Below, one piece after another: positions 1-63,595 of a stretch of DNA of 63,595 nucleotides (positions within the stretch are counted from its first letter, which is position 1; each line of letters starts with the position of its first letter). The notes under the pieces are model-generated. The model saw only the letters and a program-made list of their open reading frames with translations. It was not told where the DNA came from and did no database searches. The stretch lies in the sequence record MK373795.1; one strand, given 5' to 3'. A program made the translations under genes and the position numbers. The DNA is from Escherichia phage vB_EcoS_HdSG1.

Positions 1-6875: not shown

Positions 6876-7310
6876 ATGACTGTGCAACCACGAGGTATCC
6901 GGAATAACAATCCGGGAAATATTCGTTGGGGTGATAACTGGAAAGGTCTTGTTCCAGAAAACAAACGAACTGACCGTTCTTTCTGTCAATTTATCGATGT
7001 AAAATACGGTATTCGCGCCATTGCGCGTATTCTACTAAACTACCGCAACCGCGAAGGAATGAAACGTGTTGGAAATAAAGGGATTGACACTGTACGGGAG
7101 ATTATTTCGCGCTGGGCTCCGCCAAATGAAAATAACACTGAAGCCTATATTCAATCTGTGTCTAAGGCTTGTGGTGTTGGTGCAGAACAGCCGATTTCAG
7201 TGACCGATGATAAAATCATGCTTGCAATCGTGAAAGCGATTATCAAACATGAGAACGGTGTGCAACCTTATTCTGATGAAGTTTTGCTCGCGGGTATTCA
7301 CATGGCATAG
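6876..7310 (+). CDS. putative endolysin (positional)
   Basis: 144 aa, soluble, between spanins and holin, RBS GGAG; no canonical lysozyme motif recognised by eye. Confidence 0.4.
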   Translation: MTVQPRGIRNNNPGNIRWGDNWKGLVPENKRTDRSFCQFIDVKYGIRAIARILLNYRNREGMKRVGNKGIDTVREIISRWAPPNENNTEAYIQSVSKACGVGAEQPISVTDDKIMLAIVKAIIKHENGVQPYSDEVLLAGIHMA

Positions 7311-7323
7311 TAAGAGGTTATAA

Positions 7324-7632
7324 GTGTCGCCGAATTGGGATTGGAATATAGTTTTTATTCTCACTGCCATTGCGATGGTAGGGGGTTCCCTTGGCTACGC
7401 TGCAAGAACCCATGATGCTAAAGAAAGGTTCAGACTCAGTGTCTTCATTCAAGAGGGTGCTTTTTCTGCATTCTTTGGTTTCTTGATAGGTGTAATTAAC
7501 GTGGAACATGGTGTCTCACTTGGGCTCAGTGGGGCGTTCATAGGCGTGTTATCTTGGTCCGGTTCAAGAACCATGCTAAAGTTTCTACGGAGAAAGACAG
7601 AAGCATGTGACCGAGAAAAGGAAAGAGGTTGA
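7324..7632 (+). CDS. putative holin
   Basis: GTG start with RBS AAGAGG; 3 predicted TM helices and charged C-terminus. Confidence 0.5.
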   Translation: MSPNWDWNIVFILTAIAMVGGSLGYAARTHDAKERFRLSVFIQEGAFSAFFGFLIGVINVEHGVSLGLSGAFIGVLSWSGSRTMLKFLRRKTEACDREKERG

Positions 7633-7634
7633 TT

Positions 7635-7871
7635 ATGCGTCACTTCATCAATGATCTTCTTATATTGTGTAAGAAACCGCGATTGCTTTTCATCTATATG
7701 ATGATTGGACTTGCACAAATTGGAGTCAGTGCTATCGCCATTGATCAGATGCACAAGAAACACAGGGCAAACCTGCAACCTTCAACACCACCTGTTTATG
7801 TGGTCAATAAGGTTGAACAAATCAAACAAGACATTCGGGAGATAACGTACATTCCTAAAGTTGACATGTAG
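7635..7871 (+). CDS. small membrane protein (holin or antiholin candidate)
   Basis: 78 aa, one TM helix, RBS GGAAAGAGG; last gene before terminator. Confidence 0.45.
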   Translation: MRHFINDLLILCKKPRLLFIYMMIGLAQIGVSAIAIDQMHKKHRANLQPSTPPVYVVNKVEQIKQDIREITYIPKVDM

Positions 7872-7887
7872 ATTGGTTTGTAAGTAA

Positions 7888-7926
7888 AGCCCGCTCTTTG
7901 AATTTATATCGAGCGGGCTTTTTATT
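7888..7926 (+). terminator. Rho-independent terminator after lysis cassette
   Basis: AAGCCCGCTC / GAGCGGGCTT 10-bp stem followed by TTTTTATT. Confidence 0.75.
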
Positions 7927-8000
7927 GACATTTGCTATAACCCTTGCAATTAATTAATCCACCGCTTATATTCGTGTCAAGAATCGACAGGAGTAACGTT

Positions 8001-8552
8001 ATGGTAAAGCCTATTCTACCTTGGACACGTAGCATTGAATACGAAGCTGATCTCACTAAAGAAGAGATGGCTATACGTGACTCTGTCGTTGAAGAATATC
8101 TGTTCGATTATGATTGGGTTAATGCGTGTAAACGTGTAGGCATGAGCTCCGCAATGGCGTTTGATTATGCTAAACGTTTTCAGGATGATAGCTATTGCCA
8201 AAGACGAATTAAAGAACTTCAACAGCAGAAAGCAAGAAGTGCTCAACGTGACAGCAAATATGAAATAGAACAAGAGCGCCAGCGCATCATTGAAGGTCTT
8301 AGATTTGAATCCACTTATCGCGGCCCTGGATCTTCTCAAGCTGCTCGTGTTGCTGCATATAAACAATTATGTAGCATCTTTGGATTTGAAGCTCCTAAGC
8401 AACAGAAGATGGATGTTGGTGTATCCACTGGTGTTATGCTGGTTCCTATGGTTGGTTCTATGGATGATTGGGAAAGAGTTGCTGGGGAGTCTCAGACTAA
8501 GCTGCAAGAGGATACTTTAAATGGACTCAATGATACAGACACCGTCCACTAA
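8001..8552 (+). CDS. terminase small subunit (putative)
   Basis: Directly upstream of and overlapping the large terminase; start at ATG 8001 with RBS CAGGAG. Confidence 0.55.
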   Translation: MVKPILPWTRSIEYEADLTKEEMAIRDSVVEEYLFDYDWVNACKRVGMSSAMAFDYAKRFQDDSYCQRRIKELQQQKARSAQRDSKYEIEQERQRIIEGLRFESTYRGPGSSQAARVAAYKQLCSIFGFEAPKQQKMDVGVSTGVMLVPMVGSMDDWERVAGESQTKLQEDTLNGLNDTDTVH

Positions 8553-10119
8553 GGTAGTATGGAAACCACATCCAGGATCTCAGGTACTGGCACTGAGTTG
8601 TCCAGCAGATGAGATTTTATATCATGGTACTCGTGGCCCTGGAAAGACCGATGCTCAGTTGATGCGTTTTCGTCGTTATGTTGGCATGGGGTATGGTAAA
8701 CATTGGCGCGGTATCATTTTTGACCGAGAATACAAAAACTTAGATGACTTAGTTGCAAAGTCACAGCGTTGGTTTCCTGAATTTAATGATGGTTGTAAAT
8801 TCTTATCTTCCAAGTCAGATTATAAATGGGTATGGCCTAGCGGCGAAGAACTAATGTTCCGTGTTGCTAAAAAGCCTAAGGATTACTGGCTGTACCACGG
8901 TCAGGAATTTCCATTTATTGGATGGAACGAATTAACTAAATATCCTGATAGTGGGCTTTATGAAGCAATGAAGTCCTGTAACCGTACATCCTTTGTTGCA
9001 GAAGAAAACCCGATAATTATTGATGGTGACGTGTATCAGAGAACTGGGCGTCTTGTGCTTGTTCAACCGGACCATGAATACGCAATGCAGTTCATACTGC
9101 CACCTTTGCCGTTGCAGATCTTTTCTACGACTAACCCGTTTGGGGTTGGACATAACTGGGTCAAGAAATATTTTATTAACTCTTGTCCTCTTGGGTCCAT
9201 GAAAAAGGAAGTAACAAACGTCTTCAACCCGCGTACACAGAAACGGGAAGACGTAGTTCGAACTCGCTGCCATATATTTGGTTCGTATCGAGAGAACCGC
9301 AACTTGACACCGGAATATGTTGCGCAGCTTGTAAACATTGACGATCCTAACCTCCGTATGGCATGGCTCGGTGGTAGCTGGGATATTACGTCAGGTGGAA
9401 TGTTCGACGACCTGTGGCGCCAGAATATACATGTGGTCAAACCATTTCCAATACCTCACTCCTGGAGAATTGATAGATCGTTTGACTGGGGCTCAAGTAA
9501 ACCGTTTTCTGTTGGTTGGTGGGCAAGAAGTGATGGTAGCGATATCGTGTATCCAAATGGGCGTCGTGTACGAACAGTACGAGGTGACTTATTTAGGATC
9601 ATGGAGTGGTATGGTACTAACGGAAAACCGAACGAAGGTTTAAGATTATTGGATTCTGAAATTGCTCGTGGTATCATCGTCAGGGAAATTGAAGCTGGTT
9701 TATACGGTCGCGTAGTTCCAGGCCCTGCTGATAACAGCATTTGGGACGTTAAGGACGGTAACAGTACCGCAGCAACAATGTCTAAACCAATAACTATCAA
9801 TGGTCGGTCTTATCCCGGTGTACAGTGGATTCGAAGTGATAAGTCACCTGGATCTCGTAAAGCAGGTTGGAAACGAATGCGGGAATATTTAGCTGCTTCA
9901 ATTCCGGATCCTAAGGTTGCCGCTTTACGTGAAAGACCTTCTATGTTTATTTTTGACAACTGTCATCACTTTATAGATCTTGTTCCAACTCTTGCCAGAG
10001 ACGAAGATGATCTTGATGATGTCGATACTGATTCTGAAGACCACATTGCTGACGAAGCTCGTTATCGCGTAGCCAACGAAGCACGCGGCGGCAGTATCGG
10101 TAAGACTGTGGGGACATAA
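8521..10119 (+). CDS. terminase large subunit
   Basis: 532 aa; Walker A-like GTRGPGKT near N-terminus; RBS AAGAGGA; followed by portal. Confidence 0.8.
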   Translation: MDSMIQTPSTKVVWKPHPGSQVLALSCPADEILYHGTRGPGKTDAQLMRFRRYVGMGYGKHWRGIIFDREYKNLDDLVAKSQRWFPEFNDGCKFLSSKSDYKWVWPSGEELMFRVAKKPKDYWLYHGQEFPFIGWNELTKYPDSGLYEAMKSCNRTSFVAEENPIIIDGDVYQRTGRLVLVQPDHEYAMQFILPPLPLQIFSTTNPFGVGHNWVKKYFINSCPLGSMKKEVTNVFNPRTQKREDVVRTRCHIFGSYRENRNLTPEYVAQLVNIDDPNLRMAWLGGSWDITSGGMFDDLWRQNIHVVKPFPIPHSWRIDRSFDWGSSKPFSVGWWARSDGSDIVYPNGRRVRTVRGDLFRIMEWYGTNGKPNEGLRLLDSEIARGIIVREIEAGLYGRVVPGPADNSIWDVKDGNSTAATMSKPITINGRSYPGVQWIRSDKSPGSRKAGWKRMREYLAASIPDPKVAALRERPSMFIFDNCHHFIDLVPTLARDEDDLDDVDTDSEDHIADEARYRVANEARGGSIGKTVGT

Positions 10120-10131
10120 GGAGTTCAACAG

Positions 10132-11658
10132 ATGGCCATTTCTTCGGTTCATCCTAAATATTTACAGTTTAGTGCATTATGGTTGAAGATGCGGGACTGT
10201 TTCCTTGGAGCTGACCACGTTAAGGCTCAAGGTACTTTGTATCTTCCACCGACACCTGCTATGCGTTATGACGGTATGAAACCAGGCGAAGATGGCTATA
10301 TCCGTTACAACGATTATAAAGACCGTGCAGTGTTCCCGGAGTATGTCGCTGATGCAGTAGTTAATCACAGTGGTATGCTTCATAGTAAGTCAGCTATTAT
10401 TCAGTTGCCTGCTGCAATGGAACCACTTCGTCAATCTGCTACCAGCAAGCGCGAAGGTTTAGATCAGCTATTACGCCGCATAAACGAGCTACAGCTACGC
10501 GATGGTCGTCTTGGCCTTCTGTTGGAGCTGCCAGCGGGAAGTACCCGTGACACGTTGCCGTACATTGCGGTATACGAGGCGTTAAGTATACGAAACTGGG
10601 ACGACGGTGAGGATGATCTTGGTTCACTTAACCTTAACCTAGTTGTCCTGGATGAGTCCAAAGAAGTAATGGACAAGACTTCATTTGATTGGACTTATAA
10701 AGTTCAGTACCGAGTTCTTGTTCTTGGAAGTGCCAATGTAGACGAACCGACAGATAGCGGTTACGTGTACGGGCAATACATGACAGAACTGCTTCCTGGT
10801 GAAGATGACGAACCAGAAGAGGTGAGTTCTGACGTTGTAGTCCCTCAATATAAAGGTACTCCGCTTGAGCAGATACCTTTCGTATTTTGTAACGCTATGG
10901 ACTTAGTCCCAGAACCAGATAAACCACCGCTACTTGCATTAGCAAACAGATGTATTTCCATTTATCAGGGTGAAGCTGATTATCGACAGGCTTTGTTTAT
11001 GCAGAGCCAGGATACGCTGGTTGTTCGTGGTGGTATTACGAACAGTGACGCAGTTGATGATAAAGCTCCTGTTCGTGTCGGTGCTGGTGCTCGTATTGAT
11101 GTATCTCCGGACGGTGATGCCAAATACATTGGTACTAACTCGCAAGGTCTACCGGAGCAACGTAAAGCACTTGAAGCTGACCATAAAGACGCTCAGACCC
11201 GTTCCGGGCATTTAACCAGTGCAGAAAGTGCTTCTCAAGAATCTGGTGACGCACTGGAAACACGTCTTATCACTAAGACTGCTTCATTAGTTGGTATTGC
11301 TAAGACTGGTGCTGCTGCGTTAGAAAAAATCCTTCGTATTTGTGCTATATGGATGGGATTAAATCCAGACGAAGTTAAAGTTACACCTAACCTTGACTTC
11401 AGCAAAGCTAATATTGAAGGCCAGGAATTGGTGCAGGTGCAGACTGCCAAGAATCTTGGTGCTCCGTTATGTGCTGAGTCTATGCACAACTGGTTGCAGG
11501 ATAAGGGAATGACCTCTTTGACGTTTGAAGAGGAGATGAAACGGCTTGAGGAAGAGCGCAAAGAATACCCGTTCCTTTTACCTCAAGTTAAAAATGATCA
11601 GAACCAGATCCAGCAAACAACTGGAGAACAGACGGGGAATGAAAATGCCGCTAAGTAA
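10132..11658 (+). CDS. portal protein
   Basis: 508 aa directly after large terminase, acidic C-terminus, RBS AAGGAG. Confidence 0.7.
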   Translation: MAISSVHPKYLQFSALWLKMRDCFLGADHVKAQGTLYLPPTPAMRYDGMKPGEDGYIRYNDYKDRAVFPEYVADAVVNHSGMLHSKSAIIQLPAAMEPLRQSATSKREGLDQLLRRINELQLRDGRLGLLLELPAGSTRDTLPYIAVYEALSIRNWDDGEDDLGSLNLNLVVLDESKEVMDKTSFDWTYKVQYRVLVLGSANVDEPTDSGYVYGQYMTELLPGEDDEPEEVSSDVVVPQYKGTPLEQIPFVFCNAMDLVPEPDKPPLLALANRCISIYQGEADYRQALFMQSQDTLVVRGGITNSDAVDDKAPVRVGAGARIDVSPDGDAKYIGTNSQGLPEQRKALEADHKDAQTRSGHLTSAESASQESGDALETRLITKTASLVGIAKTGAAALEKILRICAIWMGLNPDEVKVTPNLDFSKANIEGQELVQVQTAKNLGAPLCAESMHNWLQDKGMTSLTFEEEMKRLEEERKEYPFLLPQVKNDQNQIQQTTGEQTGNENAAK

Positions 11659-11731
11659 AGGCGTGCAACGTAAAGCAAAAGCCAAGAGTAAAAAATAGTT
11701 GCTTCATTCTTAATGATGTATTAGTCTTTAT

Positions 11732-11761
11732 AGCGCGGTAGAATGGTCTATCGCGCTTTTT
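11732..11761 (+). terminator. weak terminator-like hairpin
   Basis: AGCGCG / CGCGCT stem, 14-nt loop, TTTTT. Confidence 0.35.
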
Positions 11762-11789
11762 AGTGGAACGGTCCACAATGGAGAATTTT

Positions 11790-12668
11790 ATGAACAAATA
11801 TCACATTCATCTAGCGGTAGCTTATTCCGCTGGCTTCTTCCAGTCCATGCCTCGTTTTGGTGCATTGGAACTTGAATATACTTCTGAGGATGAAATCCCG
11901 GAAAACGCGCGTGAGTATTATTCCCAAGAAGGTGATAAGTGGATCCTCACTGGTGTAAAGGGTGGTGGCAAACAGAATATTGACAGGTTGCAATCTGCAC
12001 TTGAAAAAGAACGCAACGATCATAAAGCGGTCAAGAGTAAGCTAAGTAAGCTGAACGGACGTGATATTGACGAACTCTTGCAGCGCGACGCTGAATATGA
12101 AGAGCTTAAACTTCGTGCGGATAAAGTTGATGATGAAAAGTTGGAGCAGATCATTAACGTACGAATCCGTAACAAGTTGACTCCGCTTGAGCGTGAACGT
12201 GACGAGCTGAAAAACAAACTTTCCACCTATGAGAAGCAAGTGGAAGAGCTGACCACAAAAGAGAAGAACCGCATCGTTAAGACCGCTCTTAGCAAGGCTG
12301 CAATGTCTGCTAAAGTGATCACGGAAGCTATTGACGACGTGGAACTGATTGGTTCTCGTTTGTTTGAGCTCACCGAAGACGGTCAGGTTGTAACACGCGA
12401 CGGTGTGGGCGTAACTCCCGGCATTACTCCAGAAATGTGGTTACAGGACATTCAGGATAAGAAACCTCACTGGTTCCCTGGAAACGTTGGCGGTGGTGCT
12501 GGTGGCTCACGTACTCCTGGCGCTGCTGGTAAGAACCCGTGGAGTGCCGACGGTTGGAACCTTACTGAGCAGGGTAAAATTCTTCGTGAAAATCCTGAAA
12601 AAGCAGGCCGTCTGGCAGCCATGGCTGGCGTGGACTTGAAGCGTCCAGTACGTCCAGTTAAAAAATAA
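11790..12668 (+). CDS. scaffolding protein (putative)
   Basis: Coiled-coil-rich, charged, between portal and capsid; ATG 11790 with GGAG; alternative ATG 11778. Confidence 0.5.
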   Translation: MNKYHIHLAVAYSAGFFQSMPRFGALELEYTSEDEIPENAREYYSQEGDKWILTGVKGGGKQNIDRLQSALEKERNDHKAVKSKLSKLNGRDIDELLQRDAEYEELKLRADKVDDEKLEQIINVRIRNKLTPLERERDELKNKLSTYEKQVEELTTKEKNRIVKTALSKAAMSAKVITEAIDDVELIGSRLFELTEDGQVVTRDGVGVTPGITPEMWLQDIQDKKPHWFPGNVGGGAGGSRTPGAAGKNPWSADGWNLTEQGKILRENPEKAGRLAAMAGVDLKRPVRPVKK

Positions 12669-12806
12669 TAAAATTTGTTGACACTCCCTCCGGTTGGTGT
12701 TAGTTTTACATCAACCGGAGCACGGGCTCCGATCAATCAAGGATTATTGGAGCCTCCCACGGCGGTAGAGTTCCAAAGTAAATCGATTAACTTTGCGGAG
12801 ACTACC

Positions 12807-13910
12807 ATGTCTAAAATTCTGTCAGCTCCGATGCTTAATTTGCGAGCTACCAATTCAATTCTTCTGTCTGCTGTTCGTCGTGGTGCGATCACTGAACTTG
12901 CAGATGTTATCGTTCCAGAGATCTTCGTACCGTATGTGCAGAACCGCACAACTGAAAAGTCCCGACTGATTCAGTCTGGTGCTATTGAGATTTCTGAGCG
13001 TCTTAACGCTACATTGATGGGTGAAGGTACTACCTTTAACCAGCGTTTCTTCAAAGATCTGGATCGTGACGAAGAAAACGTTTCAAGCGCAAGCGATGCA
13101 ACCGAGTCTACTCCTGGTGGTATTAAATCTGGGCGTGAAATTCAGATCCGTCTGTCCCGTAACCATTCCTGGGGTTCTGCGGACCTGCTGGACAGCTTGA
13201 TCTCCCCGGACCCGCTGGATGCTATCATCAACTTAGTGGCAAGCTACCGTCAGAGCCGTCTGCAACGTGCATTCGTTGCAACTGTCAGTGGTGTGTTTGC
13301 TATGAACGCCGCTGCTCCGGTTGGTTCCGGTGATAAGAAGTCTACCCATGTTCAGAACGATATGACCCATGATATCTCTGGTTCATCCTTCACTGATGGT
13401 GTGACTAACTTCAACCCGGCCGGTGTTATCCTGGCGGCTGGTACTATGGGTGACTCCCTGAACGACCTGTCCATGATGATGGTACACAGTGTGGTCTACC
13501 AGCGTATGCAGCTGATGAACCTGATCAACTTCATCCCGGATGCCCGTGCTGAAGTAATGATCCCGACTTACATGGGCCGTGAAGTTATCGTTGATGATAT
13601 GATGCCTCACGATAACGGTAAGTACGAAACCTGGCTGGTCGGTCGTGGTGCATTCCAGTTAGGTGTTGGTTCACCGAAAGTTCCTGTTGAAACTGAACGT
13701 AAACCTGCATCCTACAAAGGTGGCGGTTCTGAAATCCTGTTCCATCGCTGGGAAAACATCATTCACCCTGTCGGTCACGCATGGGTTGGTACTGCTGCTG
13801 AAGGTGGTCCGGATAACGCCGCTCTGAAGACTGCTGCCAACTGGGCTCGTGTATTCCCTGAGCGTAAACAGATTAAGATTGCTCGCCTGGTCACTCGCGA
13901 ACACGCTTAA
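12807..13910 (+). CDS. major capsid protein
   Basis: 367 aa from internal ATG with RBS GCGGAG; position after portal and scaffold; strong terminator follows. Confidence 0.7.
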   Translation: MSKILSAPMLNLRATNSILLSAVRRGAITELADVIVPEIFVPYVQNRTTEKSRLIQSGAIEISERLNATLMGEGTTFNQRFFKDLDRDEENVSSASDATESTPGGIKSGREIQIRLSRNHSWGSADLLDSLISPDPLDAIINLVASYRQSRLQRAFVATVSGVFAMNAAAPVGSGDKKSTHVQNDMTHDISGSSFTDGVTNFNPAGVILAAGTMGDSLNDLSMMMVHSVVYQRMQLMNLINFIPDARAEVMIPTYMGREVIVDDMMPHDNGKYETWLVGRGAFQLGVGSPKVPVETERKPASYKGGGSEILFHRWENIIHPVGHAWVGTAAEGGPDNAALKTAANWARVFPERKQIKIARLVTREHA

Positions 13911-13928
13911 TGCTTTAGCCATGTAATT

Positions 13929-13955
13929 AAAGGGGCCTATATGGTCCCTTTTTTG
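13929..13955 (+). terminator. Rho-independent terminator after capsid gene
   Basis: AAAGGGGCC / GGTCCCTTT stem then TTTTTT. Confidence 0.65.
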
Positions 13956-13967
13956 TTAGGAGGAAAC

Positions 13968-14402
13968 ATGCGTTATCAACGTCATTCAAGACATCGTCGT
14001 TATGTACGTCATGAACGTCACGGTTCAGATGCAACACCTAAAGCAAAGATTAAGACTGTAGGTAAAGTTCAGTATTCAGCTGACGGTGAAAGTGGTTGGC
14101 AAGATACAATCCCTGAAGGTCTTATGAAAGTAAGTACACCACTGACTTTCTACATTCGTGCTAAAGAAGTAGATCCAGAGGATGATGGTTCTTATATCTA
14201 CAAGTTCGAAATTGCTGCTGGAACTGGTGATGCGTTGTCCCTTCAAAATACGGCCGTCAACAAAGCAAAAATCTCTGGTACGGCTCCAGAAGGTATGCTG
14301 AGTAAAACGTTCAGTGTGAACTGTACTGTTGAAGACAGTTATGGGACAGAAGTTACGGGAACTGCATTAACACAAGCCTGGTCCGCAGCTTCCGAAGTAT
14401 AA
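13968..14402 (+). CDS. hypothetical virion protein (possible head decoration)
   Basis: ATG 13968 with RBS TAGGAGGAAAC (track ATG 13941 lies inside the terminator hairpin); basic N-terminus. Confidence 0.5.
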   Translation: MRYQRHSRHRRYVRHERHGSDATPKAKIKTVGKVQYSADGESGWQDTIPEGLMKVSTPLTFYIRAKEVDPEDDGSYIYKFEIAAGTGDALSLQNTAVNKAKISGTAPEGMLSKTFSVNCTVEDSYGTEVTGTALTQAWSAASEV

Positions 14403-14424
14403 ACATTAAATTGCTAGATGTTTT

Positions 14425-14462
14425 AAAGGGTGTTACACTTCGCTTGTAACACCTTTTATTTT
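14425..14462 (+). terminator. Rho-independent terminator
   Basis: AAAGGGTGTTACA / TGTAACACCTTTT 13-bp stem (1 mismatch) then TTTTATTTT. Confidence 0.7.
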
Positions 14463-14471
14463 GAGGAATGA

Positions 14472-15143
14472 ATGATGAAAGACAAGATCATTGAAGGGCT
14501 TCGTAAACTCAACGTTGAGAATGACAATCATTGGACTGCCGATGGCCTGCCTAAAATTGAAGCATTGAAGTTTACAGTTGGCCCGTCCGTCACGCGAGAA
14601 GATGTCAATTCTGTTGCGCCTGGGTTCACTCGTTCAAATCCTGTAATTGAGGACGTCGAACATGAAGAAAAGCATGACACTTCCTCATTGCAGGAAACCG
14701 AACAGACGGAAGTTGTTGCAGATACCGACAATGCACAATATGAGTCCTTATCTAAGGCTGAAGCAGATAAGGAAACTGTTAACGGTAAATCGATTGTCAC
14801 TACGCGACTAGCTTTAGAAGTTAACATGAGCGATGCAGTTAAAGCAATGCTCAAAGATATTCCAGATATCGACTTTGACACTGTTTCTGTGGAAGAGCTT
14901 AAAGAATATGAAAAAGTTCTTTCGGAACAAGTCAACGCAGACAACCAGATGTTATCTGCAATGCACGAACTTGTTGAATCTCGTGCTAAACTGTACGCAA
15001 AAGTCAACACTGAAATTGAACGTCGTAAGCCTAAGACCGAGCTGGCTCACACGTTAGCATCTTTCCGTGATCAGATGGCACAAATCCCACATGTGGTCAA
15101 TCAGCCTCGTATGGTTGTTCGTAACGGTATTCGCACTCGTTAA
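14472..15143 (+). CDS. hypothetical acidic protein (structural module)
   Basis: 223-aa ORF between head and head-tail genes. Confidence 0.55.
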   Translation: MMKDKIIEGLRKLNVENDNHWTADGLPKIEALKFTVGPSVTREDVNSVAPGFTRSNPVIEDVEHEEKHDTSSLQETEQTEVVADTDNAQYESLSKAEADKETVNGKSIVTTRLALEVNMSDAVKAMLKDIPDIDFDTVSVEELKEYEKVLSEQVNADNQMLSAMHELVESRAKLYAKVNTEIERRKPKTELAHTLASFRDQMAQIPHVVNQPRMVVRNGIRTR

Positions 15144-15151
15144 GGTGACAT

Positions 15152-15481
15152 ATGGCATTTCGAACAGACAAAAAGTTCTTGTTTCATATGATGCAACGTA
15201 ACAGACGTCGTCGAGATGCCACGTTGAACCCTGTAAGCGGTGTCCTGGGGTGGGTAACGCCGCCCCCGTCGACAGGTGTGGTAGATACCGATTACGTTAC
15301 AACGTGGCAGAATGGACAAACACCTTACGTTGTACAGGTCTTTAAAGATAAAGAATTGGTCTCACAGAATCAGTCTGATTTGCAGACCTTCACAATTAAC
15401 GAATCGTCTGCTGCAAGGTATGACATTAAAATTATAAGTGCAGACGGTCAGATTCTTAATGGTACAATAGATATTGCCTGA
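15152..15481 (+). CDS. hypothetical protein (structural module)
   Basis: 109-aa ORF. Confidence 0.45.
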   Translation: MAFRTDKKFLFHMMQRNRRRRDATLNPVSGVLGWVTPPPSTGVVDTDYVTTWQNGQTPYVVQVFKDKELVSQNQSDLQTFTINESSAARYDIKIISADGQILNGTIDIA

Positions 15482-15488
15482 GGTGCAT

Positions 15489-15992
15489 ATGGCTGTAACT
15501 ATCATTGTTGAAGATGGGTCTTGTGTACCTAACGCAAATAGCTATATTGATGTCGAATATGCTACGCAATATTTAGAAGACCGTGGATTTACTGTTCCAG
15601 CAGAAGATAAGTTGAAACCTATGCTTATCAACGCAATGGATTTTATGGAAAGTCTTAATCGCTATAAGGGTAAGCGCACCAACCAGGATCAGGAACTACA
15701 GTTTCCGCGCAGCGGCTTATACAGCGACGGTGTAGAGATTCCAGGTAACACCATACCCGTAGCAATTAAGCGAGCACAGGCCCAACTGGTCGCGGATACG
15801 GTGCAGAGTGGTAAGCCATTATTAAGTAACAGTACCAATTATGCACTGAAAAAGCGTATTCTTGGACCGCTGACGCTTGAATATGCAGTTGGTCAGAGTG
15901 CTGTATTAGAAAGTGCAACACCACACCCGCGTTTCTGGGCTTTGATTAATGACTACCTGCGAAGCTCTAGCTCAAAAGGAGTAATGCGATGA
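15489..15992 (+). CDS. head-tail adaptor (putative, positional)
   Basis: ATG 15489 with RBS GAGGTG; co-oriented with downstream joining genes. Confidence 0.45.
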   Translation: MAVTIIVEDGSCVPNANSYIDVEYATQYLEDRGFTVPAEDKLKPMLINAMDFMESLNRYKGKRTNQDQELQFPRSGLYSDGVEIPGNTIPVAIKRAQAQLVADTVQSGKPLLSNSTNYALKKRILGPLTLEYAVGQSAVLESATPHPRFWALINDYLRSSSSKGVMR

Positions 15993-16363
15993 CAATTGCT
16001 TCAGAATTTATTGCAATGGCACATGAGATGCTGAACGACCAAGAAATTGGTTTTGATGGAACACTCATTGTTAAAGTAAAAGAAGATGGAAGTGAATCAA
16101 AGCCTTGGGCTCCGACTTTTAAAGAACAAGAAGTACCACTGCGTTTGTTCTATGACGAGCAGTCAAAGACTAACGTAAACGGTAGCATAGTTCTTCAAGG
16201 TGAAAAGGTCTTTATCACTTACGAACCGGACGGTATTAGTCTGGAAGATTGCATTGGTTTTAAATTTATTGACCACAAAGGGCGCTCGTTCGTCGTTAAT
16301 GCTGTTGAGCCTATCGGTGCGGGTGGAACTACAATCATTAGTTACGTTAAAGTTGGTTCCTAA
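15989..16363 (+). CDS. head-tail joining protein (putative, positional)
   Basis: 124-aa ORF overlapping stop and start of neighbours. Confidence 0.45.
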   Translation: MTIASEFIAMAHEMLNDQEIGFDGTLIVKVKEDGSESKPWAPTFKEQEVPLRLFYDEQSKTNVNGSIVLQGEKVFITYEPDGISLEDCIGFKFIDHKGRSFVVNAVEPIGAGGTTIISYVKVGS

Positions 16364-16782
16364 TGGCTAAGAAGAGCTTCCGTGATCAGTTTACCAGTGC
16401 TCAATTAAGAGCCATGCAAAAAGCCGCAGGTGAGGTAAAACAAAGACTTTATGGCTTCGTTAGTGCTGTTGTTGATGACACTCCTGTTAAGGACGGTGGA
16501 TTACGCGGAAGTTGGCAGATACAGAAATCACCCGACCTTATTGAGGACAATCTGCCGGAAGACCCGTCCGGAGCTGCTACGAAACAAAGATTGTTTACTA
16601 AAATAAGATATCTCCCAATCCATCAAGATTGGGATATTTATTTTGGTAACGGTAAACCTTATGCTCAGAAGATCGAATATGAAGGTTACAGTAAGCAGGC
16701 GCCTAACGGGATGTTGCGTAAGAACATCGCAAGAGGTGGACAAGCATTCAGTGGATTTAAACTTGGGAGCTTTGATAAATGA
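16363..16782 (+). CDS. tail completion protein (putative, positional)
   Basis: 139-aa ORF. Confidence 0.4.
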   Translation: MAKKSFRDQFTSAQLRAMQKAAGEVKQRLYGFVSAVVDDTPVKDGGLRGSWQIQKSPDLIEDNLPEDPSGAATKQRLFTKIRYLPIHQDWDIYFGNGKPYAQKIEYEGYSKQAPNGMLRKNIARGGQAFSGFKLGSFDK

Positions 16783-17246
16783 TCCCGTATCCGTTTCATT
16801 GGGTCGAAGATACCCTGAAATCACACTTAGTGAATAACTATGCTGAAATGTCACACGCTATGGCGTGGAAGAACTTGACATTTGATGCCAGCGGCTTTAA
16901 AGTGTGGTTAAAGATTATCAATACCCCATCCAGTGAAGATCCTGTAACGTTAGGCCCTTATGGCGATAATGAAATGCGTGGGTTTTTACAGATTGGTATA
17001 TATTCACAGTTGAATATCGGTATTGAAGAATCTAACGCTGTTCTTGGGCATGTGAGTAAAATCTTTAGTGTGCCAAGACAGCTCCAGGCACCGGACGGCT
17101 GCATGTTAAGACTGACAAGAAAGACGTTTTCCCAGGGCGGGCAGACGTCAATTGCAGACTTCACTCGCGGTGGTGTTGAAGGTGTTTGGGATGCTCAATA
17201 TGTAACAATCTACTGGCTCGCACGTGAGCCTAAACAGAGGATATAA
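16779..17246 (+). CDS. tail terminator protein (putative, positional)
   Basis: 155-aa ORF immediately upstream of major tail protein. Confidence 0.4.
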   Translation: MIPYPFHWVEDTLKSHLVNNYAEMSHAMAWKNLTFDASGFKVWLKIINTPSSEDPVTLGPYGDNEMRGFLQIGIYSQLNIGIEESNAVLGHVSKIFSVPRQLQAPDGCMLRLTRKTFSQGGQTSIADFTRGGVEGVWDAQYVTIYWLAREPKQRI

Positions 17247-17248
17247 CG

Positions 17249-18430
17249 ATGGCTGAAGGTTCACGTTATAGTAGCTATTACATCAAAGAACAGACCTCCG
17301 GTGTCACTCCGTCTAGCGGAACTCTGAAGGTCTTTCGTGCTACTAAATCGGGTCTTGATATTAAAGTCGCTACTCTGCAATCTGAAGAAATTCGAGATGA
17401 CGCGGAAGTGGCGGATTTCCGTCTTGGTGCTCGTCACGTAGAAGGTACAGCAACGGGTGAATTGTCTTATGAGACATTTGACGACCTGTTGGGTGGTGCA
17501 TTACGTGGTACGTTTGCGGGAGAAGCGTTGACCGCAAGTATCGAGCGCCAATCTTTTACCTTTATTGACTATAACGCAGATATTCCGGATTTCCCGTATA
17601 CCATCTATCGTGGTTGTGAAGTTAACAGTCTTGCAATTACTGTAAGTGCTGAAGCTATCACCAGCGTGGAATTCGGTATCGTTGGTCGTACAATGGAACA
17701 GGCTGCTACCCTGCCGTCTGGTCTAAGTAAAGGTACTCGTACGACTACGTCACCTATGGATGGCTTCTCTGGTAAGCTAACTATGGGCGATGTGTCTGTT
17801 GATGTTATCACTGAGATGGCTATTAACATTGAGAACGGCATCGAGCCTCGTTTCGTTGTTGGTTCCAAGTTCTCTATCAAGCCAAGCTCTAAACGTCGTC
17901 AGATCAGTGGTACACTGACCGCCTACTACGAAGATAACAAACTGCGTAGTAAATTCCTGAACGAACAGGAAAGCGACCTAACTATCGACATCCTGGACGG
18001 AACTACTGGTGCTGGTTATCGTTTCAGTATGCCTCGTATCAAGATTACGGAAGCTCCGCGTCCGATCGATGGTGAAGGCGATATCATGCTGAACATGAGT
18101 TATACTGGTCTGTTGGACCAAGACGAAGGTTACAGCATTCGTATTACTAAACTTCCTCCGATGTCTTTCACGACCGATCTTACCGGAAACAAGACTATCA
18201 CTAAAGGACAAACACTAACCCTTTCAGTTGTGGTCAAAGGTGGCGAAGAACCTTATACCTATGTATGGAAGAAAGGTGGTGTTGTTATTCCGGAAGCTAA
18301 ACAAGCGACATACACTAAATCTAACGCACAAGAGGCGGATGCCGGTCAGTATGTATGTGAAGTAACAGATTCACATGGTCGTACTATACCGAGCACACCT
18401 TGCCTTGTTGCTGTTAATCCTGGTGAGTGA
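17249..18430 (+). CDS. major tail protein with C-terminal Ig-like domain
   Basis: 393 aa, RBS AGAGGA; C-terminal approx 90 aa has Ig-like beta-sandwich character (TLTLSVVVKGGEEPYTYVWKKGG...GQYVCEVTD). Confidence 0.65.
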   Translation: MAEGSRYSSYYIKEQTSGVTPSSGTLKVFRATKSGLDIKVATLQSEEIRDDAEVADFRLGARHVEGTATGELSYETFDDLLGGALRGTFAGEALTASIERQSFTFIDYNADIPDFPYTIYRGCEVNSLAITVSAEAITSVEFGIVGRTMEQAATLPSGLSKGTRTTTSPMDGFSGKLTMGDVSVDVITEMAINIENGIEPRFVVGSKFSIKPSSKRRQISGTLTAYYEDNKLRSKFLNEQESDLTIDILDGTTGAGYRFSMPRIKITEAPRPIDGEGDIMLNMSYTGLLDQDEGYSIRITKLPPMSFTTDLTGNKTITKGQTLTLSVVVKGGEEPYTYVWKKGGVVIPEAKQATYTKSNAQEADAGQYVCEVTDSHGRTIPSTPCLVAVNPGE

Positions 18431-18470
18431 TTGGAACGGGGTGCAAACCCCGTTTTATTAAGGAACGATT

Positions 18471-18899
18471 ATGTCTTCAGAAAACAAACAAGTATCCACT
18501 GAAGTTGCAAAGAAAGTTGTTGGTACATCTTTCCGTGACTTTAACTTGAAAAAGAAATTAGAAAACGCTCCGCTGTTGCATTACCCGCTTGTTTTTCCAG
18601 GACAGGGTGATACAGGTCACTGGTTGAAAATTCGCAACCGCCACAGCGAAGAATTTCGTCAAGCAGATTTAAAAGCGCAACGTCAGATCAGTGCGCTTGT
18701 CGTTGCCAACGGATCTTTTGAAAAGATTGATAAGGACATGCTCGACGATATCAATATGCGAGCGTTCTGTAAATTGGTTGCTTCGTGGAGCTTCGAAGAA
18801 GAATGCAACGAAGACAATCTTCTTGAATTCTTTGATAATAATCCGTTTGCGTATGACGACATTAATCGTCTGGCAGCTCAAGATTCCCTTTTTTTCTAA
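18471..18899 (+). CDS. tail assembly chaperone (G-like)
   Basis: 142 aa, acidic, directly upstream of tape measure; ends in a T7 slippery run. Confidence 0.6.
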   Translation: MSSENKQVSTEVAKKVVGTSFRDFNLKKKLENAPLLHYPLVFPGQGDTGHWLKIRNRHSEEFRQADLKAQRQISALVVANGSFEKIDKDMLDDINMRAFCKLVASWSFEEECNEDNLLEFFDNNPFAYDDINRLAAQDSLFF

Positions 18900-19282
18900 G
18901 ATCCCGCGAAAAGTTAATTGATCACTTACTGCTCGAATGGCAATTGCACAGTTGCCCGCCGGGCAGTAAGACTCCAACAATTAAACATCTCCAGCACGTT
19001 AAAAAAGTCACTGGTAAGACTCCCTCCTTACTAGCAAAGTACGAATCCAGCTCCGTACCGCACGAACTCAGATACATTTACAAGTTATTTCTTGACTTTT
19101 ATAATGGTGATAAATTCAGTTACAGCGAATTTAATGCCTGGCAAGATTATATAGGTGTAGAACTTGATTTTAGAGAGCGTGAACTAATTCGGCAGATTTG
19201 TCTTGAACGGCAAGCATTTGATATTAGGCGTCAACAAGAACTTATGCAACACGCTCAGACCAATAATAAAGGAGGTAAATAA
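18471..19282 (+). CDS. tail assembly chaperone -1 frameshift product (GT-like)
   Basis: T7 run 18889..18895 just before the stop; the -1 frame is open from there to 19282 and ends at the tape measure start. Confidence 0.5.
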
Positions 19283-22200
19283 TGGCTGATGCAGCTGACA
19301 TCGTCATTAGAGTCCGTGCTGAAGGTATTCAGAATGCTGAAACAGCACTGCGACGCTTGCAAGCGGCAGGTGTAAGAGTTGAGACTGTCAGCTCGCGTAT
19401 GGAGAATGGTTTTCAACGTGCGGCTACAAGTGCTGACGCATTCCATCATGCCATTAGTGCAATCTATACGGTAATGACTGTAACCACACTGACATCCTAC
19501 GTCGGCGGGCTTGCTAAGTTATCGGATGCGTGGCTGGACGTTACTAACAAACTGGCTAACGCCAACTCTGCAAACGAGCAGATGGTTGATATTCAAGAGC
19601 GAGTATTTGGTATCGCTCAAAGAACTCGTACGAGCCTGGAAGCTACGTCAACTCTTTATGCTCGTATGGAACGTTCACTGAACCAGTACGGTGTGACTGG
19701 TAAACAGGTTGCTCAGATCACTGAAACAATTAACAAGGCAATGATTGTTTCTGGTGCAACCACTGCGGAATCCACTGCTGCTATTATCCAGTTCTCACAG
19801 GGTCTACAATCTGGTGTGTTACGTGGGGACGAATTCCGTTCTGTAATGGAACAAGCTCCTCGTCTTGGTAAGATGATTGCAGATGGTCTTGGTGTTGGTA
19901 CTGCTGGTCTACGTCAGATGGCCAACACTGGACAATTAACCGCTGATGTTGTTATTAACTCCATTTCTAAAGCTGCATCAACCATCGACGATGAGTTTAA
20001 TCGTACAATACCAACGTTCTCCCAACGAATGGAGATTGCGAATAACAACTTAATTAAATTCGCGGGAACGTCAACCTCGGTACAAACTGTGGTCAATTCA
20101 ATGGGTGCTGTCATTGAAACTGCTACAGACCACCTCACCTTGCTGTCTAATATCGCAATCGGTGTTGCTGCTATTGTTGGCGGTCGAATGATTACCGCCC
20201 TGGCCGGACAGATTGCAGCATTCATAAAGCTCAACGCGATACAAGCAAGTAGCTCGGCCATAAACATCAAGACTATTGACGGTATCACAAGATCCGCAGT
20301 AGCTCGATATAATGAAGCACAAGCAACGTTAGCACAGGTTGCAGCCGAGCGTACCAAGATTCAGGCGGCATTGCAAGCCAACCAAACGTATTATAAAGGT
20401 ATAGCGACACTCAACGCATACATGCAGAATACGCGGCAGGTGCGCGAAGCTACGGAAGCGGTTGCTATTGCCCAGACTACCATGCAGGCGCGTATGGCTG
20501 CCGCGACTGTAGCGTCCCGTGTGCTTACTGTCACCATGACAGGCCTGCGGACGGTAATGGGCTTGATGGGTGGACCTGTAGGTGTGGTCACATTGGCTGC
20601 TGCCGCATGGTTCATGTGGAGTCAAAACAGTAAACAAGCTGTCCAGGATGCACAGAACCTTGCTTCCTCTCAAGAAGATTTAAAGAACAAGTTAAAAGAA
20701 ACAACTCTTGAACAACAACGAGCTCTTAGTGTTCAGTTGCAACGTGCCGCTATTACGTTGGACGAACAGATTGCCTCTGAAAACAGGGAGTTGGCTGAAT
20801 TAAAGAACCGTCTTAGCACAGTAACGCGCTATCAAGCTGAAGCAACTGAAGGAACAAGCGAGTATAACCGACTCACTAAAGACCGTAAGGAATTAGAAGG
20901 TGACGTTGCTATTAAGATTGGTGAAATATCTACTCTTGAGCAAAAAGCACAACAGATTAAATCTAATTTAACGACTGTACTGAACAATTTAACTGCTGCT
21001 GTAATGGGTCATACTGATGCACTCAAAGCAGAAAACGAGCAGTTAACTATTAATATCAGTTCTGCTGCCGGTCGTTCGCAGGAGCTAGTTAGTGCAATCC
21101 AAGCTCAGAATAATGAGTTCGATGTTGCTCAATTGAAGATGTCTGGTCATGCACGACAAGCAAGCATCTTAAGAGATGCTCAGACAGCTCTTGGTAAGAA
21201 GTATAAAGAAAACGAATCATTCATCAAGAACTATATTAGCGGTCATGCTGACGCAACTGCTGTATTAACGGATGAGCAACGAGGACTGGTTGAATTTATC
21301 AACTTGTCTGGAAAGAACTATGACGCTCAGAAGAAGATCCATGAGCAGCAAGAAAAAGAACGTCAGAGTAAGAAAGACAATAAAGCTGCCATACGCTATG
21401 CTGAACAATGGGATAAAGCGTACGAACGTGTGGAAGCGCGTGGTGCTACTGGTCTACAGCGTCTTAATTTACAGCAAGAAGCTGAAGTTCGTGCTATTCG
21501 TGATAAAGCTGAACGAGCTAAAGCATCTGAAGAAGAATTACAGAATGCGTTACTAGCTATTCAACGTAAATACGATCTCAAACGTGCAGAACTGGCAGAG
21601 CAGTATAAGCCAGGCGTTGCAATGGTGCGTGCGTACAAAGAAGCCCAGCAAGAAATAAATCAGTTACTTGAAGCTGGTTTATTGACAGAGCAACAAGCAT
21701 ATACGGCTAGATTGAATTTGCAGGCGGATTATTATACAAAACGTGCGCAGATGCAATCTGAATTGAACCCTGCTGGACAAGCCGCTGATCAAGAAGCTGC
21801 TGAACTTGCAACACTTAAATCCCAGTATGAAACAGCGATTGAATTAGCTACTGGCAAAGAAGAGCAACTAACCGCTATCAAAGAGAACTATGAGCGCATA
21901 CGACACGACATTCAGTTGAAGTACGCTCAGAAGCAGATGCTCGCACAGAATCAGACGGCAATGGCTTACATTGAAAGTCTGAGCTCTATGGCTGGGTCAA
22001 TGACCACAATTATGGCGGCTGCTGGCGATGACGCTAGTGGTGCTTACAGGGTTATGTTCGCACTGTCTAAATCGTTCAGTATTGCTCAGTCGATGTTAAG
22101 TATTACCACCGCACTGTCGCAGGTGTTAGCAGATCCGACAGCATTGACACCGATGCAAAAGATGGCCAACTATGCAACTATTGCGGCTGCTGGTGCTAAC

Positions 22201-22542
22201 ATTATCTCGACATTGTCCAGTGTTGCTCTTACTGGTATGGCTCACGATGGTATAGCCAACGTTCCAGAAGAGGGTACTTGGCTTCTCAATAAAGGTGAAC
22301 GAGTTCTTAGTCCCCAACAGAACGCGGACTTTACTAACTTTATGAAGGGTCAATCAAATACTGGCAATAATTCGGGTGGGGGTGTTATCATTAACCAGAA
22401 CTTTAACATCCAGGGTAATGGTGATGCAGCTTTGAAAAGCGCAGTTCAACAAGCTGCGAGAGATGGCGCCCAGCAAGGTTATAACATGGTACTCCAAGAC
22501 TTTGCTAACCGTGGATCAATTAGAAAATTAGCGTTGGGGTAA
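19282..22542 (+). CDS. tail tape measure protein
   Basis: 1086 aa, Ala/Gln-rich helical, follows chaperone pair; RBS AAAGGAGG. Confidence 0.8.
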   Translation: MADAADIVIRVRAEGIQNAETALRRLQAAGVRVETVSSRMENGFQRAATSADAFHHAISAIYTVMTVTTLTSYVGGLAKLSDAWLDVTNKLANANSANEQMVDIQERVFGIAQRTRTSLEATSTLYARMERSLNQYGVTGKQVAQITETINKAMIVSGATTAESTAAIIQFSQGLQSGVLRGDEFRSVMEQAPRLGKMIADGLGVGTAGLRQMANTGQLTADVVINSISKAASTIDDEFNRTIPTFSQRMEIANNNLIKFAGTSTSVQTVVNSMGAVIETATDHLTLLSNIAIGVAAIVGGRMITALAGQIAAFIKLNAIQASSSAINIKTIDGITRSAVARYNEAQATLAQVAAERTKIQAALQANQTYYKGIATLNAYMQNTRQVREATEAVAIAQTTMQARMAAATVASRVLTVTMTGLRTVMGLMGGPVGVVTLAAAAWFMWSQNSKQAVQDAQNLASSQEDLKNKLKETTLEQQRALSVQLQRAAITLDEQIASENRELAELKNRLSTVTRYQAEATEGTSEYNRLTKDRKELEGDVAIKIGEISTLEQKAQQIKSNLTTVLNNLTAAVMGHTDALKAENEQLTINISSAAGRSQELVSAIQAQNNEFDVAQLKMSGHARQASILRDAQTALGKKYKENESFIKNYISGHADATAVLTDEQRGLVEFINLSGKNYDAQKKIHEQQEKERQSKKDNKAAIRYAEQWDKAYERVEARGATGLQRLNLQQEAEVRAIRDKAERAKASEEELQNALLAIQRKYDLKRAELAEQYKPGVAMVRAYKEAQQEINQLLEAGLLTEQQAYTARLNLQADYYTKRAQMQSELNPAGQAADQEAAELATLKSQYETAIELATGKEEQLTAIKENYERIRHDIQLKYAQKQMLAQNQTAMAYIESLSSMAGSMTTIMAAAGDDASGAYRVMFALSKSFSIAQSMLSITTALSQVLADPTALTPMQKMANYATIAAAGANIISTLSSVALTGMAHDGIANVPEEGTWLLNKGERVLSPQQNADFTNFMKGQSNTGNNSGGGVIINQNFNIQGNGDAALKSAVQQAARDGAQQGYNMVLQDFANRGSIRKLALG

Positions 22543-22544
22543 AG

Positions 22545-23135
22545 ATGGCGATATTAACCTGGCCTGAAGCCTTAAGACCTTCTACAATGGACTGGGATCT
22601 CGTATCTAACTCTGTAAAATTTACAAGTCCCTTCAACGGGGCTTCACAGGTTGTAGGATATCCAGGATCACGTTGGAAGGCGAGTCTTAAATTTAATAAC
22701 TTGGACGATTGGGAATCCCGAAAGCTGGAAGTCCTTATTGCTAAGTTGGACGGCATGGTTGGCATGATAAAGTTGCACGACTTCGGTAGATGGGGACGTC
22801 CACCAGTTGGGACACCTGTGGTCAAAGGAGCAAATAATACCGGGACACAGATACAGTCAAGAGGTTGGCTCGCTAAACGCCTTGTTCTACAAGAAGGTGA
22901 TTACATTACTGTCAACAACGAACTCAAACTTGTTACAGAAGATGTATGGAGCGACGCCAGTGGTCTTGCTACGGTGTACTTTGCACCTATGTTAAGAAAT
23001 GTTCCACCTGACGGAGCTAAGATAGAGACTGAAAACCCATTTGGATTGTTTCGTTTATCCGATAACACAAATGGTGTGTCCCGTCAACCCGCATTCAATA
23101 ACTCGTTCACGTTAGAGTTTGAGGAGACTTTTTAA
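22545..23135 (+). CDS. minor tail protein (distal tail, lambda M-like position)
   Basis: 196 aa after tape measure. Confidence 0.5.
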   Translation: MAILTWPEALRPSTMDWDLVSNSVKFTSPFNGASQVVGYPGSRWKASLKFNNLDDWESRKLEVLIAKLDGMVGMIKLHDFGRWGRPPVGTPVVKGANNTGTQIQSRGWLAKRLVLQEGDYITVNNELKLVTEDVWSDASGLATVYFAPMLRNVPPDGAKIETENPFGLFRLSDNTNGVSRQPAFNNSFTLEFEETF

Positions 23136-23720
23136 ATGATATTTAGTCCGTTCAGTGACTCTTTATTGGACTCTATGGAACAACCTAGCGTCACGATGAT
23201 AATTGCAGTTGCAATTTATTTTGATTCGGGAACAACAAGAGTCCACTCTGGTACTGGCGTATTATCTATTGATGGCCAGACATTCGTTGGTGTCGGTAAT
23301 CTTGGTGATGTAGGTGGTGTCACAGAAGAGAATACTACCAGTGCAAGTACGATGTCTCTTACATTAAGTGGACTTGATATGACACTTGTTGGGCAGACAC
23401 TCAATGAAAACTGCGTAGGACGCGATGTGAAATGTTATATCGCTACTATGGATGAAAGAGGGCAAGTGACTAACGCTAACGTCCTTTTTGAAGGTTTTAT
23501 TAGTGATACTGCAATGCAAGCGGGCACAACAAACGCCATCACATATACGGTGTCAAATATATTTGAAAAGTGGTCTTCCGGTATACCGGATCGTTATACG
23601 GATGAAAGCCAACAGCGATTACATCCAGGAGACCGCTTCTTTAGATATGTTGCACAGATGGCGGAGCGTTCAATTTATTGGGGAAGTAAAAAAGATGCAC
23701 CAGGATTCAACTACAATTAA
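23136..23720 (+). CDS. minor tail protein (lambda L-like position)
   Basis: 194 aa. Confidence 0.5.
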   Translation: MIFSPFSDSLLDSMEQPSVTMIIAVAIYFDSGTTRVHSGTGVLSIDGQTFVGVGNLGDVGGVTEENTTSASTMSLTLSGLDMTLVGQTLNENCVGRDVKCYIATMDERGQVTNANVLFEGFISDTAMQAGTTNAITYTVSNIFEKWSSGIPDRYTDESQQRLHPGDRFFRYVAQMAERSIYWGSKKDAPGFNYN

Positions 23721-24129
23721 GATTCCAGGTTGGCAGACGCGCTTGCTAACCACAGTTAACTCCCTCAAAGAAGTTCCTTTCCAATGGGGTCAGAATGATT
23801 GCTGCATCTTTGCCGCTAAGTGTATTGATGCTCAATATGGTACAAAGATTGCAGATGAAGTTGTCGGTCAGTATAACTCAGAGATTAGCTGTAAACGCTT
23901 TATGCTAAAACGAGTCAAAGACACATCCCTAGCAATGGTTCTGGATTCATTCCTACCAGTTCGTGTAGACAGAAAGTTTGCTCAACGCGGTGACGTAGTG
24001 ACATTTAACGGGGATCTTGGCTTAACTGCTGGGGTACTGTGGACAGGTTGCATCTGGGCTATGGGCCCGAATGGTGTTGTTACCTTTAAACTGGCGGACG
24101 TCGAAATCACAGACGCGTGGAGGGTGTAA
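23695..24129 (+). CDS. tail assembly protein, NlpC/P60-like (lambda K-like)
   Basis: ATG 23695; QWGQNDCCIFAAKCI resembles an NlpC/P60 catalytic Cys region. Confidence 0.5.
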   Translation: MHQDSTTIKIPGWQTRLLTTVNSLKEVPFQWGQNDCCIFAAKCIDAQYGTKIADEVVGQYNSEISCKRFMLKRVKDTSLAMVLDSFLPVRVDRKFAQRGDVVTFNGDLGLTAGVLWTGCIWAMGPNGVVTFKLADVEITDAWRV

Positions 24130-27100
24130 ATGCCACCAGCAATAATTGGAGCTGTAGTTGCTATCGGTGCAGCGGCTGGTGCAGCGGCAGGTATTATCAC
24201 AGCCACTACCGCGCTTGTGATTGGTATTGCTGCCAGTGCTGCTGGAGCTCTACTTACAAAAACTCAGAGTTATAACTTTGACTCCTATACACCTCAGAGT
24301 GAGCGTAAACAGGTTATTCGTGCCGCTGCTGCATCCAGGACAGTGATTTATGGAACGACTGTATCCAGTGGTGTTCTTGTATTTGCAGAAGAAGAACCTG
24401 GAGTACAGGATCCAGATAAACATGGTGAGAACTACGAGAAGTTGACTCTCGTATTGGCATTAGCCGGACACGAACTGACCGAAGTAGGACAAGTGTGGTT
24501 AGGGGACGATCCAATAGGTACTTATGCTGGAAACGCATCCTATAAGGTGTACAACAACCCTACTACGGTCAGTCAAGACATGTTGAATCGTTGCCCATCA
24601 TGGAAAAGGGACATGATTGGTAAAGGTATCTGCTGGATGCAATTGAATCTAGTATATGATTCACAGAAGTTCCCAGCTGGGCTTCCTAATGTCAAATGTG
24701 TTAAGAAGGGGCGAAAAGTTCTAGACCCTAGAACTGGTCAGATGGTGTTTAGCAATAATGCCGCCCTTGTGATTTTGGACTATCTTCGAGTGTATCTTAA
24801 ACGCGGAGACGATTCAATTCTTTGGGACCAGTTCAAAGAGGCCGCTAACATATGTGATGAAAGAGTTAAGAACGCAGATGACACGTTTGAATCCCGGTAT
24901 ACTATCAACGGGGAATTTGACATGGATGAAGCACCTTCCAAGATCCTGGAAGACATGCTTGACGCTTGCGGTGGGGAGTTGACTTATATCGGCGGTAAGC
25001 ATGGTATTCTGGTAGGTGCATATTACGGGCCTCCGGAATTAACTTTGGATACGAGTTGCATTGCTGGTGACATTAAAATCACACCAGAGACAGCTTTTAA
25101 AGATCGAACTAATACAATCACAGGTACTTACATCGATCCTCTGCAAAACTATCAAGAAGCAGACTTCCCGTCTGTAAGTGTTTCTGAATGGGTACAGCAA
25201 GACGGTCAAGAGATTACACAAGACGTCGATTATCGTTTTGTCACAAGCCCATATCAGGCTCAACGTCTAGCTAACTTGACGTTGAAACGCAAACGTATTG
25301 GTCGTTCCATCGAGATACCATGTAACATGCGTGGGTATCGTTTCCGTCCAGGTATGTATGTCTACGTTGACATTCCTAATATTGGAATGAACAAAGTAGA
25401 GATGCGTGTTATTAAGTGGCAGTTTGATCCGAAAGGTGGTGTCACTGTAACTGTACGTCAAGACTTCCCGGACTTATGGGACGATGCAATTGGTAAACCT
25501 GTAGAGCGGCCAGATCTAGTGGATCTGCCTACTGGTGGTGCTATGCAACCTCAGAATCTACAGTATGAAGTCTTACAGATTAGCGACGTTGTACAGGGTG
25601 TTCTGTCGTGGCAAAATATAATGGCTGTAGCCTACAACAACGTAGTAATTAAGAAAGATGGTACTACCGTATTGACGGTGCAAGTACCGGGGCAGAGCAC
25701 GCGGATTACGGGACTTATTCGCGGCGCTTATACAGCACATGTGAAAGCTGTGGCGTACACCGGCGCAACAAGCCCAGAAGCGTATCTTGAATTCAATATT
25801 CAAGCACCATCTGCTCCTACGTCTGTTGAAGTAACGCAAGGCTACTTCGCAGTGACATTGAAACCAAAATCTGCGGATCTGGCGAACGTTAGTACACAAT
25901 ATGATTTCTGGACGTCTGGTGAAACAAGATTACCATCCGCCGCTGTAGACGTTGTAGAACGACAGGCCACCCGTGCTGGTATGGGTACAACATGGACTTC
26001 GGAAGGGTTGCTCAATGACCACACTTATTACTGGTACGTGCGAGCAATTAATGCGTTCGGTTCATCAGCATTCATAGAAGTAGCTGCAAGATGCTTCACA
26101 GATGCTGCTGGCCTTATTCCGCAGATTGACACAGAGTTCAAAGGTACTAACACCTATAAAGAACTTATGGCTGAGATTGGAAGCGTCAGCGATGGTGTTA
26201 AGAGTTATGTGGACAACCAAATTGAAACCTCTGAAGGGCGCTTAACTCAAACAATAGATACAGTACAACAATCTGTAGTTCTTGTTGACGGTAAAGTGCA
26301 GCAACAGGGCGTCACAATCAATGAACAGGGGCAGTTAATAGATGCTCAAGGTAAGTTGATCGAGACAAACGGCCAACAGATTAATGTGGTCAAAGCTACC
26401 GTACAGGAAGTCAGTAAGTCCGTTGTGGATCTTGAAGGTAACGTCAACGCTCAGTGGGGTGCCAAGATCCAGGTAGATAGTAAAGGTCAAAAATACGTTG
26501 CCGGTATTCAGTTAGGTATGGAAGGTTCCGGTGGAGCCATTCAATCTTACTTTATGGTCAACGCCAACAACTTCGCTATCTATAACCCAACTAACAGCAC
26601 AGCGGATTTAGCATTTGCAGTTAAAAACGGTCAAGTGTTCATGAAGGCAGCGTTCATTGAGAACGGTTCTATTGATAATGCTAAGATCGGTAACTATATT
26701 CAATCTAACAACTATGTAGCTGGTTCTGCAGGCTGGAAGTTGAATAAAGCTGGGGATGCTGAACTGAATAATGTTGTCGTGAGGGGTACGGTATATGCCA
26801 CAAACGGTAGATTCACAGGCGAGATACAAGCAACTAGTGGGACATTTAAAGGTACAGTTGAAGCAAGTAGATTTATCGGGGATGTAGTCGCAATCTATAC
26901 TTTCCCAGATATATTAAGTATAGGTACGGATATTTCCGGTGAGCAATATAAAGTATACACTTATAATGACTCGTCATCCTCCCCACAAGCAAGATCTGTT
27001 GTATTTGATTGTATAGTGAGAACTACAAATACTACAAATGGATATAAATTAAAACTAACATTAGCAGGTCAATATAGGGAATATGTATTCTATCAAACTA

Positions 27101-27258
27101 ATACTATGATTCCTATAAAATTCGGAGTAAGTGGAGTTACAACACGTAGTATACAACTGATTCTGGATACAGATAGGGGTAGTGGTACACATATAGATAT
27201 AATAGCACCGACATTAACAATAGGGAGAGCTAGTGGTACTTTCACTGTAAGTGGATAA
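24130..27258 (+). CDS. tail tip / host specificity protein (J-like)
   Basis: 1042 aa; N-terminal Gly/Ala-rich hydrophobic segment, large beta-rich body, position after K-like gene. Confidence 0.65.
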   Translation: MPPAIIGAVVAIGAAAGAAAGIITATTALVIGIAASAAGALLTKTQSYNFDSYTPQSERKQVIRAAAASRTVIYGTTVSSGVLVFAEEEPGVQDPDKHGENYEKLTLVLALAGHELTEVGQVWLGDDPIGTYAGNASYKVYNNPTTVSQDMLNRCPSWKRDMIGKGICWMQLNLVYDSQKFPAGLPNVKCVKKGRKVLDPRTGQMVFSNNAALVILDYLRVYLKRGDDSILWDQFKEAANICDERVKNADDTFESRYTINGEFDMDEAPSKILEDMLDACGGELTYIGGKHGILVGAYYGPPELTLDTSCIAGDIKITPETAFKDRTNTITGTYIDPLQNYQEADFPSVSVSEWVQQDGQEITQDVDYRFVTSPYQAQRLANLTLKRKRIGRSIEIPCNMRGYRFRPGMYVYVDIPNIGMNKVEMRVIKWQFDPKGGVTVTVRQDFPDLWDDAIGKPVERPDLVDLPTGGAMQPQNLQYEVLQISDVVQGVLSWQNIMAVAYNNVVIKKDGTTVLTVQVPGQSTRITGLIRGAYTAHVKAVAYTGATSPEAYLEFNIQAPSAPTSVEVTQGYFAVTLKPKSADLANVSTQYDFWTSGETRLPSAAVDVVERQATRAGMGTTWTSEGLLNDHTYYWYVRAINAFGSSAFIEVAARCFTDAAGLIPQIDTEFKGTNTYKELMAEIGSVSDGVKSYVDNQIETSEGRLTQTIDTVQQSVVLVDGKVQQQGVTINEQGQLIDAQGKLIETNGQQINVVKATVQEVSKSVVDLEGNVNAQWGAKIQVDSKGQKYVAGIQLGMEGSGGAIQSYFMVNANNFAIYNPTNSTADLAFAVKNGQVFMKAAFIENGSIDNAKIGNYIQSNNYVAGSAGWKLNKAGDAELNNVVVRGTVYATNGRFTGEIQATSGTFKGTVEASRFIGDVVAIYTFPDILSIGTDISGEQYKVYTYNDSSSSPQARSVVFDCIVRTTNTTNGYKLKLTLAGQYREYVFYQTNTMIPIKFGVSGVTTRSIQLILDTDRGSGTHIDIIAPTLTIGRASGTFTVSG

Positions 27259-27293
27259 AAAATAGGCGCTCTATCGAGCGCCTATAATTTATT
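27256..27293. terminator. bidirectional terminator between convergent genes
   Basis: ATAGGCGCTC / GAGCGCCTAT 10-bp stem flanked by A-run and T-rich run. Confidence 0.7.
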
Positions 27294-27594
27294 TACAACC
27301 TTCAGACCAACCAACACGGTTCATAGCCGGTGAGCAATCAGGTTTGACTTTTTTACCTTTCATCCACTCAGCTTTAGCTTTACCAGCGGTAGTACCTTCG
27401 TAGATGGAAGTCTGGTGCTCAATGTTACTTACTCCACCAGTATGCCCTCCTAATGATGAACCACTACCAGGACCACCAGCTCCACCATTACCAGCTCCAC
27501 CATTACCTGGACCACCAGTACCACCGGAAGGACCAGTCGCGTAAGCAAACGTAGCAGTCATAGAAAGGATAATGGCGCAGATTAAAGTCTTCAT
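27289..27594 (-). CDS. secreted Gly-rich protein (superinfection-exclusion candidate)
   Basis: ATG 27594 with RBS AAAGGAG; signal peptide MKTLICAIILSMTATFAYA; Gly-rich region; two C-terminal Cys; antisense inside tail module. Confidence 0.6.
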   Translation of the reverse strand: MKTLICAIILSMTATFAYATGPSGGTGGPGNGGAGNGGAGGPGSGSSLGGHTGGVSNIEHQTSIYEGTTAGKAKAEWMKGKKVKPDCSPAMNRVGWSEGCK

Positions 27595-27611
27595 TTCGAA
27601 CTCCTTTATGT

Positions 27612-38209: not shown

Positions 38210-38839
38210 TTACTTTTTACACGCTTCAAGAAATTCCCGACGCCATGTGTCACCAGTCACGTCCGGTAATACACCATCACCCAATGCAGTACGTCCGCGG
38301 AATGCTTTAGTGATAGTTGAGCTGCCGCATACCTGTTTAACACCGCGCGACTCCATGCACATATGTTTTGCATCAATGTAGACGCACACAGCTTTCGGCT
38401 CTAAATGGTCACGGATAGCGTCCGCAATCTGGTTAGTTAGACGTTCCTGGACTTGCAAACGTCGAGCGAAAGCATCAACTACACGAGATAACTTGCTGAG
38501 ACCGACAATTTTTCCATTTGGAACATATCCAACCACCGCATGACCAATAATAGGAGCCATGTGATGCTCACAATGACTATATACAGGGATATCGCGGACG
38601 ATGACCATTTCATCACAGTCTTCCCCACCATCTTCAAACGTCTTGAACAGGGATGCGATATCGACAGAATAACCCCCGAACCATGTAGCATAAGCCTTAG
38701 CTACACGATCTGGAGTTTCTACTAAACCTTCACGAAGATCAGTAGTATCGTACCCTTCAATAACAGATAGAAGATTTCTTACAGCTACTTGAATTTGATG
38801 CTGATGAGATTTCAACTCTAAATAATTTATATTTGACAT
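38210..38839 (-). CDS. folE: GTP cyclohydrolase I
   Basis: Signature YSHCEHHMAPIIGHA; start at ATG 38839 (26 nt after queD stop). Confidence 0.85.
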   Translation of the reverse strand: MSNINYLELKSHQHQIQVAVRNLLSVIEGYDTTDLREGLVETPDRVAKAYATWFGGYSVDIASLFKTFEDGGEDCDEMVIVRDIPVYSHCEHHMAPIIGHAVVGYVPNGKIVGLSKLSRVVDAFARRLQVQERLTNQIADAIRDHLEPKAVCVYIDAKHMCMESRGVKQVCGSSTITKAFRGRTALGDGVLPDVTGDTWRREFLEACKK

Positions 38840-38865
38840 GGTTTGCAGTTTCCTTGTGTGGTCAA

Positions 38866-39399
38866 TTATTTGCAATAGTTAACATGGCATTTGGACGTTT
38901 CTTCAATGGTACATTCTACCAATTCAACACCATATTGGTCAAGCAGTTGAGGACCAATTACGTCAACCATATATGCAGCTAAGTTTTCCGCAGTTGGGTT
39001 GAATGGTAAAGCTACCAAAGAATTAAAGAAAGGATCATAATCTTCATCGGTCACTAAATTGTTTTCACGTGCAAACTTAGTTGATGCAACAACAATGAGC
39101 GAATTAATCATGCTGTCTTGTTCCCAATGCAGGAACTTATGATCCCAGTTATCTTCCAACCACTGGCAAAGCGTAGTTTTAACCACACTAAAGTCGATAA
39201 CGCGGCCTACATCGTCCAAGGATCCTTCTAGAGCAAATCCACTTACAGACTTAACGTAGCCTTCCGACAATGTTTTCTTTGGTGCAACTTTAAAATGGAA
39301 CTTATAGTTGTGGCCATGAAGATGGCGACACTTACTTTCATGCCCTACGACACGATGCCCCGCGCAAATTTCATGTGAACGAATAACAGTGTAACCCAT
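38866..39399 (-). CDS. queD: 6-carboxy-5,6,7,8-tetrahydropterin synthase
   Basis: 177 aa; CxxxHGH-type motif CRHLHGHNY. Confidence 0.75.
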   Translation of the reverse strand: MGYTVIRSHEICAGHRVVGHESKCRHLHGHNYKFHFKVAPKKTLSEGYVKSVSGFALEGSLDDVGRVIDFSVVKTTLCQWLEDNWDHKFLHWEQDSMINSLIVVASTKFARENNLVTDEDYDPFFNSLVALPFNPTAENLAAYMVDVIGPQLLDQYGVELVECTIEETSKCHVNYCK

Positions 39400-39400
39400 T

Positions 39401-40816
39401 TTATTCCTCGTTTTCGTATTTAATAACTTCTTGTGCGTTATTAATATTAAACGCAGTCCGGCGCATCATGCAAGGGCCACAAGTACCGCAATGCAGATCA
39501 CCGTTACGGTAACAGCTCCAGGTGTGCTCCAACGGGGCCCCTAAACGCAGACCTGTAGCGACAATTTCGTGCTTCATTAAGTTACCTACAGGCATGAGCA
39601 CTTCAACGCGCTTACCGTCCCCTACAGCGAACGGTAACACCTGATTAAAGCGATTAATAAACTCAGGTTCGTTGTCCGGATAGGCTCCAGCTTCTTCTAG
39701 GTTGTTACCAAGAACAATATAGTCGAAACCGTTAGCTTCTGCGTATGCAGTAGCAACAGAAAGCATTACAAGGTTACGAGCTGGAACCCATTCATGCGCA
39801 AATTCAGCGCCTTCTTCACCGCCAGCAATTGCAGCATCTTGATCAAATAATGGGCTATCCTTCTTATCATAAATTGGGATTGGAAATTCAATCAATGGAA
39901 CCTCCATCACCTCCGCAATCTTGCGAATAGCATACAGCTCATTAGTTTCTGCACGACAACCATATTGGAAGTTAATCAGAGTGACATCTAAACCATTGGA
40001 CTTACACATCTGAGCTGCTACTGTGCTGTCCATACCACCACTGGCGACAACTAACGCGCGTTGAGTTTGCTTATTTGGAATAAGATCAACTTCATTGCAT
40101 ACATCAGTAGATGTGACCACATTACATGAATAAGGCTTCAGCATCTGCTTAATAGTGCGGGTGGGTAGCATATCTTCCTGGCTGGCGAAATACATACCAG
40201 TATCAGTCTTACCGATCCAGATTGGACGATAATTACATGCTGTAAACACGCATCCCGGAAAGGAATCATGTGTCGCAAGGATTGCAAAGCTACCTTTCAA
40301 TTTGCGAACAACTTCATGAAACACACTGTACAGGTAATTAAAGTCAGACAAACACATTTCATCTGCTGAAAGTGTACATTCTGCTAATTGTTCGACAATC
40401 GCAGCACTATCAATCTTAGTCTGCAGGGCATAGGTACGAAGGTCTTTATCGTTCGCAATAGTACCGTTATGAACAATAGTCCAACCATCCATATGATACG
40501 GTTGCTGATCCCACTCATTCTTGTCAACGACCCACTCTGTAGTCGGTTCAGCGCGAGCGTTACCAATCATGCTGAAGCTACCAATAGCTCCAGCATGAGA
40601 TGCAATGCGCCCAACTTTAACAAGACGTTCCAGCGATGTTTCCTTACCGACACTAACGATACGTTGCGGGTGCATACTGTGGTCACCATGCGTAAAGCGT
40701 ACACCAAGACCATCACGACCACGCTTGATACTAGCTTTAATAAGATCCTCAATGTCGTTACGGATAATAAGACTTTCAGGTTGACCGTTAGTAATAACAC
40801 CAAAGATAGAGCACAT
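39401..40816 (-). CDS. queC: glutamine amidotransferase-QueC fusion (Gat-QueC, archaeosine-type)
   Basis: Start ATG 40816 (RBS AAGGAAGG) gives N-terminal MCSIFG (class II amidotransferase Cys); PP-loop VVASGGMDST; QueC-type zinc motif SCYRNGDLHCGTCGPC. Confidence 0.75.
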   Translation of the reverse strand: MCSIFGVITNGQPESLIIRNDIEDLIKASIKRGRDGLGVRFTHGDHSMHPQRIVSVGKETSLERLVKVGRIASHAGAIGSFSMIGNARAEPTTEWVVDKNEWDQQPYHMDGWTIVHNGTIANDKDLRTYALQTKIDSAAIVEQLAECTLSADEMCLSDFNYLYSVFHEVVRKLKGSFAILATHDSFPGCVFTACNYRPIWIGKTDTGMYFASQEDMLPTRTIKQMLKPYSCNVVTSTDVCNEVDLIPNKQTQRALVVASGGMDSTVAAQMCKSNGLDVTLINFQYGCRAETNELYAIRKIAEVMEVPLIEFPIPIYDKKDSPLFDQDAAIAGGEEGAEFAHEWVPARNLVMLSVATAYAEANGFDYIVLGNNLEEAGAYPDNEPEFINRFNQVLPFAVGDGKRVEVLMPVGNLMKHEIVATGLRLGAPLEHTWSCYRNGDLHCGTCGPCMMRRTAFNINNAQEVIKYENEE

Positions 40817-40817
40817 A

Positions 40818-41576
40818 TTATTTACCTTCCTTAACCATTTCAATTTCACGCTCAACGGATGCAATAATATCGTTGAGGTCTTCCAGTAAGTCTTTATGAC
40901 CGCGCTCACCAGCACACAGCACTTTCTTCAGTGCATGTTGCATGGGCCCACTGGTTACATTGAATGCTTTAATTACGTCGTACACGTCAACCCACACATC
41001 AATTTCAATTGGGCTACCGTTAATGTCATGGGATTCAAAACTTTTGATTTTGCGCATATATTTATTTGGACGTGGAGCTTTAATATCCTGGACGCAATCC
41101 TTATTAACAAACGCTTCATTAACGAATAGTTCAGGCTCGCCTTCTTTGTTACGATCAACTTTAAAGACGCTCGAAAGTACATCTTCCATGATACCAGCTA
41201 ATTTTTCAGAAGAAGTTTTATGATTTTTAACCATCTCTTCCACTTCTTCCGCTTTCTGTGTTCCGCTAACAGAAGCACTAATGCGCCATTTGTAAAGCGC
41301 ATTACGCGGAGGCGTCACATGCGTGTTATAGACTGTCTTTAAGTTCATAAGATCAGTTCCATCCATACCTTCAACAAAGACAGTGAGTTCGGGACTGATA
41401 TCGTTCAGAACATCTACTAAATATCCTTCTCGAATTACAGATGCAAGAGCTGTATTTGACGCCGCCTGAGAAACTGTGGTCACATAATGTTTTACAAATC
41501 CATCTTCATCAAACAGACACTGGTTTAACACATTTTGTGGAACAATCTGACCGAGTAATTGAATATGCTTATTCAT
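40818..41576 (-). CDS. hypothetical protein embedded in the deazaguanine cluster
   Basis: 252-aa ORF, tightly packed between queE and gat-queC; no confident motif. Confidence 0.6.
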   Translation of the reverse strand: MNKHIQLLGQIVPQNVLNQCLFDEDGFVKHYVTTVSQAASNTALASVIREGYLVDVLNDISPELTVFVEGMDGTDLMNLKTVYNTHVTPPRNALYKWRISASVSGTQKAEEVEEMVKNHKTSSEKLAGIMEDVLSSVFKVDRNKEGEPELFVNEAFVNKDCVQDIKAPRPNKYMRKIKSFESHDINGSPIEIDVWVDVYDVIKAFNVTSGPMQHALKKVLCAGERGHKDLLEDLNDIIASVEREIEMVKEGK

Positions 41577-41638
41577 AACGATTTACCTTATTAGTTGAAC
41601 ATACCATGTCTTCTAGCGCGTTTTGAATATGTATAACT

Positions 41639-42403
41639 TCACTCCACACCTAAATATTTGTGGATCTGCAATTGCACGATGTAATTGTGCTTCATTGCAT
41701 ATTTAACGACAGCTTGAGCATTTGCTTTATTAGAATCGTCGTCCTGTTCATCCATAGGTTGAAGATAAATCTTACCTTTAAAGTGTACAGGCGGACGTGC
41801 GATAAATGGTGTCGCACGGTGATCCAGTGCCTGCAACGGTAATCCATCTTCCTCGTTGACGTTTCCACTTTTCATTACATATTTGAAAGCATCCGCTCGA
41901 GCGGAAACGCTAGGGTGAACCTTTGCTGCCTTAGGACTACATACTACCACACAGTTATAGTTGAGTTCACGCGGGATAGGCATAGTTCCGTTAGTTTCAA
42001 CCTGTACTCGATAACCTTTCATATCAATAAGGTAGTTGATAAAATTAGCAACTTCAGGTTGACGGAAAGGTTCGCCGCCAGTAATGACAACTAAGTTAGT
42101 CTTGGCTTCACCAGTAACACGGACAATCTCTTGCCAAATGTCACCGTGATTCATCTTCTTACGATTGGACGTATAGTTTGTATCACATCCTGGGCATTGC
42201 AGATTACAACCAGCTAATCGAACAAACACGGCAGGTTGACCACAAAACGGGCCTTCACCTTGAATGGTATGAAAAATGGAATGCACGTCAAGAATACCAC
42301 GTTCACGAACTAACTTCTCAGGTTCCTGAGTATTAATAATTTTCATATGATTTCCAAATTTGGCTTGAGCCCAGTGGTGGGCGATAATGGCTTGTGCAAA
42401 CAT
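41639..42403 (-). CDS. queE: 7-carboxy-7-deazaguanine synthase (radical SAM)
   Basis: CGQPAVFVRLAGCNLQCPGCDT cluster motif; start ATG 42403 with GAGG. Confidence 0.75.
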   Translation of the reverse strand: MFAQAIIAHHWAQAKFGNHMKIINTQEPEKLVRERGILDVHSIFHTIQGEGPFCGQPAVFVRLAGCNLQCPGCDTNYTSNRKKMNHGDIWQEIVRVTGEAKTNLVVITGGEPFRQPEVANFINYLIDMKGYRVQVETNGTMPIPRELNYNCVVVCSPKAAKVHPSVSARADAFKYVMKSGNVNEEDGLPLQALDHRATPFIARPPVHFKGKIYLQPMDEQDDDSNKANAQAVVKYAMKHNYIVQLQIHKYLGVE

Positions 42404-42471
42404 TTGAACCTCGGGGTAAGATAACAAAGGGGCAGTAAATGCCCCTTCTGAGTTTCCGAAGTATCTACAGA

Positions 42472-43296
42472 TTACTCTGCAGTTTTCTGAGACGGAATTT
42501 CTACGTTAGCGGCCGCTTGTGCAATATTAGCAGGTACTGGAACGGATACGCGACCAGTAATGCCCATGTATTTCTTCCAGCGAGCGTATTCCGCTTTAAC
42601 GTTGGCTTCGTTCAGGCCTTTGTCCAGTGCAACAGGCAGAACGTAGCTGATCGGTGCAGTCTGACCCAGCTCCAGGGTCACAGCGTCAAAGATATCCCAT
42701 GCAGCACGGCACAGAGTACCGACACCAGGCTTACGAATACCGTTCTGTTCAGGCTCTTTCTTAGCTTCGCGTTCTGCTGCTTTACGAGCACGCTCTTCGT
42801 CCTGCAGACGTTTCTTCTCAGCGCGTTGTGCGTCACGTTGCGCTTTTTCAGCGGCCTTAGTGGCTTCGCGGGCAGCGGATACACGACCTTTAACATCTTT
42901 CAGAGTGGATTCAATGGAGGAAACCAGATCTTCAGATGCTGCAACGGCAGTTTTCAGCTGATCGTTGTCTTTAACTTTACGTGCGGCCGCTTTGACAGCT
43001 TTCAGGCCTTCTTTAGCGGTCTTCAGTTGAGCTGTAACTATGCCTTCAACTGCTTTAACTTCGTCCAGCAATGAACCTTCGTTCAGGGTTGCGAACTGTT
43101 CTTTAACAGCGGACGCAGCACCTTCGATCACATTATAACCGGCAGTGGCTTCGTTCAATGCGGCGTCAACTTTAGCCTGCAATTCACGTGCTGCTTTTTC
43201 TTCAGCTTCACGTTTTTTCTTTGCTTCAGCTTCTTTTGCTGCTTTCTTTGCTGCTTCTTCTGCTTCCAGTTGCTCTGGAGTTTTCTCTTTAGCCAT
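42472..43296 (-). CDS. Lys/Ala/Glu-rich coiled-coil protein, unknown function
   Basis: 274 aa; first approx 190 aa low-complexity KAE-rich; RBS GTGAGGA. Confidence 0.6.
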   Translation of the reverse strand: MAKEKTPEQLEAEEAAKKAAKEAEAKKKREAEEKAARELQAKVDAALNEATAGYNVIEGAASAVKEQFATLNEGSLLDEVKAVEGIVTAQLKTAKEGLKAVKAAARKVKDNDQLKTAVAASEDLVSSIESTLKDVKGRVSAAREATKAAEKAQRDAQRAEKKRLQDEERARKAAEREAKKEPEQNGIRKPGVGTLCRAAWDIFDAVTLELGQTAPISYVLPVALDKGLNEANVKAEYARWKKYMGITGRVSVPVPANIAQAAANVEIPSQKTAE

Positions 43297-43392
43297 GATT
43301 TAAATCCTCACAGTGTGGTTATTGGTTGTGAACTACGTTCTAAGTGGTTGCACTATAACCCCTCTAAAAGAACTATGCAATATTTTAGTTAA

Positions 43393-44115
43393 TTAATTTA
43401 AGCCACGTTCTTTTACCCAGACCCCTAATGTATTACTTGATGTATTACGCTTCACACCTTGTGCCTCTAAACGATCCATCATTTGTTTTCTAAGCTGAAG
43501 GATTTCCTTCTTGTCACGAGGTTCACCAGCTTCTTTCCACATTTCGTCAGCAACAGCGAAAATAATATCGCGAGTGCCGGCTGTACGCGACGTTGCGGCA
43601 CGTTTTTCGTTTGCCGGTGTGCTAGTACCTTGCCGCTCTCTTGTCGGTGTCCATGCCCCTTGTATGCCCATATTTGTTTGTACGGTTGGGCCGTCAATGA
43701 TGGTGGATTCCAATGAACTATCATTCCGTACTTGAATATTAGGCTCCTCCCCCAAATCTGGAACAGAGCTGCCTTCGCGGTACATGCACTCACCCTCTTT
43801 ATTACTAGCAATTGCCCAGTCCGCTTGTTCAGCCACATCCGCATCTATTACTGTCTCCGGTATTTCATTTAAAAAGTAATGGATGATCTTACTGATCATT
43901 TTCTTTGGATATAAAGCACCCTGCTTATTACCCGTTAAGTTGATGTACAAAAGTTGCATTTGCACATCATCAAACTCTTTATACAGTTCTTCAACTTCTA
44001 ACGGAAGAACTACAGAACTTTCGCTACAGCATAGAATTCCATACTCATGAAGACGTTGGAAGTTTGGATGCTTAGCTAATATCTGCATCCGATCGTAATC
44101 AATTAAGACGTACAT
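43393..44115 (-). CDS. hypothetical protein
   Basis: ATG 44115 with RBS GGTGGAAGG; basic C-terminal tail. Confidence 0.55.
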   Translation of the reverse strand: MYVLIDYDRMQILAKHPNFQRLHEYGILCCSESSVVLPLEVEELYKEFDDVQMQLLYINLTGNKQGALYPKKMISKIIHYFLNEIPETVIDADVAEQADWAIASNKEGECMYREGSSVPDLGEEPNIQVRNDSSLESTIIDGPTVQTNMGIQGAWTPTRERQGTSTPANEKRAATSRTAGTRDIIFAVADEMWKEAGEPRDKKEILQLRKQMMDRLEAQGVKRNTSSNTLGVWVKERGLN

Positions 44116-44116
44116 G

Positions 44117-44356
44117 TTAATCCTTCCACCATTCTGGCCCACAATACATTCCACGTAGTTCTTCACGCATGTAATTTTCAAACTCGTCTTCAATATTGAT
44201 TACTTGGCTTTCGTGAAAAACTGCCACACCATGAATAAACCGTTTAGCTCTTTCCCCTTTAATTACACCGTAACCTAATTCCTCCCACTCTTTAAAAGTC
44301 TTCCATTCACCTTCTTCCGGTGAATGGTCGTCACTTCTAAACGTCATCTTTGCCAT
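44117..44356 (-). CDS. hypothetical protein (79 aa)
   Basis: ATG 44356 with RBS GAGG; longer track ORF would overlap the helicase gene. Confidence 0.5.
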   Translation of the reverse strand: MAKMTFRSDDHSPEEGEWKTFKEWEELGYGVIKGERAKRFIHGVAVFHESQVINIEDEFENYMREELRGMYCGPEWWKD

Positions 44357-44363
44357 ATAAGCC

Positions 44364-46367
44364 TCAAAATGGAATGTCGTCATCAAAATCTGGTGGTAGT
44401 TCTTTACCGTTACCAGTAAGAATAGGTTGATTAGACGTAGAATGCAATACTGTCGTACGGGAATCAGTCTGCTCATCTTCATCAAACTTATTCGTATAAC
44501 TGCTACCAAACTGGGACAGACCATTCATTGCTGCAATTTGTACAACCGGACGTTCGTTTGTTACTTCTTTCTTACCGAATTCACTACCGTCATAACAACT
44601 ATTCAACACTTCGGGGAACTTACCCTTCAAGTTGACATAAATGTGCGTCGGTACACGAAGCTGGCTGACCACATTGAGGGCTTCATCAATGTTAGCTGGG
44701 ATTGCCAAGCTGCAATGCTCACGCCACCAGTTACGCGCTTTCTTACCTGCAAAGCCGGTATGGAACAGGCAGATGTATTGTTGGATAGTCTGTGAGCCAC
44801 AAAGATAGTCGACACGAAGTGTTGGTGGTTTAGAACGGTCACCCCTGTTCTCGTGGCGGTAGTAACTCACCATATCAACTTTCAATACCTCAGTGACCGG
44901 TAAATCATTCTTGATAATAGCTTTCGTACTAGCACTCGCCATTAGTTTCTTCTCAAAAGTAAACTCATGACCGCAATAACCAGCACGACACGCTTTATTA
45001 TTTGTAATGGTGTAACCTAATCCTTGCAGATAGAGTATTTCTTCATGAGACATGCTACTTGTGTCGAATGGTTTTAACCCACCACAGAAGCGAACTGACG
45101 CATGGTTCCATGTCTTACATATTGGACATTCCTTAACAGGTGCAGCGGATTTTCCTTTCTGCCCTGGACGCTTAGGAATGACCGGGTCATTAATAGGTCC
45201 AAGACGTCTTGTGTTACCTGCATAATCCAATACAAGACAGTTCTGTTTATGCGAAGCGGAGATAGCTTGCAAACGACCCTCTGTTGTGGTCAAATCAAAA
45301 CCATCCGCATAATCAGGTCGCGTACCACGTCCAAGCATCTGAACCCACAAACGGGAGGATTGAGATGGTCGCATACCAATTATCAAGTCAAGTCCAGGAT
45401 GGTCGAAACCTGTCGTTAATACGTTGTTGTTTGCTATTGCCTGTAAACGACCAGCTTTAAAATCAATAAGATACTGGTCACGCAAGGCTTTCGGTGTATC
45501 ACCAGTTACAACTTCACAACTAATACCGCGCTCGTTGAGGTAGTCCTTGACATCTTTTGCATGGTCTACACCAGCACAAAAGATAAGCCAACTCATTCTA
45601 TTCTCTTCTTCCGCAATACTAATTGCATCATCTAATAAATGGCGAGTCACATCAGGATCGTTTACAACCTTTTGAAGCTCACTTTCAATGAACTCACCGC
45701 CTCGAGTATGAACACCACTTACATCATACTCTTTCTTTGTTTTACGTGGTACTAACGGAACAAGATAACCTTCATCAATGAACCAGTTGAAGCACTCTAC
45801 GGTACACGCGTTAAATACGATTTCATCAAATAGAGCATTAGGCGCATAATCATCTTTGATAATAGAACCAAAACCAAGACGCCAACTCGTAGCAGTAAGA
45901 CCGATAATCTTTAGATATGGATTCTTTTCACGAATGTGCGCAAAGAACTTCTGATAACTTGTTTGCTGATTTGGACTAATAAGGTCACATTCGTCAACTA
46001 TAATAATATCAACGTCCTCAAAGTATTTAGCTTGTTTTGCAACAGACTGAATACCCGCGAACGTTATCATTGCGTTCTTATCTTTGCGACCCATACCAGC
46101 ACTATAAATACCAGTCGGTGCTTCAGGCCACAACTTCTTAAATTTATCGTGGTTCTGGTCTATCAATTCTTTTACGTGAGTAATTACCATCATGCGGGTA
46201 CTACCCCAATTATCATGAATTGTCTTTAATAGACCAGCAATTACAAGGGACTTACCAGTCCCTGTAGGCAACAAGATAACAGGATTTCCTGATTTTTCAC
46301 CATGCTTGATGAAATAGCGCAATGTACTGTTTACAGCTTCTTGCTGATAATCACGTAGTTTGAACAT
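44364..46367 (-). CDS. superfamily 2 DNA helicase with C-terminal zinc-finger-like region
   Basis: 667 aa; Walker A LLPTGTGKS, DExD-like IIVDECD, Cys cluster CPICK...C; RBS GGTGAG. Confidence 0.7.
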   Translation of the reverse strand: MFKLRDYQQEAVNSTLRYFIKHGEKSGNPVILLPTGTGKSLVIAGLLKTIHDNWGSTRMMVITHVKELIDQNHDKFKKLWPEAPTGIYSAGMGRKDKNAMITFAGIQSVAKQAKYFEDVDIIIVDECDLISPNQQTSYQKFFAHIREKNPYLKIIGLTATSWRLGFGSIIKDDYAPNALFDEIVFNACTVECFNWFIDEGYLVPLVPRKTKKEYDVSGVHTRGGEFIESELQKVVNDPDVTRHLLDDAISIAEEENRMSWLIFCAGVDHAKDVKDYLNERGISCEVVTGDTPKALRDQYLIDFKAGRLQAIANNNVLTTGFDHPGLDLIIGMRPSQSSRLWVQMLGRGTRPDYADGFDLTTTEGRLQAISASHKQNCLVLDYAGNTRRLGPINDPVIPKRPGQKGKSAAPVKECPICKTWNHASVRFCGGLKPFDTSSMSHEEILYLQGLGYTITNNKACRAGYCGHEFTFEKKLMASASTKAIIKNDLPVTEVLKVDMVSYYRHENRGDRSKPPTLRVDYLCGSQTIQQYICLFHTGFAGKKARNWWREHCSLAIPANIDEALNVVSQLRVPTHIYVNLKGKFPEVLNSCYDGSEFGKKEVTNERPVVQIAAMNGLSQFGSSYTNKFDEDEQTDSRTTVLHSTSNQPILTGNGKELPPDFDDDIPF

Positions 46368-47318
46368 TTACTCACCGTAATAATCTGCTGCTTCGTATTG
46401 ACCACATGCTGCCATCTGGTCTTCCTTCGTTAATACACCTTCAGTTCCATCGGTGATGTATGCAGTAGCAGAAGCTACTTTGATTGCACATCTCCATGTT
46501 CCATCTTCAAGCGGGTAAGAGTGCTTACAGGTGCGGCAGTTAACTTCAGGCATCTTATTGTTGTGACATACTGCTTTGTGGTCACACCATTTACATTTAT
46601 AGTAAGACTTACTTTCATTGATTTTAGGTGGTGGGCATTCTGCCAGTGCAATTACAAATCCACGGTCTTTGTAGCGTTCTGCGGTTTCTTTATCAAACGG
46701 TACAAGCTCTGCCCAAATCTCGTCCGTGTTCTTATTAACTGCAATATAAAGAGCGGCTGGGAGTCCATAATACAACATGTACTCTTGTATCTGAACATAG
46801 TGCTCCCATTTGGATTCCATCACACCATTAACGACAAGTTTCTTGAACGAATCGTTATTGTGCGTTTTCATCTCCGTTAAGATTGGTGTAGAAGGTTGTG
46901 GCATGTCAGGGCAACCAATGACAATACCATCTATCGCGGAGCCAAAGTGCCCGTTGAGATAGCTGACTCGATACTGGCTGCCATTTTCGTCTTGTTGGAT
47001 GACTTGCATACCGGCGGTAAGTAATAAGGCCACAAAGCGACCTTCTTCAAGATGCCCGCGATTGAATAGACGTAAGGTTTTACCGTTAAAGTGTGGTTTT
47101 GTTGCCCATCTCCATCCGTAGAAGATTGCTCTGCTACACTCTTGCCCAATAAGACTAATCCCAAGATGTGAACGGAATCCGCCATCTCCCTCTCTATATG
47201 CGTCTTCAATATGCGGTAATACTTTTCCGAGCCATACTCTGTAAGCGGATCCTTGATCTCGTTCAATACAGTCATTGAATAACTCCATTGTCTTAGTAGC
47301 AGGATAAAAATGTGGCAT
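46368..47318 (-). CDS. PD-(D/E)xK-family nuclease with C-terminal Cys cluster (Cas4/RecB-like)
   Basis: 316 aa; D...EMK nuclease-like motif and CKWCDHKAVCH...CRTC cluster; stop abuts helicase start. Confidence 0.5.
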   Translation of the reverse strand: MPHFYPATKTMELFNDCIERDQGSAYRVWLGKVLPHIEDAYREGDGGFRSHLGISLIGQECSRAIFYGWRWATKPHFNGKTLRLFNRGHLEEGRFVALLLTAGMQVIQQDENGSQYRVSYLNGHFGSAIDGIVIGCPDMPQPSTPILTEMKTHNNDSFKKLVVNGVMESKWEHYVQIQEYMLYYGLPAALYIAVNKNTDEIWAELVPFDKETAERYKDRGFVIALAECPPPKINESKSYYKCKWCDHKAVCHNNKMPEVNCRTCKHSYPLEDGTWRCAIKVASATAYITDGTEGVLTKEDQMAACGQYEAADYYGE

Positions 47319-47380
47319 ATCATAATCCTATATAGAAAAATAAAGCTCCCGGAGGAGCTTTATTATAACATGATTTTTAA

Positions 47381-48310
47381 TTACTGTGCAGCGTCATCGC
47401 CTTCAGTGGAACGTTTCCACGGTGGAGTCTTGGTCTGAGCTGCTTTAGCGATATCGTCCTGGACTTCAGGTTCTGCATGGTTAGCAGTACCAGTGTTTTG
47501 AGCTTGAGTTTGCGGTTGCTCTGCTCCAGGCTGTACCTGCTGAGTTGCCCAGTTAGGTTGCTGCGTCTGCTGCGGCTGCTGCGCACCAGTAGCCCACGGT
47601 TGGGATTGTGCCGCACTGTTAAAATCAACTGTTCCAGACTGCTGCTGTTGCTGTACAGGTTGTTGCTGTACCGGCTGCTGCGGCTGTTGTTGCTGCTGCG
47701 GTTGCTGGAACCCCTGAGTCTGAGGTTGTTGCTGCTGTTGCTGCGGCTGCTGCCCAAATGCGCCCGGGAAACCCTGCTGCGGTTGCTGCTGTGGTTGCTG
47801 AGTACCACCGAACGCACCGCCACCAAATGCTGGGGATTGTGCTGCCGCTGCCGGAGTTGATTTAGGCAGGTTAGCCATATCCGCCTTAGTTGCGTATACA
47901 ACACCTTCCATATTATCAATTGCTTGATAAATCTGAGGTTCTTTGTTTGGCTCATAGCCAGGTTGCTGACGAACTTTCACTTTCAGGTTAAACGGAATAC
48001 CGTGCAGTTGTTCAGTATCGTTCCAGACTGGAACTTTAACAGCACGAGACAGCTCTGCCAGCTCTTCCATTGCAATCTGTACAGCGACAGGGTTCGCGTT
48101 CTTGACGTTGTAACCGCCAAACATTACACGACCAGCAAAATCGCCCTGCATAATCTTAAACTGAAGATTCAGACGCGCACCGCCTGGAGTTTTAGTCGGT
48201 TTGATTTCAGAGTTTACAATCTGAACAACATACCAACCAGCGGGCATCAAGCTGTTGTGTTGACGCTCTGCGTGCTGTCCAGCGTTAAATTGCATTCCTA
48301 AACCGGCCAT
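47381..48310 (-). CDS. putative ssDNA-binding protein with long Gln/Pro-rich linker
   Basis: 309 aa; N-terminal approx 150-aa globular domain, approx 110-aa Q/P-rich region, acidic C-terminus; next to RecA-like ATPase. Confidence 0.4.
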   Translation of the reverse strand: MAGLGMQFNAGQHAERQHNSLMPAGWYVVQIVNSEIKPTKTPGGARLNLQFKIMQGDFAGRVMFGGYNVKNANPVAVQIAMEELAELSRAVKVPVWNDTEQLHGIPFNLKVKVRQQPGYEPNKEPQIYQAIDNMEGVVYATKADMANLPKSTPAAAAQSPAFGGGAFGGTQQPQQQPQQGFPGAFGQQPQQQQQQPQTQGFQQPQQQQQPQQPVQQQPVQQQQQSGTVDFNSAAQSQPWATGAQQPQQTQQPNWATQQVQPGAEQPQTQAQNTGTANHAEPEVQDDIAKAAQTKTPPWKRSTEGDDAAQ

Positions 48311-49056
48311 TATTGTACCCCTTTGATTTTGTTAATGATTGCACCGAGATGTGGATATTCCATCTGTTCTAACGAACCAGAACGATCTTTACATACATTT
48401 GACAGATCTGGTCTTGTCAGCAGATAACGAAAATCTGCTTGAGTATTTTGGTCTTTACCAACACTAATCTTGAAAACTTCATCAAAAAAGTATGGTAATT
48501 CTGGACCTAATTTTGCACCAGGCATAGAAGGACCATAAGACGTAATACCTGTTAACTCGTCCTTATTACGGGACATTTTAGCTGCCATGTATACGTTAAG
48601 TCCAGGGATATCTCGAAAAGCACGAACCAACGTTTGCATCTTCTCAATGAGATCCCCATAAGCCTGACGCGGATCCTTTACAGTACGCTTCGCATTGTTA
48701 AGGCACTTTTCAGCAATCTCAGTAAGTGAATCCAGCGCAAGAGACTGAAAGCGCGGTAAACCATCTTCACCTACAGGGTTGTTTGCAGGGTTAGTCGCCC
48801 AAACATAAGCCTGCTCCACATCCTGGATATTTTCAACCGTAATGGTTGGAATATCGTAACAGATATCTGGTCTGTTTTCACCAAACACACGAGCAATGTT
48901 ATTCGGTGTTAAAGACAGAAGCCCAGACTCTGCAGAAATCAGCAACGGTCTTGGAAGAGTTGCTGTAAGCATGGTCTTACCCATACCGGATTCACCATAC
49001 ACAAGCATCTTGACACCAGTGTCCAAAACTGCCTGCGCGGTAGTTGTAAATTGCAT
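48310..49056 (-). CDS. RecA-like recombination ATPase (Sak4-like)
   Basis: 248 aa; Walker A VYGESGMGKT. Confidence 0.55.
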   Translation of the reverse strand: MQFTTTAQAVLDTGVKMLVYGESGMGKTMLTATLPRPLLISAESGLLSLTPNNIARVFGENRPDICYDIPTITVENIQDVEQAYVWATNPANNPVGEDGLPRFQSLALDSLTEIAEKCLNNAKRTVKDPRQAYGDLIEKMQTLVRAFRDIPGLNVYMAAKMSRNKDELTGITSYGPSMPGAKLGPELPYFFDEVFKISVGKDQNTQADFRYLLTRPDLSNVCKDRSGSLEQMEYPHLGAIINKIKGVQ

Positions 49057-49120
49057 AAGTTGTTCCTTGTGTGGTTACGGTTGCAATACTAGGACCTAAT
49101 TAACCTGAATGCAAACGTGA

Positions 49121-50065
49121 TTATTCACTAATATCTGTTGGATCACGGAAACTTTGATGCGTAGGAATACGCAATTTGTCTTTCATACCGTGAGCAAAGA
49201 ATTTCCATTTAGAAATCTTCCCAATGAATTCATCAGGATGCTCAAAATAATATTTACGTTCTTCGTGCGTAAGACGACCAGCACCTACACGCATCTCTTG
49301 CCCGACTTCAATAAGATCTTCAAGGCCTTCTGGTACTGTAAGCACACGTACATCAAATGAGCCAACCATACCATTTGGAACCATATTAGCTTGATGGCTT
49401 GAACGATAAGTCTGCCCTAACTCATTAATCTGGGCTTCATTCTCATTGGTGCAACCTTCGATAATACGAATGATCTCACCTTCACCATCAGTGAAACGTT
49501 TAATGCGGAGATAACCGCCTTCACGCTGCGTACTACGACCCCATTTATATTTCGCTTCAAGGTCACGAATAATAACGCCTTCGTACCCCATATCGAGCCA
49601 AATATTTTCCCACTCCAGGAGTTCTTGTTCGTTGTTAACCACATACAGTGGTACAAGTTTCACGTCCATCAACTCGCCGTTAGCATGGCATTCGTCCACG
49701 TACTTCTTGAGCATATCATAACGCTCTTTGTACGGTAGATGTGCAACATTTGGTTCGCACAAATCGAATACATGCCACGTCCAAACGTATTCACCTTCAA
49801 TTTTAGATGTTGCACTACTTGTCTTGCGACATAAGTCAAAGTCCGTTTCGTTCCCAACGGCAAGCTCACCGTCCATACCATCATAGATGGGGGATCCAAA
49901 TACCTTTGCGACCTGCTTATTTGCAAAAGATTTAAGACTTCGTCCAACAAGCTCCCCAAACGGTTTCATTCCACGAACGCCGTCAATTTTAGGCATAATA
50001 CCTACAGGATATTTCTGTTTAGCTGAATCCCAATCTGTTGCAAGAAAAGGTTTAAATCGAGCCAT
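49121..50065 (-). CDS. ATP-dependent DNA ligase
   Basis: 314 aa; adenylation motif I KIDGVR. Confidence 0.75.
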   Translation of the reverse strand: MARFKPFLATDWDSAKQKYPVGIMPKIDGVRGMKPFGELVGRSLKSFANKQVAKVFGSPIYDGMDGELAVGNETDFDLCRKTSSATSKIEGEYVWTWHVFDLCEPNVAHLPYKERYDMLKKYVDECHANGELMDVKLVPLYVVNNEQELLEWENIWLDMGYEGVIIRDLEAKYKWGRSTQREGGYLRIKRFTDGEGEIIRIIEGCTNENEAQINELGQTYRSSHQANMVPNGMVGSFDVRVLTVPEGLEDLIEVGQEMRVGAGRLTHEERKYYFEHPDEFIGKISKWKFFAHGMKDKLRIPTHQSFRDPTDISE

Positions 50066-50642
50066 TGAAATTTACCTTTGTGTGTTCCCGAACAAGAAGT
50101 TTTAACTTCCTAACCCAAGATTGCTGTTTCTCAATGTTAACTTTCTTCGGTTTAGGAATAATGGATTTTGCTGTATCTACTTTTAATTTATCGTAGTCCA
50201 TGCGACGTCTACCTGTCCGCATGTGCATACCCGCAATTTCATCACACTTGTCTTGTGCAAGGCTACGGGAATCCATCCTACCTGAATGACCTTTAACATG
50301 ACGGAACTGGAAACTGAGTCTATTCTCGACAATAGTATCCATGAACCATTTATATATTTGCTGCTCTTCTCCTCTCGGTGGACGTTTACCTTCGAACATA
50401 TGGATAGCTGCTTTGCAATCCGTCTGGAACAATATAACGTCGTTTGTGTAGATAAGTCCAGCCTCTATACCGTGATATAAACCGTTAGCTACTGCAATAC
50501 ATTCAACTACGGTATTATCCGTGTGACCATGCGCAGGACCACCAAAAGCCTTCTTACCCCGCTTGGAGGCTACCCAAATCCCATAGCCTCCACATTTAGT
50601 ACGGTGACAAAACGACGCATCCGATATTATCGTGATGAGCAT
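50052..50642 (-). CDS. ribonuclease H
   Basis: 196 aa; RNase H-like DASF...GGYG and HVKGHSG...DEIA motifs. Confidence 0.65.
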   Translation of the reverse strand: MLITIISDASFCHRTKCGGYGIWVASKRGKKAFGGPAHGHTDNTVVECIAVANGLYHGIEAGLIYTNDVILFQTDCKAAIHMFEGKRPPRGEEQQIYKWFMDTIVENRLSFQFRHVKGHSGRMDSRSLAQDKCDEIAGMHMRTGRRRMDYDKLKVDTAKSIIPKPKKVNIEKQQSWVRKLKLLVREHTKVNFNGSI

Positions 50643-51068
50643 TTAACCCTTCTTAACAGCGATCTTAACCTGTGGAGAACCTGGAGTTGTGGTCACACAT
50701 TCGTCAAAGATCGCCAACTGTTCAGCTGTGAGCTTACGATATGCAGCCACACGGAGTTCTACTTTAGTTTCAGTAACTTCGTTAACATCCACACCAGCTT
50801 CAATAAGGTCTGGCAGGATCTGACTAAAGATCGCCTTATCAACTTTACGCGTATAAGGTTGAGTAACAACAAGATCATCACCTGTATCAAGTTTGATCTT
50901 GTTAGTATTTTCATTGAGACCATCTGGAAAGAAGACGCTAACCACACTCTGGCGCAGTGCGCGTTCTTGCGCTTGCACTTTGGCCAATTCTTCTTTCTTA
51001 GAATACCAGTTGTAAAGGAGTTCGTACTTCTGCTCTTCAGTTAAGTTCATTTCTGGTAACTGGACCAT
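50643..51068 (-). CDS. hypothetical protein
   Basis: 141-aa ORF. Confidence 0.55.
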   Translation of the reverse strand: MVQLPEMNLTEEQKYELLYNWYSKKEELAKVQAQERALRQSVVSVFFPDGLNENTNKIKLDTGDDLVVTQPYTRKVDKAIFSQILPDLIEAGVDVNEVTETKVELRVAAYRKLTAEQLAIFDECVTTTPGSPQVKIAVKKG

Positions 51069-51143
51069 GTTATTGCCCTCGTTGTTTGCTAACAGGGGTA
51101 TAATACTTAGAATTAAATTCCTTGTAAATACCCCTAAATATGA

Positions 51144-51662
51144 TTACAACTTACCAGTAGAACCAAAACCCCCGCGGCCTGTTTCTTCTACAATACCAGA
51201 AACAATGCGCGTACGAACCAACTCCACAAGACGCGCTTGTGCAATACGTTCGCCAACCTGGACTGTGTAAGGTGCATAAGAGTCATTATGCAGACGTATT
51301 TTCAACTCGTCGCGGTAATCATGATCAATGATACCCGTACAATTACCTAAACGAATCCCGTGTTTAAACCCGTGACCGCTACGTGAATAGACTTCCATAC
51401 CGTAACCATGAGGGATCTGCAGCTTAATACCTGTGTTGAACGTATAAGCACGACCGGCATAAATAGTTACAGGCTCTGGTTCATCCGCATAGATATCAAA
51501 GCACATAGAACCTGGAGTGGCAAATCGTGGTATTTGAGCAGTGTCCGTAAGGAGTTCCACAATTAGCTGTTCCACAGCGCCATCTTGAACCGCAATAGTA
51601 CCTTTGACACTTACATCTTTGATAATATCAGACATATTGTCTTTCTTAGTCATGTTTTTCAC
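51144..51662 (-). CDS. dut: dUTP diphosphatase
   Basis: RSGHGFKHGIRLGNCTGIIDHDYRDE and C-terminal RGGFGSTG motifs; start may be ATG 51653. Confidence 0.85.
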   Translation of the reverse strand: MKNMTKKDNMSDIIKDVSVKGTIAVQDGAVEQLIVELLTDTAQIPRFATPGSMCFDIYADEPEPVTIYAGRAYTFNTGIKLQIPHGYGMEVYSRSGHGFKHGIRLGNCTGIIDHDYRDELKIRLHNDSYAPYTVQVGERIAQARLVELVRTRIVSGIVEETGRGGFGSTGKL

Positions 51663-51801
51663 TCTCTTTATTAGACAGACGTTGTTCCCATTGTTGCTTT
51701 AACTGATAATAACGATAAGCGTCCTCACCAGTTTCAGCTTCCCGTTGCATACGTTCACACCATTGAACGGGACTTTCCTCACAACTCACTTCTTACACCT
51801 C

Positions 51802-52263
51802 CTAAGCGTGGCCGTTTCTCTTAATGTATTCGTAAGCATGTGATTTAAAGATTATCCGAAAATCTTCCAGGGATATTTCACATCTCGGAGGATCTTCTTT
51901 GTGATGTTTCGCTTCATCAGCGAAAAGCATGATAGGGTTCATATACAGGACTACGCGCCAGGGCTTCTTATTCTGACGGTACATAAGAACTGGAAACTTG
52001 TCTGCTTCCAATGCACTCTTAACACACTGCGCCCACCATGTGTTAATTGATAGCTGCTCCTGTCGTTTAACTTCCACCGCATAGAAACAGGTATTTGTGA
52101 TATCACAACCACCTACAGCACTCTGATTCTGGTTACGTTGTGCTATGGGCTTTTCTGGATAAGTCATTCCAAGAGCGGCGTAAACTTCTTCATAAATGTC
52201 ATTAAAGAATTTACAGATCTCACGCTCACCTGTCTGACCTTTAGTACGAGGATTAGCTCCCAT
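51802..52263 (-). CDS. hypothetical protein (possible PD-(D/E)xK nuclease)
   Basis: ATG 52263 with GGATGGAG; D...EVK motif. Confidence 0.4.
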   Translation of the reverse strand: MGANPRTKGQTGEREICKFFNDIYEEVYAALGMTYPEKPIAQRNQNQSAVGGCDITNTCFYAVEVKRQEQLSINTWWAQCVKSALEADKFPVLMYRQNKKPWRVVLYMNPIMLFADEAKHHKEDPPRCEISLEDFRIIFKSHAYEYIKRNGHA

Positions 52264-52449
52264 GTTATAAATCTCCATCCAAAAAATAGGGGGTACACAA
52301 GTACCCCCGAAAGCGAAGCATATAATAGATAATAACATGTCAGCGAGAGGCAGCCTTCGAAAAGGGGTAATCTACCAACCACTCTCGCAAATAATGTTAA
52401 CCTGTTTACGTGTTTGATTACAATACACGAATTCGTCAGAATTCACAGG

Positions 52450-52725
52450 TCACAGTGTACATTTTTGCCAATGGCCCATAGAAAATGACAGCGAAGTGCA
52501 GACAACTTCCAACCCGTTATCATCACGTACCACGGGCAAAGCTAAGCCGCTGCGGGCGTTATGTACAGTGCGGTGTACTCTATACACAGAGTTATGCGTA
52601 AAGCGCCGCGTGTTCGCGTTTGTGCAGCGTAATAACGATCCGATATGCACAAGTGGAGCAGGCATAGTGAAGCCAATCATTAGATCCTTCTCTTTCTTAT
52701 TAGGCTGGCGTACAGTTACATTCAT
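52450..52725 (-). CDS. hypothetical protein
   Basis: 91-aa ORF; ATG overlaps stop of upstream HTH gene. Confidence 0.5.
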   Translation of the reverse strand: MNVTVRQPNKKEKDLMIGFTMPAPLVHIGSLLRCTNANTRRFTHNSVYRVHRTVHNARSGLALPVVRDDNGLEVVCTSLSFSMGHWQKCTL

Positions 52726-52901
52726 TGTGTCGTCCCCTCATTTAAAGATTCCAGGCGCTCACCTAACAAAATGAGCGATTTAATTTGATGCGGTTTCTTA
52801 CCAAGATGATCGGCAATGTGGTTATAAGTAAAACCTTTCTCCCGCATACGATAAGCAGTAATAGCGGCATTGCGATTGCGGATATCGGTTTTCTTACTCA
52901 T
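52722..52901 (-). CDS. small helix-turn-helix DNA-binding protein (59 aa)
   Basis: Hand-translated MSKKTDIRNRNAAITAYRMREKGFTYNHIADHLGKKPHQIKSLILLGERLESLNEGTTQ; RBS TAAGGAGA; ATGA overlaps with both neighbours; below track cutoff. Confidence 0.55.
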   Translation of the reverse strand: MSKKTDIRNRNAAITAYRMREKGFTYNHIADHLGKKPHQIKSLILLGERLESLNEGTTQ

Positions 52902-53206
52902 GGTAAACTAATTCTCCTTAATTTAGCTTCAATGCGATTAATTAACATTGAGATACTACGATCTGCAACCGTATGATGTGGTTCGTAGTAACCGTATGCC
53001 CAATAGTTTACCTCTTGCCCGCAATGATTACAATTAATCTTTGACTCGCACACAGGTGAATAGTATCCATCGACTTGAGCTACAACAGTTTCTGTAAATT
53101 CAGTGTGACCACACTTTGGGCATCGTATGCACTTCATTTCCTTGTCGTAGTTTGATCGAAAAGTATAAGGCTTCCATCCTAACACCTTGTATATTTTGCT
53201 AGGCAT
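52898..53206 (-). CDS. zinc-ribbon protein
   Basis: 102 aa; CIRCPKCGH and CNHCGQ pairs. Confidence 0.55.
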   Translation of the reverse strand: MPSKIYKVLGWKPYTFRSNYDKEMKCIRCPKCGHTEFTETVVAQVDGYYSPVCESKINCNHCGQEVNYWAYGYYEPHHTVADRSISMLINRIEAKLRRISLP

Positions 53207-53430
53207 TAGTGTAGATTCTCTTTAGGTTGTTCTTCGCTCGTCATAAGATGAGCTAATACGCTACATGTGTTTGATTTCTGCCAGGCTTTCTCAATTTCAT
53301 CTAACGAGGATTCTGGTTTACATAAGCGATAGGCTTCCATGAAGGAATTCTGGGCTGCTTCAATGATTGCCAGAGACACTAATACTCTTTCGTCTATCAT
53401 TGTCATCATTTCTTCACATTTATCACACAT
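53206..53430 (-). CDS. hypothetical protein
   Basis: 74-aa ORF. Confidence 0.5.
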   Translation of the reverse strand: MCDKCEEMMTMIDERVLVSLAIIEAAQNSFMEAYRLCKPESSLDEIEKAWQKSNTCSVLAHLMTSEEQPKENLH

Positions 53431-53447
53431 ATTATTTCTCCAGTGTC

Positions 53448-53669
53448 CTAATCATTAATTAATGTGATATCATCCACAAAAAATAAGCTATCATTCTGGA
53501 TACATTTACGTCGATTGATAATATCGTCGACATTGTAGTCCATCAAGGAAGGGTACTCGACCTCATCCTTCATACAAGGCCCATACACACTTAAACCTAA
53601 CTCAGCCAAATGCTGCATGAATCCTTCAAGAGACCTTTTAGTATAAATTGTTGTTTTTAATTTACCCAT
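53448..53669 (-). CDS. hypothetical protein
   Basis: 73-aa ORF. Confidence 0.5.
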   Translation of the reverse strand: MGKLKTTIYTKRSLEGFMQHLAELGLSVYGPCMKDEVEYPSLMDYNVDDIINRRKCIQNDSLFFVDDITLIND

Positions 53670-53709
53670 CGCCCACTCCCTCCTTAAATCTTTAATGACA
53701 AACTGGAAG

Positions 53710-53907
53710 TTAAAAGAACGTACCAGTTAACACATACAGCACAGCGTCACGCAGTGTTGGCAACAAAGGCGAGCAGTTAGGAACGCTGTAGAATTTACGT
53801 GATCCCACTTTAACACTCACTATTGTAATAGAACGTTTATTGCGCTCTACTGCGTAGAGACCACCACCGAGACGACGGACTTTATATAGAGGTTGATGCT
53901 TTTGCAT
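53710..53907 (-). CDS. hypothetical protein
   Basis: 65-aa basic ORF. Confidence 0.45.
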   Translation of the reverse strand: MQKHQPLYKVRRLGGGLYAVERNKRSITIVSVKVGSRKFYSVPNCSPLLPTLRDAVLYVLTGTFF

Positions 53908-53924
53908 GTTTTAACTCCTTTCTT

Positions 53925-54203
53925 TTATTTGCTGACACGTATGGCTCTACCTGTTAAGAAGGTGTATCCACAGTGCCGCATTAAGTCACGTTCTTCTATT
54001 ACACTTCGTAACTGGCGTGACAGCGTTTCATAGTAAGGACGGACTTCGTTCTTACTGATAGCTAAAGCATAGGCGAACAGTTGTTCCGAGTCAATACGAT
54101 TAGACTTGATTCTTTTGATCGCCTGCTCAATTCCTGGGAACTCCTCATCCTGGTATAGAGCACCGTACACAATTTTAATAGCTGCTAGATTGTAACTGGA
54201 CAT
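53925..54203 (-). CDS. hypothetical protein
   Basis: 92-aa ORF. Confidence 0.5.
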   Translation of the reverse strand: MSSYNLAAIKIVYGALYQDEEFPGIEQAIKRIKSNRIDSEQLFAYALAISKNEVRPYYETLSRQLRSVIEERDLMRHCGYTFLTGRAIRVSK

Positions 54204-54238
54204 TTGACCCTCGGACGTAAAATAATTCTTGATACCTA

Positions 54239-54266
54239 TTGCATTCCTAAGGAAATGCTCTATAGT
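54239..54266 (+). promoter_or_regulatory. candidate sigma70 promoter for the orphan plus-strand gene
   Basis: TTGCAT (54239..54244), 16-nt spacer, TATAGT (54261..54266). Confidence 0.4.
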
Positions 54267-54301
54267 ATGTATTATACAGTTTATAAGCGGAGGAACACAA
54301 A

Positions 54302-54532
54302 ATGACTCACCAAGATCTTATAAAAAGAAACATCAGAACTGCAATGAACAAATCAGAGGAATTCTCACATAACTGTACTGATGGCACTCATAAAATCAGA
54401 TACGAATATATGGGATCCCCAACTGTGGTTACATTTGAGAAAGATGAGTATCACGTTGGAGATTTTTCAACACCAGATTACGACGAGATGTTTGAATACG
54501 TTGTATGTGGGTTCTTAAAGTTGCACGAATAA
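54302..54532 (+). CDS. hypothetical protein, only plus-strand gene in the early block
   Basis: 76 aa, RBS GCGGAGGAA, own promoter-like element and terminator. Confidence 0.6.
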   Translation: MTHQDLIKRNIRTAMNKSEEFSHNCTDGTHKIRYEYMGSPTVVTFEKDEYHVGDFSTPDYDEMFEYVVCGFLKLHE

Positions 54533-54536
54533 TATA

Positions 54537-54562
54537 ATGGGCGCATATAGCGCCCATTTTTA
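54537..54562. terminator. bidirectional terminator
   Basis: ATGGGCGC / GCGCCCAT stem, 5-nt loop, TTTTT. Confidence 0.65.

Positions 54563-63595: not shown

Follow-up and report, generated by a model that had tools for sequence, protein, structure and literature searches.

A small exported protein encoded against the receptor-binding end of gpJ in a Nonagvirus genome: a candidate soluble superinfection-exclusion factor

Between the tail tip gene gpJ and the side tail fibre gene of Escherichia phage vB_EcoS_HdSG1 (MK373795.1; the entire stretch analyzed, 63,595 nucleotides, is referred to here as the window) lies a small minus-strand gene that is real and under tight constraint. Comparison of 20 loci showed this gene to be an independently mobile unit, yet one always located beside the same family of gpJ receptor-binding domains. 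On balance, and by analogy with exclusion proteins encoded at the same position in other phages, we consider it rather probable that the product is a soluble periplasmic superinfection-exclusion factor disabling the receptor of JenK1-type phages. We infer the periplasmic location, the disulfide, the receptor binding, and the exclusion phenotype alike from sequence and comparison, and each is worded accordingly below.

The gene, its product, and its signals

The window contains a complete genome of a Nonagvirus (Queuovirinae) of the JenK1/HdK1 type. Bases 1–3,363 are repeated exactly at an offset of 60,232, and the window is therefore read as a single 60.2-kb genome plus a wrap-around. In the neighborhood of the locus, identity to JenK1, HdK1, and ESCO3 was found to be 92–97%. 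The small gene is the orthologue of JenK1 gp21 ("hypothetical") and of HdK1rev_00044, the latter being the sole minus-strand CDS within positions 3536–34297 of HdK1, a 96%-identical phage that was annotated independently. Thus, an initial annotation of this DNA, which had described the gene as the only one on the minus strand in a rightward block of 3.5–34 kb and had placed it between a tail tip gene and a side tail fibre gene, agrees with the HdK1 annotation and with Pfam matches on both flanks (Table 1). The start codon is an ATG at 27594, and the stop codon occupies 27289–27291; a longer ORF beginning with TTG (27289..27624) is also present in the list of ORFs, but the start was taken at 27594 because all homologues begin with MK, matching this position. 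The gene is convergent with gpJ, the ends of the two lying 31 nt apart in the window.

Table 1. Coordinates and properties of the features at the small-gene locus of the window
Feature	Position	Strand	Basis and remarks
gpJ	24130..27258	+	Pfam Phage_Tail_Tip, Ig_J_second; left neighbour of the small gene
gpJ distal C-terminal receptor-binding domain, last ~130 residues, ending ...APTLTIGRASGTFTVSG	26860..27258	+	Partner of the small gene
Bidirectional intrinsic terminator, predicted, common to gpJ and the small gene	27262..27285	both	Terminator scan
Small gene (CDS)	27289..27594	-	101 codons plus stop; translation, PHROG match, homologues, dN/dS
Conserved 48-residue core GVSNIEHQTSIYEGTTAGKAKAEWMKGKKVKPDCSPAMNRVGWSEGCK	27292..27435	-	85–100% identical across loci
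Gly-rich low-complexity linker, residues 20–53	27436..27537	-	53% Gly; composition, alignments A1/A3
15-nt tandem repeat, 3.3 copies, encoding (GNGGA)n	27475..27523		Tandem Repeats Finder
Predicted signal peptide, residues 1–19 (MKTLICAIILSMTATFAYA, followed by TG)	27538..27594	-	Signal-peptidase-I type, without lipobox
Ribosome-binding site AAGGAG	27601..27606	-	6 nt 5′ of the ATG; conserved in alignment A2
Sigma-70-like promoter TTTACA-18-TATAGT	27624..27653	-	−35 at 27648–27653, −10 at 27624–27629; promoter scan
Side tail fibre gene	27681..	+	Pfam phage_tail_N; right neighbour of the small gene
Side tail fibre gene, 5′ end	27681..27767	+	First 87 nt, inside the block shared with lambdoid prophages

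The signal peptide shows an n-h-c layout consisting of K2, hydrophobic residues 3–16 (mean Kyte-Doolittle 2.07), and the sequence AYA-TG, with the hyphen marking the cleavage site; it was judged from these sequence features (the layout and the small residues at −3/−1), and cleavage is predicted. The Sec-type signal of the initial annotation is retained at this level. The signal-peptide sequence turns over wholly between lineages (MKTLICAIILSMTATFAYA, MKKVVYAVALSLATFAVNA, MKKSIAIFAVISALMCAPSFA, and others), and, despite this turnover, the homologues keep their N-terminus basic and follow it with a hydrophobic stretch and, in most members shown, an A-x-A-type cleavage site. Neither the window protein nor any other sequence in alignments A1 and A3 has a lipobox. 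Cys6, located inside the signal peptide in the context TLIC, is too near the N-terminus to belong to a lipobox, and is not conserved.

The Gly-rich linker that follows, 34 residues long in the window protein, includes a tandem repeat (Tandem Repeats Finder score 70, 85% matches, no indels), of which the window has one unit more than JenK1 and HdK1 (alignment A1). The length of this linker varies among homologues, resulting in proteins of 101, 96, 92, 88, 84, or 72 residues, and in forms of 77–80 residues the linker is absent, with about 10 polar residues in its place. The GG-rich region that had been stressed in the initial annotation is thus present, but is best regarded as a dispensable spacer of variable length, and not as the functional core, because of this variation in length and its absence from some homologues.

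The C-terminal core follows the family pattern GVSNIExQTxIYExTxAGKxxAEWMKGKxVKPDCSPAMNRVGWSEGCK and contains two conserved cysteines, Cys87 (27334–27336) and Cys100 (27295–27297)—the pair already pointed out in the initial annotation—which probably form a disulfide loop. The core is basic, with a pI of 9.1, a figure given for the mature protein of ~8 kDa as well. AlphaFold2 models were of low confidence, with a pLDDT of 52.5 for the full-length protein and of 60.6 for a 52-residue core modeled with a more diverse alignment; the core model, at this low confidence, consists of three short helices, and the core is probably helical as modeled. Resemblances of GWSE to the TolB box of colicins and of QTSIYE to the TonB box were dropped as too short to mean anything.

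The sole family match of the protein was to phrog_2243 (unknown function; E 4.2e-28), with residues 1–101 aligned to positions 3–86 of the 87 in the profile. Homologous protein clusters number 54, and of 1.84 billion cluster representatives searched exhaustively with a profile, only 7 matched. Scans of Pfam, NCBIfam, and PADLOC yielded nothing or sub-threshold noise only, and when all Protein Data Bank chains were searched with a profile at E ≤ 10, ovotransferrin and a tail-fibre chain, both irrelevant, were the only matches. Judged by these searches, the family is narrow and without a host homologue. Over the last 48 codons, comparison of the window with the divergent loci L013, L015, and L017 gave pS values of 0.65–0.82 (near saturation) and non-synonymous differences of 3–11%, and the dN/dS of the core was ~0.02–0.07 for those pairs in which dS was computable, indicative of very strong purifying selection.

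With a promoter-like site, a ribosome-binding site, and a terminator of its own, the small gene is, as far as these predicted signals indicate, a self-contained transcription unit. The ribosome-binding site had rightly been called strong. The minus-strand promoter-like element, also proposed previously, matches the consensus at 10 of 12 positions in a promoter scan; however, the region contains 4 promoter-like sites versus 4.3 expected from shuffled sequence, that is, no excess over chance, so that the call leans on conservation. The intergenic region is almost identical in JenK1, PD328, lambdoid prophages, and the metagenomic phage L013, and a divergent relative, L017, carries its own independent TTGACA-17-TATGGT at the same position as the window promoter. 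As for the bidirectional terminator, the predicted hairpin has a stem of 10 bp, 6 of them G-C, closed by a loop of 4 and accompanied by a T-run on either strand; the surrounding 2 kb contain 5 terminator-like sites versus 1.2 expected, and a terminator was annotated at the same place by the HdK1 depositors.

Distribution of the gene and the gpJ domain beside it

Close homologues among sequenced phages are limited to JenK1, HdK1, ESCO3, and PD328. Further homologues were found in metagenomic contigs, both Nonagvirus-like (~60 kb) and T1-like (~50 kb), the latter having the small gene between J and recE/erf, i.e., in the position of cor. Lambdoid prophages in E. coli chromosomes carry the gene as well, although rarely (3 of 5,426 complete genomes). 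At every one of the 20 close phage and prophage loci, the small gene is convergent with gpJ and 27–41 nt from the gpJ stop codon, and gpJ ends in ...PT[ML]xIxR[GAS]SG[ST]F[ST], the motif of one distal-domain family of ~125 residues. The GC content of the DNA encoding this domain falls to 0.31–0.37. The distal domain is lacking in T1 J, and in TLS J and lambda J similarity is confined to the conserved stretch that precedes it. Inference of the receptor from TLS, which uses TolC, was rejected, the TLS J distal domain being unrelated and only the preceding ~45 residues being shared.

The tails of the carrier phages otherwise differ, with tape measures of the TMP_3, TMP_2/Tape_meas_lam_C (lambda-type), and HK97_TLTM types and with J proteins of 1,009 to 1,333 residues. 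Within the distal-domain family itself, five or more classes can be told apart that are only 25–45% identical to one another, next to small-protein cores that are 85–100% identical. Furthermore, domain classes and small-gene subtypes reassort among loci: L013 combines a distal domain of the PD328 class with the 77-residue small-protein subtype, and L026 carries a distal domain of the JenK1 class on a lambda-type J. Comparison of the window with prophages L003–L005 by blastn revealed a shared block of 479 nt (27289..27767; 90.6% identity), in which homology begins exactly at the stop codon of the small gene and spans the intergenic region into the side-fibre gene. A strict cassette, in which the gene would be co-inherited with a particular gpJ domain, was rejected, both because homology starts at the stop codon and because domains and subtypes reassort. 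A core conserved next to domains that vary and recombine would be expected if the protein targeted a conserved structure of the host and not a component of the phage.

Occurrence of the family in prophages and on IncX1 plasmids had not been part of the initial annotation. A 73%-identical core was found on 69 PLSDB plasmids, of which 62 are conjugative; their hosts are E. coli, Salmonella, Citrobacter, and Shigella. In the IncX1 and IncX1-like backbones that were inspected, TrbM/KikA is followed by the gene of a YadA-like trimeric autotransporter, with which the small gene, next in order, is probably co-transcribed; a nuclease or DUF6012 gene and then a topoisomerase come after it. The plasmids carrying the small gene have no tail genes. 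The last 86 nt of the small gene are 84–85% identical between the window and plasmid DNA, suggesting that exchange between phage and plasmid was fairly recent. Plasmid entry-exclusion genes usually sit between VirB6-type and VirB8 genes. Canonical entry exclusion is an unlikely role for the IncX1 copies, since in L007 the VirB6–VirB8 interval contains small unannotated ORFs and the small gene is located outside it. A conceptual parallel is provided by TraT of F-like plasmids, a surface-exposed outer-membrane lipoprotein of ~25 kDa that mediates surface exclusion and also blocks OmpA-specific phages; TraT is unrelated in sequence to the small protein encoded beside the YadA-like adhesin gene, and a link to the adjoining adhesin or to self-exclusion in mating is speculation.

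The distribution of the gene bears on whether exclusion would act at the receptor or after adsorption. In the latter case, the protein would block passage of the genome through the periplasm or inner membrane, by inhibiting the tail tip or tape measure or a host entry factor, in the manner of T4 Spackle (Sp) or HK97 gp15. T4 Spackle is a soluble, Sec-exported, small periplasmic protein that acts against superinfection by inhibiting the tail lysozyme gp5. It resembles the predicted product of the small gene in solubility, mode of export, size, and origin in a virulent phage, and a post-adsorption block would also suit a core that is extremely conserved although the neighboring receptor-binding domains vary, as well as the copies on conjugative plasmids, which are compatible with a generic block of DNA entry. 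However, Spackle targets gp5 and not a receptor, its gene is not beside a receptor-binding gene, and the Protein Data Bank profile search gave no relevant match. Moreover, a factor directed at the ejection machinery or its inner-membrane partner should track tape-measure and tail-tip proteins, whereas the small gene follows one gpJ domain family across unrelated proteins of both kinds. Action on the receptor is favored over a block of DNA transit because the gene follows the binding-domain family and not the tape-measure type, and a post-adsorption role is considered unlikely.

The same slot in other phages

The slot and orientation of the small gene are those of cor in T1, in which J is followed by ST32, ST31 (the receptor-binding locus), a terminator, and then cor (29623..29850, minus strand). 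A 77-residue lipoprotein is encoded in exactly this slot and orientation by Nonagvirus 9g and by Seuratvirus KurtStettler/Bas22, the two copies being 83% identical; the gpJ distal domains of these phages belong to the same family as that of the window, to which they are 39–44% identical. Bas22 was shown by complementation to be LamB-dependent (PMC8594841, S10 Fig). The slot holds a 57%-identical lipoprotein in Enterobacter phage AS5, an unannotated 89-residue secreted two-cysteine ORF in Salmonella phage GS166, and a 321-residue minus-strand gene in Bas20, which targets LptD. Homology of the small protein to the GS166 ORF was not supported. These contents mark the slot as a cassette site, in which small exported proteins vary together with the determinants of host recognition. 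Position alone, however, is no proof of function, since in lambda the same J–stf interval holds lom, an unrelated moron.

Published work gives this position a functional context. The locus 3′ of gpJ was reported to encode receptor specificity in Drexlerviridae, Dhillonvirus, Nonagvirus, and Seuratvirus, with earlier work cited in the same paper having suggested that dedicated binding proteins and cognate exclusion proteins are encoded there; in the BASEL study, JenK1, HdK1, and HdsG1 were found to have a distinct allele, matching no known receptor (PMC8594841). According to a follow-up paper, small siphoviruses place both receptor-binding proteins and exclusion factors at this locus, and the disabling of receptors by Cor and Llp keeps progeny from being lost to debris (PMC11990801). 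Cryo-EM showed that the 6-kDa lipoprotein Rtp45 binds to the periplasmic side of LptDE and distorts its external loops, and Llp was reported to act on FhuA in much the same way (PMC12685063). In addition, distal gpJ domains have been associated with LamB, TolC, or NupG specificity in a 2026 preprint (10.64898/2026.04.02.716166). With the T1 cor slot, the lipoproteins of 9g and Bas22, this literature, and the tie to a gpJ domain family, the argument from position made in the initial annotation is stronger than was apparent when it was made. For JenK1, HdsG1, ESCO3, and PD328 themselves, a literature search found no receptor or exclusion data.

Cor and Llp had been named in the initial annotation as textbook models, and the analogy with them holds for slot and orientation, but neither for homology—to Cor or to any Protein Data Bank chain—nor for the lipoprotein character. 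Cor, known from T1, phi80, and N15 and acting on FhuA, is likewise a small exported protein (75–101 residues for the two proteins), and its gene, too, runs on the opposite strand toward the host-recognition end of the tail operon, with which it shares a terminator. Unlike the small protein, with its predicted signal-peptidase-I site, Cor is a lipoprotein with the lipobox LTGC. T1 also differs in having a separate receptor-binding-protein locus between J and cor, whereas in the window it is J that provides the binding domain, with its own C-terminus. Alignment of A1 with T1 Cor by hhalign extended over only 13 residues of the signal peptide, with a probability of 23%.

The proposed mode of action, that of a tiny protein on the periplasmic face of the receptor, would be shared with Rtp45 of phage Rtp (LptD) and Llp of T5 (FhuA), whose genes likewise adjoin the receptor-binding gene; Rtp45, moreover, has a disulfide. 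Both are lipid-anchored, whereas the small protein is predicted to be soluble, and neither was matched in the Protein Data Bank profile search, in which their chains are presumed to have been included. The family of 9g gp69, Bas22_0021, and the AS5 protein is alike in slot, orientation, and size, in its occurrence in sister Queuovirinae, and in the gpJ distal-domain family beside it; it differs in its lipoboxes (LTAC, LSAC, and VVGC) and in the dependence on LamB with which it is linked in Bas22. Comparison by hhalign gave probabilities of 5% (single sequence) and 2% (profile–profile), with a faint co-linear resemblance, and blastp gave no match. As judged from these comparisons, the small protein lies outside the Cor, Llp, Rtp45, and gp69-type families and represents a separate non-lipoprotein family in a known functional slot.

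Lambda lom and other morons share with the small gene the organization of an autonomous promoter–gene–terminator unit between the J and side tail fibre genes. Morons are recognized by a promoter and terminator of their own and by presence or absence among close relatives. For the small gene, promoter-like and terminator-like sites were found that are conserved or independently recreated in relatives, the slot is taken by other genes in 9g, Bas20, and Bas22, and a homology breakpoint coincides with the gene border. The product might thus be that of a generic moron which, like lom or bor of lambda, alters the host envelope in some other way (stress or serum resistance, adhesion, or aggregation), and which on plasmids, where it follows the YadA-like autotransporter gene, would be an accessory of the adhesin. 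Lom itself, however, whose gene shares the strand of J, is a beta-barrel protein of the outer membrane with a lysogen-related function, whereas the small gene is kept in strictly virulent Nonagvirus and T1-like phages at a dN/dS of 0.02–0.07; lysogenic conversion would be meaningless in such phages, which argues against a purely lysogenic role. A generic moron would also sit uneasily with the invariable position beside the receptor-binding end of gpJ and with the scarcity of the gene in complete E. coli genomes, and we regard this explanation as improbable.

Proposed mode of action and implications

In the proposed receptor-directed exclusion, the product of the small gene, expressed from its host-type promoter, would be exported by the Sec pathway and cleaved by signal peptidase I to yield a soluble periplasmic protein, consisting of a flexible Gly-rich N-terminal linker and a core that is probably helical and probably closed by a disulfide. 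This protein would bind to the periplasmic side of the outer-membrane protein recognized by the C-terminal domain of the adjacent gpJ, in a mode like that of Llp on FhuA and Rtp45 on LptD, minus the lipid anchor. The bound receptor would become unusable, such that superinfecting phages of the same receptor class would be excluded and progeny would no longer be wasted on the debris of lysed cells; with prophage and IncX1 copies, the carrier cell would be protected from such phages. The core may grip a conserved periplasmic feature of the host, while the external contacts of the phage undergo an arms race. The five distal-domain classes found with the small gene differ from one another no less than they differ from the LamB-type domains, which are paired with a different small protein, and for this reason a logic of one protein for one receptor is only putative.

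To our knowledge, the receptor silencers that have been studied mechanistically are few (Cor, Llp, and Rtp45) and all lipoproteins, as are all characterized factors of this locus (SE-Oeko in addition to these three). By analogy, the predicted lack of a lipid anchor counts against the exclusion reading.

A role in the virion, with the protein serving in the structure or assembly of the tail tip or side fibres, might be suggested by the location of the gene within the tail module and by the block shared with prophages, which reaches into the start of the side tail fibre gene. Yet a cleavable Sec signal would take the protein out of the cytoplasm, where tails assemble, and the gene is on the opposite strand under a host-type promoter, occurs on plasmids devoid of tail genes, and in T1-like loci is located by recE and erf and not by a fibre gene; a virion role is therefore argued against and considered very improbable. 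Least credible of all is a bacteriocin- or microcin-like secreted peptide, for although colicin V has a Gly-rich stretch followed by a C-terminal disulfide loop, which the composition of residues 20–53 and the C-x12-C loop superficially resemble, and weak sub-threshold NCBIfam matches to Gly-rich families were obtained, the protein has a Sec signal and not a double-glycine leader, no exporter or immunity gene is nearby, and the Gly-rich part is missing in many homologues, the conserved part being the Lys-rich core.

An extended form of the receptor-directed reading, which we regard as doubtful, is that the small proteins would be the first soluble, non-lipid-anchored family of receptor silencers at a siphophage host-recognition locus. 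As such, they would act on the JenK1/HdK1-type receptor and form a mobile cassette of virulent phages, lambdoid prophages, and IncX1 plasmids, and on plasmids, where the gene follows that of a YadA-like adhesin, they might double, much like TraT, as a factor of surface exclusion or a blocker of self-recognition in mating.

Receptor silencing is how virulent siphophages spare their progeny and how prophages and plasmids immunize their hosts. If receptor-directed exclusion by the small protein is true, the existence of a soluble family would mean that receptor silencing can do without a lipid anchor, and the small protein would serve as a bait to identify the receptor of the JenK1/HdK1/HdsG1 group. 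In addition, the plasmid copies could confer on E. coli and Salmonella with IncX1 plasmids resistance to a class of phages that are candidates for therapy.

Genome ends, gpJ and the side tail fibre gene

Because its first 3,363 bases recur exactly at its end (offset 60,232), the window is a single 60.2-kb genome that either wraps around on itself or carries a long terminal repeat. The GC content of gpJ falls from 0.42–0.46 to 0.31–0.37 on entering its distal, receptor-binding portion, consistent with horizontal acquisition of this domain. The side tail fibre gene, which is undivided in the close relative JenK1 (1,220 codons), is present in the window as two overlapping ORFs. Since the break coincides with a run of seven G residues near 29737–29743, the split may reflect an error in sequencing, decay to a pseudogene, or phase variation by slippage. 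The side tail fibre of HdK1, another close relative, is likewise in two pieces, with the break elsewhere.

Coordinates of features in the window and comparison loci
Feature	Sequence	Coordinates	Strand
Exact repeat	Window	1..3363 and 60233..63595	
Low-GC part of gpJ	Window	26900..27258	
Side tail fibre gene	Window	27681..31398	
Side tail fibre, first ORF	Window	27681..29750	
Side tail fibre, second ORF	Window	29692..31398	
YadA-like autotransporter	IncX1-type plasmid, L008	5743..6978	
YadA-like autotransporter	IncX1-type plasmid, L033	837..2459	
P0054	AAABVI010000042.1, L007	8001..8228	
GS166 ORF	PV090993.1, L018	2942..3211	-
Bas20 slot gene	L030	2890..3855	-
9g gp69	L031	3240..3473	-
Bas22_0021	L032	3349..3582	-
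AS5 protein	L019	2715..2951	-

Plasmid and contig copies of the small gene

On two IncX1-type plasmids, the small gene, which encodes the exported candidate exclusion factor, is found in the order TrbM/KikA, YadA-like autotransporter, small gene. The autotransporter is short (411–540 residues) and trimeric, and nothing on its role was found in the literature. P0054, encoded on a Salmonella plasmid contig, looks like a deletion fusion: it opens with ~40 residues matching the start of the YadA-like protein of the plasmids and ends in the small protein's conserved core.

A 2.7-kb contig (contig63, NZ_MPDK01000063.1) assigned to the Gram-positive acidophile 'Sulfoacidibacillus thermotolerans' carries a gpJ end of the E. 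coli-phage type and the small gene, with a core ~98% identical; it is almost certainly contamination in that assembly.

Other occupants of the slot after gpJ

In Salmonella phage vB_GS166, the slot immediately 3′ of gpJ, on the opposite strand, holds an unannotated 89-codon ORF. Its product, with two cysteines and a signal peptide, shows no sequence relationship to the small protein of the window; this ORF is a further candidate for the same functional slot.

In FritzHoffmann/Bas20, an LptD-dependent Nonagvirus with a shorter gpJ (925 residues), the slot is occupied by a 321-codon gene, the product of which is presumably what binds LptD; the annotation of this locus shows no small exclusion gene next to it.

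The slot proteins 9g gp69, Bas22_0021, and the AS5 protein form one lipoprotein family (57–83% identical), and the adjoining gpJ distal domains belong to the same family as that of the window. Bas22 is LamB-dependent, and these proteins are probably an uncharacterised family of exclusion lipoproteins aimed at LamB.

Follow-up and report, generated by a model that had tools for sequence, protein, structure and literature searches.

A single opposite-strand gene with conserved promoter-like and terminator sequences occupies a fixed position in the leftward block of 9g-like phages

The DNA analysed here, referred to as the window, is a stretch of 63,595 nucleotides from Escherichia phage vB_EcoS_HdSG1 (sequence record MK373795.1). 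Its terminal 3,363 bases repeat its first 3,363, and the source is a complete genome of 60,232 bp belonging to the genus Nonagvirus (phage 9g-like, subfamily Queuovirinae). Positions 53700-55200 match 17 GenBank phage records, all of them Nonagvirus, at 91-97% identity. From 34216 to about 60000 the genes of the window lie on the minus strand, and a single plus-strand gene interrupts this leftward block of approximately 26 kb at 54302..54532 (ATG at 54302, stop codon at 54530-54532). A preliminary description of the sequence had pointed out this isolation, which agrees with the annotation of phage JenK1, where one plus-strand CDS is found within the minus-strand block (record positions 26143 to beyond 54016). 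The gene encodes a protein of 76 amino acids, which matches the family PHROG 17131 over its whole length (E 6.4e-55, residues 1-76 against profile positions 1-76) and is 97% identical to its homologue 9g_00024. The phage is virulent, and the 9g-like phages that carry the gene include the DNA-modifying coliphages Bas19 and Bas20 (BASEL phages), 9g and JenK1. In a published analysis of 9g, promoters were predicted at the genome end only (PMC4276943), and neither transcriptomes nor mapped promoters of Nonagvirus or Seuratvirus turned up in our literature search.

On its left, the gene is divergent from a minus-strand gene for a 92-aa protein (53925..54203, PHROG 17339), and on its right it is convergent with a minus-strand primase/helicase gene (54560..57109, 849 aa), which is DUF3987-type in relatives. 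The 92-aa partner always adjoins the small gene in divergent orientation; it has no Pfam match above threshold, and the label 'putative cysteine protease' that it bears in relatives is unsupported. Together with seven further small genes it makes up a leftward unit of eight, running from 54203 down to 52450, one of which encodes an N4 gp8-like replication inhibitor. Downstream of this unit lies a minus-strand intrinsic terminator-like site at 52289..52308 (GGGGGTAC..GTACCCCC followed by the T-rich TATTTTTTGG), and the annotation of HdK1 has a terminator at the corresponding position. We also considered other kinds of element. The idea of a replication origin at the locus was dropped, as we found neither conserved repeats nor a skew switch, apart from the local effect of the inverted gene. 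An RNA element was rejected as well, since a search of 53800-54800 against Rfam gave nothing apart from a match to sraA over the terminator, which stays below threshold (22 bits, gathering score 56).

The preliminary description had taken 54302..54532 for a coding sequence, and comparative evidence bears this out. In 19 distinct Nonagvirus genomes (12 GenBank phages and 7 IMG/VR contigs), of which 18 have an intact copy, variable sites are distributed over the three codon positions as 15/16/38, and pN/pS, summed over genome pairs, is 0.17 for the 76-aa frame, as opposed to 1.7 and 1.3 for the remaining two frames. The low ratio and the excess of third-position changes indicate purifying selection on the 76-aa protein. 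As the neighbouring genes have pN/pS values of 0.06-0.09, the protein is constrained, yet evolves about twice as fast as its surroundings. The copy in FritzHoffmann (Bas20) is frameshifted by an additional G inside a GGG run (window 54412-54414), and a second frameshifted form, P0005, is present on three metagenomic contigs. Both frameshifts fall within homopolymer runs, where an error of sequencing is a possible cause. The gene appears to be dispensable, at least under laboratory conditions.

All 17 GenBank Nonagvirus records, which represent 12 distinct phages, and the seven further IMG/VR contigs contain the gene, and in each of the 19 distinct genomes it occupies the same site in the same orientation. 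Beyond the genus, tblastn recovered homologues with 33% identity in Klebsiella phage K9PH25C2, a member of another genus of the Queuovirinae, and in Ec1-ASingh; in both, it is flanked by a 'protease'-like gene and the primase gene and is again on the strand opposite to them. With the K9 form as query, a database search gave 33 proteins (64-114 aa, mostly 93-97 aa), many of them on contigs of about 60 kb. When 1.84 billion representatives were searched with a profile, 19 matches were obtained; the credible ones (71-95 aa) all belong to the same family and include further members of 81-93 aa, and long matches in several stretches, such as P0046, were rejected as repetitive proteins that share the 'DYDNM' motif alone. 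P0042, P0043, P0049, P0052 and P0055, with 26-33% identity to the window protein, are all located in a cassette with the gene order ~90-aa gene (-), family gene (+), primase (-), and an N4_GP8-like gene (-) was seen wherever the contig was long enough (L034 and L042 are too short). In total, six lineages beside Nonagvirus carry the cassette, each with a detectable homologue of 24-37% identity. Six of the seven lineages have a divergent spacer of 96-99 bp, and the remaining one has 81 bp; the convergent spacer measures 5-39 bp. The distant Pseudomonas, Stenotrophomonas and Alteromonas relatives NP1, Salva and R7M do not have the gene, and among the genomes examined we found no relative in which the 92-aa-type gene directly abuts the primase gene.

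More distant phages have a gene in the same slot. Seuratvirus (KurtStettler), Pantoea phage Vid5 and Providencia phage PSTCR7, the primases of which are approximately 30-33% identical to that of the window, each possess a gene for 59-74 aa that is convergent with the primase gene, and retain the hairpin style (AAAGGGCGC..GCGCCCTTT in Vid5) as well as the start context GGAGGATTACAAAATG or near variants of it. The encoded proteins have no significant sequence similarity to the family; hhalign comparisons of the window family with the Seuratvirus and Vid5 proteins gave E 0.045-0.77 at about 1% probability, so that homology is not demonstrable. The predicted model of the Vid5 protein (pLDDT 84) has one helix, five strands and one helix, in the same order as in the window protein, and Foldseek searches of BFVD with the window and Vid5 models did not retrieve each other's family. 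In our reading, the slot goes back to the ancestor of the enterobacterial phages of this group, and the gene probably does so too.

The 3' end of the small gene is followed by a predicted intrinsic terminator with a two-way reading (54536..54561), placed where the small gene and the primase gene converge, between their stop codons. It consists of a 9-bp GC-rich stem with a 5-nt loop, the arms AATGGGCGC and GCGCCCATT occupying 54536-54544 and 54550-54558, followed by a plus-strand T5 run (T57-T61) that overlaps the primase stop codon. The hairpin folds with -15.7 kcal/mol on the plus strand and -16.8 kcal/mol on the minus strand (z -4.1 and -4.4 relative to shuffled sequences). On the plus strand the tail is a clean U5, with 5-10 T in relatives, whereas the minus-strand U tract is interrupted (UUAUAUUAUU), although the scan still called a minus-strand site. 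This suggests a good terminator in the plus-strand direction and a plausible but weaker one in the other, where primase transcription may continue past the hairpin. Of the bidirectional terminator in the preliminary description, the hairpin is stable on both strands, and only the plus strand has a clean U tract. Across the 19 Nonagvirus genomes, 1 of 27 terminator sites is variable. Apart from L042, where a GCCCC remnant is all that separates the stop codons and no hairpin is readable, the other lineages (five of six) have an equivalent hairpin, as do Seuratvirus, Vid5 and PSTCR7.

Upstream of the gene, a predicted rightward sigma-70-type promoter, P(+), is located at 54239..54266 on the plus strand, with the -35 hexamer TTGCAT (54239-54244), a 16-nt spacer and the -10 hexamer TATAGT (54261-54266). 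This element had been reported before, as had a strong ribosome-binding site, and both are present. P(+) matches the sigma-70 consensus at 8 of 12 positions (3/6 in the -35 and 5/6 in the -10 hexamer) and falls below the threshold of our promoter scan. At this threshold, about 26 sites per 10 kb are expected by chance, and the hexamers of P(+) on their own are therefore no better than chance. Support for a promoter at this site comes instead from conservation: the hexamers are invariant in 19 of 19 Nonagvirus genomes, and TTGCA and TATAnT separated by 16 nt are kept in six of seven lineages despite a differing spacer sequence, the L042 lineage having the degenerate form TTGCGT / TAATAT with a spacer of 16-17 nt. 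Transcription from P(+) would start near 54273. The Shine-Dalgarno sequence GGAGG (54289-54293) is located 8 nt 5' of the ATG on the plus strand and is followed by the conserved start context ACAAAATG; GG(A/G)..ACAAAATG is kept in the seven lineages, Seuratvirus, Vid5 and PSTCR7, with single-base variants such as GCAAAATG or ACAAATG. An A/T-rich block, AAAATAATT, is found at 54219..54227 on the plus strand, about -54 to -46 relative to P(+), and L034 and L036 share it in part with the window; this block may represent either an UP element or a piece of the leftward mRNA leader. A second TTGCAT...TATAGT site, preceded by a similar TAAAATA, is present in the window at 43352-43380.

The same spacer contains a predicted promoter-like site of opposite polarity, P(-), at 54271..54300 on the minus strand, which consists of the -35 hexamer TTGTGT (54300 to 54295), an 18-nt spacer and the -10 hexamer TATAAT (54276 to 54271), matches the consensus at 9 of 12 positions and would initiate near 54264. 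A minus-strand TATnnT is found at the equivalent position in all seven lineages, as TATAAT in the window and K9 and as TATAGT, TATGCT or TATACT in the others, with TTGTGT, TTGTAA or TTGTGC lying 18 nt upstream; this spacing to TTGTnn was checked by hand in four lineages, and the other three show the conserved columns in the alignment. Across the seven lineages, the spacer of about 98 bp has diverged outside the hexamers and the start context, and the columns that remain conserved are essentially TTGCA, TATAnT, AnnATA (the minus-strand TATnnT) and GGA..ACAAAATG, which suggests that the spacer carries two promoter-like sites of opposite polarity. The two -10 hexamers are 4 bp apart on opposite strands (TATAGTatgtATTATA), and the arrangement fits a predicted two-way promoter, in which opposite-strand -10 elements share one melting region and each has a suitably spaced -35 element. 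With this distance, both promoters would melt the same ~14 bp, and their occupancy would thus be mutually exclusive. Within Nonagvirus, only 3 of 98 spacer positions are variable, as compared to 42/279, 69/231 and 123/441 positions in flanking genes (15-30%), and the spacers of K9PH25C2 and Ec1-ASingh are identical even though many substitutions and an indel separate the two proteins. That the spacer hardly varies in Nonagvirus could instead reflect another role, such as an mRNA leader or a binding site, and the ACAAAATG block could owe its conservation to translation and not to a -35 function. Neither of the two predicted 5' leaders folds better than shuffled sequence. The P(+) spacer of the window also contains an imperfect palindrome, GCATTCC-TA-AGGAAATGC; it was rejected as an operator, since the palindrome GCATTCCTAAGGAAATGC occurs only once in the genome and is not conserved between lineages.

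The 76-aa protein is predicted by AlphaFold2 (pLDDT 80) to adopt the element order H-E-E-E-E-E-H, that is alpha-beta5-alpha. Family members share the motif I..(I)K.AMN..E.YS in the N-terminal helix, a beta-sheet core and a C-terminal helix beginning with DYDEMF, and cysteines are not conserved. The window protein has a net charge of -6, and values of -5 to -9 are found for all homologues and for the positional analogues. Pfam searches with the single protein and with all 26 members gave no significant match, the best being KOW6_SPT5 (E 0.076); the NCBIfam search and the PDB-sequence profile search (best E 0.49) revealed no relative, PHROGs contained only the unnamed family 17131, and Foldseek against BFVD with the window model returned only a member of the protein's own family. 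The predicted model has no helix-turn-helix or other DNA-binding fold, and no DNA-binding match was obtained in Pfam or NCBIfam. The 9g database note 'similar with transcription elongation factors' was set aside, as it rests on the KOW6_SPT5 similarity, which is seen in 3 of 26 members.

What these comparisons establish is the coding status of the gene, its conserved position and the conservation of its cis elements. As an interpretation, we somewhat favour, at a little better than even confidence, that 9g-like phages and their enterobacterial relatives have inherited the locus from an ancestor as an insulated transcription cassette, which is bounded by a two-way promoter and a two-way terminator. 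The 98-bp spacer would act as a compact two-way sigma-70 promoter, at which RNA polymerase would occupy one orientation at a time. From P(+), the 76-aa gene would be transcribed rightward, whereas P(-) would restart leftward transcription into the eight small genes, ending at 52289-52308. The hairpin between the convergent stop codons would end the mRNA of the small gene and, less efficiently, the primase transcript. With this insulation, expression of the small gene would depend on its own promoter alone.

Several other explanations have to be weighed against an ancestral cassette. According to the GenBank entries of ChristophMerian and FritzHoffmann (Bas19 and Bas20), two short plus-strand ORFs, equivalent to window positions 54229-54372 and 54381-54518 and in other frames, take the place of the 76-aa gene; alternatively, the 76-aa frame would be open by chance. 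Either is scarcely credible: the frames of the short ORFs are those with pN/pS of 1.3-1.7, the second ORF has no start or contains stops in 9 of the 19 genomes, tblastn recovers the 76-aa frame in ChristophMerian with 96% identity, and this frame has homologues down to 24% identity. Judged by these comparisons, the reading frames in the Bas19 and Bas20 annotations are wrong. The preliminary description saw in the locus a classic moron architecture, with a gene that was probably acquired independently and may be expressed on a different schedule. As a full explanation, this would make the locus a unit recently inserted into one phage lineage, with a host-benefit or accessory function. A promoter-like site, ribosome-binding site and terminator around a gene in opposite orientation are indeed present at the sequence level, and the locus looks like a self-contained transcription unit, for which phylogenetic footprinting provides strong backing. 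The GC content of the gene (0.364) is also below the genome mean of 0.439, the frameshifts in some isolates make it seem dispensable, and NP1, Salva and R7M are without it. The other hallmarks are missing, namely foreign composition and a patchy distribution. The GC content lies within the range of the neighbouring small early genes (0.35-0.39), the coding-strand GC skew (+0.07) has the same sign as in other genes, no relative was found with the flanking genes directly adjacent, and, since the phage is virulent, prophage-type expression does not apply. Above all, the gene is syntenic in all 19 Nonagvirus genomes and in the six deeply diverged lineages, and this universal conservation leads us to reject a recent independent acquisition. 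By sequence comparison the gene is an old, fixed part of the lineage and not a recent insertion, and we regard the moron explanation as very improbable.

Two further alternatives concern what the parts of the locus do. In bacteria and phages, regulators are commonly encoded next to the operon that they control and transcribed away from it. The small protein could be a regulator of its own two-way promoter, forming a Cro/CI-like or Ner-like switch between rightward transcription and the leftward operon. In addition to the divergent layout, the overlapping promoters with their expected mutual exclusion, the extraordinary conservation of the spacer within the genus and the palindrome inside the P(+) spacer of the window would suit such a switch. 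Yet the predicted model lacks a DNA-binding fold, the protein is acidic in all lineages, the palindrome is single in the genome and unconserved elsewhere (the promoter hexamers alone being common), and the note on elongation factors derives from an insignificant similarity. A self-regulating switch is therefore unlikely in our view. It is also possible, though again unlikely, that selection acts on a purely cis-acting role: terminator and promoter would serve as punctuation of the leftward block, the one closing the primase unit and the other starting the next operon afresh, with the ORF carried along as a tolerated passenger. Conservation is far higher in the cis elements than in the protein, Seuratvirus, Vid5 and PSTCR7 keep the hairpin and the start context with proteins that have no detectable similarity, and frameshifted copies exist. 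Against a passenger ORF, however, stand the pN/pS of 0.17 with its third-position excess, the retention of both helix motifs over identities of only 24-37%, the conserved ribosome-binding site and start context, and the roughly 230 bp of opposite-strand coding sequence, which would be superfluous for punctuation.

If the locus is an ancestral cassette that expresses the 76-aa protein, an analogy based on this protein's small size, charge, fast evolution, location in the early region and apparent dispensability suggests that its probable role, early in infection, is to bind a protein of the host or of its defences and modulate it, a reading that also leans on a weak fold resemblance. One might further speculate that it is a fast-evolving acidic inhibitor of a host anti-phage system, which would be expressed from the insulated promoter at DNA entry and compete with a leftward host-takeover operon at a shared two-way promoter; we consider this more specific proposal unlikely. 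The Lactococcus system AbiA is effective against Bas20-Bas25 and ineffective against Bas19, and AbiK is active on Bas20 alone (PMC11077055). The gene is intact in Bas19 and frameshifted in Bas20, and Bas21-25, which are Seuratvirus, have only the positional analogue without detectable similarity (checked in Bas22). This match between Abi sensitivity and gene state is a weak lead, as it comes from one comparison of two phages with differences at many other loci. Defence papers using Bas19 and Bas20 reported no mutations in the small gene.

Taken together, opposite orientation in combination with a promoter and a terminator does not prove recent acquisition, and the cassette is among the most positionally stable features of the 9g-like replication block. 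The analysis provides a concrete, predicted map of an internal transcription boundary for Bas19, Bas20, 9g and JenK1, and a small, conserved, acidic and apparently dispensable protein as a candidate effector directed at the host or its defences. In practical terms the gain is modest and comprises one hypothetical protein family and one predicted promoter/terminator module.

The gene is a direct member of PHROG 17131 and corresponds to 9g gene 24 (9g_00024), where it is catalogued as hypothetical and the conserved cassette is undescribed; the new element is the description of the rigidly conserved cassette with its likely two-way promoter and terminator, and not the gene family itself. Cro/CI/Ner-type regulators differ from the 76-aa protein, which has no DNA-binding fold and is acidic rather than basic. 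The nearest kinds of protein that we can name are small acidic early phage inhibitors (T7 gp1.2, a dGTPase inhibitor, PsiB and the anti-CRISPR AcrIIA11). Morons were reportedly defined by Hendrix and colleagues as promoter-gene-terminator units of lambdoid and other temperate phages. The cassette resembles them in that a single small, apparently non-essential gene with its own sigma-70-like promoter and an intrinsic terminator lies inside an operon of other polarity or timing. Unlike morons, it is fixed at one site across the genus and in lineages with 24-37% identity instead of being patchy, it is not of foreign composition, it resides in a virulent phage, and its promoter region apparently serves the neighbouring operon too. 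Symmetric two-way promoters of E. coli, in which opposite-strand -10 elements share one region and starts are typically about 18 bp apart, are said to have been described by Warman et al. in 2021. In the phage spacer, the -10 elements lie side by side, 4 bp apart, so that the predicted starts would be separated by about 9 bp and not about 18 bp. As in the E. coli promoters, TATAGT (+) and TATAAT (-) are combined in one 16-bp near-palindrome with TTG-type -35 elements at 16-18 nt, and this pairing predicts divergent transcripts from one polymerase-binding region.

The TTGCAT...TATAGT element, from which the small gene is predicted to be transcribed, has a second exact match in the window, TTGCAT-N17-TATAGT at 43352-43380 on the minus strand, which is preceded by the A/T-rich sequence TAAAATA. 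This second site falls in the 96-bp gap that precedes the gene at 42472-43296, where the deazaguanine-modification gene cluster begins. As two exact sites were observed in the window and only 0.06 would be expected by chance, the count suggests that promoters of the TTGCAT...TATAGT type recur in this phage. The window itself wraps, since its first 3,363 bases (1-3363) are repeated exactly at 60233-63595, giving a genome unit of 60,232 bp.

The small gene is annotated differently in the BASEL phages ChristophMerian and FritzHoffmann, where two short plus-strand ORFs are given in place of the conserved 76-aa gene (3522-3811 in the ChristophMerian record and 1428-1732 in the FritzHoffmann record). 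In ChristophMerian, both ORFs lie in reading frames other than that of the 76-aa gene. In the FritzHoffmann record the 76-aa gene does contain an extra G, a +1 frameshift at the position of window 54412-54414. What is left in frame of its C-terminal part is annotated there as the second ORF, bas20_0060. Variation was also seen in the loop that connects strands 1 and 2 of the small protein (residues 21-35), in which FLFEQGSSII replaces FSHNCTDGTHKI in four relatives, namely the GenBank phages SP8, BRET and JenP2 and one IMG/VR contig. The FLFEQGSSII version is two codons shorter and forms a recombinant-looking patch within an otherwise conserved gene.

In the window, as in most relatives, the convergent primase gene is a single ORF of 849 aa; in the records of HdK1 (3862-6428) and SE1 (1354-2494) it is split into two to four annotated fragments, which probably reflects frameshifts or sequencing errors. 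Between the leftward small-gene cluster and the resolvase-like gene, a strong terminator-like hairpin, GGGGGTAC..GTACCCCC followed by the T-rich tail TATTTTTTGG, was found at 52289-52308 on the minus strand. ORF 51802-52338, as called mechanically, has an N-terminal extension that contains the hairpin, and the true start of this ORF is probably further downstream.

The divergent 92-aa protein (53925-54203, minus strand) is labelled 'putative cysteine protease / calpain domain' in 9g and relatives. This label could not be reproduced in a Pfam search, in which no family scored above threshold and the best hits were to unrelated families (best E 0.026). The 65-aa product of 53710-53907 (minus strand), the counterparts of which are labelled only as hypothetical in the GenBank relatives, matches Pfam family PF25713 over its full length (E 1.5e-18). 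PF25713 is the 'Bacteriophage N4 DNA replication inhibitor' family (N4 gp8), and such an N4 gp8-like gene is found with the cassette in the other lineages as well, in every case where the contig extends far enough for it to be seen.
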